This document shows positions 1 to 64,000 of a stretch of 64,000 bases of DNA, piece by piece. This DNA is from an uncultured Poribacteria bacterium. GTDB taxonomy: Bacteria > Poribacteria > WGA-4E > WGA-3G. Under the pieces are notes generated by a model, which was not told where the DNA came from, searched no databases, and saw only the letters and a list, made by a program, of their open reading frames with translations. Every line of letters begins with the position of its first letter. Within the stretch, counting starts at the first letter, position 1. Made by a program: the position numbers and the translations under genes. The stretch covers positions 3,008,001-3,072,000 of the forward strand of contig OX638351.1 of NCBI GenBank assembly GCA_951813565.1, in the 5' to 3' direction.

Positions 1-1
1 G

Positions 2-634
2 GCTTCCCCTACGCTCTGTCCGTCAGCTAATTTTCCCCTGAACCACAGGTTTACAGGTGTATGGCATCTCGCGCAGCCAAACTACATTCCGCCCTCTGAA
101 CTCACAGATTTTTTAGCAGACGGACCGCCACCTATCGTTATTACTTTCGGGTCTATGGGTGGAAGCAAAGGGCGTGAAACAACAGAAATTTTAATTGATG
201 CTGTCAAAATGACAAACCAACGTGCAATCATTCAAGCAGGGTGGGGACTTTTAGGCGATCAGGATACTGGAGAGGACATCTTTTGCACAGCGTATGTACC
301 GCATCAATGGCTGTTTCCAAAAGTGAGTTGCGTTGTGCATCACGGTGGCGCAGGGACTACTGCCTCGGTATGTCGTGCGAAAGTTCCGTCTGTCGTAGTG
401 CCACACATCGCAGATCAACTCTATTGGGGCAAGCTACTCTTTGATTTGGGCGTTGCACCGAAAAGTCTACATCGCCGTAATCTTACCGCGAAACGTTTAG
501 CAGAACGGATTGAGCAAGTGATGGCAACACCTTCAATGACAGAAAAGGTAAAGACCTTAGGCACACAGATGGAATCTGAAGATGGGTTGACGACAGCGGT
601 TAATCTGATTGAATCCTTTCCCTTATCTGAATAA
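2..634 (+). CDS. Family 1 (sterol/macrolide-type) UDP-glycosyltransferase, 5'-truncated by window edge
   Basis: Frame open from base 2 (…DFLADGPPPIVITFGSM…); GT1 motifs VPHQWLFP, VVHHGGAGTT, ADQLYWG. Confidence 0.85.
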   Translation, partial: ASPTLCPSANFPLNHRFTGVWHLAQPNYIPPSELTDFLADGPPPIVITFGSMGGSKGRETTEILIDAVKMTNQRAIIQAGWGLLGDQDTGEDIFCTAYVPHQWLFPKVSCVVHHGGAGTTASVCRAKVPSVVVPHIADQLYWGKLLFDLGVAPKSLHRRNLTAKRLAERIEQVMATPSMTEKVKTLGTQMESEDGLTTAVNLIESFPLSE

Positions 635-729
635 CCCAAGTTGCTACCTATAAAATTTTAGACACACAGACGCCATTTTTAATAGAGAACAGTTCGTTAT
701 TGGTGAAATATTGTAGCGCAAACTTAGGT
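634..729. mobile_element. Short MITE-like element with ACCCAAGTTGCTAC / ACTTAGGT ends
   Basis: Same termini as the 152-bp MITE at 2607-2758 but a different interior; no clean TSD. Confidence 0.55.
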
Positions 730-735
730 TAAAAA

Positions 736-1713
736 ATGAAAAAAATCCTTGTCTTCAGTTTCAGTTTCATTGGTGATGCAGTGCTATCTACCGCAGTTAT
801 CCAACCGCTACGAGCACACTTTCCAAATGCCCATATCACCTTTCTCGTCGGACCCAGCGCGTTTAACATTCTTGCCAACGACCCACAACTTGATTTTACC
901 CTTGTATATGACAACCGAGGCGAACACGCTGGGTTGAAAGGGCGGATGAAACTTATAAATTCTTTACGCCGTGAGAAATTTGACCTCGTTGTCAATCTGC
1001 GGGATAGTTTCATTGCGCGCTGTGTCGGCGCGGAACATTGGGGTTTGGTGCGTGGGGATAGGGAACGGCATGCTGTTACCCGATATCTGGAAGTCCTAAG
1101 TAAGCAAGGCGTTGACACAACAGATGCACAACCCCATTTACAGTTGACTGAAACAGAACAAGCGACAGCACACCGTCTTCTTGCCGAAGCAGGATTTACG
1201 TCAGGACAGTTATTAATTGGAATTCATCCAGGTGGAAATTGGGAATACAAACTGTGGAGTGCAGAGAAATACGCGCAACTTGCAACTGCTTTATCAAAAG
1301 AAAAAAACGCTACTATTTTGCTTTTCGCAGGACCAAATGAACGCAAACTACAAGCGCAAGTTGCAGATATGATGAACACAACTCCTATCCTCGTCAAAAC
1401 GGGAAATTTGCGTGAAGTCGCAGCATTGATCACAGCGTGTGATGTCTACATCGGCAACGACACAGGTCCGATGCACATTGCTGCTGCTGTCCAAACACCT
1501 GTGATCGCGCTTTTCGGTTCAACGAATCATATTCGGAGCGGTCCCTATGGTGATAAGCATGTAGTTGTGCAAAGTGGAATAGATTTGGGGTGCCATCCGT
1601 GTCATCCAGGGCGGCGTCCTGGCGGGTGCGGTGCGGGTAGTTGCGCTGTAATTGATGGGATTACGGTGGAACAGGTGTTGGAAACTGTATCACTTCTGCA
1701 ATTAACAAAATAA
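736..1713 (+). CDS. Glycosyltransferase family 9 (LPS heptosyltransferase-like)
   Basis: IGDAVLS, IHPGG…KLW, YIGNDTGPMHIAAA, ALFGST motifs. Confidence 0.9.
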   Translation: MKKILVFSFSFIGDAVLSTAVIQPLRAHFPNAHITFLVGPSAFNILANDPQLDFTLVYDNRGEHAGLKGRMKLINSLRREKFDLVVNLRDSFIARCVGAEHWGLVRGDRERHAVTRYLEVLSKQGVDTTDAQPHLQLTETEQATAHRLLAEAGFTSGQLLIGIHPGGNWEYKLWSAEKYAQLATALSKEKNATILLFAGPNERKLQAQVADMMNTTPILVKTGNLREVAALITACDVYIGNDTGPMHIAAAVQTPVIALFGSTNHIRSGPYGDKHVVVQSGIDLGCHPCHPGRRPGGCGAGSCAVIDGITVEQVLETVSLLQLTK

Positions 1714-1769
1714 CCTTGTGGCGACCTTAATCAATGTCTGTTAATTTTTTCCACGCTTTACCTATTTTT

Positions 1770-1905
1770 CACCTGTTTCTGGATTCTTTTGTCACTATCA
1801 CATTAACTTTATCTTGTGCGACAGTTTGCACGTCAATATTACCAAGCGCCGTATCGATTGTTAAACGTCCACCTGAATTCACATCAAAAATCTTTTCAAT
1901 CCTGG
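1770..1905 (-). pseudogene. Remnant of a DUF4097/adhesin-like beta-strand repeat gene
   Basis: Minus strand reads RIEKIFDVNSGGRLTIDTALGNIDVQTVAQDKVNVIVTKE then stop; no intact start. Confidence 0.5.
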
Positions 1906-2029
1906 TCGAGCTTGATCTCCGCTGATCTGATATCTTTTAGACGCGGAGAATTAACTATAGTGAACTTTGAAATTATTGGGACACTTTGGTAAACTTGTCT
2001 TGGAAAGAAAGATAATGGACAATAGAAGT

Positions 2030-2087
2030 TGTAGCACAAACTTTTAGTTTGTGCCTTATGAGACGCAAACTAAAAGTTTGCGCTACA
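2030..2087. repeat. Inverted REP pair (GTAG-type, REPIN-like)
   Basis: tgtagcacaaacttttagtttgtg…cgcaaactaaaagtttgcgctaca; related copy near 21408. Confidence 0.75.
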
Positions 2088-2606
2088 GAAGTGTCCCATT
2101 ATAGTGGATTCTACAATTAACTGGACATCTGAGTTGTCCGAGGGAACTCCGATTCCCGACTATTAGTGGTTTCGTCGCGATTCGGAGATCGCTCCTACAG
2201 AATATATGTGAACTTATTTACATAATTTACGAGTTGTGCTAAATAACTATTTGTAAAATATTGTTTCACAATTACATGCCGTTTTGTTAGTTTTTATCAT
2301 TAGTTGATTCCTTCTTCAGTCCCGTGAATCAACGCCAAATACACGTTTGGTATTTGGCGGGGACGATATGTTTATAGAAAAACGTTGAACACCCTATCTT
2401 TAGTCCCGACAAATGCCATACGGGGAATGCCAAAAGGCATTCATACCCGGTGAATGACTAAATGTCATTCATACCGTTGATTTCTTGATTTGGCGCATTT
2501 GGCGTTGATTTGGTAGGGACGATATGTGTATAACATGAGTTCAATATGTGTGAAAAGAATACAAACAAATAGTTAACTAACACAAGTCGTATAATTTACT
2601 ATAATT

Positions 2607-2758
2607 ACCCAAGTTGCTACCTATATCGCGAATGCTCTTGTAGGAGGGGTTTCTAACCCCGATTTAGAAAAGAAAGCATAAGAATTAGCTGGAAATCCTT
2701 GTTTTTCAGTAAAAAGCAATGTCTGCAAGCTTGAAATCTTGTCCGTAGCAACTTAGGT
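2607..2758. mobile_element. 152-bp MITE (AC-initiated IRs, IS982-like), copy 1
   Basis: IR acccaagttgctac/gtagcaacttaggt; 7-bp TSD tataatt; reverse-complement copy at 39929-40080. Confidence 0.9.
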
Positions 2759-2775
2759 TATAATTATAGGTTTTA

Positions 2776-3543
2776 TTATAAATCACTATCAGGATTTTCT
2801 AATAGATTTTTTAGAACATTTGAAGATACTGCAAAAGCACTACCACCGATATTGATTTTCGAATCATTAATAGTAATACCACCGACTTTTGTTGAATTGA
2901 TTGAAACATTACTACCGTTCTTTCCAAAGGAGATAGATATGTTTCCATCATCGTAATTGAATTTACTACTTAATTCCGACAAAAGCATAGAAACTCCTAT
3001 GACTTCACCTTTGCTATTGAGTAAGGGACCGCCTCTATTCTTCTGAGAAATCTGATTTGAAACCCGAATATACTTGCCGTTTTTTGAGTTGCCTTTTACA
3101 GTGCCTTTTACCAACTTAGGTTTTGAAGGATCGCTGAGAGTATAAACTGTTCCGCTATGTTGAGTTTTATTGCTAATAGATAATGGTTTGACACCAGGAA
3201 TTGAGACATCTAAAAAAGCCAAATGGTCTGTTTTATTGGGTACTAATATGCTATCAACAAAATATCTTGTTCTTTTTCTAACAAATTTGACATAGATTTC
3301 AGCACCTTTTGGTACCGGGGTAAAATCTTTGAGGTTGGAGAGTTGGGTTACTACCTGATTGTGGGATACGAAGAATCCCAATCCTCGTGAAACTGTTTTA
3401 CCTTGAGCATCATCTATTTCTATTACAACAATAGAATTTAGCGCATCTTTTACAGCACTGGGTGTGTATTGTGCAGATGCAGTTATAGCTATGCTGGATA
3501 GAAAAAATAACAAAACTGTGATGGAAAATAAAATGCTTTTCAT
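2776..3543 (-). CDS. Secreted trypsin-like (S1C) peptidase-domain protein with degenerate catalytic residues
   Basis: Signal peptide; GLGFFV, GGPLLNSKGEVIGV motifs; TQLSNL and KNRGGP replace TNxHV and GNSGGP. Confidence 0.75.
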   Translation of the reverse strand: MKSILFSITVLLFFLSSIAITASAQYTPSAVKDALNSIVVIEIDDAQGKTVSRGLGFFVSHNQVVTQLSNLKDFTPVPKGAEIYVKFVRKRTRYFVDSILVPNKTDHLAFLDVSIPGVKPLSISNKTQHSGTVYTLSDPSKPKLVKGTVKGNSKNGKYIRVSNQISQKNRGGPLLNSKGEVIGVSMLLSELSSKFNYDDGNISISFGKNGSNVSINSTKVGGITINDSKINIGGSAFAVSSNVLKNLLENPDSDL

Positions 3544-3606
3544 ATCAAAACTCCTTTTTTATAAAGTTATTTTTTCCATTGCAAACGCAGACTATTCAGC
3601 ACAACA

Positions 3607-5253
3607 TTAAAAAGCATTCGCAACAATAACTAAATCTTGGATATTTACAACGCCATCGCCGTTTAGGTCGGGTTCTGCCTCGCCAAATGCATTTGCCACG
3701 ACGACTAAATCCAAGATATTGGTTTCGCCATCGCCGTTGACATCTGCATCGTATCGTAAGTCTGTGAGATTCAGAGCGGCAAGTGGACTAAAATCTGTTG
3801 CCGGATTGTTATTAATCCACAACGTTTCCAAATTCGTAAGTCCAGTAAGCGGACTGAAATCCTCTATATGGTTACGTGTCAAATGCAAAACACGCAGATT
3901 TTTCAGGCTCTCCAACGGAGTAATATCCGAAATGCCATTACGCTCCAAGGAAAGTTCCTCTAAGTGGATAAGGCCCGCTAATGGACTGATGTCAAGATCT
4001 GTCACCGGATCAGTCTCATTTGTAGGTGTATGCCAAACGTGTAATTGGACGAGATTTATCAAGTTTGCGAGCGGACGTAGGTCTGTTATCCTGTTCCTAC
4101 CGCCAAGATGTAGTATCTTTAGGTTCGTGGCATGTTCTAACCCTGTGATATCAACAATGCCTCTGTGGTTTGCCTGTAATACCAGATTAACTTGATTCCA
4201 ATCTATCGGTGCGGTGAATCAACGCCAAATAAGCGTTTGGCGGGAACGACATAGCACTATACACATTTCGCCCCGCTGGGGCTCAAAAAAGCTTCTTAAC
4301 CGTTTTCTATACACATTTCGCCCCGCTGGGGCTCAACACAACTACAAGCGCGGACTCATTTCCTTAAATTGACTTCTATGGTGTGGTGAATCAACGCCAA
4401 ATAAGTGTTTGGTATTTGTTGGGAAACCGCACCTACCACCCGAAAAATAAGATAATTTCCGTTAATTTGATATAAGCGCGTCAACACCAGCATCTTGTCT
4501 TTTGTCAACGGGACATCTGCTGGCAATCCTAATTCTTCCAGAACCGCTGCTCGCAAAGCAGCATCCGGCATCCATTCCGATGCCGCTTGTGGGTCCACTG
4601 TCGTAAAGTCTAACACTTCAACAGCACCAACACTGTTAGTGCTGGCTTCTTGTTTGAGGTACATCTCACCATCTAAATCAGGAACGATATGTGTTGCGCT
4701 TGTAATACCACTTGCGACACCGGTGGCTTGTATCGGCAGCTGAATCTTTTGCGCCTTTCCACTACGGTTATAGACTGCCCAGCCGTTTGTAAACTCCCGG
4801 ATAAAAAGTCCTTCTCGATTTTCATAAAGTTGTGCCTTCTCCCCGACAGGTTTGCCGAGATCTGCATCCCAAAAATCATACCAAATATGAGCATGGTGCG
4901 GTAGGCCGTAGTCGACATCTGTTAATCCCATATTGTAAAGCACATATCCGTCCGAATGGGTTAGACCTAATGTCGTAATTAATCGCATGTTTCGTAGGTT
5001 TTCGGTGCTGTCCGGTGGCTGTGTGCCGATTCCAAATCCTTCCAAACTATTGATCTGTGGTGCTCGTAGATTTTCTTCGCACCAATGCAGTGTATTTTCA
5101 ATTTCCTGCAAACCTTTATAATTGTATCCTCCCGGATAATCTTTCAGAGTTTCCATATAGGAACCGTTTAAATATTGGGTGTACGCTGTAGGTTTCGTCC
5201 GATTCGTATTTGCTATAAATAAAAAATCATTGTGTACCCGAGAACGTACTTCA
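3607..5253 (-). pseudogene. LRR / GHL15-like glycoside hydrolase / LRR / dockerin-like paralog, 5'-truncated by IS982 and interrupted at 4180-4472
   Basis: ORFs 4356-5156 and 3607-4062 rejoin (…LTRLQANHRGIVD…) when the insertion is removed; FIREFTNGWAVYNRS, LRRs and DxNGDGxxNIxDL repeats. Confidence 0.88.
4180..4472. mobile_element. 293-bp MITE with TACCAGATTAAC / GTTAATTTGATA ends
   Basis: Imperfect IRs, TAA duplication (4177-79, 4473-75); removal restores the host frame; contains two ctatacacatttcgccccgctggggctcaa repeats. Confidence 0.8.
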
Positions 5254-5328
5254 ACGTGAGTTTGATAATTAAAAACTGGTAAATAGAGAACCCCTTTGTT
5301 ATTATGAAGTATACCAAATACTTACATA

Positions 5329-5489
5329 ACGTGAGTTTGATAATTAACTGAACAGGCAAAAATTGAACAGAGAACGGGCATATTTGCTGAAAAAATCGTT
5401 ATTTTGGTGTTTTTAACCCCCTAAATCCCCCTTATCAGAGAGACTTTAAGAGGAAATGTGGAAGTTCTAACTATTTATCAAACTCACGT
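5329..5489. mobile_element. 161-bp IS982-derived MITE nested in the IS982 left end
   Basis: Same IRs; 6-bp TSD tacata; near-identical to 50085-50242. Confidence 0.88.
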
Positions 5490-5507
5490 TACATAAGGAG
5501 TTCTCTG

Positions 5508-6413
5508 ATGGATATCATAACACTTTTCTGTAAAATTGACGACTTTTTTCTTTTGTATGAACAATATCAAGCACAACACCAGTTGCCAGAAATATCCGGA
5601 ACAAGCAATACCCGTGGCAGACTTAGGTGTCTTCATCCGAGCGAAGTTATGACAATACTTATTTATTTTCATCAACATAAGTGTAAAAACTTCAAAAGCT
5701 ATTATCAAGAGCATGTCTGTGGCAACCTCCGTTGGGCGTTTCCAAACCTTGTCAGCTATAGTCAGTTTGTGCAGCTTGCCCAAGAGGTTTTGATGCCGTT
5801 GTCTATTCTTCTAAACACCCGTTTCGGTGAATGTAATGGGACTTCCTTCATTGACTCAACGCCACTTCCAGTTTGCCATAATCGTCGGATTTCAGCGCAT
5901 CGTGTCTTCGCTGATGGGGCAGAACGATCCAAAACCTCTATGGGATGGTTCTACGGGTTCAAACTGCATCTCGTCATCAACGATCAAGGTGAGTTGTTGT
6001 CTGCTATGGTGACACCCGGAAACACAGATGACCGGAAACCTGTGCCACAGTTGACCAAAGGGCTATTTGGCAAACTTTATGCCGATAAAGGGTATATCAA
6101 CAAAAAGCTGCGGGATAAACTGCGGGAAGGGGGTGTGTCACTTGTTTACAAAGTGCGCAAGAACATGAAACCCGAACCCTTATCTGATGCTGACGCAGAA
6201 CTCCTGAAAAAACGGATGCTCATTGAGCCGGTGAATAAAGAACTCAAAACTCAGACAGAGATCCAACACACACGGCATAGAAGTTATGCTAACTTCCAAG
6301 TCAATACAGTTGCTGCCTTGATCGCTTATACCTATTTGAAGAAAAAACCCTCACTCAAACGCAAAGAACTCAAGGATATTAATTATCCGTTTCCAATGAC
6401 ATGTAACAACTAA
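5508..6413 (+). CDS. IS982-family DDE transposase
   Basis: SEVMTILIYF, FIDSTPL, GWFYGFKLHLVIN, LYADKGY, RMLIE, HTRHRS; RBS aaggag. Confidence 0.93.
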   Translation: MDIITLFCKIDDFFLLYEQYQAQHQLPEISGTSNTRGRLRCLHPSEVMTILIYFHQHKCKNFKSYYQEHVCGNLRWAFPNLVSYSQFVQLAQEVLMPLSILLNTRFGECNGTSFIDSTPLPVCHNRRISAHRVFADGAERSKTSMGWFYGFKLHLVINDQGELLSAMVTPGNTDDRKPVPQLTKGLFGKLYADKGYINKKLRDKLREGGVSLVYKVRKNMKPEPLSDADAELLKKRMLIEPVNKELKTQTEIQHTRHRSYANFQVNTVAALIAYTYLKKKPSLKRKELKDINYPFPMTCNN

Positions 6414-6752
6414 AACTATTTATCAAACTCACGTTAATTTAAAGTTGAGTTTCACTCATTTTCCTGTTATTTCGGCATCAAATGGAGAAAAAATCTCTCT
6501 TTTATGTCCGATTTTTTGTTTATTCCGTTCTACCCAACGGACAGTGGTTATTGAATTTTATTATCAAACTCACGTTAATATAGTAAATCCATAATCATTT
6601 ATACACTACGGTAGGTTCGGTTTCCTAACCGAACCGTGTTATTCAGCCAATAGATGCGGTTAGGAAACCGAACCTACCAGAATGTTAAAACAAAAATAGG
6701 ACAGGTTTTAAACCCGTCCTATAAAATAGAATAGTCCGTTACAATCGTAGTG

Positions 6753-8864
6753 TTAGAAACTTTCCCGATTTATTGCTGTATTTTGAGCTCTGTCGGTCAC
6801 CCGAATTGTGATGCTATGTGCACCTTCGGGCAGTTTGTCGGTTTCCAACAAGAGTTTTTCCTCTTTAGAATCGAAGATGCCATCTTCAGGAAAAATGACT
6901 TTCCACTGTTCATCGTTGTCAATCTTGTAAACTGCTTTTAGGACAGAGTTCATCGTATCCGAGACATCACAAGTAATTTTAAATGTCCCGTCTCCGTTTG
7001 GTTTAACTTGGATGTCGCCGACATTAGGATCAGTATTGTCCACAGTGAATGGGGCACTAACTTTTTTAGTTGTTTTCTCCCATCCGACAGGATTACTCAG
7101 CTTATCCGTAGCAACGATTTTCAATTGGTATTTCCCATCAGCGATTGATGTGATATCCCAAGCATAACTCGGAGTAGTGAGTTCTTTTTTAAGTAGTTGC
7201 CAATTTTCATCGTCGCCAACAGCACTATAGTAAACGAAGAATTGTAACGTATCTTTATTAGCATCTTCAACTTTCCACCCAATGTTCCATCTTTTCGGAG
7301 AAGCATTAGCGGAAGAAGATCCCCTGCTTGAGCTACTTGGTGGCGATGGTCTGCCCGTTGAAGGACGTTGTGAGCTGGTGGTGCCAGTATTAATGCTGAT
7401 TTCGCTAATCTTCGGTTCAATATTGGTTTGAGCGGACGCGAGTGTAACCTTTTTCAAAGTAGGCGTTTTCGCTGGGTCAGTGGTAGTGAATTTCGCTCGC
7501 CACTGGATATATTGCCCATCGGCATTCGGAATTTGCGAACCTTCTGGGATGGTAAGTTCTTCTGACCATTTGTTCCATGTATCATCCGGTTTTCGGGTGT
7601 TACCTGAACGAGTTGCAAAGGTGATTGAAGTGCCTTCTTCAACTTCAGCTTCCCACGAAAGTTTACCCCAACGTGACAAACTTTGCGCATTGTGGACAGC
7701 AGATTCAAGTGTGCCTTCCTCAACACGCGATGATGTAAGCGTAAAGAGTTTACCGGCATTTCCAGCACCCAATATCGTTTTCATGCTATCTGCATGTTTT
7801 GTCTGGTGTATTGATAAGATGTCCTTTCCTGAAGATTTACCGATCGCTTTAAAATCCCCTGTTTTTGTATCTACGCGATACAACTTGCCATTACTTCCTG
7901 TTCCCACTAAAATTTGCTCGTCACTTTCCAAAACGATAGATGAGATGAGTGGCTCAGGTGAACTCCATACAAGTGCCGTAGTTCCATCGGGGTGTAGCCT
8001 ATAGATATATGATTTGTTTTCTTTTGGAGGACCGCTGCCTGGTGCCTGTGGGGCAGGAACAGAGGGACCTCTACTTGGACGGCTACCGCCTCTTTCCATC
8101 GGCACTGACGTAACAGCAGATGCGTAGACGTTCTCTTCGCTATCTATAACAAGGTTACGTATCTCATTCTCTTTTGCTTGGTATACTACGTTCGCAGAAC
8201 CATCATCCATGATTTTGTAGATGATTCCGTTGCCGCTACTGCCTGCATAAAATCCGCCTTCAAATGCCACCAGAGACCTTATATTTTTTTCTTCTGCGTC
8301 AAAAAGAACACTTGATTCACCGTCAGGTGTGACTTTATAAATTTTGCCTTCGGTTCCTGTAGCAGCATAGAGATTACCCTCGTCATCCAGATGCATTGCC
8401 CACACATATTTGTCACCTTTACTTAGAATAGTCTTTGGAGGCGTATCTTGATCGGTAATTTTATAGATTAACCCATCAGGCCCTGTGCCAGCATAAAGGG
8501 TGTCGTCGGATCCGATAACAAGACTGAAAATAGTAACTTCTGGTGAATCAAAATAGAGCGTAGACGTTTTGCCATCAGCACTAATTTTATAAATTTTGCC
8601 TTCAATGCCTGTTCCTGCATAGATATTCCCCTCAGAATCTTCAGCGAGTGCCCACACTTGAGCCTCATCTATTTCTGAGAAACCATCTATTTTGAAGGAT
8701 AAACTAGCATCCCCCGTGCTTGAGACTGAAATATTTTTGATTTCACCCGCTTCAAAATCCGCTCTTTTATGTTGTTCCCATAAAGATGTTGACACGGCAG
8801 AAGCAAGGCTCGCGTAAATTAAAACAATTGCCATCAGGCTCCAAATGAAAAAGAAACGGCGCAT
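6753..8864 (-). CDS. Secreted beta-propeller repeat protein with C-terminal FN3/Ig-like domains
   Basis: Signal peptide; repeated IYAGTG.EGKIYK blades; Ser/Pro linkers; DGKYQLKIVATD. Confidence 0.75.
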   Translation of the reverse strand: MRRFFFIWSLMAIVLIYASLASAVSTSLWEQHKRADFEAGEIKNISVSSTGDASLSFKIDGFSEIDEAQVWALAEDSEGNIYAGTGIEGKIYKISADGKTSTLYFDSPEVTIFSLVIGSDDTLYAGTGPDGLIYKITDQDTPPKTILSKGDKYVWAMHLDDEGNLYAATGTEGKIYKVTPDGESSVLFDAEEKNIRSLVAFEGGFYAGSSGNGIIYKIMDDGSANVVYQAKENEIRNLVIDSEENVYASAVTSVPMERGGSRPSRGPSVPAPQAPGSGPPKENKSYIYRLHPDGTTALVWSSPEPLISSIVLESDEQILVGTGSNGKLYRVDTKTGDFKAIGKSSGKDILSIHQTKHADSMKTILGAGNAGKLFTLTSSRVEEGTLESAVHNAQSLSRWGKLSWEAEVEEGTSITFATRSGNTRKPDDTWNKWSEELTIPEGSQIPNADGQYIQWRAKFTTTDPAKTPTLKKVTLASAQTNIEPKISEISINTGTTSSQRPSTGRPSPPSSSSRGSSSANASPKRWNIGWKVEDANKDTLQFFVYYSAVGDDENWQLLKKELTTPSYAWDITSIADGKYQLKIVATDKLSNPVGWEKTTKKVSAPFTVDNTDPNVGDIQVKPNGDGTFKITCDVSDTMNSVLKAVYKIDNDEQWKVIFPEDGIFDSKEEKLLLETDKLPEGAHSITIRVTDRAQNTAINRESF

Positions 8865-8919
8865 AAAACATTTTCCTCCTGTTATTTGCGCAAAATATGA
8901 AAAAAAATCCTACTTTGAG

Positions 8920-10806
8920 TTATTGAGCATTTCTATCAACGGCTATCTGCATTCCAGCACTCCCGGTAATGATATAGTCCGTCTCAATTTTATCAGTGTG
9001 TAAAGCCGTTCCAAATGTATATCCGCTTTCTCCGACTCGCATAGCTGTGTTCATCACAGACATTACCGAAATAGGAAGATCGGGGAATTCCTCACCCTGA
9101 ACGGTTAATCCTGGTCGTGGTGCCGAAAGTTCTAAGATAAGATTTGTGTTAGGTTCGGCGCTTTGCAACAATTTGATCAGCTGGTTGATGTTTTTCGGAC
9201 GAGAAACACCAGGAGCACGAGAACGCTGCCATAATTGGTATGTACTTGAATTCATCGCGCGAAGCAAAACAATCCCATCAGGTGTGTCTTTCGGAATCTT
9301 AATCGTCCCAGTCAACGTCATCGGTTGCTCAAGATAGGGGCGTATTGTAAAAGTCATTTTTACTTCTTCACCCGGACGATAGACAAGTTTATCCACCCGA
9401 GCTGTTAGAATTGAGGCTGTTTTTCGCTTATCCTCAATTTTTATATTTAAGTTGATAGACTCTATTTTAACTTTGGCATAGGGATTGACAATCAAATCCA
9501 ACATCGGTGCCATAATCGTGCGTGAGACATTAAATCCAGGGGAACCGCTTGAAGAAAAAACGTTTTTTAAGACGATCTCTCGGTTGTCTAATTCAGGTTG
9601 ATCTTCAAGTGTAATGACAGACTTTACATTAATTGTATGATCGTTGACACCGAATTCCATAGCGTTTATTAATCCTGAAATACCTGCAGCTGCATAGCTT
9701 GCTGTGAACGTCTTGTCCCGTGCCGCTTCATAATACAAGTCATGCACTTTATTGTCAGAAGTTTGTACCTTTGCAGTTACCGGAATATAGTGATGTGTAT
9801 TCGGAAGTTTCTCAATTAGTCCAGCTATGGCGGGAACTCGATCTTGTACTAAAGTGCCGATTGGCTGAGTTGCGGATGCTATTTTGGATGATCGCGTGCG
9901 GCTGGGCAAAATAAAATGCACAAAACCGCCGGAAAGCGGTAGGTTCACATTGCCTTCACCAAATGATGAATGTCCATACGCAAGTAATTCTTTTTTGTTT
10001 TCGTCAATGTAGGTGATAGTTCCATAACCAAAAGCTGATACGTCTCCGCGTATCGCCTCCGTACCTATTATCTGTCCCTCTTCTATAGGTGATTTCTTCA
10101 TAGGATCGCCCCCTCCAGCTGCTTGGACAGGGACCATATTCCCTCTGGCAAAAAGCGGTTTAAGAAGCTGCATCGTTGCCGCGTCAAGTCTTGGGAGTGC
10201 GACAGGTATTGCTAACTGTAATGAATACTTTTGTGTATTCAAGTTGTTATTTGATGTGAGGGTATTATTAAAAGGGTTTTGGTGTAGAATTTTATTGTCT
10301 TCAGGAATAAGAGAAGGCATCATATTAAGACCTTCTGACACATATTCCGAACCGAGGTCTAAGAATTGAGCACTTGCATACGTTGGGTTAGGTTCCATGC
10401 CGCGTTTTGCGACCTTCACCATTAGTTCAATAGGCGTTACCCCAAACAGATTCGAGCGTTCGCGCTGATTGAAGTAGCCAAGCGATATGGCACCCATAAG
10501 CCGCCCATCAATGTATATCGGGCTGCCACTCATTCCTCCTGCGACACCGGTGCGCTTAAAGTTTTCACTGGTACCCTCGGCCCATACCACGTGCCAACGT
10601 GGGTACGAGTTGTACTCAATACTCACAACTTCAAACTCGAATTCCTCAACCGTTGTTCCAGAAAATACCGTGTAACCTTTCCCTTTCATTCCGGTTTTCA
10701 CCTCGGACAACGGCATAAACTTATCAACGTCCCATTCAATTTGTGCATTGGCGTGGAATGCAACTAAGCAAAATACTACAAGTGCACAAAGCAAAACTTT
10801 TTTCAC
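8920..10806 (-). CDS. Secreted SpoIVB-like peptidase S55 protein
   Basis: GMKGKGYTVF and GVAGGMSGSPIYIDGRLMGA; signal peptide. Confidence 0.85.
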   Translation of the reverse strand: MKKVLLCALVVFCLVAFHANAQIEWDVDKFMPLSEVKTGMKGKGYTVFSGTTVEEFEFEVVSIEYNSYPRWHVVWAEGTSENFKRTGVAGGMSGSPIYIDGRLMGAISLGYFNQRERSNLFGVTPIELMVKVAKRGMEPNPTYASAQFLDLGSEYVSEGLNMMPSLIPEDNKILHQNPFNNTLTSNNNLNTQKYSLQLAIPVALPRLDAATMQLLKPLFARGNMVPVQAAGGGDPMKKSPIEEGQIIGTEAIRGDVSAFGYGTITYIDENKKELLAYGHSSFGEGNVNLPLSGGFVHFILPSRTRSSKIASATQPIGTLVQDRVPAIAGLIEKLPNTHHYIPVTAKVQTSDNKVHDLYYEAARDKTFTASYAAAGISGLINAMEFGVNDHTINVKSVITLEDQPELDNREIVLKNVFSSSGSPGFNVSRTIMAPMLDLIVNPYAKVKIESINLNIKIEDKRKTASILTARVDKLVYRPGEEVKMTFTIRPYLEQPMTLTGTIKIPKDTPDGIVLLRAMNSSTYQLWQRSRAPGVSRPKNINQLIKLLQSAEPNTNLILELSAPRPGLTVQGEEFPDLPISVMSVMNTAMRVGESGYTFGTALHTDKIETDYIITGSAGMQIAVDRNAQ

Positions 10807-11366
10807 AACTTTAACTCCTCTTTGATTTTTGAAAATTGATTATCGCGTGGACAAGTATGGAGATTCAGCAAGTAGAAAACTCAGGATTCTCTGAAGTAGA
10901 GGTGTGTAGATTTTGCCACACAAAATGACTTAAGTTTCAAAAATCAGTTTAGTTTGCTAATTGATTTAAAATACCATGTCCTGTGAGTCAAGTCAACCTA
11001 AAATATATTTTTTCTGATGAATATTCCAGTGTAAAAGGTCAAATCTTGAAATTTCTGTTAAAATATCCAATAATTTTCAAGTCGTTCATAGTTGACAGAA
11101 ACAGTTGATGGTGCAATAAGAAGAACGTATTTCTTCTTGATTATAACTATGGGTAATTATAGCACTTTTATATTAGATTTGCAACTTTTTAAAGCCTATT
11201 CGTTTTCCTCGTTTGATGGGTTCTCAAAAATTCGGCAACGAGTCGGATTTAGATACATACATCAACGTTCTGTAAGAATACCTGTCTGTTGGATTTAGTT
11301 TTTCGCTTGATTTACTTCTATGTTTGGGCTAAAATAGAGGGAAATCAGATATGTATAGAACTAAAA

Positions 11367-12866
11367 ATGCCTCGTTCTGCTTACATTCTCTCAATTGACC
11401 AAGGGACAACGGGTACGACGGTCCTGCTTGTAGATGCACAAGGTGACATTGTTTCGCAAGGGTATCGTGAATTTGCGCAACATTACCCGCGTCCGGGATG
11501 GGTAGAACATGACCCTAATGAGATTTGGGATGTTACGCAAAACACTATTGTAGATGTGTTACATCAATGCAAGATAAAAAGCAGCATCTCCGTAATCGGT
11601 ATTACCAATCAACGTGAAACCACTGTTGTATGGGATCGAGAGACTGGAAAACCGATTCATCCAGCAATTGTATGGCAGTGCCGCCGCACGACCAACATCT
11701 GTGCTGAACTCAACGCACAAGAAGATATAGTAGCACAAGTAAAAGCGAAAACTGGACTTGTAATTGATCCTTATTTCTCAGCGACAAAGGTGGCATGGAT
11801 TTTGGACAAAGTGAGTGGTGCACGGGAAAGGGCAGAACGTGGTGAACTCGCTTTCGGCACGATTGACACATGGCTTCTGTGGAAGTTGACAAACAGAACA
11901 GTTCATAAAACTGATTACACAAACGCTTCGCGGACTCTCTTATTCAACATTGATACGCTTTCTTGGGATGAAACGCTTTTAGAAATTTTTAATGTTCCAA
12001 AGGCAATTTTACCTGAAGTCTGTCCATCTGCAAGTTTTTTTGGAAATGCGCAAATCCCGCTTCTCGAGGAAATTCCAATTGCTGGGATTGCGGGGGATCA
12101 ACAATCTGCCTTGTTCGGTCAACTCTGCTGGCAACCGGGAATGGCGAAGAATACTTACGGCACCGGATGTTTTCTGATGTTAAATACCGGTTCTGATCGA
12201 GTTAAATCAAAATCGGGACTGTTGACGACACTTGCTTGTAGCCTTGATGAAAAACCTGTGTATGCATTGGAGGGGAGTGTATTTATTGCTGGTGCTGCTG
12301 TGCAATGGCTCAGAGACGGTTTAGAAATAATAGAATCTGCTGAAGAAACAGAGGTTATTGCCAACCGTGTAGATGATTCAGAAGGCGTTATTGTTGTGCC
12401 TGCATTCACAGGTCTTGGCGCACCCTATTGGAATGCTGAAGCGAGAGGTGCTATCTTTGGGTTAACGCGAGGCACGACCAGCGAACATATTGTCCGTGCC
12501 ACATTGGAATCGATTGCCTATCAATCAGCAGATGTGGTCAGTGCGATGTTAAGAGATGCTGGCACGCCGCTTGAACGTTTACGTGTTGATGGGGGTGCTG
12601 TTGCCAACAATTTCTTGATGCAGTTTCAAGCAGATATTTTAGGGATAGACGTGGAACGCCCTACTCGGATTGAGACCACCGGCCTCGGTGCCGCTTACCT
12701 TGCAGGAATATCTTCCGGTGTTTGGCAGGATATTGATGAACTTGAGAACCACCGAAAAATTGACCGTGTCTTTTCCGCTCAAATGGATGCTCAGCAACGA
12801 AATGAAAAACTTGCTGATTGGCGTGATGCAATTCAAAGGTTAGACTGTGATGCAAACGGAGAATAA
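11367..12866 (+). CDS. glpK: Glycerol kinase
   Basis: [44 protein letters not shown]; start reassigned to ATG 11367. Confidence 0.95.
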
Positions 12867-12868
12867 CG

Positions 12869-14704
12869 ATGCGACTACAATGGAAGTATTCGTTAATCAT
12901 AAACTTAACAGTTATTGCCGTGCTCGTTGCCTTCTACTTTTTCGACAGTATTCGGATACGGAGAGAGATGAGTGGGCTTCATGCCTTAGGTGCCGAAAGG
13001 GGTGCTACGATAAAAAGAATCGTAGAGAACACTATCCTTAACGCTGTCGTTACAGAACTGACAACATCACAAGCATTTAATGTCGAAAGGATTGATCAGA
13101 TTCTACTTAGACTTAAACAGACTCCTGATATGCAGGATGTTCTGAATGTCCAAGTTACTTTAGGGAATACGCGTGTGCGTGCGAGTTTGCTTACACAAGA
13201 CGGGACAACTGTTTTTTCCTTAGGAGAAGACGACATTCATCAGATTAAAAGATATGGGGCAAAAATTGATACGATGGAGGGGCAAGATGCAACAGCTGTC
13301 ATTGTTAAGTATACTATTCCACCAAAGAAGTTGGAATCTCAAACGTCCTCAAACGTTGAACAAATTCCACTTGAAGCGCTTGAGGACAAAGAAAAGTTGG
13401 TTCCCAAGGGAATTGATTTACCACCAGACACAACAGTTTTAATTGAGACAGTAAGGCCTGAGTTCAATTATAAAATAGCACTTCTTAACCAGGGGAAATT
13501 TCATATTGATTTGTATCGGATGTTTGTATCGAATAATATTGATCTGTCTCCTGATGCGACGGTGGCAATAGATGAAGAAAACAACCAATGGCAAATTACA
13601 GATACAGAAACAGGTCACGTATATAATTTATGGCTTGAGGAAAATAACTTCTGGATTCACATGACGCATGCCAATAGCGGTTATATCCGAGTGTTGTTTG
13701 ATGTGCCATATATTGCTAAATCTATCCGTTCATCACTGTTAACGCATGCGATTTTCATTGTGATTGTTGGCATGTTGCTTGTTGTCCTGATTGATTTGAT
13801 GACTAATCACTTGATTATGAAACCGCTTGCACGAATGACCGAGATCATTCAAAATGCTGAAACAGGGAACTTCTCATCCTACTTACATCAAAGTTATGGC
13901 TCAGATGAAATCAGCAAAGCTACCCGTAATTTAGTGCGGATGTTTATCCAACTGAAAACATCACACTCAAGAAGGATCTCAGCACTTGGACAATTTGCAG
14001 CGGGGGTTGCACACGAAATTCGTAATCCTTTGAATTCAATTGGTATGACAGCACAACACTTAAAAGCGATCTTTTCGCAATCCAAAGTCAGCCCGGAAGA
14101 TATTGAAGAAACCCAAGAATTATTAGATATTGTTGATGAGAAAATTCAGGACTTAAAACAGACTTCAGAACAATTTCTGACACTCAACCGACCACAGAAA
14201 CTCAATTTAGCAACGGTAAATTTGAACGTCCTCTTGGATTCTGTTTTATCTGAATTCGTCCTGGTTGCGGAAGAAGCAAAAGTGCAAATTATTCGGAATT
14301 ATGATATAGAACTTCCTGATGTGCAATTAGATGAAATGCTAATGCGTCAGACAATTTTTAATTTCGTGCAAAATAATATACAGGCAATGCCAAAAGGTGG
14401 AAGTATTTACCTTACGACAACCTTAGAAGAGATAAGCGGTGTCTCTTACGTTGCGCTTGAAATCCGTGATACCGGTATCGGAATTCCAGAGGAAAATCAG
14501 GAACGTATTTATGACGCCTACTTCACAACAAAAGAAGCTGAAGGCGGTGTAGGTCTTGGGCTTGCAATTTCACACCAGATTATTACTGCCCATCAAGGCA
14601 AGGTTGAAGTTAGGAGCAAAGTCGGCATGGGAACAGCTTTTAAAATCACCTTTCCTGTCAAAAAAGCACAGGAGATTAGTAGTGTGCAGTTAGAAGCGAA
14701 TTAG
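12869..14704 (+). CDS. Sensor histidine kinase (2 TM, HAMP, HisKA, HATPase)
   Basis: AHEIRNPL H-box, DTGIGI, GVGLGLAI. Confidence 0.92.
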   Translation: MRLQWKYSLIINLTVIAVLVAFYFFDSIRIRREMSGLHALGAERGATIKRIVENTILNAVVTELTTSQAFNVERIDQILLRLKQTPDMQDVLNVQVTLGNTRVRASLLTQDGTTVFSLGEDDIHQIKRYGAKIDTMEGQDATAVIVKYTIPPKKLESQTSSNVEQIPLEALEDKEKLVPKGIDLPPDTTVLIETVRPEFNYKIALLNQGKFHIDLYRMFVSNNIDLSPDATVAIDEENNQWQITDTETGHVYNLWLEENNFWIHMTHANSGYIRVLFDVPYIAKSIRSSLLTHAIFIVIVGMLLVVLIDLMTNHLIMKPLARMTEIIQNAETGNFSSYLHQSYGSDEISKATRNLVRMFIQLKTSHSRRISALGQFAAGVAHEIRNPLNSIGMTAQHLKAIFSQSKVSPEDIEETQELLDIVDEKIQDLKQTSEQFLTLNRPQKLNLATVNLNVLLDSVLSEFVLVAEEAKVQIIRNYDIELPDVQLDEMLMRQTIFNFVQNNIQAMPKGGSIYLTTTLEEISGVSYVALEIRDTGIGIPEENQERIYDAYFTTKEAEGGVGLGLAISHQIITAHQGKVEVRSKVGMGTAFKITFPVKKAQEISSVQLEAN

Positions 14705-14759
14705 AACTTTCCAGAAATGTAGTTGGCAGACGTTCTCTCAAAGAAAGATAAATTATAAC

Positions 14760-16172
14760 ATGTCAGTGGAGGTATTAGAAATGCCATCAATGCTGATTGT
14801 AGACGACGACCAAGCACAACTTACCATTTTACAACGTATCTTGCAACGTGAAGGATACGATGTTGAAACGGTTGAAGATAGCACATCGGCACTTGAAAAA
14901 ATTAAGGAACAGATGTTTGATATCGTGATCAGCGATATGTGGATGTCCTCGCGATTTGACGGACGTGATCTACTCCGAGAAATAAAGAAGATTGATCCTG
15001 GCTTGCCGGTGTTGATTATAACAGCGTTCGCTGAACTCAATGATGCTGTTAATCTTGTCGCGCATGAAGGGGCATTCTATTACCTTGAAAAACCGATTCA
15101 GATTGATGTACTCAAACGGGAGGTCAATCGTGCATTGCAAACGCGGGGTGTTTTAACTGAAGGTGAACCTGATTCGGACGATACGTCTTCAGAGATTCAG
15201 ATTGATTATATCGTGGGCGAAAGTGAGAAAATGCAACAGCTTTTTAAGAATATGTTCAGAGTCATTCATCGAGGTGTTAAGCAAGTTCTCATCACAGGCG
15301 AAACGGGAAGTGGTAAAAGTCTTGTCGCACGTGCACTACACGAATATGGAAATCGCAAGGATCATCCTTTTGTCTCAATAAATTGTGGGGCAATTGCAGA
15401 GACCTTAATTGAAAGTGAACTGTTTGGACACGAAAAGGGAGCATTCACAGATGCTGTTCAGCAGAAGAAAGGTATTTTTGAGGTCGCTGATACCGGGACG
15501 CTTTTTCTTGATGAGATCGGAGATATATCTATCCAAATGCAAAGCACACTTCTTCATGTCTTAGAAAAACATGAGATACGAAGGATTGGCGGCACCCAAA
15601 ACATTAAAGTGGATGTATGCGTAATTGCTGCAACGAATAAAAATCTGGTAGAAGCTGTGAAAGATGGCACATTTCGTTCTGACCTTTACTTCCGTTTGAA
15701 CGTCATTCCGCTCCATCTTCCACCGCTTCGTGAACGTGTTGAAGATATTCCGCTACTGGTTAATTTTTTGATCCAAAAGTTTAGCGATGAATACGTGGAT
15801 GCAGTGCCGAAACAGGTTTCGCAGCGTGCAATGTCTGCGCTTTGCCGTTATGATTGGCCCGGGAACGTGCGCCAATTGGAAAACTATCTCCATCGTATCT
15901 ATGTTTTGTCCGAAAATACTTCTATTGACTTAGATGAACTGCCCCCAGAAATTTTGGATACCTCACTGCCATCAACGGATTTTGAGATTGACATTCCTGA
16001 GAGTGGTGTTGCTTTAGATGAGATTATCAAGGAATATGTGTGTGCAGCTTTGGCAAAAACGAACGGCACACAGACCAAGGCGGCGGAATTGTTGGGTATT
16101 TCTCGTCGCCAACTTCAGCATCGCATGCAGAGTTATGGATTGCAGAGTCAAGATTTTAAAGAAGGTGAATAG
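14760..16172 (+). CDS. Sigma-54-dependent response regulator (NtrC family)
   Basis: Receiver IVDDD; GETGSGKS, ESELFGHEKGAFTDA, WPGNVRQL, Fis HTH. Confidence 0.93.
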   Translation: MSVEVLEMPSMLIVDDDQAQLTILQRILQREGYDVETVEDSTSALEKIKEQMFDIVISDMWMSSRFDGRDLLREIKKIDPGLPVLIITAFAELNDAVNLVAHEGAFYYLEKPIQIDVLKREVNRALQTRGVLTEGEPDSDDTSSEIQIDYIVGESEKMQQLFKNMFRVIHRGVKQVLITGETGSGKSLVARALHEYGNRKDHPFVSINCGAIAETLIESELFGHEKGAFTDAVQQKKGIFEVADTGTLFLDEIGDISIQMQSTLLHVLEKHEIRRIGGTQNIKVDVCVIAATNKNLVEAVKDGTFRSDLYFRLNVIPLHLPPLRERVEDIPLLVNFLIQKFSDEYVDAVPKQVSQRAMSALCRYDWPGNVRQLENYLHRIYVLSENTSIDLDELPPEILDTSLPSTDFEIDIPESGVALDEIIKEYVCAALAKTNGTQTKAAELLGISRRQLQHRMQSYGLQSQDFKEGE

Positions 16173-16213
16173 TTGAAATTTAAAGGTCTGAGAAATTTAA
16201 AGGTATTCTTAAT

Positions 16214-16242
16214 TTGACAAAAATAAGATTCGCGTGTATAAT
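16214..16242 (+). promoter_or_regulatory. Consensus sigma70 promoter
   Basis: TTGACA-17bp-TATAAT. Confidence 0.7.
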
Positions 16243-16296
16243 TTGGCAAAATTAGGTGAAAAAACGTGAAATTTCGCAAATTTCTTAAAAATAAAT

Positions 16297-16325
16297 TTGA
16301 CATTGCCCGAAACTTATGTTATGAT
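16297..16325 (+). promoter_or_regulatory. Second sigma70 promoter (extended -10)
   Basis: TTGACA-17bp-TATGAT preceded by TGn. Confidence 0.65.
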
Positions 16326-16574
16326 ACCTGCATTAAGTCATATAAAATTGGGAAATGAATAAGAAGGTTGCACTGAAGGGGTTTAACAGTGAATAACCAA
16401 TATGTAGATTCCACAATTCAGAAAATTATCTTGTCATTGGAGTGCCCGTATGTTCAAGGACAAGGTTTGTGGATTCATGTTAACTATCAGTTAATCATCC
16501 CCCCCCTTCACATTCGTTAATTTTATATATTACAAGGTTTTATCGCAGGAATTATATGCTGCGATATTTTTGTA

Positions 16575-16604
16575 CCCGCACGGCGTATTCCGTTGCGGGC
16601 TTTT
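16575..16604 (+). terminator. Putative intrinsic terminator
   Basis: cccgcacgg-cgtatt-ccgttgcggg stem followed by ctttt. Confidence 0.45.
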
Positions 16605-16717
16605 GTTGTTGCATTGCGCTATGTTTGGATAGCGATGCAACTTTTTTGTTTGAGAATAACACGAGATCGTGATATTATATTCCATGTCTCCTGTTATTGT
16701 TATAATTAAAGGAAGGC

Positions 16718-17299
16718 ATGAAAGGTTCACAAAACGGTAAGTTTGAGAAGTTTCCGAGAACACCTGTGGATTGCCTGCTTGAATCGCTGCGATTCGCGAA
16801 GGCAAAACCGCATATTCCAAAAGGTGCGTGCTTATTGGATATCGGGGCTGGTGACGGTGCTTTCTTACGGCACCTCAACGGACATATCCACACTGGTGTT
16901 GGAATCGATGCGAGTCTAACCCAATCTGTAGAATTTGGAACTTGCCATCTCCTAAAGGGGTCCTTTCCCGACGACTTCTCCGAAAACAGAACCTTTGATG
17001 TCATTACGATGTTGGCAACTGTTGAACATATCCTGATGGACGTGCTTCCAAAGGTCGCGGATGTGTGTTGGGATTACCTCAAACCCGGTGGGCGTATTGT
17101 TATTACTGTGCCTCATCCGCGCATGGATGGACTTCTGGATTTCCTGAAAACTTGCGGGATAGTTGAGGGATTCTCTATTCATGAACATTATGGATTTGAT
17201 CCTGAATGTCTCCCAGATATTTTTAACCGTTGGCAACTTGTTAAAAGAGAACGTTGGGGTTTTGGATGCAATAACCTTTTCTTGTTTGGAAAACCGTAA
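16718..17299 (+). CDS. Class I SAM-dependent methyltransferase
   Basis: LLDIGAGDG, FDVITMLATVEH, LKPGGRIVITVP. Confidence 0.88.
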   Translation: MKGSQNGKFEKFPRTPVDCLLESLRFAKAKPHIPKGACLLDIGAGDGAFLRHLNGHIHTGVGIDASLTQSVEFGTCHLLKGSFPDDFSENRTFDVITMLATVEHILMDVLPKVADVCWDYLKPGGRIVITVPHPRMDGLLDFLKTCGIVEGFSIHEHYGFDPECLPDIFNRWQLVKRERWGFGCNNLFLFGKP

Positions 17300-17347
17300 T
17301 TGCTACCCCAACGATGGTGTGGATTTATTACGAAAAAGGAGACCATT

Positions 17348-17752
17348 ATGTTCGTCAAAAAATTGTTAGTTCGACTTTTAATTATTGTATTCTTAGCTGG
17401 TATTACTGTAACTGTATTTTCGGCAACTTACGTGCAGGATGTTGATTGGGCTGATAACATTAGTTATTTTTATGCCGCAACAAAAAAGATGGTAGGAGAT
17501 TCAACCCTGCACGCTGTGGCGAAAGGTAAGTGCACTGGAAAAACAGTCAAAAACGGGTACTACGAACTTAATGCCTATGCCCCTGGTGGTGCCGCGGATC
17601 CTGGCCTTAAAAAAGGCAATTATAACGGGGAATGGAATATGCAGATAGAGGCGTGGGGGCATAATAACTCATCTGGTAGTTATGGGGCAACAAGTAAAGT
17701 AGGTGGAACAGATAAATACGGAGATTCAGATGAGGCTAATGCAAGTATATAG
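17348..17752 (+). CDS. Small secreted hypothetical protein with N-X-S sequons
   Basis: RBS aaggag, ATG 17348, signal peptide; NIS, NNS/NSS, EANAS. Confidence 0.75.
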   Translation: MFVKKLLVRLLIIVFLAGITVTVFSATYVQDVDWADNISYFYAATKKMVGDSTLHAVAKGKCTGKTVKNGYYELNAYAPGGAADPGLKKGNYNGEWNMQIEAWGHNNSSGSYGATSKVGGTDKYGDSDEANASI

Positions 17753-18013
17753 TGTATTTTACAATTAACTTGACATTTTGATTTGTAGAGGAACTCCGAA
17801 TCTCGGCTGTCAAAGCGCTTAGCCTTGATTCGGAGATCGCTCTACAGAAGATGTGTCTATAATTTTGTTATAATGCACTATAACTGTTCTAATTGCAATA
17901 AACCTTCCTAATTGAAGGGTGTCTTTTCGATATATTCGGACAGGCACCCGCCGTACTACTGCTAATGTTTAACGGACACGGAATAAATCACCTTTCATTA
18001 GGAGGTAATTTAT

Positions 18014-18787
18014 ATGAAAACAAAATTAATATGGATACTCGCGGCCCTCATTGTACTCCTTGGAAGTTTCGGCATTTTCATACTTATACAGTTACAGTTT
18101 AACAAATATAGCCCCAAGCCGGAACTTGTTTTGGGGCAGGCTACAAAAGACATATTGCAAAATAGGCGGAAGCCCTCTACTTTGCAACAACAGCACGTTG
18201 TAAAAAACTTTCCGCCCACGAAAAACGAAGAAAACGTTGAGGCTACTGGGAGCGTTCCGACAGAAGATACAGCAGCGTCTCCTGACAAAGATGTTAACAC
18301 ACGCCCAGAGAATGCAGTTGATGCGGTAACCGAAACAGCAATAATAGAAACTGAGGAAAACATCCGGAAGTCACTCTTTGGTTTTGGCACATACCCCGAA
18401 GTCCCGTTAGGACTTTTTCCACATGGGGAAGAAGTTTGGGATGAAATAGAGAGTTTATACGAAGATGATAGTCGTCTTGCACGAAATGTGGAACTGATGG
18501 TGCGGCTTCGGATAAAGCTTTGGGAACTCGGTACAGAAACTGTCGGTGCGTCTATGGAAAACGGTCTCATCTATCCATCTATCCCTAATGTTGCCTATGT
18601 TACCTACGGAACAAGAGAAACGGAAGATGGCAAAACGAAACAATATATTCAGAGTATAACGGGGGGCGGGGGCCTAACGGCGGAAGAATACGAAATGGTT
18701 GAGGCAGGCGTAACCCCTCTGGGCTGGACAATACTATCTCATGCAAGCGGGGGCATTGATCCCTACATGTTTTTAGAACTTGAATAA
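18014..18787 (+). CDS. Membrane-anchored hypothetical protein
   Basis: RBS aggaggt; N-terminal TM helix, low-complexity linker, globular C-terminus. Confidence 0.75.
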   Translation: MKTKLIWILAALIVLLGSFGIFILIQLQFNKYSPKPELVLGQATKDILQNRRKPSTLQQQHVVKNFPPTKNEENVEATGSVPTEDTAASPDKDVNTRPENAVDAVTETAIIETEENIRKSLFGFGTYPEVPLGLFPHGEEVWDEIESLYEDDSRLARNVELMVRLRIKLWELGTETVGASMENGLIYPSIPNVAYVTYGTRETEDGKTKQYIQSITGGGGLTAEEYEMVEAGVTPLGWTILSHASGGIDPYMFLELE

Positions 18788-18839
18788 AAGGATTATCTTG
18801 AAATTCGTGAGGGCATATTTGCCAATAAAGGTATAATTT

Positions 18840-21290
18840 TTGAAAGCATTACTTTCGCGGTTTTGGCATCTCTCAAAACGGGTTGTTTTCCCAAGTGCGT
18901 TAATCTGTGCTATTTTACTTCTTGGTTTCTGGATACGCATTCAAGGAGTAGCACAGATACCTGAAGGACAATTTACCGGGGCCGACCCGTACCTCTATGC
19001 AAAACAGGCTGAGCAGATTGCTGAACTTGGCTCCCTTCCTGCCAAGGATATGCAACGGTGGCTCCCTCTCGGCAGAGACAACGGACAGTTGTTGTCCTTT
19101 TATGCATACGTTCTTGCTTATACTCACAAGGTTGTCAACCGGTTTTTCCCAAAACTTACACGTTATCACATCCAACTCTACGCACCTACCGTCCTTTTTA
19201 CGTTGGGGCTTGCTGCGCTTTCACTTTTTCTTGTACAGACGCATGGTATCGCTTTTGCCTCTATTGTTGCGATGCTTTTGGCAACTATGCCGGGGAATAT
19301 TAGCCGGAGTATGGCAGGTTTCAGTGACCGGGACGCGTGGATATGGTTTATCGCCGTTTTGGCTGTGATATTTTATTTGTGGAAAGAACGGGTGGCGCCA
19401 GGTTATCGTAGGTACCTCATCACAGCTGTATCCGGTTTTACTGTTTTCCTTGGTGGGCTTTCATGGGAGGCGTTTGGTTTATTTGTAGTCATTATTCTCT
19501 GTGTAGAGTTATGGAAGTTCTGTTCTACAAGCGCAGAACAACACCTAAAAGAATACATTTTATGGGTGTTCATGTTTGTCCCCTGGCTACTCCTTATTAG
19601 TCCTGTTTATAGAAGTGGATACGGATTTACGACACACGTAGCAGCACTTATGATACTTCCGTCGCTCATCGTTTTAGGAATACGGGGGACAAGGCATATA
19701 CTCATCTGGCGTTTTTTATGGTGCCGCACACACCCGCGACTTCTATCCCTGGCTCTCGTGTTCATTGCAATAGTAATAGGCATAGGATATGTTGTCAGCC
19801 AAGCGCATACCTTTGAACTTACAGCATACCCACTTCAGAAGGGAAAATTGATGCAAAATGTTAATGAACTTATACCTCCCACTCTTCTACTTTGGATTCA
19901 GCGATATGGCGGGATATTTGTTATCGGGAGTGTGGGGCTTGCACTCGGAAGCCTTCAATATTGGCAATGGAAGGGACTTGCTCTTTCTGTTTATCTCTCA
20001 CTCTTTTTTGCATCTACTTTCTTTCGCGAACCGCTTAGCATTTTAATAGGTGGTGTTTGGTGTGATAGGATATTCGCAGCTTCTATCGTCCTCATTGGCA
20101 TCGGCATCGGCATCACATGCTGGCAACGGAAAGAAAAAAATAAAAATGAGTTGGTTATGCTTGCTGCTATCATCTGGTTCTTGTTGTGGGGAGTTCTGGC
20201 ACGCAGTGCCACGCGACACTCCTTTTTTATGGGCGTACCACTTGCTTTCGGAACAGCTTCAATTCTATGGAGTTTTCCCGTTTATCTGATACAGTGGTTT
20301 AAGGATAAAGAGTATTTTTACCCACATATCAAAGAAAGAACCGTCACCGCTTGCATCGCTATCAGTATCTTAATACCTGTCTTGTTTTGGAAACCGATAG
20401 GGGGACACGCAACACATGCTATCCATGCAGCGTCACTACGCCCCCCAATACCAGGGAAAGGAAGCCTTTTGAAAACGTTTCAGTGGATGAAAACAGAACT
20501 CTCACAAGATAATGTAGTGGCTGCGACATGGGATTTGGGTACACAACTTAATGTACTCGGCGGTGTTAAGACAATTATTGATCCTGACCATTATATTCAG
20601 CATTGGATACTTCTCTATTACCGGCATGTCTTCTTAGCACAATCCGAACAAGAAGCACTCTCCTTTTTGAAGACACACCATGCCACACATCTGATGTTGA
20701 CAGATATAGGGGTCGCTTTCAATTCAGAGCGATATTCTGTCCTTGGGAGTGATAAAAACAATGATAGAGAGTTCAAATTTCATAAACTCAAAAAAATTGA
20801 TACGCCGATCGGAACACCTATTCGAATAGTACCCAAACTACAAGTCATCCCTCTGGTGTATACTGATATTGCCGCACAAACACACGAAGATGTCACTGTG
20901 ACGGCTAATTTTAGAAATCACAAACCTGTCTCCAAGACGTTCCGACTTAACACGAACAGAGAAACAAAAAAAGCGATAGATGTTGAAATTGGCGGACTCA
21001 TTCTTTATTTTGATATTAAAAAACGGCTGCGGAACGTCTATTATGTCCCCCCTATTGGATGGAGTTGCCTTGCCGTAAAGTTGTTTATGCGCGATGAATA
21101 TAGTGAAGCGTTTGTGCCAGTTTATCCTAACAATAATGATGATATAGCTGAAGTAAAGGTGTGGGAAATACACTATCCTTCGGAGATAGAAACAGATGAG
21201 AAATATCTCGCTACGGAGCCCAAAGGATCACGTCACAAATTCAGGATACCACGACACTCACACAAAACTGGACACCTCAACAAGAAGTAA
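18840..21290 (+). CDS. STT3/AglB-like oligosaccharyltransferase (GT-C)
   Basis: ~13 TMs; GADPYLY, SRSMAGFSDRD, ATWDLGTQLNV (WWDYG equivalent), KTIIDPD. Confidence 0.78.
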   Translation: MKALLSRFWHLSKRVVFPSALICAILLLGFWIRIQGVAQIPEGQFTGADPYLYAKQAEQIAELGSLPAKDMQRWLPLGRDNGQLLSFYAYVLAYTHKVVNRFFPKLTRYHIQLYAPTVLFTLGLAALSLFLVQTHGIAFASIVAMLLATMPGNISRSMAGFSDRDAWIWFIAVLAVIFYLWKERVAPGYRRYLITAVSGFTVFLGGLSWEAFGLFVVIILCVELWKFCSTSAEQHLKEYILWVFMFVPWLLLISPVYRSGYGFTTHVAALMILPSLIVLGIRGTRHILIWRFLWCRTHPRLLSLALVFIAIVIGIGYVVSQAHTFELTAYPLQKGKLMQNVNELIPPTLLLWIQRYGGIFVIGSVGLALGSLQYWQWKGLALSVYLSLFFASTFFREPLSILIGGVWCDRIFAASIVLIGIGIGITCWQRKEKNKNELVMLAAIIWFLLWGVLARSATRHSFFMGVPLAFGTASILWSFPVYLIQWFKDKEYFYPHIKERTVTACIAISILIPVLFWKPIGGHATHAIHAASLRPPIPGKGSLLKTFQWMKTELSQDNVVAATWDLGTQLNVLGGVKTIIDPDHYIQHWILLYYRHVFLAQSEQEALSFLKTHHATHLMLTDIGVAFNSERYSVLGSDKNNDREFKFHKLKKIDTPIGTPIRIVPKLQVIPLVYTDIAAQTHEDVTVTANFRNHKPVSKTFRLNTNRETKKAIDVEIGGLILYFDIKKRLRNVYYVPPIGWSCLAVKLFMRDEYSEAFVPVYPNNNDDIAEVKVWEIHYPSEIETDEKYLATEPKGSRHKFRIPRHSHKTGHLNKK

Positions 21291-21294
21291 GGAC

Positions 21295-21426
21295 ATGACA
21301 GCAAACACAATTACATACGGACGAGTTATTTTAACCTTTCTCGTTATGGCATGTGGTTTTATCACAGACTGGAAAAATCCTATAGTAAGCCAATTACTTG
21401 AACACTACTGTAGCACAAACTCTTAG
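21295..21426 (+). pseudogene. Probable truncated CDP-alcohol phosphatidyltransferase fragment
   Basis: MTANTITYGRVILTFLV resembles the PgsA-family N-terminus; ends in a REP. Confidence 0.4.
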
Positions 21427-21658
21427 TTTGCGCAGCTACGCAACACAAACTAAATGAAGTTTAAGAAAATAAATCGGTATAATGTGGTGAGGTTAGGAAA
21501 CCTCGCCGGCAAGGGGTACATCTGTCTCGTGCGGACAGAAAATTACCGAATTAAAAAATTAATCTTCATACAGTTTGTGGGACAACACAGACGGTAGGCG
21601 AGGTTTCCTAACCTCGCCGATGCAGAGTGTCAAAATAATTCTAAAATCTACCATATTT

Positions 21659-22681
21659 TCAATCGCTATCGTTTTGGTGAGTGTCTGCAAAGAGGTCTTT
21701 CCAAATCCGAATGTTTTTGTCTTTACCGCCACTGGCTAATGTTTTTCCATCAGGCGAATATGAGACACTATTGACCGCATCCGTATGCCCTTTCAACGTA
21801 TGACGATTTTCTCCGGTTTTCGGATTCCAGAGTCGTATTGTGCTGTCTTCACTTGCGCTGGCTAATATGTTTCCATCTGGTGAATATGAGATACTACGGA
21901 CTCCCGCTGTATGCCCTTCTAACATACGGATATGCACTAAAGTGCGCGCATCCCACAGACGTATAGTTTTATCCATACCACCACTGGCTAACGTCTTACC
22001 ATCAGGCGAATATGAGACACTACGGACTTCAGAGACTTCACCATTTTCGTTATGATATACGATCGGTGCGTCACCACTGGTTATCTCATCGCTATGCGGG
22101 CGTTGACGGCCCGTCTGTAGATTCCACAAGGTGATTCTACCATCCTCCGAACCAACAGTTGCTAACGTCTTCCCATCAAGCGAATACGAGATGCTCAAGA
22201 CGCTATCAATAAACCCTCTAAACTTGCGTATACGCTTGCCTGTCTGTGCATCCCACAATAAAATGGGAACCATCAGAGTACTACTCGTCAACGTCTTGCC
22301 ATCGCGTGAATACGAAACGGCTAAGACCTGCCACCTATCTTCTTTCAACGTACGGAGATGCTTTCCTGTCTGTGTATCCCAGAGACGTATAGTGCTGTCC
22401 TCACTCCCACTTGCCAACGTCTTGCCATCAGGTGAATATGAGATACTATTGATTACATCTGTATGCCCTTCTAACGTACGGAGATGTTTTCCTATCTGTG
22501 TATCCCATAGACGTATAGTTTTATCCATACTCCCACTGGCTAACGTCTTACCATCAGGCGAATATGCGATACTCGTGATCTCCGCTGTATGCCCTGAAAG
22601 TATTAAGTCTTGGGCGAAGGCAGTTGGGAGTGCAAACGCCATAAGAATTAGTAATGTTAACAAACTAAAACGGTTTTTCAT
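21659..22681 (-). CDS. Secreted WD40-repeat protein
   Basis: Signal peptide plus about seven GHT…SPDGKTLASGSxDxTIRLWD repeats. Confidence 0.95.
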   Translation of the reverse strand: MKNRFSLLTLLILMAFALPTAFAQDLILSGHTAEITSIAYSPDGKTLASGSMDKTIRLWDTQIGKHLRTLEGHTDVINSISYSPDGKTLASGSEDSTIRLWDTQTGKHLRTLKEDRWQVLAVSYSRDGKTLTSSTLMVPILLWDAQTGKRIRKFRGFIDSVLSISYSLDGKTLATVGSEDGRITLWNLQTGRQRPHSDEITSGDAPIVYHNENGEVSEVRSVSYSPDGKTLASGGMDKTIRLWDARTLVHIRMLEGHTAGVRSISYSPDGNILASASEDSTIRLWNPKTGENRHTLKGHTDAVNSVSYSPDGKTLASGGKDKNIRIWKDLFADTHQNDSD

Positions 22682-23030
22682 AATTACTCCTTGTGTTAAT
22701 TTAAATTATTATTGGGATTTCTCATAATTGATCTAAACCTAATGCCATCAATAGAAAACACTTAGACAGACATGAAAATGCGTCCAAGTTATGATGATTT
22801 TGTCTGCTTTTTCTGGAAGGAAACCTGCTTAGGAATACCGTTGTATCTCGGAGGTTTTTGGGTCTCGTCTCCCAAAATAACATCTTTCATAAAGTAAATG
22901 TGCATCAAAAGTGGAAATAAAGGAACATAAAGTAGCTCCTTTTCTTGCCCTATTGGACAATATCCTTTATGTTTTACTCAATATGACTTCAAGTCCAGTC
23001 CTGATGACATGTGAAAAGTATAACGAATAC

Positions 23031-23471
23031 CTAATAACGCTGCAGGTCCTGGTCAACCTCACTTGCCCACCTATCAATCCCGCCAGCGACGCTGAGTACC
23101 GATTTGAATCCAAGTTGTTGTAGGAGGTATGCGGCATCAAGGCTTCGCATGCCATGATGACAGTAAACGACGATCTCATCTACTGGTGAAAGTTCGCGAA
23201 ACCGCCTCGGCAACTCACCCAGCGGAATAGACACCGCTCCCTCAATGTGAACGAGTTGATACTCCCATACTTCTCTGACATCAAGTAAAACAAAATCCCT
23301 ACCAGCATCTACCATCTGTTTAAGTTCATTTGGTAGGATTGCGTAATCTTCAGGATCAAATGGCAGGATTGCCTCTTCTACACTTGGTGCTACCCGTGGT
23401 AGGAAGTTGTCTCGTGAGGTTCTGGCGGAATCCCAGAGTTTGTATAATAAGTTTTTGATCCGTTTAAACAT
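23031..23471 (-). CDS. Rhodanese-like domain protein
   Basis: LLDVRE, VVYCHHGMRS, GGIDRW. Confidence 0.9.
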   Translation of the reverse strand: MFKRIKNLLYKLWDSARTSRDNFLPRVAPSVEEAILPFDPEDYAILPNELKQMVDAGRDFVLLDVREVWEYQLVHIEGAVSIPLGELPRRFRELSPVDEIVVYCHHGMRSLDAAYLLQQLGFKSVLSVAGGIDRWASEVDQDLQRY

Positions 23472-23505
23472 TTCTTGCTCTTAGTTCAAAAGTAAGATAT
23501 GCCGA

Positions 23506-25539
23506 TTAAAATGTAATCGTCATGCCTAACGTAGGGATAATTGGGAGAAGGGGTTCTTCCTCAATCACACAGCCGGTAATAGCACCTGTTTCTTCATTTC
23601 GCACTTCACTGAACGCATACTGGTCAAGATTGGTGTGATTATAAAGGTTTAGTATTTGAAAATACCACGTGAGTGACCATCGCCTATACGGACTCCGCTT
23701 TGTAATCCGAAAATCGAGACTATGGAATGCTGGCAATTGCTCTGAATGTGTTTCACCGAATTGCCGGTCACAACCGATGCCCCCATTTGGCAACCAAACC
23801 TCTTCGTGAGTCAAAGGCGTTCTCGGATCGCCGGTATGAAAACGCCAACTGAGATAAAGATGCCATGTTGATGTAATCTGATGACTACTGCTCAGGAAAA
23901 TAGAATGCCGTCGGTCATATTGTCGAAAGATCGTTGTGTTTCCTGATGTTTCTTTTGCAATACCATAAGCGTAGCCGAGTCCCCATGTCAAACGTGGTGA
24001 AACTGCCTGCGTTGCAAATAGATCAAATCCTTTTGCATTAGCGGATTCTGGCGAGGTGAAAATCTGTGTTTGCCTTCCGAATTCTCTGAGTCTACCTACC
24101 AGATTATCAAATTTTTTATAGTATCCTTCAAGACGAATCAGAAAATTGTTGCCACGACTATATTCACAACCCAAAATGTAATGCGTTGCTTGTTCTGCCC
24201 GTCCGACGGTCTTTATACTATCTTCAACAGGTACTGACATCAGATCAACAGGTTGATGATAGATGCCCCATGCGCCTCGCAATACTAAGTTTTTCTTCGG
24301 ACTCACAGCGAGCGCCACACGGGGACCAATTTCATAGTTTTGAACATCTGCATTCCGATAGCTCTGAACGATATAGCGACCACCCACGTTGAGTGCGAGT
24401 TTCGGATGAATTTGCCACTCATCTTGCAAAAATAATTTGATGTCACTCCCGCTATCGTCAATATCTGCGTTAATCTGTTTATATCTGTTTATGCCCGCCT
24501 GCCGTTCTTGGACATCGTATTCGTATTGGGCAGCCGACCAACGCCACTCAACACCAGTACGGAACGTATGTTTTTCTAATCCGTTTACTGTTAGTTCTGC
24601 TTTTGTGCCCAAAAATCGGAAGTCGCGATTGTCAAAATCCGATTTTCCAGTTGTTCTCTCTTGGCTTGATGTGCCTCCAAAAACAAAGACATCTGTCCAA
24701 TACGAAGCGCCGAACGTATGTCGCCATTTTAGCCAAGTGGTCGAATTGTCGTATAGGGAATCCAAGTTGTTATCTACATCATCTACACGTATCAGATTTT
24801 TATCCCAACCGTACAACCCGTTAAGCGTTAGTGTGTCTGCCTCTGTTACCTGATATATCAGTTTTCCATAGATATCGGCATATTGCGGTTTATATTCTTC
24901 GTCAAGGTCTATGAGTGCAAGGATTAGGTCAACGTAACCACGACGTGCTGACAGCATCCATCCCCCTTTTTTAGAGATGGGTCCCTCCACCATAGCGGTT
25001 GCGTTGATAAGGTCTATCCCAAAATTTGCTGAGACCTTTTCTGTATTCGGTGTCTTGGTTGTCATATCAAACACGCCAGACATTTTTTGCCCATATTCTG
25101 CTGGAAATCCGCCCATCAGCAGATCAGCGCGTTGGATTAAACCGAGACCGACCAACGAAACAGCTCCGCCAAAATCTTGCAGATGATACGGATTATAGAG
25201 TTCCATTCCGTCCAATCTAATTGATACGCCATCCTTTTCTCCACCTCGTACACTGAAGCGCGCGCTATAATCGCTTGCAATGACTCCCGGTAAAATATGC
25301 CCTGAACGCATGATGTCGTTGTCTATCAAAGGAAACCTTTCTATCTCCTCCTTTGAGAGTGAGAGTTGCGGGATCGTGCCATCATAAATCATAAATCGGC
25401 CAGGGGTTACAACAATTTTATCAAGTTCTATCGGTTCTCGATTTTCTTGTGCATAAACCGTAAGAAAATGAGCGATTTGAAAAAAGAGAATATAAAAAAG
25501 GAGAAATTTGATGGCGCACAATCTGATGTTGGACATCAT
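23506..25539 (-). CDS. TonB-dependent receptor
   Basis: Plug SVRGG…LDGMELYNPYHL, GGFPAEYG; beta-barrel ending in F. Confidence 0.88.
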   Translation of the reverse strand: MMSNIRLCAIKFLLFYILFFQIAHFLTVYAQENREPIELDKIVVTPGRFMIYDGTIPQLSLSKEEIERFPLIDNDIMRSGHILPGVIASDYSARFSVRGGEKDGVSIRLDGMELYNPYHLQDFGGAVSLVGLGLIQRADLLMGGFPAEYGQKMSGVFDMTTKTPNTEKVSANFGIDLINATAMVEGPISKKGGWMLSARRGYVDLILALIDLDEEYKPQYADIYGKLIYQVTEADTLTLNGLYGWDKNLIRVDDVDNNLDSLYDNSTTWLKWRHTFGASYWTDVFVFGGTSSQERTTGKSDFDNRDFRFLGTKAELTVNGLEKHTFRTGVEWRWSAAQYEYDVQERQAGINRYKQINADIDDSGSDIKLFLQDEWQIHPKLALNVGGRYIVQSYRNADVQNYEIGPRVALAVSPKKNLVLRGAWGIYHQPVDLMSVPVEDSIKTVGRAEQATHYILGCEYSRGNNFLIRLEGYYKKFDNLVGRLREFGRQTQIFTSPESANAKGFDLFATQAVSPRLTWGLGYAYGIAKETSGNTTIFRQYDRRHSIFLSSSHQITSTWHLYLSWRFHTGDPRTPLTHEEVWLPNGGIGCDRQFGETHSEQLPAFHSLDFRITKRSPYRRWSLTWYFQILNLYNHTNLDQYAFSEVRNEETGAITGCVIEEEPLLPIIPTLGMTITF

Positions 25540-25623
25540 GCAGCCTCACTGTTTGATTTGAAGGTTACGTGAAGTATAACATCTTTTAAGAATAAGTGTC
25601 AATAAATTTTATAATAAATGATT

Positions 25624-25717
25624 GGGTGTGTAAAGTTTTTGTAGAAATCCGCCCTACAGTGGAAAACGCCGCGTAATCATGCAAATTGAACCTATGTAAC
25701 CAAATATTTACACACCC
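25624..25717. mobile_element. 94-bp MITE, IS256-like ends
   Basis: IR gggtgtgtaaa/tttacacaccc; 8-bp TSD aaatgatt. Confidence 0.8.
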
Positions 25718-25733
25718 AAATGATTCCACAACA

Positions 25734-25762
25734 TTGACATGTGTTATGTTCCATGCTATACT
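25734..25762 (+). promoter_or_regulatory. Sigma70 promoter of the MNT-HEPN locus
   Basis: TTGACA-17bp-TATACT with TGn. Confidence 0.6.
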
Positions 25763-25783
25763 TCCAAAAAGGAGAAATGGCTT

Positions 25784-26323
25784 ATGGTTACGCAAAAAGA
25801 CATTCAAGCCACCTGTGACGACATTGTCCGTGAATTTGCGCCTCTACAGGTTATTCTGTTCGGCTCCTATGCTTATGGCAGCCCAACGGAAGACTCGGAT
25901 GTTGATTTGCTGGTAGTGATGGATATTCCGGAATCTGATACGCGTCGCCAGGCAGTGGAAATTCAGGAACGTATTCCTCGTCGCTTTAGTATGGATCTGC
26001 TTGTCCGTTCACCTGAAGAGATCGCCTATCGAATTTCTCATAACGACTGGTTCCTTCGTGAGATCACTGAAAGAGGCAAAGTGCTTTTTGGAAATGTTCG
26101 TTTTTTCAAGATACCTTATACGAAAAAAGAGGGAGGTATGAATCCATTAACGCTGGAGTGGGTAGAAAAAGCTGAGGACTTTTATAACTTAGCAAAGGGA
26201 ACCAACACCAGCAAAATCCGATCCATGATATTACCTACTTCTATGCCCAACAGTGTGCCGAAAATTATCTTAAGGCTTGGTTGCAAGAAGCAAATATTCC
26301 CTTTCCAAAGACACATAATATGA
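25784..26323 (+). CDS. Minimal nucleotidyltransferase (MNT) running in frame into the HEPN start
   Basis: ILFGSYAYG, DSDVDLLVV; no stop before MNPLTLEW. Confidence 0.8.
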   Translation: MVTQKDIQATCDDIVREFAPLQVILFGSYAYGSPTEDSDVDLLVVMDIPESDTRRQAVEIQERIPRRFSMDLLVRSPEEIAYRISHNDWFLREITERGKVLFGNVRFFKIPYTKKEGGMNPLTLEWVEKAEDFYNLAKGTNTSKIRSMILPTSMPNSVPKIILRLGCKKQIFPFQRHII

Positions 26324-26535
26324 ATGAATTGTTAATGCTAATTGTGCCTACGATTCCTGCTTGGTCAGTTTGGGAGACAGCTCTATCAACGCTTTCCAAA
26401 AATGCAGTGGACTTTCGCTATCCGGGCAAGTGGGCAACAACAGGCGACATGGAGTATGCAATGCAGATCTGCAATCAGGTTCGCCAAGCAATTCGGGAAG
26501 CGTTGAAATTGCCGAAAAATCAATTAGAAAGGTAG
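26138..26535 (+). pseudogene. HEPN-domain gene, frameshifted near 26200
   Basis: RBS ggaggt + MNPLTLEWVEKAE; another frame continues AQQCAENYLKAWLQEANIPFPKTHN…FRYPG. Confidence 0.8.
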
Positions 26536-26544
26536 GTTTAGCAC

Positions 26545-27360
26545 ATGAGTGCAGGAACAACAATAAATATCCCCAAATTAGAACTCTCTGCGGAGGAACG
26601 CGCTGAAAGTAAACCGACACATGAGAGCATTGATGCTGCCACTCGTCTGTTACGTGAGGCAGGATTAGTTGTCATTGAAAGCGTTCTTCCCCGCGATTGG
26701 ATTGAAGAAGTTAACACTGCAATGCAAACAGTGCTTGATAGAGAAGAAGATGATCATAACGGCCCAAACCCGATGTTAAAAATGCCGTTTATGGATGCGC
26801 GTATCATTGACAACCCGTTTGCAATGCCAATAATGAAAGCTGCAATGGGCGATAAGATTTTTGCATATTTGCCCTACGGGTGCAATGCAACTACCCCTGG
26901 TAACGAGATACAATGGATTCATCGCGATTCTGGACAACTTTTCCCTGAATTGCCGTTCGCGCTACCTGTTTCAACAATCGTTGTGAATATCCCACTTGTT
27001 GATTTTACGGTGAAAAACGGTGCGACAGAGGTTTGGCCTGGATCACATCTCATCATTGATGATGAGGCAGTACGGAATACGCCTTACAACGTCTGTGATG
27101 AGGCTCGCGCTGCAAAAATGCCTTCTTTTCAGTTAGTTATGCCTGCGGGTTCTGTCGTGGTGCGTGATATGCGGTGCTGGCATCGCGCAATGCCGAATCG
27201 GTCGCAAATTCGGCGTCCTATGCTCGCCCTCGTCTATTTCCGAAGGTTTCATCATTCGCCTGATGCTCCAGGAATATTTAGGGCAAAGGTTTCAGAAGAT
27301 ATATGGACGAACATGTCCGAAAATGCACAAGAGGTCTACCGTTTTCAGGCACACGATTAA
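26545..27360 (+). CDS. Phytanoyl-CoA dioxygenase (PhyH) family protein
   Basis: QWIHRD, NGATEVWPGSH, WHRAMPNRS. Confidence 0.9.
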   Translation: MSAGTTINIPKLELSAEERAESKPTHESIDAATRLLREAGLVVIESVLPRDWIEEVNTAMQTVLDREEDDHNGPNPMLKMPFMDARIIDNPFAMPIMKAAMGDKIFAYLPYGCNATTPGNEIQWIHRDSGQLFPELPFALPVSTIVVNIPLVDFTVKNGATEVWPGSHLIIDDEAVRNTPYNVCDEARAAKMPSFQLVMPAGSVVVRDMRCWHRAMPNRSQIRRPMLALVYFRRFHHSPDAPGIFRAKVSEDIWTNMSENAQEVYRFQAHD

Positions 27361-27387
27361 GAAATCATTGTATTATAAGAGGAATTT

Positions 27388-28284
27388 ATGGAACGCACAC
27401 TGCTTATTCATCCAGATATGTCCGATATTGATAGAGAACATGGATTTTCCAATATCAACGGGCCTTCGCTTGTTCGCGTGCCAGAATGGGTAGAAAACCC
27501 GTTAGGCAAATATTATCTCTATTTCGCACACCATCGTGGCGCCTATATCCGTTTAGCGTATGCTGATGAGGTTGAGGGTCCGTATACCGTCTATCGCCCT
27601 GGCACACTGCATCGTGATAACACAGTCTTTAAAGGATGTGATCATATCGCTTCGCCAGATGTCCATATAGACGAGGATAACAAACGTTTTATTATGTATT
27701 TTCACGGCAATTATCGTGGTGGACAGGCAACTTGTTGGGCAACCTCCTCCGACGGCATCCATTACACGGCATCTGAAACGTTAGAGAAACAGCAGGGACC
27801 CTATTTCCGTGTCTTTTGGTGGAAGGGTCTTCCTTACGCAACGAATCATAACATGCTGAACCGCGGTAAAACTGCTGAATGGACGACTGTGTTTGAAAGG
27901 CGTGACACTCCGCTCTTTCCCGGGGAACCGGGTAAAGGTAGGGATGGCACCCCGCGCCACACAGCGAACCACCTTGTCGGAAATACGCTGATCGTTTATT
28001 ATTCGCTTTATGGTGGGACGCCGGAACGTATTTTAAAAAGCACAGTGGAGCTTACAGAAGATTGGAATGATTGGTATCCCTCTCCACCGACAGAGGTTAT
28101 CGCACCAAAATACGAATTTGAGGGTGTGGATATACCGATTGTGCCTTCAACGAATGGACTTGACAGGGAGCGGGTGCATCAACTTCGTGACCCCGATATC
28201 TACTGTGAAGGCGAAGATACTTGGCTTCTCTATTCTGTTGCTGGTGAACAGGGGATTGCGATTATGAAACTTGCTTCTGGATAA
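27388..28284 (+). CDS. Beta-propeller glycoside-hydrolase-like protein
   Basis: YYLYFAHHRG, HIASPDVH, QLRDPDIY. Confidence 0.6.
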   Translation: MERTLLIHPDMSDIDREHGFSNINGPSLVRVPEWVENPLGKYYLYFAHHRGAYIRLAYADEVEGPYTVYRPGTLHRDNTVFKGCDHIASPDVHIDEDNKRFIMYFHGNYRGGQATCWATSSDGIHYTASETLEKQQGPYFRVFWWKGLPYATNHNMLNRGKTAEWTTVFERRDTPLFPGEPGKGRDGTPRHTANHLVGNTLIVYYSLYGGTPERILKSTVELTEDWNDWYPSPPTEVIAPKYEFEGVDIPIVPSTNGLDRERVHQLRDPDIYCEGEDTWLLYSVAGEQGIAIMKLASG

Positions 28285-28395
28285 GACTGCGGAGTTTTCG
28301 GTTTTTGCCCATTTTAGTTGGAAAGTCGCGACCGGGAGGTCGCTCCTACGAAAGAAGCGTTAAACAAGAGAAACTGCAACATAGTATTACGTCTT

Positions 28396-28588
28396 GGGCA
28401 TGTAAAGTTTTTTGCATGAATACTTTTTCTTTTGTTGGAGTAAATCAACGCTATGAATGCCTTATGCGCATTTGGCGTTGATTTGGCAGCATGCCATACG
28501 CGCATGCTGCGTTGATTTGGATTTATCGGGCTTACAAAGCCCTCCAACAAGAAAATGGCATGGTTAATGCAAATATATTTACACACCC
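28396..28588. mobile_element. 193-bp MITE, IS256-like ends, carrying hairpin micro-elements
   Basis: gggcatgtaaa/tttacacaccc; 9-bp TSD ttacgtctt. Confidence 0.8.
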
Positions 28589-28598
28589 TTACGTCTTG

Positions 28599-29753
28599 CT
28601 ATTCAGGCACTAAGGCACGTAACCGATTAACTACCTTTATTACTTCATCGGCGACGATGTCAACCTCTTCTGCTGTGTTGTAACGTCCTAAACCGAAACG
28701 GATAGTTGTCAACGCTAAATCATTTGGGATTCCCATTGCGACTAATACGTGCGATGGCGTAACAGATTCGGAATCACACGCTGAACCTGTTGATACGGCA
28801 ACACTCTTGAGTCCCATCAAAAGTGCATGGCTTTGCACTCCCGCGAAACAGAGATTCAAGTTTCCCAGTAAACGTTTTTCGGGATGACCGTTGAGGTGGA
28901 TATCTGTTAACTGAGATACTAATTTCTGGTGCAGTGTGTCGCGTAAAGGCCTAACTACTTTTTCCTCCGTTTTGATCTCCATCGCATTTTGACACACTTC
29001 GCACGCTGCACCTAAACCGACAATCCCTGCTACATTCAGTGTACCTGGTCGGATACCTGCTTCCTGACCGCCGCCGTAGAAAAGTGGTTTCAGCCGTTTT
29101 TCACCTCGAATGTAAAGCGCACCGACACCTTTTGGACCATAAACCTTATGTGCGGTAATTGACGCCATATCAAGCCCTAATACATCCATATTCGATTCAA
29201 GTTTACCGATACCTTGTACCGCATCTGAATGAAACAGCACTCCATGCTTTGAAGCAATGTTGGCTATTTCACGAAGTGGGTTGATAGTGCCTACTTCGTT
29301 ATTGGCGTACATAAAACTCATTAGAATAGTTTTTGGAGTAATTGCGGCTTTTACATCGTCGGGATTCACCATTCCGTATTTGTCAACCGGCAGATATGTG
29401 GTTTCAAAACCCCCTGTATCTAAAGCGTGGCATGTATCAAGGACAGCGTGATGTTCAGCGGTGCTGGTGATGATATGATTCCCCTTATCTTCATAGGTGT
29501 AAGCAGCACCTCTGATGGCAAGGTTATCCGATTCCGTCGCTCCACTTGTGAAGATAATCTCTTCTGGTAGGCAACCGAGCAGATTTGCAACTTGATGCCG
29601 CGCTTTGTCCACTGCATTTTTGGCAGTAACGCCGAATGGATGTGTGCTTGCGGCATTGCCGAAGTGTGTCGTTAGATACGGTAGTATCGCATCTAACACT
29701 TCGGGCGCAATCGGTGTTGTTGCATGGTTGTCCATGTAGATGAGTTTATTCAC
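28599..29753 (-). CDS. iscS: Cysteine desulfurase (IscS/NifS)
   Basis: YMDNHATTP, FTSGATE, HKVYGPKG, STGSAC; start reassigned to GTG 29753 because the upstream extension is REP sequence. Confidence 0.9.
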   Translation of the reverse strand: MNKLIYMDNHATTPIAPEVLDAILPYLTTHFGNAASTHPFGVTAKNAVDKARHQVANLLGCLPEEIIFTSGATESDNLAIRGAAYTYEDKGNHIITSTAEHHAVLDTCHALDTGGFETTYLPVDKYGMVNPDDVKAAITPKTILMSFMYANNEVGTINPLREIANIASKHGVLFHSDAVQGIGKLESNMDVLGLDMASITAHKVYGPKGVGALYIRGEKRLKPLFYGGGQEAGIRPGTLNVAGIVGLGAACEVCQNAMEIKTEEKVVRPLRDTLHQKLVSQLTDIHLNGHPEKRLLGNLNLCFAGVQSHALLMGLKSVAVSTGSACDSESVTPSHVLVAMGIPNDLALTTIRFGLGRYNTAEEVDIVADEVIKVVNRLRALVPE

Positions 29754-29953
29754 GAGGAAAGTTCCTTTTTCAAAAGCGCGCTTACAAAGCGCCCCTACCG
29801 TTGGGAGAGTAATCGGGGTTGGAAACCCCTCCCACAAGAGGCGCAATGAATTGCGCGACTACAAACACACTAACTTTAGAGAAAATACCTATGTATGTCT
29901 ACATTCATTAAAATACTTTGAGTGAACGGCACAGTGGAGTGTGCCTACTACCA

Positions 29954-30994
29954 CTATTTAAGACGTTCTCTAAACATGTCCATTAGTCCGTCTGGTGGAT
30001 CAAACGGCAGTTCGATAACGGTGTTAGTTAAACCGCTATAATAGATACCGAGTAGCAGATTGAATTCGGCAAGGGATTGCGGTAGGTTTGTCGGGTGAAC
30101 CTTGCTTTCATCATCCAACCAATCAAACATAGCTTCTGTTAAATTGGTTTGCGCGACAGCATTTTGGTCACCGTAACTAAGGTCCCCACCTTCATAACCA
30201 CCTTCTGGTGTGTAACGCTCCCAACTTTCAAAACGCCAGTGGACGAACCCTTTTTCGCCAAATACACAAACGCGCTTATGTCTACTACTCCCTGTTTCCG
30301 GTAGGACACGCGGTGCCATCTCCGGGCCGAAGGCGACAGAGGTTTGTACACCGTTTTCGTAAGTAACTAACCCGGTAGCATTTGCTGGTGAAGGTTGTGC
30401 GCTATCCAAATTACCCGCGCCTGCGATTTGTCCCATCACCTTTACTGGTTGGGAGTTGTCAATATAGGAGGAGACTAACTGAAGCACGTGTGGTGCTTGG
30501 TCTACGGGTGGGTTACGCGCGCTTGCTTCAATAAATTTAATCGCACCTATTTTACCTTCTGAAACATCTTGTTTCAATTCAAGGTTTTTGGGATGAAAGT
30601 TGAGTTGTGTGTTGATAGCAATTTTTGTTTTGGTGCGTTTGGAGAGTTCGTAGATTTGCCGCCAGTCTTCACTCTCAACAGCAATCGGTTTTTCAATAAC
30701 CACTGCTGGTACACCGTGTTCTGAAGCCTGATTTAGTAATGGATACCGAATCCGTTCATTTGTGCCGCGCATCACCGGTGCGGTCACGATATGTAACAAA
30801 TCTGGCTTTTCCTTGGAGAGCATCTCATCAAGGTCGGTGTAGCGGACATCTATATCAAATTCGTCACCGAATCCGTTCAGTAGGTCTTCCTTCATATCGC
30901 AGATAGCGGCGAGTTTTCCACCTTTAACATTAGCATAAGCGCGGGCATGGGCGCGGGCACGTCCTCTACACCCTAAAATTGCACACTTGTACAT
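29954..30994 (-). CDS. Gfo/Idh/MocA oxidoreductase
   Basis: AILGCRGRA, IEKP. Confidence 0.85.
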   Translation of the reverse strand: MYKCAILGCRGRARAHARAYANVKGGKLAAICDMKEDLLNGFGDEFDIDVRYTDLDEMLSKEKPDLLHIVTAPVMRGTNERIRYPLLNQASEHGVPAVVIEKPIAVESEDWRQIYELSKRTKTKIAINTQLNFHPKNLELKQDVSEGKIGAIKFIEASARNPPVDQAPHVLQLVSSYIDNSQPVKVMGQIAGAGNLDSAQPSPANATGLVTYENGVQTSVAFGPEMAPRVLPETGSSRHKRVCVFGEKGFVHWRFESWERYTPEGGYEGGDLSYGDQNAVAQTNLTEAMFDWLDDESKVHPTNLPQSLAEFNLLLGIYYSGLTNTVIELPFDPPDGLMDMFRERLK

Positions 30995-31214
30995 ATTATT
31001 CTCCTTTACTTGAGTTCAAAACAGTATAATAGAAAAAGAACCGCTTTGGTGAAATGCGTAGGCTTAATCATTATCAAAAGAAGTTCTCAATGAACATTAT
31101 AGCACTTTATTGTGAAATTGACGACTTTTTTCGAATTCCCTTTGAAAACAGAAGGCACAACGCGATCTGCTGATTTCCGATCCATCGAAAAAAGTTTTTT
31201 TTATTTTTTTTCGC

Positions 31215-31252
31215 AATACTATGCAAAAGTGCATCCGAAAATGTGTATAGGT
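31215..31252 (+). promoter_or_regulatory. Conserved 38-bp upstream motif, copy 1
   Basis: aatactatgcaaaagtgcatccgaaaatgtgtataggt, identical at 33834-33871. Confidence 0.75.
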
Positions 31253-31319
31253 GAATCATTATCATTTTTTGATAATGGTATCCTATTACCGCTGAATTGC
31301 GGAAAAGGAGGTATTTGTT

Positions 31320-31352
31320 ATGTTAGCAAATCAGAGGAGGTGTGGCACTTAG
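31320..31352 (+). CDS. Putative leader peptide MLANQRRCGT
   Basis: Strong RBS aaggaggt; overlaps a 22-bp hairpin. Confidence 0.5.
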   Translation: MLANQRRCGT

Positions 31353-31387
31353 TGTTACGCCCTTTGGTGTGGCACTAAGTGTCGCAC
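31340..31387 (+). other. 22-bp RNA stem-loop
   Basis: All five non-Watson-Crick positions are G·U pairs on the + strand. Confidence 0.75.
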
Positions 31388-31397
31388 ACTTTCTGAC

Positions 31398-31431
31398 GGG
31401 ACAGAGGTTTATCCTCTGTCCCCAATTTTTT
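31398..31431 (+). terminator. Intrinsic terminator
   Basis: gggacagagg/cctctgtccc stem followed by a T-run. Confidence 0.75.
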
Positions 31432-31505
31432 GTGCACCTGAACCTTTTACCACGGTTTCTATAAATCTTTATTGAAAATTAAGTGAATGCGTCTTGAATA
31501 CTTTA

Positions 31506-31532
31506 AAAAGTGCATCCAATAATGTGTTAAGG
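31506..31532 (+). promoter_or_regulatory. Conserved motif, degenerate copy 2 upstream of infA
   Basis: aaaagtgcatcc-aat-aatgtgt-taagg, same spacing as copy 1. Confidence 0.6.
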
Positions 31533-31723
31533 CAAAACTACTTAAGAATTAACAACCTATTCTTCATTCGCACCTGTCCATAAAATCCATCACATAATGA
31601 ATCATAGGTACGTAGTGTTTTTAGGAATCGACGCCGAGAATTTACGTCTTAGCAAATAATCTGCAAATGATTGAATTGCGCATTTACGTTGAAACGACTT
31701 GTTAAATAGAAGGAAGTAAAAAG

Positions 31724-32020
31724 ATGAAAGGCAATAGAAAGAGGAAAAGAAAAGACATAACGCGGGAAAACACAAGACAGGAAAGTTTAGAATCAACAAA
31801 AGATTCAGCTATCCGTGTGCCAGGGATAGCTTTAGAATCTCTACCGGGTAACCTATTTACTGTGGAGTTGACAGAGAATGGTCACAAAGTTGTAGCATAC
31901 CTTGCTGGAAAAATGATGAAGCATAAAATATGGGTGCTGCCGGGAGACCAGGTTACCGTTGAACTTTCGCCTTATGACTTGTCGCGTGGACGGATTATCT
32001 GGCGGAAGCCGGAAAAATAA
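31724..32020 (+). CDS. infA: Translation initiation factor IF-1 with basic N-terminal extension
   Basis: ESLPG…[14 protein letters not shown]…[21 protein letters not shown]. Confidence 0.9.
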
Positions 32021-32039
32021 ATACTATCTTTGGCTGGCT

Positions 32040-33038
32040 ATGATGACTATGGAAGGCATTATAATAAAAGCACGTGGTGGTACATACGAAGTGCAGATTG
32101 GCAATCGGTGCTATACCTGTACGTTGCGCCATCATCTTATTGAAGCTGAAAAACGTCGTCTCAATGAAACAAAAGAGATGCCGTACGTTGATTTGGTTGC
32201 CGTGGGTGACCGTGTTCGTATTTCTCCCTCGTCTTCTACAATGAACGCAGGATATATTGAGGAATGCTTACCACGGCAAACCCAATTCGGACGAACACGC
32301 ATGGACGGTAGGCGACAAGTTATTGTGACTAATCTTGAAATGCTGTTAATCATCTTCGCAGCACGGCACCCAACACTCAAATTGCGGATGCTTGATCGAT
32401 TCCTTGTCACTGCAGAAGCCTCAAATATAGACCCCGTGATCTGTATTAACAAAATGGATTTAGCAAAATTGGAGAATGTTCAACGCGAACTCAATTTATA
32501 CGAAGAATTAGGATATAAAGTTGTTTACACAAGCATCGTAACAGGTTTTGGGATCGATAACTTACGTGAAGTTATGCGGGATAGAATTTCAGCAATTGTC
32601 GGTTCATCCGGAGTGGGAAAATCTTCCTTACTGAATACGTTACAACCTGGACTACAGTTGCGTATTGGCGGGGTAGACTCCCGTATGCACAAGGGACAAC
32701 ATACCACTACAGAAGTCATGTTGTTACCACTTGAATTTGGAGGGTTCGTCGCAGATACACCTGGTATCCGAACGCTCGGATTACTTGAAATTGACGATGA
32801 ACAAGGGTTAGACATTCATTTTCCGGAGATGCGTCCTTATATCCCGGAGTGTAAATTTGCTGCATGTACACACCACCACGAACCAGCGTGTGCTGTTAAA
32901 CAGGCAGTCAAAACAGGTAATATCAATTCTCTCCGATATGAAAGTTACTTACGTATCTCTGGATTCACAGAAGGAAGATATGAGCGAAATACAGATAACA
33001 AACGAAAAAACCGAACCGAACGGAAACGCAGACGCTGA
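32040..33038 (+). CDS. rsgA: Ribosome small subunit-dependent GTPase A
   Basis: AVGDRV, INKMDL, GSSGVGKSS, GQHTTT, DTPG, CKFAACTHHHEPAC. Confidence 0.93.
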   Translation: MMTMEGIIIKARGGTYEVQIGNRCYTCTLRHHLIEAEKRRLNETKEMPYVDLVAVGDRVRISPSSSTMNAGYIEECLPRQTQFGRTRMDGRRQVIVTNLEMLLIIFAARHPTLKLRMLDRFLVTAEASNIDPVICINKMDLAKLENVQRELNLYEELGYKVVYTSIVTGFGIDNLREVMRDRISAIVGSSGVGKSSLLNTLQPGLQLRIGGVDSRMHKGQHTTTEVMLLPLEFGGFVADTPGIRTLGLLEIDDEQGLDIHFPEMRPYIPECKFAACTHHHEPACAVKQAVKTGNINSLRYESYLRISGFTEGRYERNTDNKRKNRTERKRRR

Positions 33039-33810
33039 TCCGGAAAAATGGAAAAGTGTCATTCATGGATTGCAGCAGATTATTGATAGAACCGAGCAAA
33101 AACTCATATATTTTCAGAATCGTCTGAAGCGAGCACAGTTCATGGAAAGCCCAAGTCTGCGAAAGGTACGTGCAGCGGAAGCGCAAGTTGACATGCATTC
33201 AGCGCAGCTGGAGAGTTTGCGGAGTGAGTTGCACAATTTAGAGCGCCTCCAACATGGTGGAATCCTACTCCGCTCAACAACTCAAAATGAACTACGCCGA
33301 ATTTGGGGATGGATAAATCTACCCGATATGAGGGGTATGCTATATACACAAAAAATATCGTTTGAAATCTTTGTAGAGGACTGGCAACGTTGGACAGAGG
33401 ATGTAGAAACCCATGCACTTTCAATTGAAACACACACCACGCGACTCCTACTCGGGTTTATGCTTCTCCGATGCAACGCTGACGTCGTTGTTGTGAAGTT
33501 TGTAATCATTCGACCTGGTTACCGCGCTCGCGGCTACGGAATGGACGCTCTTACGGAGGCAGTGCGTTATGCGTTTGAGGAGTTGAATGCTGTTCATATC
33601 ACCTTACAGGTTTCACCTGATAACGATGCTGCAATCACATGTTTTGAAAATGTGGGATTCCAATACCTCGGTTATACTGATGTAGACGTACCGGTTTACA
33701 CGATGGGAATTGAACGAAGCGAGTGGGAAAATGATAATCCAGGCAATCCAACAGATGAGCAAATTACATCCCAACGGCTGCATGCCACGCTCCAAGAGTT
33801 CTTAAAATAA
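32980..33810 (+). CDS. Coiled-coil plus GNAT (RimJ/RimL-like) acetyltransferase
   Basis: YRARGYG, NDAAITCFENVGF; likely start ATG 32980. Confidence 0.75.
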   Translation: MSEIQITNEKTEPNGNADADPEKWKSVIHGLQQIIDRTEQKLIYFQNRLKRAQFMESPSLRKVRAAEAQVDMHSAQLESLRSELHNLERLQHGGILLRSTTQNELRRIWGWINLPDMRGMLYTQKISFEIFVEDWQRWTEDVETHALSIETHTTRLLLGFMLLRCNADVVVVKFVIIRPGYRARGYGMDALTEAVRYAFEELNAVHITLQVSPDNDAAITCFENVGFQYLGYTDVDVPVYTMGIERSEWENDNPGNPTDEQITSQRLHATLQEFLK

Positions 33811-33833
33811 AAAATTTTACAGATTTTTGGAGT

Positions 33834-33871
33834 AATACTATGCAAAAGTGCATCCGAAAATGTGTATAGGT
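33834..33871 (+). promoter_or_regulatory. Conserved 38-bp upstream motif, copy 3
   Basis: Identical to 31215-31252. Confidence 0.75.
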
Positions 33872-33995
33872 AAAATCATTGTGATTTTTTAAGTTTTATT
33901 GTATACTTTTGCATGTAGCATACATGCATGAGATTTCACCGATGTCTGTTGACATCCTTAACCCTATTCCAAAATTTACATAAGGAGGGACCGTT

Positions 33996-34076
33996 ATGTC
34001 TTTGAACCACACCACCCTTAATCTAAACGTATTACTTACAAGGCGATGGTGCCTCTGCCCATTCTCAATATATTGA
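33996..34076 (+). CDS. Putative leader peptide MSLNHTTLNLNVLLTRRWCLCPFSIY
   Basis: RBS taaggagg; overlaps hairpin 34041-34103. Confidence 0.5.
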   Translation: MSLNHTTLNLNVLLTRRWCLCPFSIY

Positions 34077-34124
34077 TTTGAAATGGCATAGGTACCAGCG
34101 CCTCACTCTGAGGAGTCGTTATCT

Positions 34125-34499
34125 ATGTCCGAATTTAATCCCGATTTTTGGGAAGTTCCGGTGCCACCGGAATTTTTTGACCAACTGACTACGGAAGACC
34201 ACCTCTGGTATCAGTCCCCCTCTGACGAATATACAAAGGCACGTCAAGCAAAACGGCAAAAAGTCTTAGAACAGATTCGTCATATTGTTTCCAAAGAACT
34301 GACTGGTCGCCAAAATGATTGCGTTCAACTCTATTTTTACGAAGGGAAAACACAAGAGGAGATCGGTTGTATCCTCGGCATTTCTCGCAGGGTTGTCAGT
34401 CAACATCTCTTTGGTGTCACGCGGGGCGGGAGGAAGGTCGGCGGCGCGATTAACAAAATCCGAAAGATGTGCCGCAAATTGGGAATACACTATCCGTAG
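34125..34499 (+). CDS. Sigma70 region-4 HTH-only regulator
   Basis: LTGRQNDCVQLYFYEGKTQEEIGCILGISRRVVSQHL; no region 2. Confidence 0.8.
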   Translation: MSEFNPDFWEVPVPPEFFDQLTTEDHLWYQSPSDEYTKARQAKRQKVLEQIRHIVSKELTGRQNDCVQLYFYEGKTQEEIGCILGISRRVVSQHLFGVTRGGRKVGGAINKIRKMCRKLGIHYP

Positions 34500-34827
34500 T
34501 TGTCTTGTAAACAGAACTATTTGATTGTAGAAGAGAATCGCCGTGAGAGAGAATCTTAATAGTTGTCTCTCACGGTGAGCACCTTAATTTCACCTTCAAC
34601 TTAAAACGCTAAACCGGAATTAAATTGGCGTTTTCCCTACCATCTTATTCTTTTCTTTTGCAACCCTCTTGCTTTAAGCAAAAACGGTTCATCATGGAAC
34701 TAAAAGCATGGAGATTTCACGCTGCCCACTGAAACTTACAGATTGCCAAAAATCCGTATCTGTAGTATCCTTATTTCCGTTTCTTATATCAAAAATCTCA
34801 CGGAAAAACACAATACTTTGAAAAAGG

Positions 34828-36024
34828 GTGAATCTCATGGCAATTCGGATTGCGATTATTGGTTGTGGTGGTATGGCAAACGGTCATCTTAACGCTTATC
34901 TTACAATTCACAATACAGAACCCGGTAAAGTGGAACTCGTCGCGATGTGCGATGAAGTTAAGGATCGGGCAGACAACTTTGCCGAACGAGTCAAAGAGGT
35001 GACAGGTAAAAAGCCTGCGGTGTTTGATGACACAGACACAATGCTTTCAACGGTAGATTTAGACGGTGCGGATATTTGCACTTCACACGCGCATCACCAT
35101 ATCAATGCGATTAAATGTCTCAACGTTGGTGTCAACGTCATGGTAGAAAAACCGATGGGTGTTACCGTCAAAGCCACACATGCGATTATTGCTGCTGCGA
35201 AAGCGAACGGTAAAATTGCAGCAACGGCAGAAAATATACGACGAATGCCGAGCCGCCGCACAGCGGAGTGGTTGATGAACGAAAAACAGATGCTCGGTGA
35301 TTTACGTATGTTCTGTGCGCAGCACGCGAGTCATCGGGAACCGAACCCTCAAAGCGAATGGCACTGGCGACTTGACCTAACACTCGGTGGTGGAGGTATG
35401 GTGATGGATTCTGGTGCACATTATTGTGATACGTTGCGTTTTCTTTTTGGTGATCCAAGTACCGTTTATGGACGCGTTTGCCAATTTGAGAATCTTGAAG
35501 TCACCAAAGCTGGAGAAATCGTCAAGAACGAACAAGAAGACACGTGGGTAGCAACAATTAACTTCAAGAACGGTGTCATCGGATTGTGGACATGCACATG
35601 GGCCGCGGTTGGACACGGGTTTAATCACGTCGTTTACTATGGAAGCGAAGGGTGTCTACTTGATAATGGGGACATCTTCCACGGACCATTTGAAGGTGGA
35701 GAAGTCATTCTCAAAGACGGTTCCCACCATTCAATGGAAAGCCTTATCGCTGAATATATGGCAAGTTTGTCTGACCAAGAGAAAAACCGACTTTTTCCGC
35801 ACAATTTCACCGATGGTGTAGTGCTTGAATGCTACGATTTTGTAGATGCAATCGAAAACAATCGTCCACCCGAATTGGATGCTGCAGCAGGACTCCGCGC
35901 AAAATCAATCTGCGAAGCAATCTACGAATCCAACGCGTGCGGGCAAGCAGTCAACTACGAAGAAGTGGTATCTGGCGACATTGAGGTTTATCAGAAACCG
36001 ATCAACGAACGGTGGGGTTTATAG
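34828..36024 (+). CDS. Gfo/Idh/MocA oxidoreductase
   Basis: IIGCGGMA, VEKPM, MDSGAH. Confidence 0.9.
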   Translation: MNLMAIRIAIIGCGGMANGHLNAYLTIHNTEPGKVELVAMCDEVKDRADNFAERVKEVTGKKPAVFDDTDTMLSTVDLDGADICTSHAHHHINAIKCLNVGVNVMVEKPMGVTVKATHAIIAAAKANGKIAATAENIRRMPSRRTAEWLMNEKQMLGDLRMFCAQHASHREPNPQSEWHWRLDLTLGGGGMVMDSGAHYCDTLRFLFGDPSTVYGRVCQFENLEVTKAGEIVKNEQEDTWVATINFKNGVIGLWTCTWAAVGHGFNHVVYYGSEGCLLDNGDIFHGPFEGGEVILKDGSHHSMESLIAEYMASLSDQEKNRLFPHNFTDGVVLECYDFVDAIENNRPPELDAAAGLRAKSICEAIYESNACGQAVNYEEVVSGDIEVYQKPINERWGL

Positions 36025-37338
36025 TTGTCTGATAAAGAACAAACTGCCGCCACGACATCTGATAAAGCCACTGAACGCAAAGATGAGTCTGTTAAGAGAG
36101 AAAAACTTGTTGGTTACTTTGAACTTCTACTAAGTAATTCCAACTTTCGTTGGCTTTGGGCAGGACAAGTTGTCAGCCTCTTAGGCGATTGGTTTAATAT
36201 CATCGCTTCTGCGATACTGATTCACAATCTGACGGAATCGGGATTGGCATTAGGCATATTGTTTACAATACGAATGCTTGCCCCCTTCTTCGTAGCACCG
36301 CTCGCGGGTATATGCGCTGATCGCTTCAACCGAAAGCACATCTTAATCATCACTGATATCGTCCGAGGACTACTTCTTCTCGGATTTCTTTTTGTTAAAG
36401 ACGCAAACGATATCTGGCTTCTTTACCTCCTCACGACGCTTCTATTTGGTGTAAGCGGGTTCTTCAGTCCTGCACGCAGTGCGATCCTACCGGATGTTAC
36501 CTCACAACGCGAACTCGGCACAGCGAATGCACTGAGTGCTACAACATGGTCAGTAATGCTTGCTTTTGGAGCAGCTATCGGAGGATTTACAGCAGGTCTA
36601 TTTGGGGTTCATACAGCCTTTATAATTGACGGATTAACCTTTTTCGTTTCAGCTGTCCTCCTACTACAGATTAAACTGCCGCACCGTTCTACCTCTACAA
36701 CAGAGGTTCGCGAAGGTTCAAAGTTTACAACACTCCGTTACATGTTGCGGCATCCCGATATTTTCATTATATCGCTACATAAAGCGGCTATTGCACTCCT
36801 ATTGTCTTCTGGATATATGGTGGCACAAGTCGAGATTGCAAAATCGCACTTCGTTATAGGCATGGGAGGTGCAATCAGTTTAGGACTGATGTATTGTATG
36901 AATGGCGTTGGCAGCGGTATAGGACCAATAGTTGCAAGATATTGGGCAGGGGACCGGGATAAACCGCTTCGGCGCTGTATCAGTCTCGGTTATTTGATCG
37001 GAACGGTTGGACTCGCGATTGCTGCGCCGCTGTTGAGTCTACCAATTGTAGTTTTTGGTGGTTTTATCCGAAGTATTGGTGGCGGAATCGCTTGGGTATT
37101 TTCTACTCAACTGCTCCTGCAACGTGCTCCCAATGAGATACGAGGACGCATCTTTGGCACGGAGTTTGCGCTCTTTACGCTTATGGGAGGAATCGCTACG
37201 GCAATTGTCGGTGCAATGCTGGATATCTTTGGCGTGCAGGCTGTTTTATGGGGAATGACTGCGCTTCCACTTATTCCTGCAGTACTATGGTGGCTATGGC
37301 AGGCACGACACATATCCTCAGATGCGGGAAAACGATGA
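36025..37338 (+). CDS. MFS transporter
   Basis: FRWLWAGQVVSLLGD, ADRFNRK, ~12 TMs. Confidence 0.9.
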   Translation: MSDKEQTAATTSDKATERKDESVKREKLVGYFELLLSNSNFRWLWAGQVVSLLGDWFNIIASAILIHNLTESGLALGILFTIRMLAPFFVAPLAGICADRFNRKHILIITDIVRGLLLLGFLFVKDANDIWLLYLLTTLLFGVSGFFSPARSAILPDVTSQRELGTANALSATTWSVMLAFGAAIGGFTAGLFGVHTAFIIDGLTFFVSAVLLLQIKLPHRSTSTTEVREGSKFTTLRYMLRHPDIFIISLHKAAIALLLSSGYMVAQVEIAKSHFVIGMGGAISLGLMYCMNGVGSGIGPIVARYWAGDRDKPLRRCISLGYLIGTVGLAIAAPLLSLPIVVFGGFIRSIGGGIAWVFSTQLLLQRAPNEIRGRIFGTEFALFTLMGGIATAIVGAMLDIFGVQAVLWGMTALPLIPAVLWWLWQARHISSDAGKR

Positions 37339-38934
37339 AGGTTTTTCTTGCATTACAGGAATGATGTAGCTGCGAATTGTTATTTCCTCCAATGTTTCTG
37401 TTTCAACGCGTGATTCTGGATTTGTGCGGTGATCAAACACAACATAATATCCCTCGTCAGCCTTTTCCGTTTTGAGATACGCTACGAGTTGCTTTTTGCC
37501 CGCTTGATAATACCTTTTTCCTTCCCATATCTTAGTTTCAACAATATATTTTCGAGCGTTGTGAATAATGAGAAGGTCTATTCTACCACGTCCAGTTTGC
37601 ACTTCAAGAAACATATCAGCGTTGGCAATGCGAATAAAGTGATCGAGATAGGCATATAACAAGTTTTGACCAACATATTCCTGTGGCGTTTCTGGCACTT
37701 CCAATATGCGAAATCCTGCGCGGGCAATAAAATCCTTGAAATTATCAAGCAGTGCTCCCAGTTCAATTTCTCCTGCAGGTGAAACGTAATCAATAAAATC
37801 TTTATCGCTTTCTTCAGAAAAATACGTCTCCTCCAACCCATTGACTATCGGTTTAAATGCTTGCATGATACGGTGTTGATAGATCGGATTGACAATTTCA
37901 CACATTCTGTCATCGCCTTTTTTAATTACGCCATATATAACAAGTTCATTGATGATTTCGTTATCAAGGGTAAACGGCAGTCCTCTTTCATAAGAGGTAA
38001 TTCTCATGAGTAGTTTTTCAAACCGTCGGTCTCTACGAACATTAGTTAGGAGGTGCTGGATGTTGGTATTCTGCTCTTCAAGCATTTGTTGATGGGCAGT
38101 TAAAAAGTGTTCCATCCGTATTGTTTCTGTTTTGGGAATGTTCAATTCCTCTGTGAGAATCTGCGCAAATCGGTTGACAAGGAACGGTTGCCCAGCTGTC
38201 TGTTTATGGAGTGTTACGATGACTTCTGAGTCAAACGTTTGTCCTACTTCATCTGTATATTGCATGAGTAACTCACTTACCTGCTCTAAACTAAAATTTT
38301 GTAAGTTGAACTCATCTTGGATATTGAAAGGTGAGACTGAACGGTCGTAGTTGAGTTGTGTGATGCTTTTAACCCCAACGATGCTAACACTGTGCGGGCA
38401 TTGCAATTCATCAGAGAGGTAGATATGGCGTAGCGAATGAAGAAAATTGCTCACAACGGATTGCGGAATACCATCAAATTCGTCAATGATGAGGGCAACT
38501 TTCGGATCCATTTTGTAATGCAAATTCAGAAAATTAGTAAGGGTCTCAAAAAAGTATCGCATTGAAACATGATCGGTTATTTTTGGTTCGGTCAATAATT
38601 GTTCCAATGCGACAGAAGGCACCTCACCGCGTCTTTGGATGCCCCTCTCAAGTTCTCTGCACAATTCTCTGTGAAAGGATGAATAAAAATCAGTAACATT
38701 CAGGTTTTTATACTCTTCAAAATTTAGTTGAATTGGGAAATAGTTTTGATCTTCGGTTGTAAGTGCCTCAGCAGTGAATCGGAAGAAGGTAGTTTTGCCT
38801 GTTTGGCGCGGCGCAAAGAGGACGATGTACCGTCCCTCTTTTATACGGTTGATGAAATCCGCGATCTCTTCAGTGCGCGACACAATATAGTGTTTGTCAG
38901 GATAAACGCGTCCTCGGGTTCCAAAACTTTTCAT
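37318..38934 (-). CDS. AAA-like ATPase with C-terminal PD-(D/E)XK nuclease-like domain
   Basis: APRQTGKTT, IIDEFD, GRIDLLI…IVETK. Confidence 0.8.
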   Translation of the reverse strand: MKSFGTRGRVYPDKHYIVSRTEEIADFINRIKEGRYIVLFAPRQTGKTTFFRFTAEALTTEDQNYFPIQLNFEEYKNLNVTDFYSSFHRELCRELERGIQRRGEVPSVALEQLLTEPKITDHVSMRYFFETLTNFLNLHYKMDPKVALIIDEFDGIPQSVVSNFLHSLRHIYLSDELQCPHSVSIVGVKSITQLNYDRSVSPFNIQDEFNLQNFSLEQVSELLMQYTDEVGQTFDSEVIVTLHKQTAGQPFLVNRFAQILTEELNIPKTETIRMEHFLTAHQQMLEEQNTNIQHLLTNVRRDRRFEKLLMRITSYERGLPFTLDNEIINELVIYGVIKKGDDRMCEIVNPIYQHRIMQAFKPIVNGLEETYFSEESDKDFIDYVSPAGEIELGALLDNFKDFIARAGFRILEVPETPQEYVGQNLLYAYLDHFIRIANADMFLEVQTGRGRIDLLIIHNARKYIVETKIWEGKRYYQAGKKQLVAYLKTEKADEGYYVVFDHRTNPESRVETETLEEITIRSYIIPVMQEKPSSFSRI

Positions 38935-39175
38935 TTTTTCACCTTATACCAATTTTGAAAATACCGTTTAGAAGACATTATGACCTTGATACTCATATAG
39001 TGTAATGTTGAATGTAAGAGGCGCAATGAATTGCGCGTGGTGAATGTGCGTATGACATTCACATTAAACGCGTTTTTTGTCAATGAGAAGTCATTATTTA
39101 GAAATGGTATTACTTATCACATCGTGGCTTGATAGTGCGTTTTCACACAGTAGAAAGTAATATTCTTATCAGGTT

Positions 39176-39910
39176 CTATTCATCTTCGTCTTCAGAATAG
39201 GAATGTCCACTGAAAATTGCCCGCACCTGTTTTGCTGTTTTTGGACCTGATAACAATTGCCCAATTCGGTCGCCTTCCTCCTTCAGCAATGCCTTGACAT
39301 TTGTTAACACCGCTTCCAATTTATCCCCTGGAAACTTACATGCCCCGTTTTCATCCATGTGGATAATCTCACCCGGTGCCACATCCATTCCGGCTATTGA
39401 GACAGGGACATTTACAGATTGAACCGCCATTGCGCCGTGTCCAGGTGAAATCCCACTCAACAGATATTGAAATTCCATCGGGCGGATTTCATCAATGTCC
39501 CGCGAAGGGCCATTTGAAATTGCACCTAAACAGCCCACAGATTTCATTGCCGCAGTCATGTTACCACCTGCTAACCCCACTTTATTTTCTAATTCTGGTG
39601 GAAATTTTTGCTGCAACGCTAAAATTGTCGGTTTTTCAGATGCATCTAACGCATCAACCACGTCCATAAAGGAGAGTTCGGAATAGTTCGGATCGGGTAA
39701 GCCGTAAACACACGTCACCGCATATCCTGCAATTGCCCCTAACTCAGGATACATACAACGGATAGTGGTGTCCGTGTACCAATTTTCTGTCCACGGATTG
39801 TAAAGTCCGAGGCAAAGCGGATTTCCCGGATAGGTCGCGACCACATTTGTTATTGACGGTGTATCATATTTACGCAGTTCTATTAACATTTCCTGTTCTG
39901 TTAATGCCAT
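39176..39910 (-). CDS. RraA/HMG aldolase family protein
   Basis: AGYAVT, GPSRDIDEI, VAPGEIIHMDENG. Confidence 0.85.
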   Translation of the reverse strand: MALTEQEMLIELRKYDTPSITNVVATYPGNPLCLGLYNPWTENWYTDTTIRCMYPELGAIAGYAVTCVYGLPDPNYSELSFMDVVDALDASEKPTILALQQKFPPELENKVGLAGGNMTAAMKSVGCLGAISNGPSRDIDEIRPMEFQYLLSGISPGHGAMAVQSVNVPVSIAGMDVAPGEIIHMDENGACKFPGDKLEAVLTNVKALLKEEGDRIGQLLSGPKTAKQVRAIFSGHSYSEDEDE

Positions 39911-39928
39911 AGTGGACCTCATATTTTA

Positions 39929-40080
39929 ACCTAAGTTGCTACGGACAAGATTTCAAGCTTGCAGACATTGCTTTTTACTGAAAAACAAGGATTTCCAGCT
40001 AATTCTTATGCTTTCTTTTCTAAATCGGGGTTAGAAACCCCTCCTACAAGAGCATTCGCGATATAGGTAGCAACTTGGGT
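39929..40080. mobile_element. 152-bp MITE, copy 2 (inverted relative to 2607-2758)
   Basis: Reverse complement of copy 1; 7-bp TSD tatttta. Confidence 0.9.
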
Positions 40081-40107
40081 TATTTTAGTAAGATTTTCCA
40101 AGTTCAA

Positions 40108-40986
40108 TTAGACAGGCATTGTCCTGCCAGCATAAGCACGACCAATACGTGCAGTTTCTTCGCCTGAGCCACAGATTCTCACGCCAGCATCAATACTTGC
40201 TTCAATTGTATCAGGCGATGCGCTTTCCAAAAATTTTAGACCTGCCGATTGGCATGCCGCAAACACGCGATCCCGGGCATCTTGCAATTCCTGTGGACGC
40301 GGGTTTGGTTGATGCTTATAACCGAACGACATGCTCATATCACCCGGCCCCCATTCCGCAAAGGCAATTCCTGGCACCCGAGCAGTCATTTCAACGTTAG
40401 CTAACGCTCGCTTATTTTCAAATTTCAAACCGAGGAGCAGTTCACCGTCAGGGTTCAATGGCCACGGATCAGCAGTATCAAGGTATTGGTCAACGGAAAC
40501 CCCCCAGATATGTGAGGCAGGACCTTGACCGGCAGAACCACGTCTGCCAACATCCAATTGTGTTCCTACGCCGATTGTCTGGAATGGGTAACGGCACGCC
40601 TCTACAAATGCTTTGACTGCCTCTGGTGATTCTGCGTGGCATAGCAGTAGACCATGCACACCGCGTGCGAGTAGTTGTCGCATCTGCCATCCGTTGGCGC
40701 GAATAACGTCTGCACTTACGCCATCTACTGGCAACTCAACAATCACTGCTGGTGTTTTGTGTCCACTATTTGTGGAACCACCATCTGCCAGTCCTCGCAT
40801 GTAACTATCCAATCCGGACAGATCAAAACAACCGTGTTCCATACCGATGTTGATATAGTCTGCCCATGTTCTTGCCATCTCGCGACCTGCATCATAATTC
40901 AGGTCCGAGGTTGTGTGGCTTCCTGTATAAAAAACCGGCTGATCTGCTTCTAACAATTCAATCGCTTTATTAACCCGTTTGGGCAT
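40108..40986 (-). CDS. HpcH/HpaI aldolase/citrate lyase family protein
   Basis: MEHG, ACRYP, FENKRAL, WGPGDMS. Confidence 0.82.
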   Translation of the reverse strand: MPKRVNKAIELLEADQPVFYTGSHTTSDLNYDAGREMARTWADYINIGMEHGCFDLSGLDSYMRGLADGGSTNSGHKTPAVIVELPVDGVSADVIRANGWQMRQLLARGVHGLLLCHAESPEAVKAFVEACRYPFQTIGVGTQLDVGRRGSAGQGPASHIWGVSVDQYLDTADPWPLNPDGELLLGLKFENKRALANVEMTARVPGIAFAEWGPGDMSMSFGYKHQPNPRPQELQDARDRVFAACQSAGLKFLESASPDTIEASIDAGVRICGSGEETARIGRAYAGRTMPV

Positions 40987-41124
40987 TGTGATGCTCCTTC
41001 AAAAGCCCCGAAAACAGGTTTGAATAGCGGGGCATGTATCTGTAGTTGCTTTATGGCTTTATCTTATAGCAAAGGTTGGCAATCTGTCAATAGAAATTTG
41101 GGATTATTCTTTGGTATATTAGGG

Positions 41125-41690
41125 TATTAGTTTATGTTTTGGATATTTACTCGGAAGGTCGCGAGCTGGAGCTCGCTCCTACAGGAAGAGACTTTTGAAA
41201 GTAATAGTTCATTCAATACACCTGTCGTACCGCTGGTGCTTTATGAATGAGTGTTCCGATTGTTCTTTCTATACACATTTCGCCCCTCTGGGCTACACAT
41301 ATCCAAAAAAATAGGTAATACCAATTCTAACCTAATACCAGATTCATTTGATTCATCGTCTTCACATACCGCTCCGCTGGAGCGGAAGACAGAAAACTCC
41401 ACGTGCTATAAACATACCGCTCCGCTGGAGCGGAAGAGTAGAAAAAACACTGGAAAAAACAAGACGAATTACGTTAATTTGGTATTAGGATATTAGTTTA
41501 TGTTTTGGATATTTACTCGGAAGGTCGCGAGCTGGAGCTCGCTCCTACAGGAAGAGACTTTTGAAAGTAATAGTTCATTCAATACACCTGTCGTACCGCT
41601 GGTGCTTTATGAATGAGTGTTCCGATTGTTCTTTCTATACACATTTCGCCCCTTTGGGCTACACATATCCAAAAAAATAGGTAATACCAA
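41125..41690. repeat. 200-bp direct repeat (41125-41324 and 41491-41690)
   Basis: One mismatch seen; separated by a TACCA-ended MITE. Confidence 0.88.
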
Positions 41691-41787
41691 ATTAACGAGT
41701 TTTGTATTGTTTTCACTGCCGAGAACACGGGCGGGCACAGAGACCCGCCCCTACGATTTTGGGTAATTTGGTATAATACCAATTCTA

Positions 41788-41975
41788 ACCTAAGTTGCTA
41801 CGGACAAGATTTCAAGTTAGCAAACACTGCTTTTTACTGAAAAAACAAGGCTTTTTCGCTGATTCTTATGTTTTTTGTTCTAAAATCCAAATCAACACCA
41901 AATGCGCGTTTGGCATTTGGCGGGGTTAGAAACCCCTCCTACAAGAGCATTTGCGAAATAGGTGGCAACTTGGTT
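41788..41975. mobile_element. Diverged copy 3 of the 152-bp MITE carrying a 34-bp insertion
   Basis: TSD aattcta; nested in the left end of a TACCAATT…AAATGGTA element (~41777-42136). Confidence 0.82.
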
Positions 41976-42139
41976 AATTCTAATAAAAAACGTACCATTA
42001 CAGAGATTTATTGGAACTTTGAAACTCGACGAATGTGAATGTAAGAGGCGCAATAAATTGCGTTTGGTGAATGTGCGTCCGACATTCACATTAAACGCAT
42101 TTTTTATTAATGAAAGGCAATCAATTAGAAATGGTAGTC

Positions 42140-42895
42140 TTATTTATCTGTTAGTGCTTTTGTATCCTGATGTTTAGTATCTGCAATTTGTTCGTTTTGT
42201 TTGATTAGATTGTGGGTTGCGATTGTTTTGAGGATATTGTGTGCGAGTCGAACATTTGTCGTAGCGTCTTTCTTATCACTTGTTTCAAAGATATGTTGTT
42301 TGATATATCCGTAGAGCGTTTCAAGTTCTAATGTGACGTTATCATCGTTTTTGAGGCTTTCATTTCGGTAACGTGCAAAATATTCATTGCGAGTTTGGTT
42401 AAATAGTTCACGATATTTTTGTGGAAATTGGGGATTCGTTCTATTATACCTACGTATTTGATTTGAGATTTCTGTTCTGACGTTTCGTTCGTGTTCATTA
42501 ACCTGATTATGATATTCTTTGAGGTGTTGTGTATGCAATCTATTACGTTTCTTTTCGATTTGTTGGGCATACTCATCCTCAATCTGTTCTTGGAGTTTGG
42601 GTATGTCCTGGTTGAATTTGCTATCTGCCTCGTTGCCGTATAGGTATTCGTATTTCTCTCTTAATCCTTCAAAGGAGACTGCAAAGTATTCATCTTTGTC
42701 AAGTTGATCTTCTCTTTCTTGATCGTTGCTATGTTGTTCCTGATTTTCATGAAGTATTGGGAGTTGTTGCATGGGAGGAGGTTGCGGTAGGTCATCAGAA
42801 AATTCTTCGAGAAATGCGCTTGTAACTTCTTTTCGTGTCATGAACTGTGCGAAACATTTGACGGCAAATTGTTTGTGTTTTTCTTCAAATTTCAT
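42140..42895 (-). CDS. Hypothetical protein resembling DUF2280 with a coiled-coil insertion
   Basis: KQFAVKCFAQFMTRKEV…EEF and QIRRYN…KYRELFNQTR; RBS aaggtg. Confidence 0.55.
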   Translation of the reverse strand: MKFEEKHKQFAVKCFAQFMTRKEVTSAFLEEFSDDLPQPPPMQQLPILHENQEQHSNDQEREDQLDKDEYFAVSFEGLREKYEYLYGNEADSKFNQDIPKLQEQIEDEYAQQIEKKRNRLHTQHLKEYHNQVNEHERNVRTEISNQIRRYNRTNPQFPQKYRELFNQTRNEYFARYRNESLKNDDNVTLELETLYGYIKQHIFETSDKKDATTNVRLAHNILKTIATHNLIKQNEQIADTKHQDTKALTDK

Positions 42896-43006
42896 TGGGA
42901 TCACCTTTATTAAATCATACCGTACGGTATGAAATTTCATACCATGGTATAATTTTCAAATTCTCCCTAAACCCAATGTATGTATAGGTTTAGGGAGGTT
43001 TTCTTC

Positions 43007-43264
43007 TTAAGGAATAAATTCTGTATTTCTGCTCTGTGTTGAGGAATCATGTCTTTCCTTTTGTTGTAGATATCTCATGCGCATAAGTTTTGCATAGTCA
43101 TCTATGCACTTGGATAGTTGTCTGTCCCAATCTTCAGTGTCTTTGCAGTGTTTTACTCTCTGCAATCGCTTGTTAAGTGATTTCAACATTTTGCCGTAAA
43201 GGTTGTTCTCCAGATTTGTGATCTGTTCGTATTTGTATCTGTGGGATTGGTTTTGTTTTTTCAT
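43007..43264 (-). CDS. Small hypothetical protein
   Basis: 85-aa helical ORF followed by a hairpin (~42964-42996). Confidence 0.5.
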   Translation of the reverse strand: MKKQNQSHRYKYEQITNLENNLYGKMLKSLNKRLQRVKHCKDTEDWDRQLSKCIDDYAKLMRMRYLQQKERHDSSTQSRNTEFIP

Positions 43265-43986
43265 ACTGATATTTTAACAGGTTATGATAGATAATCGGAA
43301 GTTTTTGTGATGTTTGGAACAATAGATATCCAATATATTTACAATAAGTTTGCAGAAAGAGTTGGTGGTTTGTCTGAACCAGGATTTTCAGAAATATGAG
43401 AGGAATGTAAATATTTTGGCAAAGGGCTGAAGTTTGCTTATAGCAATATACCTGTCGCCCCGCTGGGACTTGTTTCTGGGATGATACCTTTTATTAACAT
43501 TTCACTTCGCGAATCAACGCCAAATACGCGTTTGGTATTTGGCGGTAAATCTCACCTACCAGTGAATGTCCGAGGCGCAATGAATTGCGCTTGGTGAATG
43601 TGCGTCCGACATTCACATTAAACGCTGTAACGTATGGAAATAGGCAAACTACGTAAGTCCTAATAGGTTAAAATCCTTAAGTTGACATTTATGGAAATCG
43701 GGGTTGAAAACTCTCCCACAAGAAAAAGGGAATGGTTAATGACAAAATATTTACGCGCTCAGCATTTCAGAGGCATTCAATTGTCGGGTTTTTCTCAATA
43801 TTTCAGACAAGGTCGCGAGCTGGAGCTCGCTCCTACAAGAAGAGCCCTTTGAGAAAAGTTAGAAATTACTGGAGAATTGAATGGCTCTGTTAGCATTTCA
43901 GAACCACTTGACAATTTAGCAGGGATAGGGTAAGTTAATAGGTAAGGAATACATCATATTAATCTTCGTAGGAGTCATTAAAAACT

Positions 43987-44934
43987 GTGAAAGCGATTGT
44001 CATCAAACTATTACCCGACAAACGACGCGAAAAGACAGTCGTCACCGATTGGAAAGTGCCTGCACCGCCTGAGCGGAATGAGGTGTTGTGTGAAGCTGTT
44101 TTCACAGGTCTCACAAACGGCACGGAACGTAACCAACTTATTGGTGGTAACTATGCCCCATCTGATGAAAGTTTACCGTGTGGTGGCGGCTATCAGAACG
44201 TAGGACGTGTCATTGAAACTGGACCTGATGTAACACAACTTAAAGTGGGCGATCTTATTTACGCCAGTGTAGACCATGTTGAAAGGTGGACAATTGCGGA
44301 AAACGGTTTGCTTTTGAAATTGCCAGATGATGTTGACCCTGCTGAAGCGGCGCTTTTCGGCATATCTGGTGTGGCGATGCACTGTTGCCGTCGGATTGAT
44401 CCGCGTATCGGTGAAAGAGTGCTAATTGTTGGACAAGGATGTATCGGCATTTTTGCTGCACAGATTGCCTACGCGATGGGCGCGCGCGTTTCTGTATGTG
44501 ATATTGATGAATCCCGATTAGAACAGATGCATCAACTCGGTATCGCAGAAAATGTCTTCAACACAAGTGGCGATGGATGGAAAGCGCAAATTGCGGATGG
44601 AGGTTTTGATGCTGTGATGGATTTTGCGGGTGCTCCAGATATGGTTACGCCGATGATCCAGGCTTGTAAGACCCGTGGGCGTTTGCTTTTAGTCGCTGGG
44701 AGGTTTGATGTTAACTATACCTTCAACGTTGGGCAATTCAAGGAGATTAGCATTCTTCACTGTAGCCATTTTACAAAGGATGATCTGGAAAATCTCTGCC
44801 GTTTTCTCAGGCAAGGTTCCATTAAAATTGCGCCGCTTATTCGACACAAGGTAAACCTTACCGAAGTGCCGCAGATATACCGTTGGCTCCGTGATGAACC
44901 GATGCGGTTGCTTGGTACAGTATTTGAATGGTAA
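43987..44934 (+). CDS. Zinc-binding (MDR) dehydrogenase-like protein
   Basis: GTE, GYQNVG, IVGQGCIG. Confidence 0.85.
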   Translation: MKAIVIKLLPDKRREKTVVTDWKVPAPPERNEVLCEAVFTGLTNGTERNQLIGGNYAPSDESLPCGGGYQNVGRVIETGPDVTQLKVGDLIYASVDHVERWTIAENGLLLKLPDDVDPAEAALFGISGVAMHCCRRIDPRIGERVLIVGQGCIGIFAAQIAYAMGARVSVCDIDESRLEQMHQLGIAENVFNTSGDGWKAQIADGGFDAVMDFAGAPDMVTPMIQACKTRGRLLLVAGRFDVNYTFNVGQFKEISILHCSHFTKDDLENLCRFLRQGSIKIAPLIRHKVNLTEVPQIYRWLRDEPMRLLGTVFEW

Positions 44935-44980
44935 TATTGAATTAACGTGGGTTTATAGGACAAGGCCCTCGTACTTCAGT

Positions 44981-45096
44981 TGATAGCACGCTTACAATCG
45001 GGGTTGAAAACCCCTCCCACAAGAAAGATCACACAGATGATAGCACGCTTACAATCGGGGTTGAAAACCCCTCCCACAAGAAAGATCACACACAGA
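44981..45096. repeat. Tandem 57-bp REP-containing duplication
   Basis: tgatagcacgcttacaatcggggttgaaaacccctcccacaagaaagatcacac twice. Confidence 0.85.
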
Positions 45097-45178
45097 TGTA
45101 AGTGATCATAACATAGTTTGGCACGCTTACAAAGCGCGCCTACCAGAGATATTTATATATTTTCATATAGGAGAATTT

Positions 45179-46147
45179 ATGTCAGACGTTAGATTAGGTT
45201 TTATTGGCACAGGTGGCAACATGAATCGTCACTTGCGTGAATTAACTCAAATTGGCGGCAACAAATTCGTTGCCTTCTGTGATATTGTCATCGAAAAAGC
45301 TGAACGTGCCGTTGAGCAGTACGGTGGTAAAGCTTACGCAGATTACAACGAGATGCTCGCAAAAGAGGAATTGGATGCGGTTTATATCTCAATTCCGCCG
45401 TTCGCACACGGCGCACCTGAGAAGGCTGTTATCGCCGCAGGACTTCCAATGTTTGTGGAAAAACCTGTCCACATGGATGCCGACGAAGCAAAGGAAATTG
45501 CTGCGCAAGTTGAGGACAAAGGCATCATTACCGCCTGTGGCTATCAGGAACGTTACTTTGATATTATTGACAAGGCGCAGGAACTTCTTGTCTCACGACG
45601 TGTTGGGTTTTTTATGGGCTACTGGATGGGCGGCATGCCTGGCGGCTGGTGGCGCGAGAAGGCAAAATCTGGTGGTCAACTCATGGAGCAGACGACACAT
45701 GAATTTGATATGGCGCGCTATCTCTTTGGTGAAGTCAAAACCGTCTATGCTGTTGCCAGATATGATCTCATTCCTAATACCGATTACGACATTGAGGAAG
45801 CATCTGCTGTTTCTTTGCAGTTTGAGAGCGGCGTGTTTGGCATTATGTTCTCTGCGTGTTTTACAACTAACGGACTACGACGTTCTGGGTTAGACATTTT
45901 CTGTGAGGACGGTTCACTGGAATATCACCTCCGCCGAGCACTTGTCTTATCTACTGCTGACGGGACAGAAACATGGAAACCTGAAAATAATTGCACAATT
46001 GACATGGATAGCACTTTTATTGAGGCAGTTCGTACAGGAGATGGCAGCGCAATTCGCTCCCCGTATTCTGATGCTGCGAAGACTGCTATATTGTCCATTG
46101 CAGCGAATCAATCTTTGGAAACTGGCGATCCTGTTCATTTGACGTAA
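45179..46147 (+). CDS. Gfo/Idh/MocA oxidoreductase
   Basis: GFIGTGG, VEKP, SGGQLMEQTTH. Confidence 0.9.
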   Translation: MSDVRLGFIGTGGNMNRHLRELTQIGGNKFVAFCDIVIEKAERAVEQYGGKAYADYNEMLAKEELDAVYISIPPFAHGAPEKAVIAAGLPMFVEKPVHMDADEAKEIAAQVEDKGIITACGYQERYFDIIDKAQELLVSRRVGFFMGYWMGGMPGGWWREKAKSGGQLMEQTTHEFDMARYLFGEVKTVYAVARYDLIPNTDYDIEEASAVSLQFESGVFGIMFSACFTTNGLRRSGLDIFCEDGSLEYHLRRALVLSTADGTETWKPENNCTIDMDSTFIEAVRTGDGSAIRSPYSDAAKTAILSIAANQSLETGDPVHLT

Positions 46148-46188
46148 GGTATTGCAAAATATGAGAAATTATCTTATAATCAAGGGCC

Positions 46189-46905
46189 ATGACAAATTTA
46201 CAAATACCTTATGCCTATACTCCCAATAAAACTCCAGTGTCCCCTGAAGTAGCAGAAAAAGGACAGGATTTCTCGTGTCCACTATGTGAGTGTGAAGTTG
46301 TCTTGAGACGTGGAGAAATTAGGCAACCTCATTTTGCCCATAAGCCTGATACTGGGTGCTCAGGTGAAGGCGTTGGTCATAAGGTTGCAAAACAGATGAT
46401 TTACCTTATGTATTTAAGAAATGTTCGCGATGTAATGACGAGTGTTACAACGTCCCGAAGATGTCCTAACTGCTCGAAAGATGTTCTTTTTATCCAAACA
46501 CCACAATATGATGATGTCGCATGCGAAGTTGATGTTGGCGAATATAGAGTAGACGTTGCGCTTTTACGAGATGGCGAACCTGTTTCTGGTATAGAGGTTC
46601 GGGACACTCATCCCGTTGATGATGAGAAATGGGATGGCTTCCGGGAATTGGGGTTCCCATGTATAGAAGTGGAATCCAAAGATGTTATTTATATGTGGGA
46701 ATATGATTTAAAGTCTTGGAGACAGGCTATTCCAAAACTGCCTGTGCCCATGCGTCTTGACTTGAGGATAATAAAACATAATCTATTTCTTTTCAATGAT
46801 CAACTCCGTCGCATTTATTGCGATGAATGTGATAAAGATATGGATAATGAAATTGAAAATGAGCACGATATACTGAAGAGTTTTCTTCCACATATCCCTT
46901 TCTAA
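46189..46905 (+). CDS. CoiA-like protein (Zn ribbon plus nuclease-like domain)
   Basis: CPLC…RRGEIRQPHFAH, H.VAK, RVDVALL…IEV. Confidence 0.75.
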   Translation: MTNLQIPYAYTPNKTPVSPEVAEKGQDFSCPLCECEVVLRRGEIRQPHFAHKPDTGCSGEGVGHKVAKQMIYLMYLRNVRDVMTSVTTSRRCPNCSKDVLFIQTPQYDDVACEVDVGEYRVDVALLRDGEPVSGIEVRDTHPVDDEKWDGFRELGFPCIEVESKDVIYMWEYDLKSWRQAIPKLPVPMRLDLRIIKHNLFLFNDQLRRIYCDECDKDMDNEIENEHDILKSFLPHIPF

Positions 46906-47224
46906 GCCATAAAGTAGTAGTCTGTCCATTCAATTTTTGTGGGTAAAGGCCGCGATTCGGAGATCGCTCCTACCAATACGGTCATCTTTTTGTAGGAGGG
47001 AACTCCGATTCCCGATTGTTATTATCCTATAATTTAAGGCTGGACACTCCAGTAGTTTAGAAGAATTGTTAAGTTAATAGTTATCAACCATACTCCACAT
47101 GCCGTCTGCCAAAGACTTACGGCACACGGAGCGTGCCTACTACCTTAATCGCACACCTAATTTTGAATATTTTGGGTACACCCTTCACGTAAGTACCAAG
47201 ATCAAATATTTTGAGGGTCTTAAA

Positions 47225-49450
47225 ATGCAACAGCAAATTAACCTTCCCATCACTGGCATGCATTGCGAAGGTTGTGCTGCCACTATCACCCACAATCTTG
47301 AAGAGATGGCGGGTATCTTCGTAGCAAATGTTAGCATTGCAACGGAGCAGGCGGCGATCACTTTTAATCCCTCTGCGCTCAGCGAAGATACAATCGTTGA
47401 CAAAATCCGCTCTCTCGGATTTGACGTTGTTGATGCGGATTCTGAAGCAGCCGCGCGTGATGCAGAACTCCAACGACAAAAGTTGCAATTCAGTGTTGGT
47501 GTCCTTTTCACGCTCCCGTTATTCTTGCTCAGCATGGGCAGAGACATGGGATTGATAGGTGAATGGGCACACGATCCTTGGGTTAACTGGGTGATGTTTG
47601 TTTTAGCATTGCCCGTTCAGGTCTATGTAGGTTGGGATTACTATGTCGGTAGCATAAAGGCATTGCGGAATCGTTCTGCCAATATGGATGTACTTGTGGC
47701 GATGGGTTCATCTGTAGCGTTTATCTATAGTGTCGTTGTCATGGCTGCCCTCACATTTAATCTACAAGGGTTTGGAGACCACGTCTATTTTGAGACAGCG
47801 GCTGTTATCATTACCCTTATTAAACTCGGCAAACTTCTGGAAGCGCGTGCGAAAGGGCAGACCAGTGCTGCCCTCAAAAAACTGATGCGACTCTCTCCGA
47901 AAACTGCGTGTGTCCTCAGAGATGGTGAAGAAAATCACATTCCGATTGAACAGGTAGCCGTTGGTGATCTATTGATTGTTCGTCCCGGTGGAAGCATGCC
48001 TGTTGATGGCATTGTGCGCGAGGGTGCAAGTGCTGTTGACGAAAGTTTGTTTACCGGTGAAAGTATGCCTTTAGACAAGTCAGTAGGGGATACCGTTGCC
48101 AGTGCCACAATCAATCAAAGTGGTATGCTCACAATTGAGGCTACACGCGTTGGTTCAGAAACCTCTCTTGCCCAGCTTGTTCAGTTGGTGCAAGCAACGC
48201 AACAGAGCAAAGCACCTATTCAACGCACTGCGGATGCTGTCGCAAGCGTGTTCGTGCCTGTTGTGTTATGTATCGCTGTTGTGACGTTTCTCGTGTGGTG
48301 GTTTCTTGTCGGACAAGGATTTACATCTGCGATACTTCGGTTGGTGGCGGTGTTGGTTATTGCGTGTCCATGTGCGTTAGGACTTGCCACGCCGACAGCG
48401 ATTATGGTCAGCACAGGGATCGGTGCGCATCGTGGTATTCTTTTTCGGAATAGTGAAGCATTAGAGCATGTTGGCGCATTATCTCGGATTGTTCTTGACA
48501 AAACTGGCACCTTAACACAAGGACAACTCACGCTCACAGATATTATTGCGAATGAAGGAGACGAAAGCCAATTACTACAGATAGCTGCCTCTGCGGAGCG
48601 CGGCAGTGAACACCCTATTGGAAAAGCAATCGTTCTCGCCGCTTCTGAACGCGGGATTGACACCTCTGCACCTACGGAGTTTACTGCTGTTGCTGGCAAC
48701 GGTATCATTGCTCAGCTTAATGAGAATCAAGTGATAATAGGTAATCTATCTTTGATGGAACAGCATCAAATTCCGACTGAGACGTTTGAAACGGAAGCGG
48801 AACGACTACAAACGGACGCTAAAACGGTGTTGTGGGTGGCAATTGATTTGCAGGTAAAGGGGCTCCTTGCGGTTGCGGATACAGTAAAGTCTGAAGCAAA
48901 AGCTGCTGTCACCGAACTCCGACAACTCGGATGTGAGGTGACAATGATGACCGGGGACAACCGTGGGACTGCCGCTGCTATTGCAAAAAATGTTGGGATT
49001 ACCGATGTGATGGCGGAACTTCTCCCCGAAGACAAAGCCTTTGCCGTCAAAGAAGCACAAGAAGGGACAGATGGTTTTGTTGCGATGGTGGGGGACGGCA
49101 TTAACGATGCGCCTGCGTTAGCACAAGCGGATGTCGGCATGGCACTCGGCACGGGGACAGATATTGCTATGGAAACAGCCGATTTGACGTTGATGCATGG
49201 CGACCTCCGCGCTATTCCCGATGCTATCCGCTTAAGCCGTGCCACGCTCCGCACGATTAAACAGAATCTGTTTTGGGCGTTTTTCTACAATGTGCTGTTA
49301 ATTCCTGTTGCTGCAGGTGTGTTGTTTTCGCTTTCGTTTGTGCCTGAAATGTTGCAAAAGTTGCATCCTATGCTTGCGGCGTTTGCGATGGCGTTTAGTA
49401 GTGTGTCTGTTGTGCTGAATAGTCTGCGGTTGCAGTGGAAGAAATGGTAA
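47225..49450 (+). CDS. copA: Copper-translocating P1B-type ATPase
   Basis: GMHCEGC, TGES, CPC, DKTGT, SEHP, GDGIND, YN, MAFSS; start reassigned to ATG 47225. Confidence 0.92.
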
Positions 49451-49483
49451 GCAAGCTTGATTTATGAGATGAGGAATTATACT

Positions 49484-52460
49484 ATGGCAATAAGAGATAT
49501 ATTTCGTAAATCGTTGTGGTTTCAGTTGCTGCTTGTGTCTGTTGTTAGCATGTTCGTCTACAACGCTTTCGTCTATGCAGAAGATGTTGATCACTGGATG
49601 CCGGATGCGAACTTGCGACAAACAGTGCGTGAGGCTTTAGAGTTGCCTGCAGACATCCTGTTGACCAGAGAGAAGATGCTGGGGTTGTCAGAACTAAGAG
49701 CATCTGGTAAAAACATCACTGACTTAAGTGGTTTAGAGTTTGCTGAGAATTTAAAGGTTTTAGAACTTGGAGAGAATCGAATAAAAGATATTCGATCGCT
49801 TGCTATGCTCACTTCCCTGATGAATCTCAATTTAGGAAATAATCAAGTGAAAAACATAACTTCACTTGCAAATCTAACGAACTTGAGATTATTAAGTTTG
49901 TGGAACAATCAGATAACCGATATATCTCCTCTGGCTTCGCTAATAACTCTAACGTACCTAAATGCGGGTAGTAATCATATCCGTGACATTCAACCACTTG
50001 TTGCCCTTAAAAGTCTTGAAACATTAGACCTTGCACACAATCAAATAGAGGATATTGCGCCGCTTGCAGAGTTGAATATACTAAACGTGAGTTTGATAAT
50101 TAACTGGACAGGCAAAAATTGAACAGAGAACGGGCATATTTGCTGAAAAAATCGTTATTTTGGTGTTTTTAACCCTAAATCCCTCTTATCAGAGGACTTT
50201 AAGAGGAAATGTAGAAATCCTAACTATTTATCAAACTCACGTTATACTAAAGGTGCTGATACTCCTGGACAATCTAATTTCAGACTTTAGTCCACTTGCT
50301 GGACTGACTTCGTTGCATACACTGCGGATTGAAAGAAATTGGGGCAGAGATATCAGTAGTCTCGATTCACTAAATCTAACTGATTTCCGTTATGATCAAG
50401 TATGCGAGTTGCCACCGGTAGGGCCTCCAGTCGTTTCACGAATTGAGGGTCGGAACTTTCCTTCCGTTTTCCAAGCGTGGGATCACATAAAGAACAAAAT
50501 AAACGTAGATGAAGCTACTGCTTCCCACGATCTTTATTTTGGTGCTTCTTTCGATTTGTGGTGGGTTACTACATCAACAGAACCTTATGGGTTAGCAAAA
50601 ACGTTTGTTGGGGACTTGAAGAGGGCGAGTGAAATGCATCAACGACTTATTGATATAATGCCAATATGCTTTTTCTTGTTGAAATCCGTATCCACAACCA
50701 TCTATGGTCATCTGCATTTCCCCCTGATTCCAATTTTTGGCTCAGAGATAATAACAATCAAATAATCCACAACCAGAATGGTATAAATCTCATAAATTTC
50801 TTAAACCCTGATGTTCAGGATCTAATCGTGGATCGTATTGTAGCAATTGAACAGTGTGGACTTTTCGACGGAATTATGCTAGACGGCTTCGCTTGGAATG
50901 CCATCGGTTTTGTAGACTACCATCTTCATTCTGCGACAGATGCAGAGATTATTGCAGCAACCACCCGTATTTTTCGTGAAACACGTTCCCGCGTTCGAGA
51001 CGATTTTCTTATACTCGTGAACGCTAACCGCACAAAACCTACTGCCTATGCGGAATACGTCAACGGTAGTTTCATGGAAACTGAACAAGACCATCCTAAC
51101 GGTTATACTTATCGCGGGCTTTCTGATATAGAGGATGCTTTGTTATGGAATGAGGAAAATCTACGATCTCCACAGATTAATTGTTTGGAAGGTGAGGGTA
51201 TCGGAACAGAGTCACCAGACAGTTCTAACAACCGACGCTGGATGCGTGTTTTCACGACAATGGGTTTGACACTCTGATGGTTATGTCCTTTACAATACAG
51301 GTAAGCGATTTTACGGGGGACCTGACCACGAACACATCTGGTATGATTTCTGGGATGCCGATTTAGGGCAACCTATCGGAGAAAAGGCGAAGTTATATGA
51401 TGAAGACATTGAGGGCTTATTTATCCGTGAGTTTACGAATGGCTGGGCGGTCTATAACCGCAGCGGACAAGCACAGACTATTCAATTGCCGATGAAATCC
51501 TCCAGCGTCGCAAGTGGTATTAATGAGATACAGCATACGATTCCCGATTTAGATGGTGAAATCTTACTGAAACAGGAAACCAGAGTAACTATGAATGGTG
51601 TTGTCAAAGTATTAGATATTGGGACAGTGGCTCCGCCAGAATTGGTGTCACAATTGATACCTGACACTAATCTACGGGCGGCAATTATAGAAGAAATAGG
51701 CTTACAAAATGGCGTGCCACTCAGAGAAGAACATCTCAAGTGGTTGACACGAGTAGTTGCATGGAACAGTGAAATAAGCGACTTAACAGGCTTAGAATAT
51801 GCAACGAATCTAAAAAATTTCAGTGCTTGCGGCAACCAAATAAGCGATCTATCCCTGTTAGCGGAGTTAATTCATCTTGAGGGTCTAACGCTATGTGGAA
51901 ATCCGTTATCCGATATTTCACCGCTCTCTGGACTTACAAATTTGAAAAGCTTGGACTTAGGTTTAAATCCGACAGCTGACGTTAGTCCGCTTAGAAACCT
52001 GACAAAATTGGAGGTTCTAAATATCGGTGGGGGTGGTGAGATTGAAGATATTACCGTATTAGCCAATCTAACACAACTACATTTTTTAAGGGCTGATAAT
52101 AATAGGATTAGCGACATCCAGCCACTTGCTGGTTTAAAAAACCTGAAAGTGCTTGAGATTAGTAATAACAGCATTTCAGATTTTAGTCCGTTAGCCGGTC
52201 TGAACAATTTAGAAAAACTTGATGTTAGAGGTAATCCGATAGACGACCTGACACCGCTACTGGCATTGAATCTGGTTGAATTTGAATATGATGAAGCGTT
52301 ACTGGAAACCGATCCCTCTGCGGACATCAACAGCGATGGCGTGGTGAATATTCAGGATTTAGTGATTATCGCAAATGCGTTTGGCGAAGCGGAACCAGAT
52401 CTGAATGGTGATGGTGTCGTGAACATACAGGACTTGGTCATTGTAGCAAACGCGTTTTAG
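49484..52460 (+). pseudogene. LRR / GHL15-like / LRR / dockerin-like paralog broken by a MITE and two frameshifts
   Basis: Four ORF pieces; MITE 50085-50242; apparent 1-nt loss near 50657 and 2-nt loss near 51272 (GLT-HSDG). Confidence 0.88.
50085..50242. mobile_element. 158-bp IS982-derived MITE
   Basis: acgtgagtttgataa IRs; 8-bp TSD tatactaa; removal restores AELNILKVLILLDN. Confidence 0.92.
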
Positions 52461-52475
52461 GAAAGGAGATCACCT

Positions 52476-55058
52476 ATGAAAATAAGAACAATATGTCATA
52501 ATCAATTACTATTTTTATGTGTTATTGGCCTATTTTTCCATAATGCTTTTACCTACGCTGAAGATACCACTGAATGGATGCCCGACGCTGCTTTGCAACA
52601 GGCGGTGAAAGAAGCACTTGAACTGCCAGCAGCCACCCCGATCACAAAAGAGCAGATGCTATCACTGACGCGTTTAGACGCAAATCACAAGGGGATTGTT
52701 GACATAACGGGTTTAGAGTTCGCTACCAATATAACAATACTACACCTTGGTGGAAGGAACCGTATCACTGACCTCACACCACTTGCCAACTTAATCAACC
52801 TTGTCCAATTACATGTCTGGAACACTCATAATTCAAGGGATACCTACCCAATTATGGATCTTGACATAAATCCACTCGCAGGACTAATTAACTTGGAGAG
52901 GTTATCACTATCAGGTAACGGTATAACGGATATAAGCCCACTTGCTAATATGAAGAAGTTACGCGTTTTGCATCTTACGCATAATCATATTGTGGATTTT
53001 AGCCCACTTGCAGGACTTATAAGTTTGGAGGAGTTAAAGATTAAACATAACTGGGCAACAGATTTTAGTCCGCTGAGTGCTTTAAACCTTACAACCTTTG
53101 AATACGATGAGGATGAAGTTTGCGAACTCCCACCGATTAGTCCGCCTGTTGCCGAACGCATTCAGAATAGAACCTTGCCTTCCATAGTGGGTTTATGGCC
53201 TAAAGGATCCATAGAAGATATTGTCCAATATGATTTCCATTACGGACCCCATTTCTATGTGTGGTGGGACACCACACCAACAGAACCAACTCTTGGATTA
53301 TCAACCCGGTTTGCCGGTGATGTTGAACGGTCAAAAGAGATAGTTCAACAAATGCTCCAACATAATCCAAATATGGTATTTGTTGTTCCAGTTCGTATCC
53401 ACAACCGGATTTGGTTATCGGACCTTCCCGCCGATTCCGACTTTTGGTTGAGAGATGGTGAAGGCAATATAATTCAGAATGCAAATGATGCGTATATGAC
53501 GAATATCTTAAACCCAGAACTGCAGGATCACCTTATTGATCGGATAGTTGCTGTTGCAAAGTGCGGACTTTTTGATGGCATTATGTTAGATGGATTCAAC
53601 AACCACGGCTTAGCAAGTGCGGGGGGCGGTCATAAACCACTTACCCCAGAATTAGCAGATGATGAAGCGATTATTGAGGCGCACATACGCATTTTCCGCG
53701 GTGTCCGTGAACGCGTGCAAGACGACTTTCTGATACTTGTGAATGCAAATCACAGCAAGCCGACACACTATGCTGAATATGTCAACGGCTCTGTGATGGA
53801 ACCCGGTGAAGATTACCTTGGTCACGGTGGAGGCACATACAGACGGCTTCAGGAACTTGATGATGCGCTGCTTTGGAATGAAAAGAATCTACGGGCACCA
53901 CGGCTTAACTGGGCATCAGGCTTTCTTTTTCCAGATCAACCTCCAGACACTCCCGATAATCTGCAGCGAGTGCGTCTCTTTACAACAAGAGGGCTTACAC
54001 TCGCTGATAATGCATATACAGTCGTAAATTATGTGCAAAGGACTTGGGAGACGTGGGCGGATGGCAATAATTTCTGGTTTGATTTCTGGGATGCGGACAT
54101 TGGCAAACCTATTGGTGAAAAAGGGCAACTTTGCGATAAATGCGAAGGACTCTTTATACGCGAGTTTACGAACGGTTGGGCAGTCTACAACCGCAGCGGT
54201 AAGGCACAAACTATCGAGTTACCGATGCGCGCCACCGGTGTGGCAAGTGGTATTACAAGCGCAACACACATCGTTCCCGATTTAGATGGCGAGATGTATC
54301 TGAAACAAGAAGCCAGCACCGACAGCGTTGGCACAGTCAAAGTGTTAGATATTGCGACAGAGGACCACCTACAAGCGGCGTCAGAATGGATGCCGGACCC
54401 CGCATTGCGAGCAGCAATTATAGAGCAATTAGGGTTACCAGCAAACATCCCGCTGACAAAAGATAAAATGCCACGACTAACGCAGCGCCTGATCGCACCC
54501 AATAAAGGCATTGTTGATATAACGGGTTTAGAGTTCGCCACAAATCTAAAGGCTCTGAACCTTGGTAAGAATCATATAACAGACCTACGTCCACTTGCTA
54601 ATCTAACAAATCTTGTGACTTTGCATATTTGGGACGTATCAAAACAGGGCACCGATTCTGCTATAAATCTTGACATCAGCCCGTTATCAAGTCTTATCAA
54701 TTTAGAGGAACTCTCCCTTGAGAGGAATGGCATTTCAGATATAAGCGCGCTTGCGAATATGAAGAAGTTACGTGTTTTGCATCTGTCACATAACTACATC
54801 GTAGATTTTAGTCCGCTTGCGGGACTGACGAATTTGGAAACGTTGTGGATTAATAACAATCCGGCAACAGATTTTAGTCCGCTTGACGCTCTGAATCTCA
54901 CAGACTTACGATACGATGCAGATGTCAACGGTGATGGTGAAATCAATATCTTGGATTTGGTAGCAGTGGCAAATGCATTTGGCAAAGCAGAACCTGATCT
55001 CAATGGTGATGGTGTCGTGAACATACAGGATTTAGTTATTGTGGCGAATGCGCTTTGA
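52476..55058 (+). CDS. Secreted LRR / GHL15-like glycoside hydrolase / LRR / dockerin-like protein (intact)
   Basis: Signal peptide, WMPD cap, internalin-type LRRs, FDGIMLDG, FIREFTNGWAVYNRS, two DxNGDG repeats. Confidence 0.88.
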   Translation: MKIRTICHNQLLFLCVIGLFFHNAFTYAEDTTEWMPDAALQQAVKEALELPAATPITKEQMLSLTRLDANHKGIVDITGLEFATNITILHLGGRNRITDLTPLANLINLVQLHVWNTHNSRDTYPIMDLDINPLAGLINLERLSLSGNGITDISPLANMKKLRVLHLTHNHIVDFSPLAGLISLEELKIKHNWATDFSPLSALNLTTFEYDEDEVCELPPISPPVAERIQNRTLPSIVGLWPKGSIEDIVQYDFHYGPHFYVWWDTTPTEPTLGLSTRFAGDVERSKEIVQQMLQHNPNMVFVVPVRIHNRIWLSDLPADSDFWLRDGEGNIIQNANDAYMTNILNPELQDHLIDRIVAVAKCGLFDGIMLDGFNNHGLASAGGGHKPLTPELADDEAIIEAHIRIFRGVRERVQDDFLILVNANHSKPTHYAEYVNGSVMEPGEDYLGHGGGTYRRLQELDDALLWNEKNLRAPRLNWASGFLFPDQPPDTPDNLQRVRLFTTRGLTLADNAYTVVNYVQRTWETWADGNNFWFDFWDADIGKPIGEKGQLCDKCEGLFIREFTNGWAVYNRSGKAQTIELPMRATGVASGITSATHIVPDLDGEMYLKQEASTDSVGTVKVLDIATEDHLQAASEWMPDPALRAAIIEQLGLPANIPLTKDKMPRLTQRLIAPNKGIVDITGLEFATNLKALNLGKNHITDLRPLANLTNLVTLHIWDVSKQGTDSAINLDISPLSSLINLEELSLERNGISDISALANMKKLRVLHLSHNYIVDFSPLAGLTNLETLWINNNPATDFSPLDALNLTDLRYDADVNGDGEINILDLVAVANAFGKAEPDLNGDGVVNIQDLVIVANAL

Positions 55059-55076
55059 AACCACAAAGGATGCGTT

Positions 55077-55766
55077 ATGGACGTTCTCATACTGGACATA
55101 GGTTGCTCAAACACGAAAAGTTTTGTTTATAGGGGAAACAAGGATTCGGTATTTCTGATTTGGAAAGAGATTGTGCCGACCCCTACAACGGCTAAGGATA
55201 TCCTGACAACTTGCCAAGATTTGGTAAACACTGTCCTGCACGAGGGGTACTATCTTTCAGGTATCCTAACAACCTCCTTTAGCGACTCCGTGATGGCAGA
55301 AACAGAGGCAGGTAAATTGGTATTGCATGCGCCCTTGGATGCGTGTGGTGATGTGTCAAGAGAAATACTGTCTTATATGAAAACTGGCTATTCGTCTCTA
55401 TTTCCGACTCTCCACTGTCGTTTAAATTCGCTTGAGAATAAGTATGGTCCCCTGCGTCGTGCCCTACCGGTCTCAGGATTTGTAAGTGCCTTTCTTTGTG
55501 GCAATACGAAATGGAAAAAGTGGGACTGGACACATGCCAGTAATACCGGCATTTGGAGTCAAACTACGCGAGAATGGATAAATTTGGGTGATAGATTTAG
55601 TGATTTGATCCCAGCAGATACAGTCTCACCGGGAACAATTGTTGGAAAAATGGGACATGTTCCTTCAGGTTTTTATTCGGTGCCATCAGAATTAGGTGCT
55701 CCGAGATTTAACACCGATGTCCTGCCGAGCATGATTCATAATCACGATGGTGTAGTGCTAAGGTAA
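55077..55766 (+). pseudogene. FGGY carbohydrate kinase N-terminal fragment
   Basis: LDIGCSNTK, DWTHASNTGIW; about half normal length. Confidence 0.55.
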
Positions 55767-55871
55767 AGAGTGGAAAAGGAGAAGGCGGAAAGAATGGAAG
55801 GTAATCGGTTATCGGCAGTCAGAAGAGTCCCGAAACCTGAAAACTGAAAGTCGAAAACTAATATAAGGATT

Positions 55872-58484
55872 TTATTGTCCAAACGCATTCGCAACAATAA
55901 CAAGGTCTTGAATATTCACAACACCATCGCCATTGATATCAGGTTCTGCCTTACCAAATGCATTTGCGACTATCACTAAATCCTGTATGTTTACAACACC
56001 ATCATTGTTAACATCCGCATCGTGTTGAAAATCTGTTAGATTTAAACTGGCAAGCGGACTAAAATCGGTGCCTGGGTTATTCTTAATCCATAAAGTACGT
56101 AAGTTTGTAAGCCCTGCAAGCGGACTAAAGTCCTCTATCTGATTATGTGTGAGAGCTAAGAACTGTAGTTTCTTCAGTCCAGCGAGGGGTCTTATATCCG
56201 AAATACCGTTATTTTCAAGGGATAGCACCTCTAAGTTGATAAGTCCTGCGATCGGACTAATGTCAAGGTCTGTCACCGGATCAGTCTCATTTGTAGGTGT
56301 ATGCCAAACGTGTAATTGGACGAGATTTATCAAGTTTGCGACCGGACGTAGGTCTGTTATCCTGTTCCTACCGCCAAGATGTAGTATCTTTAGGTTCGTG
56401 GCATGTTCTAACCCTGTGATATCAACAATGCCTTTGTCGTTTGCCTGTAAGCGTGTCAACCACAGCATTTTGTCTTTTGTTAAGGGAATATGTGTTGCGA
56501 GTTCCAGTTGTTCGCGCACTGCCGCTCGCAAAGCAGCGTCCGGCATCCATTCTGATGGATCTTCTTGTGGATCTCCCGTTGGGGTGTCTAACACAATGAC
56601 AGCCCCGCTTTCGTTGGTGCTGGTTTCCTGTTTCAGATAGATTTCGCCATCCAAATCGGGGACAGTGTGTTGGGTACCAATTATGCTACTTGCGACACCG
56701 GTGGCTTGCATCGGTAATTTGATAGTCTGTGCCTGACCACTGCGATTATAGACAGCCCAGCCGTTTGTGAACTCCCGGATAAAAAGCCCTTCACAGTTGT
56801 CACAAAGTTGGCCTTTTTCACCAAGAGACTTGCCGAGATCGGCATCCCAGAAAGAATACCAAATATGCCCGTGGTCAGAACCTGTTCCCCCGAATTTCGA
56901 TGCCCCAGTCGTGTATACGATATATCCATCTGAATGTGTAAGACTCATGGTTGTGAATACACGCATCCAACGCTGGTTGGTTGGACTATCAGGCGATTCT
57001 ATTCTCATGCCTGCACCTTCTAAGCAGTTAATTTGTGGCGCGCGTAGATTCTTTTCTGACCATAGCAAAGTGCTTTCAATCTCTGCGAGTCCTTTGTATG
57101 TGTAACCATACGGATAATCTGGATCAAGTTCCATAAATGTGCCATTAAGATACTCGGCGTAAGCCGTCAGTTTTGATTTGTTCGCATTCGCGAGTATCAA
57201 AAAGTCATCCGGCACGCGTGCGCGCGCTTCACGAAAAATACGGGTCAACGCAGCAATAATCTCTTCATCGGTTATTTCTGGGCGCGTCTCTCTACCTGCA
57301 AAACCCGTATTATTATTTAATCCATCGAACATGACACCATTATAAAGTCCACAATTCGCGATACCCACAATTTTTTCCACAATTCGATCCTGAACATGCG
57401 GTTTTAAGAAGTCTATTTGATATTCCTTCCAACCTCTTGGGTGATCGAATACGACAATTTCACCGTTAGCGTCTCTGACCCAAAAGTCCGAATCGGGTGG
57501 AAAGTCCGAGAAACTCAGGGGACTGTAGTGATTTATTATATGAAGAAAAAGAAGATTTGGGTTAATGTCAAGTTGTCTCTGGCGTCTCTCTTTTGTAACT
57601 TCAAATTCACCAGCAAGCCGAGTTGCTAAACCTTTTGTAGGTTCTGTTGCTGTTATATCCCATTCCAAACCTAAAATGTTACCATCAAAAAAGAGATCAT
57701 GCATCGCAAGGCGTTGGTCGTAAACCAAAGGGTCATGCCAAATATGCCCTGATGTTCCACTTTCTCCTAATACAGTTAGCGATTCCCACGGTTGGAAAAC
57801 AGAGGGAAAACTTCTGTTTTTAATGCGTTCAATAACAGGAGCGCCAAGCGGTGTGGGATCACACACCATATCGTAGCGAAAATCTGTGAGGTTTAAAGCA
57901 GCAAGTGGACTAAAATCAGTTCCCCAATTGTTTATAATCCACAACTTCCGTAGATTCACAAGCCCTGATAGTGGGCTAAAATCCTCTATGTGGTTATGTG
58001 TAAGATGCAAAGCGCGAAGATTCTTTAACCCTGAAAGCGGACTTATATCAGTAATGCCGTTTCCCTCCAGTGAGAGAAATTCCAAGTTTATGAGATTTGC
58101 GAGTGGGCTTATATCGAGGTTTGTAACGGGTCCCTTATATCCATCGGTGTGCCAAATATGCAGACTCACGAGGTTCGTGAGATTTGTAAGCGGTCGTAAG
58201 TCTGCGATGTGATTGTTATTACCACCGATAAATAACTGTCTAAGATTCGTAGCAAATTCAAGTCCTGTAAGATCAACAATGCCACGATGGTTACCATTTA
58301 AATGTTTCAGAGATACCATCTGTTCTTTTGTCAGCGGGGCATCTGCTGGCAGTTCCAGTGCTTCTCTCACCGCCTACTGCAAAGCAGCGTCGGGCATCCA
58401 CTCACTTACATCTTCAGCGAAGGCACTCACACAAAGTAAAACAACAAGAATCAAAACAGCAACATATTTTTTAATGATAGGCAT
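55872..58484 (-). pseudogene. LRR / GHL15-like / LRR / dockerin-like paralog with an in-frame TAG at 58374-58376
   Basis: RBS gaggag + MPIIKKYVAVLIL… signal peptide in frame; AALQ*AVRE versus AALQQAVKE in the paralog. Confidence 0.82.
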
Positions 58485-58824
58485 AATCCGCTCCTCAGGT
58501 TGATAATACCTTTTCCATCTGAATAAGTCAAGAAAAATAATGTGCAAGGGTGTGTAAAGTTTTTGTCACTAAATGGTTCTGTAGATTATGTAAAGTTTTT
58601 GGTATTAACCGTTGCTTTCTTGTTGGATGGATTTTCAACCCCGATTTCTTAATTGCCACAAACGTGTTGGACATTGACTTGGGTCTCTTCTGTAGGAGCG
58701 ACCTCCTGGTCGCGACCCGACGAATGCCATGCGCGCATTCGGTGTAGTGCTATCGATTATTCAGACCATAAAATCGTAAAGTTAAGTCAACTGTTTTGCT
58801 CAAATTCTACGGGTGTTAAATAAT

Positions 58825-59914
58825 CAGGACTTACGCAGTCTTGAAGATTATTGAAGGATTTGAGAGTTGATGTCGTAAATAATCGTCCAATAAGCTATCT
58901 TTAAGCTCATAAATTGTTCTACCAACTGCACGGGCAGTGCGTGTCAAACAGACCCATACTTGAAAACAACACGCAATATGATTTCTTTGCGCACGCAACT
59001 TGCGACATTGACATTTACCAATACCAGTGACTTGTTTGATCTCACGATGAAATTGCTCAATCTTCCAACGCACTTTACATTCTTGGATTGTGGCATCCGC
59101 ATCTGATTGAGATAAATCGTTTGTAGCGATATATACCTTGTGTCCGTTAGAGGACGCTATCCGGAACAACTTCACTTGATGTCCATTTGGAAACTTATTG
59201 ATGTGCACTCGTTTTCCTTGTCGTATTTCTGTTTGGGTCCAACATAAATCTTGGACTTGTTGGTGTTGTTCAACACCATCCGTATCATTGACAAGACGAT
59301 TACGCTTGAGAGGCACATAGTAAATCTTGGAAAGTTTTTCAATCGCTTTGATGACTTTCATTGACGCATACCAAGCATCCATGAGCACAGTCCGAAACGG
59401 GAGTTGTTTTTTCAAGTAGACATTGTGCAACATTTCCAGTAAATGGTCTATTTTGGTTTTACCATCATGATCTTTGTCAAAAATACGATAATCAATGATC
59501 CAATATTCTTGCGTCTTTGGATTGACATAAAGACACGTGACAATACCGATGCCTACAACGACTTTTTTGTCGCTACCACTCCATTGAGAACGAAGGGCTT
59601 CAATCTCTTTGGCATGGAGTTTAGGAAGCACAAAATCATCAAAAACTATGTATCCTTCATCATCATACTCAATGTCATCCTTTACGGATTGCCAGAGTTC
59701 GTTGGAAGGAATGTTTTCATTTCTCAAGAAACGATTGAGTTGATCGTGGCTCCATTTTTCTGTCCGAGCAGCAAAGTAGGTTTGTGTCCAATTCGTGACA
59801 CTTGCTATCAAAAACTGACAATAATCGGAAAATAGGTTTTCCTTCTTTTGAGAGTGGGAAAATGTAATCATAATAGAATAGTATACACCATTTTATAAAA
59901 ATGCGTAAGTCCTG
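58825..59914 (-). mobile_element. IS701-family insertion sequence
   Basis: IR caggacttacgca/tgcgtaagtcctg around the transposase. Confidence 0.82.
58831..59871 (-). CDS. IS701-family transposase
   Basis: YCQFL, SHDQLNRFL, VFDD, LMDAWY, RWKIEQFHRE, CQCRKLRAQRNHI. Confidence 0.9.
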   Translation of the reverse strand: MITFSHSQKKENLFSDYCQFLIASVTNWTQTYFAARTEKWSHDQLNRFLRNENIPSNELWQSVKDDIEYDDEGYIVFDDFVLPKLHAKEIEALRSQWSGSDKKVVVGIGIVTCLYVNPKTQEYWIIDYRIFDKDHDGKTKIDHLLEMLHNVYLKKQLPFRTVLMDAWYASMKVIKAIEKLSKIYYVPLKRNRLVNDTDGVEQHQQVQDLCWTQTEIRQGKRVHINKFPNGHQVKLFRIASSNGHKVYIATNDLSQSDADATIQECKVRWKIEQFHREIKQVTGIGKCQCRKLRAQRNHIACCFQVWVCLTRTARAVGRTIYELKDSLLDDYLRHQLSNPSIIFKTA

Positions 59915-59961
59915 AGTATCAAACTCACGTTTAAATTACTTCCAAGACGGTTGAATTGTTG

Positions 59962-60419
59962 GGTTTCGCTTTGCTCTACTCATAGGCGTCAATTTTAGTA
60001 TATATCCTATTGTGGGAGTGAATCAACGCAGCATGCGCGTATGGCATGCTGCCAAATCAACGCCAAATGCGCTTTTTGGCATTTGTCGGGTTTTCAACCC
60101 CGATATAACGGTTTGAGTCTCACAATATCGGGCTTAGAAAGCCCTCCTACAAGAAAATCAGACACTAAATTGAAGCCTATAGGTTTCGCTTTGCTCTACT
60201 CATAGGCGTCAATTTTAGTATATATCCTATTGTGGGAGTGAATCAACGCAGCATGCGCGTATGGCATGCTGCCAAATCAACGCCAAATGCGCTTTTTGGC
60301 ATTTGTCGGGTTTTCAACCCCGATATAACGGTTTGAGTCTCACAATATCGGGCTTAGAAAGCCCTCCCACAAGAAAATCAGGCACTAAATTGACGCCTAT
60401 GGGTTTCGCTTCGCTCTAC
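59962..60419. repeat. Tandem 220-bp duplication of a composite MITE/REP
   Basis: Units start 59962, 60182 and 60402 (partial); inner IR cataggcgtcaattt/aaattgacgcctatg. Confidence 0.88.
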
Positions 60420-60518
60420 CCAACGGACATCTACATTTAGGTCTAATTATCAAACTCACGTTATATTATAAATCGTAGGGACAGAGAAGGGAACAGTGTA
60501 AATTAGACTGATTTGGTG

Positions 60519-61895
60519 TTATCCTGTTACTTCAGAAATAGCACGGTAGGTAATATCAAGGAGGGAATCCAATTCTGAAATCGAAATTTGTAAAGGTGGC
60601 ATCAGGACGATGGTATTGACAAGCGGGCGGAGTATTGCACCTTGAGCAAGCGCAGCTTTGCATACCCGGATACCTACCTTCTCTTCAAATGGATAAGGGG
60701 TGTAAGTGTCTGGATTTTTCATTAATTCTATACCAGCAGCCATACCGCAAACACGCACGTCACCGACATGTGGCACCTTGTAGAATTCCTGAAGACATTT
60801 GTTGAAATGTTTGATCGTTATTTGAAGGCAGTCAAGGAGATTTTCTCGTTCAAAAATTGCTATATTTTCTAACGCCACAGCACATGCTAATGGGTTTCCA
60901 GTAAAAGTGTGCCCATGAAAAAAAGTCTTGAGGGCACGATATTCGCCAAGGAAGGCGTTATAGATTTCATCGGTGGTCAATGTTGCTGCGAGTGGAAGAT
61001 AACCGGCTGCGAGTCCTTTTGCAGTACATAAAAGGTCAGGTGTAACGTTTTCATGTTCACATGCCCACATTTTCCCGGTGCGTCCCAGCCCTGTCATCAC
61101 TTCATCAACAATCAGTAGAGTTTCCCACTTTTTTGTTAAGGCAGTAAGTTCCTTCAGAAATCCTTTCGGGGAAATTAACATACCTCCTGCCCCTTGTATC
61201 AACGGCTCTAAAATGATTCCCGCAATTTGTCCACTGTGTTCCGATAATGCGCGTTCTACCGCATTAAGCCAATGAGTTTTCGTCAGTTCAGTAGAAGCGT
61301 TCCGAGATGTGTCTGCAGATTTAGAAGGGCGATAGGTTTCAGGAGCGGATACGCGGATACTTCTAAAAAGGAGAGAATTGAATGTGTTATGAAAACTCTT
61401 AATACCACCGACACTCATAGCACCAACTGTGTCCCCGTGGTAGGCTTTATCAAAATGGACAAATAACTTACGTTGCGGTTGCCCCTTATGCTGCCAATAC
61501 TGATACGCCATCTTCAGTGCAACTTCAACCGCTGTTGAACCGTTATCGGAATAAAAAACTTTGTTGAGACCTGTGGGTGTAATTTCAACAAGTTTTTGGG
61601 CAAGTTGAATGGCTGGGATGTTGCTGTACCCAAGCAGTGTGGAATGTGCAATCTTGTCTAATTGTGTCTTAAGTGCGGTGTTCAGTTCAGGATGGTTGTG
61701 TCCGTGAACATTTGTCCACATAGAGGCAATCCCATCAAGATATCGATTCCCATTAATATCAATCAGGTATACCCCTTCGCCGCGTTCAACGATAATCGGT
61801 TCCTCTGCCAGCCAATCACGCATCTGTGTGAAAGGATGCCAAAGGTAATTTTTATCCCAAGCGACTAACTTCTCTCTATCCCTTAAGCTTTGCAT
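60519..61895 (-). CDS. bioA: Adenosylmethionine-8-amino-7-oxononanoate aminotransferase
   Basis: LWHPFTQM, SDNGSTAVEVALKMA, YHGDT, DEVMTG, TAKGL, HGHTFTGNP. Confidence 0.93.
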   Translation of the reverse strand: MQSLRDREKLVAWDKNYLWHPFTQMRDWLAEEPIIVERGEGVYLIDINGNRYLDGIASMWTNVHGHNHPELNTALKTQLDKIAHSTLLGYSNIPAIQLAQKLVEITPTGLNKVFYSDNGSTAVEVALKMAYQYWQHKGQPQRKLFVHFDKAYHGDTVGAMSVGGIKSFHNTFNSLLFRSIRVSAPETYRPSKSADTSRNASTELTKTHWLNAVERALSEHSGQIAGIILEPLIQGAGGMLISPKGFLKELTALTKKWETLLIVDEVMTGLGRTGKMWACEHENVTPDLLCTAKGLAAGYLPLAATLTTDEIYNAFLGEYRALKTFFHGHTFTGNPLACAVALENIAIFERENLLDCLQITIKHFNKCLQEFYKVPHVGDVRVCGMAAGIELMKNPDTYTPYPFEEKVGIRVCKAALAQGAILRPLVNTIVLMPPLQISISELDSLLDITYRAISEVTG

Positions 61896-63168
61896 AGTGA
61901 ATAGGTTGTTCTAACGCAAGTTCATCATACGTTCCTGTCTTCGGTACGATAATTTCAAGCATCCTATTCCTATATTTTGCGTGGAAATCTTCGGGTTGTC
62001 CCTGAATAGGAAAGATATTTCTAAAGCCATCTGGAAATGAACTGGTACGCCCAACGACCTTCTCAAATCGCGGATCTGCAAATTGTTGAGGTTTGTCAGG
62101 ATTCCTTGGAAGATGCGTTTGTACGGTCACAACGCTTTCTGGTGTAGGGGACGCATCCGGAGCAAAAGGAGAACTGAGATAAACTTCATAGTCATAATGT
62201 GGCATTCTATCCGGGAGTTCATACGTTTCTTTAGCAGAAGAATCTGGTACCCATTGTGGAAATTCAATCTCTATCCGATAATAGTCTGCCATTTCCAAAA
62301 CACGATTGACCATTCCATAACGGCGGTATCGTTCTTTTATATCATCGGAGAAAATTGAACCATCGGTCTGAACAGCACCGGGCATTGTTGTTCGCTGTGC
62401 TGCGGGGTCGTTTACCAGAGCAGAGCGCATCGCTTTGAGAACCGGTGTAGCAAAGAGTGAGGGTATCCATCCGTAGAAAGAGGCGCCATAGCGAGCTTGT
62501 TCATCGTCAGGTGCTGAAGTGAGTTCTGCTTTAAAACGAAACATACCTTCAGCAATAGCAATAACTATTCCTAAAAAGATCATAAGATTGCCTGTGGGGG
62601 TAAAAAGGCTGACATTGCCTTGCTTCACTCCGATGAAGAAAAGCACGAGTGGATACAGAATCAGATTGATTAAACTGTTTATGCCTGTTGAAACAGCAGC
62701 ACTGAAAACACGAGGATTTCCTGCCATGTCTTCTAACTGTGCTTTGAAACTCGCTGAGAACGCACCCAAGATCGGTTGTCCAAGCATGGTTAGCAAACCC
62801 AAAGGCGCACGTAGCGATGATCCGACTGCATTTGGCAGCTGCACAAATTCTTCAGGAATACCTTGTTCTTTACCTTTACTTTGTCCTGTGCCGTCAGCTC
62901 CGTCATCTGTTTTCTCAGGATAAACAAATGTCTCAAAGAATTTGCTGTTTATATCAATATATGATTCCCACTGGCTTGGCACTTCACTTTCCATATAGAT
63001 TGCTTCCACAGGACATGCAGGAACACACGCTGCACAGTCAATACACACACCGGGATCAATGTAAAGCTGATTTTCGCCTTCAACGGTATGTATGCAATTC
63101 ACTGGACAAGCCTCAACACATGCGGTGTCCTTTACGTCTATACAAGGTTCACAAATTATGTATGCCAT
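61876..63168 (-). CDS. Ferredoxin-membrane-Hsp20-like fusion protein
   Basis: N-terminal CEPC…CVEACPVNC…CIDCAACVPACP; TM segments; C-terminal AKYRNRMLEIIVPK. Confidence 0.7.
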   Translation of the reverse strand: MAYIICEPCIDVKDTACVEACPVNCIHTVEGENQLYIDPGVCIDCAACVPACPVEAIYMESEVPSQWESYIDINSKFFETFVYPEKTDDGADGTGQSKGKEQGIPEEFVQLPNAVGSSLRAPLGLLTMLGQPILGAFSASFKAQLEDMAGNPRVFSAAVSTGINSLINLILYPLVLFFIGVKQGNVSLFTPTGNLMIFLGIVIAIAEGMFRFKAELTSAPDDEQARYGASFYGWIPSLFATPVLKAMRSALVNDPAAQRTTMPGAVQTDGSIFSDDIKERYRRYGMVNRVLEMADYYRIEIEFPQWVPDSSAKETYELPDRMPHYDYEVYLSSPFAPDASPTPESVVTVQTHLPRNPDKPQQFADPRFEKVVGRTSSFPDGFRNIFPIQGQPEDFHAKYRNRMLEIIVPKTGTYDELALEQPIHYAKLKG

Positions 63169-63366
63169 CCGTATCTCCGCCTCCTTTTCAGAATACCCAT
63201 TTTAATTATACCACAATTACTGATGGATAGCAAGTTGAATAAAATTATTAAAAGGATTAAATTTGTTATGAAAAAAAGGCGGAAACTATGCTATACTATA
63301 ATGCAGAAAATAAAATAACTTCAAAATAGAAATAAAATGTAATTTTTTCGTATACGTAGGAAACCC

Positions 63367-64000
63367 GTGAGTACAAAAAAGAAAAACTTAAGACCGAAAC
63401 CCGGTATTGAAACCATCAAGGCATATCAGGGTGGTAAACCGATTGAAGAGGTCAAACGTGAACTTGGCATCTCTGATATTATCAAGTTGGCATCAAATGA
63501 AAATCCACTCGGTCCTTCACCGTTAGCGATGCAAGCAATTCAAGACAGTGCCAAGCAGGCGCATTTTTATCCTGATGGAAATGCATACTATCTCAAAGCA
63601 GATTTAGCCAAACATCTTGGTGTTACTGAAGAACACCTGATTTTAACAAACGGTTCAAACGAGGTGCTGCAACTCGTCGGTGAAACCTATCTCGGTCCTG
63701 GTGATGAAGTAATCTATGCAGAAGGTGCATTTGTTGTCTATAAACTTGTTACTACAGTCTGTGGGGCAACCTCAGTTGTTGTGCCGATGCAGAACAATAC
63801 ACACCATCTGCCATCAATAGCAGCGGCAATCACTGATAAAACAAAAGCCATTTTCATCGCAAATCCGAATAATCCAACGGGGACAATGGTTACGGCTGCA
63901 GAAACAGCACAATTTATGGCGCAAGTGCCAGAAAATGTATTAGTTATCTTTGACGAAGCGTATTATGAATATGTCACACATCCCGACTATCCACAGACAT
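63367..64000 (+). CDS. hisC: Histidinol-phosphate aminotransferase, 3'-truncated by window edge
   Basis: YQGGKPIEE…IKLASNENPLGPSP, YPD, NGSNE, ANPNNPTG, FDEAYYEY. Confidence 0.88.
   Translation, partial: MSTKKKNLRPKPGIETIKAYQGGKPIEEVKRELGISDIIKLASNENPLGPSPLAMQAIQDSAKQAHFYPDGNAYYLKADLAKHLGVTEEHLILTNGSNEVLQLVGETYLGPGDEVIYAEGAFVVYKLVTTVCGATSVVVPMQNNTHHLPSIAAAITDKTKAIFIANPNNPTGTMVTAAETAQFMAQVPENVLVIFDEAYYEYVTHPDYPQT

Follow-up and report, generated by a model that had tools for sequence, protein, structure and literature searches.

A predicted uORF-gated, sigma4-only regulator and its promoter box beside spare IF-1 and RsgA genes in Poribacteria

As outlined in PMC7157823 and 10.1101/2023.06.02.543512, WhiB7/WblC is a small regulator controlled by uORF attenuation and by positive feedback at its own promoter. 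Its regulon includes translation factors, GNATs, ABC transporters and small RNAs, and WblC binds GAAAWY 3 nt upstream of the -35 element together with the housekeeping sigma factor, at 200 promoters. For the Tn916 pair Sig7-Sig8 (Orf7/Orf8), 10.64898/2026.10.01.756105 and PMC10028694 describe an auto-activation that is primed by ribosome-stall attenuation. In the toiL-topAI, vmlR and vga(A) leaders, according to the account in PMC12121999, a stall early in, or at the start codon of, a uORF with a strong Shine-Dalgarno (SD) sequence frees the ribosome-binding site or the terminator.

The circuit proposed here for a 64-kb stretch of an uncultured Poribacteria genome (the window; Table 1) works like WhiB7/WblC or Tn916 Sig7-Sig8 and belongs to neither. 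It resembles WhiB7/WblC in having a uORF-controlled terminator/antiterminator before the regulator gene, here in silico and with a translational output in Poribacteria, and in combining uORF gating and self-activation of a regulator with a mixed regulon of translation factors, GNATs, transporters and small RNAs. It differs in that the regulator is an unrelated protein of sigma4 fold without a WhiB-family domain, the 22-nt box overlaps the spacer and the -10 element instead of lying upstream of -35, and the regulon has about 1-9 sites as against 200 promoters. Tn916 Sig7-Sig8 and B. subtilis SigO-RsoA likewise have a sigma4-only subunit and auto-activation, but the present system is chromosomal, has a uORF switch of its own and no sigma2 partner that is adjacent or co-distributed, and its putative box-to-start distance is ~11 bp shorter than that of a -35 element. 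The toiL, vmlR and vga(A) leaders share the strong-SD uORF and the release of occlusion by an early stall, predicted here; they control an effector, whereas here a transcription regulator is controlled, and the phyla differ in whether the output is termination or translational occlusion, arm B being retained in both. ECF sigma factors and YlxM/UPF0122 proteins share a sigma4-type HTH, but the regulator lacks sigma2 and carries an FNPxFWEV segment and an LFG-R-G-GGA insert. Overall, a dedicated translation-stress circuit, in which a gated sigma4-only regulator activates the box genes, seems reasonably probable.

Table 1. Features of the locus (positions in the 64-kb window).
Feature	Position	Strand	Remarks
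Box 1, AAAAGTGCATCC-N5-TGTGT	31225..31246	+	putative start ~31253 (YR bias; 5' hairpin from +3)
Stand-alone box-driven short RNA (cassette)	31253..31431	+	candidate; order: 5' hairpin, SD 31304-31312, 10-codon ORF, long hairpin, terminator
Cassette ORF1, MLANQRRCGT	31320..31352	+	10 codons
Internal SD-like GAGGAGGTG in cassette	31334-31342	+	
Cassette intrinsic terminator	31398..31431	+	predicted constitutive; hairpin 31398-31422
Box 2, upstream of infA-rsgA-GNAT	31506..31527	+	putative start ~31534
infA, spare IF-1 paralogue	31724..32020	+	
rsgA, RsgA paralogue	32040..33038	+	1 of 2 in genome
GNAT acetyltransferase (Acetyltransf_3)	32980..33810	+	N-terminal extension
Box 3, autoregulatory site	33844..33865	+	putative start ~33872
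Sigma70-type promoter-like TTGTGA-N17-TATACT	33879..33907	+	candidate basal promoter; consensus match alone
Leader uORF with strong SD (33981-33992)	33981..34076	+	26 codons, 33996-34076, MSLNHTTLNLNVLLTRRWCLCPFSIY
Helix arm B inside uORF	34048-34059	+	
Switch arm C	34085-34096	+	element 34085..34127; partner B or regulator start region
Regulator start region TTATCTATG	34119-34127	+	regulator SD 34109-34115
Sigma4-only regulator	34125..34499	+	124 aa
Hairpin 3' of regulator gene	34539..34578	+	probable terminator

The shared upstream motif noted in a preliminary description of the window at 31215, 33834 and 31506 is real: positions 31215-31252 and 33834-33871 are identical over exactly 38 bases, and a third, same-spaced copy begins at 31506. 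The 22-nt box pattern occurs exactly six times in the 5.43-Mb genome, three of them at this locus, and a weight matrix finds nine sites above 22 bits versus none in a reversed-genome control. The box lies upstream of a sigma4-only gene not only in this Poribacteria genome but also in Latescibacterota and further phyla; the records in which it is found 5' of the regulator gene come from three genera of Poribacteria and from Latescibacterota, Handelsmanbacteria and Planctomycetota. With a search pattern that itself required GTGT, and among genomes that are relatives of one another and hence non-independent, box and protein occur together in 30 of 41 Poribacteria genomes (protein only 2, box only 1, neither 8) and in 46 of 121 Latescibacterota genomes (protein only 5, box only 3, neither 67); the five protein-only Latescibacterota genomes contain near-match boxes. 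A dispersed mobile repeat, which would have undone the earlier proposal, was rejected on this co-occurrence, the box tracking the protein across genomes, and on the helix/box co-variation described below. Literature searches with the motif string, among the matches listed, and with term combinations returned nothing on this box/regulator system.

Profile matches confirm infA, rsgA, the GNAT gene and a Sigma70_r4-only protein at the locus. The latter consists of an N-terminal FNPDFWEV segment, a long helix, a sigma4 HTH (helix SRRVVSQHL) and a basic beta-hairpin insert; the N-terminal segment (FNPxFWEV) and the LFG-R-G-GGA hairpin insert are specific to the family, which is unannotated and comprises 367 clusters at 50% identity. 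Pfam yields Sigma70_r4-type matches only and no WhiB family match, the best structural matches of the regulator model are to region 4 of SigL, SigH and SigB (Z 11.4 to SigL), and TIGR02937 matches the C-terminal part only, with 35.6 bits, below its cut-off of 42.9. UPF0122 structures give weak profile matches confined to the HTH part (E 5e-6), and PF04297 has no match in this regulator; it is carried by 21% of the regulator's Atlas cluster. Homology of the N-terminus to sigma3.2, which visual inspection and long Foldseek alignments had suggested, was set aside and kept as a lead: hhalign to the host primary sigma factor is unsupportive and VIA-align covers residues 31-124 only. Searches of viral contigs found no relative, and searches of plasmids found weak HTH matches only. 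In other subfamilies the leader differs or is absent, and distant relatives lie directly upstream of recombinase-like genes.

The recognition helix and the box vary together. GTGCATCC is found upstream of 103/112 genes of helix class RRV, GTGCCT(T/G)A upstream of 13/15 genes of class x[PAVST][ST], and (G/A)TGGGTGTA upstream of 6/11 genes of class QQx, without cross-matches between classes save for one RRV gene with two box types; paralogues with a different recognition helix have a different box at unchanged spacing. Because helix changes go with box changes at the same spacing, the sigma4-only protein very likely reads the box, as judged from these comparisons. The co-variation and the co-occurrence support the role of motif reader that had been suggested for this protein, and the suggested autoregulation is supported as well, with box 3 as the putative site.

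Transcription would start about 6 nt after GTGT. GTGT would then be at -10 and the box would span about -27 to -17, a layout shorter than a normal sigma promoter by one helical turn (~11 bp). The YR bias peaks at box position 26/27 (0.71 of 213 sites) and 5' RNA helices begin at positions 25-29. Four RNA-library contigs start at 33872-33885, after box 3, and one aligns from 31535, after box 2, with silent flanks at both, while one contig spans box 1; these are assembled contigs from a single study and cannot prove a start. Most of rsgA and of the GNAT gene is devoid of RNA cover, which is not counted as evidence. Under the putative start, the box-to-GTGT gap is 6 nt, a weak YGAA also lies 16 nt after TGCATC, and no sigma70 -10 element fits. 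GAAAWY upstream of a housekeeping -35 element is absent, the conserved site being AAAGTGCATCC-N6-GTGT. A sigma54-type promoter was discarded, as its consensus does not fit by eye. The region contains 10 sigma70-like consensus matches versus 8.6 expected; TTGTGA-N17-TATACT is retained in relatives without box 3.

The regulator leader is predicted, from alignment and folding, to be a conserved three-state uORF switch. A basal sigma70-type promoter would feed a leader whose usual state is OFF by its own folding. A ribosome that translates through the uORF would cover arm B, and the free arm C would then form a terminator in Latescibacterota or pair with the regulator start codon in Poribacteria; without a ribosome, B would often pair with the uORF's own SD, which is also an OFF state. 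A ribosome held at the uORF start or first codons, presumably by stalling, would allow B to capture C, and the sigma4-only protein would be made. The output thus appears to be termination in one phylum and start-codon occlusion in the other, with arm B kept.

A uORF candidate is present in 102/103 parsed leaders, and the hairpin 34041-34105 covers the uORF stop (z=-3.4 for 33872-34140). With a simulated early ribosome in the uORF, terminator probability is 0.18 versus 0.68 after uORF shuffling (20/20 loci) and start-codon pairing is 0.37 versus 0.81 (18/20 loci); two leaders of genus g5 did not switch in the simulation. The ON state is predicted only for a ribosome near the beginning of the uORF, and the ON window differs in sequence between lineages. 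The B:C covariation score is matched by 0/500 shuffles; within Latescibacterota it is not above shuffles, SD:B covariation is marginal (14/500 shuffles reach the score), and C:D pairing shows no variation and does not outscore shuffles. A uORF, presumably translated, that overlaps one of the arms of mutually exclusive helices, as in attenuators of the toiL/vmlR type, is found in silico; two of the helices show little or no covariation. Rfam 15 gave no relevant match at gathering score; an Acido-Lenti-1 match at one locus (L319) lies outside the leader, some 800 nt 5' of the regulator gene.

The preliminary description had proposed two leaders, each encoding a peptide of an RR(W)C family and each with a hairpin that starts at the Arg-Arg codons. 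In the regulator leader, the strong-SD ORF and the long stop-covering hairpin are both present, and folding and B:C covariation support a ribosome-dependent switch. The arrest-peptide family itself did not hold up: the element occurs in each of the three reading frames, and RR is lost outside the home genus and close kin (g3, g5 and Latescibacterota are without it). RR(W)C as a sequence-specific arrest motif was rejected, no residues being conserved in a conserved frame; by sequence comparison it is an RNA helix plus SD sequence read as codons, and the peptide is not conserved.

The other leader, before infA, appears to be a stand-alone, constitutively terminated, cross-phylum short RNA, which probably serves as feedback or as a ribosome sink. 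ORF1 has the strong SD and the stop-covering hairpin (arms 31331-31361/31366-31396) attributed to it; a hairpin does lie at the Arg pair, but begins one codon ahead of it. The whole unit folds with z=-10.9, and the ORF is kept in length (9-11 codons), not in sequence. The terminator after ORF1 and the new box before infA had both been missed. Attenuation of infA by this leader was rejected, as the terminator is predicted to be constitutive, forming in every ribosome state in 10/10 copies folded and without an RNA antiterminator, and as the cassette usually sits elsewhere than before infA. A new box follows the terminator in 12/60 cassettes, and at least 16/60 lie opposite a convergent gene, an undercount, since the shadow of a convergent gene accounts for many of the 'same-strand' calls; in many genomes the cassette is directly upstream of the regulator, a GNAT or a RIO-like kinase. 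By eye, the cassette GGAGG could pair in trans with arm B in several genomes, a pairing confounded by the complementarity of every SD to B. The ~90 nt downstream of box 1 are similar to what follows another site of the genome, so local duplication occurs.

The regulator would read AAAGTGCATCC by its sigma4 helix and switch on transcription there, at its own gene as positive feedback, at the short RNA as a second output, and at effectors that differ between lineages (spare IF-1, RsgA, RIO-like kinase, GNATs, exporters and SCUG selenoproteins). Two of the three IF-1 genes in the genome carry the box, a second IF-1 is present in 22/24 same-genus genomes, and the box precedes 7/15 newly examined extra IF-1 copies versus 29/2000 random windows; the g3 and g5 genera have the regulator and a single IF-1. 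In separate lineages the box is followed by IF-1 and RsgA, by RsgA alone or by a RIO-like kinase, with RsgA of two subfamilies and the kinases recruited separately. IF-1 and RsgA are thus recurrent targets, as anticipated, but a mainly ribosomal regulon is not what was found: 11/102 non-core sites directly precede IF-1, RsgA or RIO, and most distal targets are non-ribosomal. The commonest of the 102 are SCUG selenoprotein (15), WD40 (12), ABC-2 (11), an unknown 161/332-aa protein (9) and PcfJ-like genes (7). Literature combining selenoprotein N with Poribacteria was not found.

A bolder version of the favoured circuit is tentative. It holds that sigma4-only factors, a widespread family of programmable specificity (at least three helix/box classes), guide RNA polymerase, with no dedicated sigma2, to a new promoter class that has its box at ~-27 to -17 and GTGT at -10 and is one turn shorter than any sigma70-family promoter; the RRV class would be a cross-phylum 30S/initiation-stress response with a short translated RNA, bearing a second SD at its stop, as ribosome trap or feedback RNA. 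Unlikely, by comparison, is a split sigma factor, in which the protein supplies the sigma4 half, akin to SigO or to Sig7 of Tn916, while GTGT or the weak YGAA is read by a sigma2 half that is unlinked and has escaped recognition, the leader switch staying the same. The protein carries sigma4 without sigma2 and not both in one polypeptide, as an ECF factor would. The fold with its preceding helix (Z 11.4 to SigL), the auto-activating, attenuation-fed precedent of Sig7-Sig8 as far as its sources describe it, the ECF-like spacing TGCATC-N16-YGAA in column counts, and the position of distant relatives before recombinase-like genes all suit this reading. ECF spacing, however, predicts a start near box position 38, where the YR peak at 26/27, the helices from 25-29 and RNA contigs reaching position 27 disagree, and no sigma2 partner is adjacent or co-distributed in the genomes examined: cluster listings of 637 ORFs from 80 loci made no conserved sigma2-like neighbour evident, neighbour clustering and a PF04542 scan gave no partner, a PF12645 scan of this genome gave nothing over cut-off, and the one intact-looking sigma2-only ORF (G000:594424-594771) has close orthologues in 2/32 genomes and is not co-distributed.

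Factors of the Q/AlpA type load at a promoter element and then confer processive terminator read-through. By analogy, the protein might bind the box within a promoter and let RNA polymerase read through the cassette and leader terminators, which would suit a cassette terminator that lacks an RNA antiterminator yet in many genomes directly precedes the regulator gene, a GNAT gene or a RIO-like kinase gene; with at least 16/60 cassettes facing a convergent gene, a fresh box often following the terminator (12/60) and no sigma70 -10 element at the putative start, this is very unlikely. A shade less probable still is the same wiring with another signal, the uORF sensing amino acid or tRNA shortage (e.g. 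Cys, Thr or Pro), or envelope/redox stress being the purpose and IF-1/RsgA passengers. Most distal targets are indeed selenoproteins, permeases and propellers, codons for Thr-Thr and Cys persist in the uORFs of the home genus, and SPP or YPPP is the C-terminal end of many in Latescibacterota; those residues, however, lie on arm B and vary with the reading frame (0, 1, 2), the ON window is early and lineage-variable in sequence, and RsgA (two subfamilies) and RIO-like kinases were recruited independently. Barely credible is a repressor operator, or a dispersed repeat or copied promoter fragment without a common regulator: the resemblance behind box 1 would fit copying, but the box is conserved across phyla at fixed spacing and co-varies with the HTH, has 1-6 copies per genome, is nearly confined to genomes with the protein, and is followed at a fixed offset by structured RNAs.

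The dedicated circuit would give the unannotated sigma4-only family a DNA target, together with a promoter geometry that is out of the ordinary and has naturally occurring specificity variants. It would also place spare IF-1/RsgA and the RIO-like kinases of bacteria in a single regulon. So far, good descriptions of transcriptional programmes dedicated to stalled or immature ribosomes come mainly from Actinobacteria (WhiB7/WblC); the circuit suggests that several uncultured phyla, sponge symbionts included, have an independent version of such a programme.

The AlphaFold model of the sigma4-only regulator (124 aa; pLDDT 90.6) comprises an extended N-terminus, a 27-residue helix, the sigma4 helix-turn-helix and a β-hairpin following the recognition helix, and its residues 31–124 match sigma4 domains in structure comparison (Z 11.4). 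At 50% identity the family forms 367 clusters, and there are look-alike clusters from Myxococcota and Hydrogenedentota. The distant relatives L325, L327, L329, L330, L332 and L337 are located directly 5′ of genes with a YYRHSAQD motif that by eye resemble serine recombinases, and these neighbours suggest a mobile-element branch within the family. No sigma2 partner was found by neighbour clustering, by sigma2 profile scans of the genome of the window (G000) or from the distribution of a sigma2-only ORF. G000 contains 52 Sigma70_r2 matches over the cut-off, many in frames of 850–1080 aa (ECF fusions), and several broken ECF genes.

Coordinates of the regulator locus and of box-associated genes (G, genome; L, locus)
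Feature	Location	Remark
Box 1	window 31225	
Cassette (short RNA)	window 31253-31431	
Box 2	window 31506	
IF-1	window 31724-32020; L362:681-1043; L244:342-698	long basic N-terminal extension on all copies seen
Box 3	window 33844	
uORF	window 33996-34076	26 codons
Arm B	window 34048-34059	
Arm C	window 34085-34096	
Regulator	window 34125-34499	
Strong box site	G000:146206	5′ of second spare IF-1
SCUG targets	L107:695-2230; L146:390-1967	sites G000:2853030 and 2855909
161- or 332-aa target	L119:490-972; L150:1937-2932	site G000:198243

All sequence features of the preliminary description are present at the locus on re-inspection, and the 38-bp identity between two motif copies is exact. G000 is a Candidatus Poribacteria genome, to judge by how its close homologues are named. 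A weight-matrix scan with the box core detected nine strong sites in G000 versus none in the control; besides the second spare IF-1, three are within the window locus, two precede SCUG selenoprotein genes, and one each precedes an ABC-2 permease pair, a WD40 protein and an unknown 161-aa protein. Among 41 Poribacteria genomes, 30 contain both the exact box and a regulator orthologue (E <1e-40; a genome with a sole match at E=1e-4 was scored as without the protein), two only the protein, one (73% complete) only the box and eight neither, while the reversed box pattern has no match in these 41 genomes. Orthologues from records of Latescibacterota, Handelsmanbacteria, Zixibacteria and Planctomycetota, examined at the best 80 of 208 loci, mostly have the same box approx. 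300 nt upstream. Among 121 evenly drawn Latescibacterota genomes (one control-pattern match), 46 have both, five only the protein, three only the box and 67 neither; in all such counts, linked sites co-occur trivially and related genomes are non-independent. Co-variation between recognition helix and box is therefore the stronger evidence that the box belongs to the regulator, whose sigma4 helix is predicted to read it.

The box GTGCATCC is present at 103/112 genes with an RRV helix, paralogues with the helix x[PAVST][ST]-VSQHL show an AAAGTG-CCTTA-N5-TGTGT box in 13/15 cases, and QQx-helix genes a GTG-GGTGT box in 6/11, with one QQx-helix gene having the complete box AAAAGTGGGTGT-N5-CGTGT. 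The bases differing between these classes lie on the hexamer's 3′ side, where the N-terminal residues of a sigma4 helix make contact. In the QQx-class genes L328, L333, L336, L338 and L343, the box lies just ~40–50 nt 5′ of the gene and there is no uORF, probably reflecting near-leaderless autoregulation. The CCTTA-class paralogues (L256-L261, L302, L312-L321) have their own structured leaders, which end in terminators and consist of tandem CCGCTAATAACGG hairpins or another conserved fold. These have no match in Rfam and are candidates for new riboswitches or protein-binding leaders.

Counting from the second A of the box (position 0; 33845 in box 3), a pyrimidine–purine step is found at 26/27 in 0.71 of 213 distinct box sites and elsewhere in 0.07–0.41, save for the TATA-like 22/23 (0.51). 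Conserved 5′ helices start at positions 25–29 in cassettes and the paralogue class, and one target ATG, at L287, is at position 26. RNA contigs from four runs of one study start at 33872, 33875, 33880 and 33885, just past box 3, although contigs cannot prove a start; the flanking genes are almost without coverage. One further contig aligns from 31535, with unrelated sequence ahead of the aligned part, and another spans box 1. Based on the step bias, the helix starts, the contigs and the L287 ATG, we infer +1 at position 27, so that GTGT spans -10 to -7 and the box -27 to -17. An alternative geometry, TGCATC-N16-YGAA with +1 near 38, is in poorer agreement with this evidence. With +1 at 27, the box is ~11 bp nearer to the start than a -35 element, and this short geometry makes a new promoter class possible.

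A uORF with a strong SD is a candidate in 102 of 103 parsed leaders (110 loci), four picks evidently being the wrong ORF. The RR(W)C peptide claimed previously does not hold as such: RRW occurs in 24/24 home-genus loci, where it is conserved because its codons encode an RNA helix, and is replaced elsewhere by RLW, TRW, GRW, SPP, LAS or TSA. Arm B (GCCTC) occurs in frames 0, 1 and 2 of the uORF. In folding of the window leader, a ribosome from codon 14 onwards releases arm C, which pairs over the regulator ATG. Mean pairing of the ATG region in 20 Poribacteria-type leaders is 0.67 without a ribosome, 0.37–0.45 at codons 1–14 and 0.82 at codons 18–22; mean terminator probability in 24 of 27 Latescibacterota-type leaders (the other three without parsable terminator) is 0.49 without a ribosome, 0.14–0.15 at codons 1–3 and ~0.7 from codon 12. 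Compared with shuffled versions, the native uORF opens the switch further in 20/20 Latescibacterota-type leaders (those of the 24 with a terminator formed at the stop) and in 18 of all 20 Poribacteria-type leaders, both exceptions belonging to genus g5. Covariation exceeds shuffles for Poribacteria B:C (score reached by 0 of 500) and is marginal for SD:B (14 of 500); none above shuffles was seen for Latescibacterota B:C or for C and its alternative partner D. The regulator would have translation stress as its inferred input. Insertions or transposase genes are found in or beside leader and cassette at L005, L011, L012, L038, L060 and L126; at L005, both arms are preserved despite a 128-nt insert in the leader loop.

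The cassette, taken previously for a leader of infA, has a terminator predicted to form in every ribosome state (10/10 copies folded), and its usual location is not 5′ of infA. In the home genus it usually lies 3′ of a spare infA and 5′ of box 3, with relocation to the 5′ side of infA in G000, and in many Latescibacterota it is 3′ of the regulator, opposite a convergent gene. The 60 distinct copies collected across phyla are all box-driven; their ORFs (9–11 codons) are unrelated in sequence, and an internal GAGG, read in all three frames, lies 8–15 nt 5′ of the stop. The cassette is most readily interpreted as a translated RNA that stands alone, and feedback pairing with arm B or ribosome holding is a guess at its role.

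In an investigator-chosen, unevenly sampled set of 220 box sites, 63 are located 5′ of the regulator and 55 5′ of the cassette. The remaining 102 have other targets, namely SCUG selenoprotein (15), WD40 (12), ABC-2 (11), the unknown 161/332-aa protein (9), IF-1 (8), PcfJ-like (7), CBM9-like (5), RsgA (2), RIO (1), other named (11) and unassigned (21). The proposed ribosomal regulon has a real ribosome theme, but one covering a minority of targets. Separate lineages have a box or cassette 5′ of RsgA (two subfamilies), IF-1 plus RsgA, or RIO1-like kinases, the latter assigned with scores below family cut-offs; eukaryotic RIO kinases are described as having a role in small-subunit maturation. PcfJ-like and ABC-2 proteins are repeated targets in the two phyla, and some of these targets have uORF-terminator leaders of their own. 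The PcfJ-like targets L125, L135, L238, L240, L241, L291 and L294, from both phyla, have lysine/arginine-rich N-termini. The frequent SCUG type consists of two in-frame ORFs joined by TGA, which, read as Sec, gives LDDESCUANGKRLR and LADESCUGSGKSLR; these putative selenoproteins have no Pfam match, and we take their motif to resemble the SCUG of selenoprotein N. The 5′ region of the 161/332-aa target almost copies the cassette 5′ end, and its Atlas matches are unnamed Poribacteria and Myxococcota clusters.

In the passages compared, the circuits of WhiB7/WblC (PMC7157823, 10.1101/2023.06.02.543512) and Tn916 Sig7-8 (10.64898/2026.10.01.756105, PMC10028694) work like the one proposed here, but the regulator is not a WhiB7/WblC member and a sigma2 partner of the Sig7-8 type was not found here. 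The logic described there for toiL (PMC12121999) and whiB7 leaders is the same as that of the predicted switch. Split sigmas appear in the reference list of the ECF reclassification. A search of the main text of open papers returned no description of family, box or leader; the supplementary ECF promoter tables of PMC7826278 may be relevant to the box. The regulator family is real and apparently undescribed. The kind of circuit is already known, and family, box and leader appear to make a new version of it.
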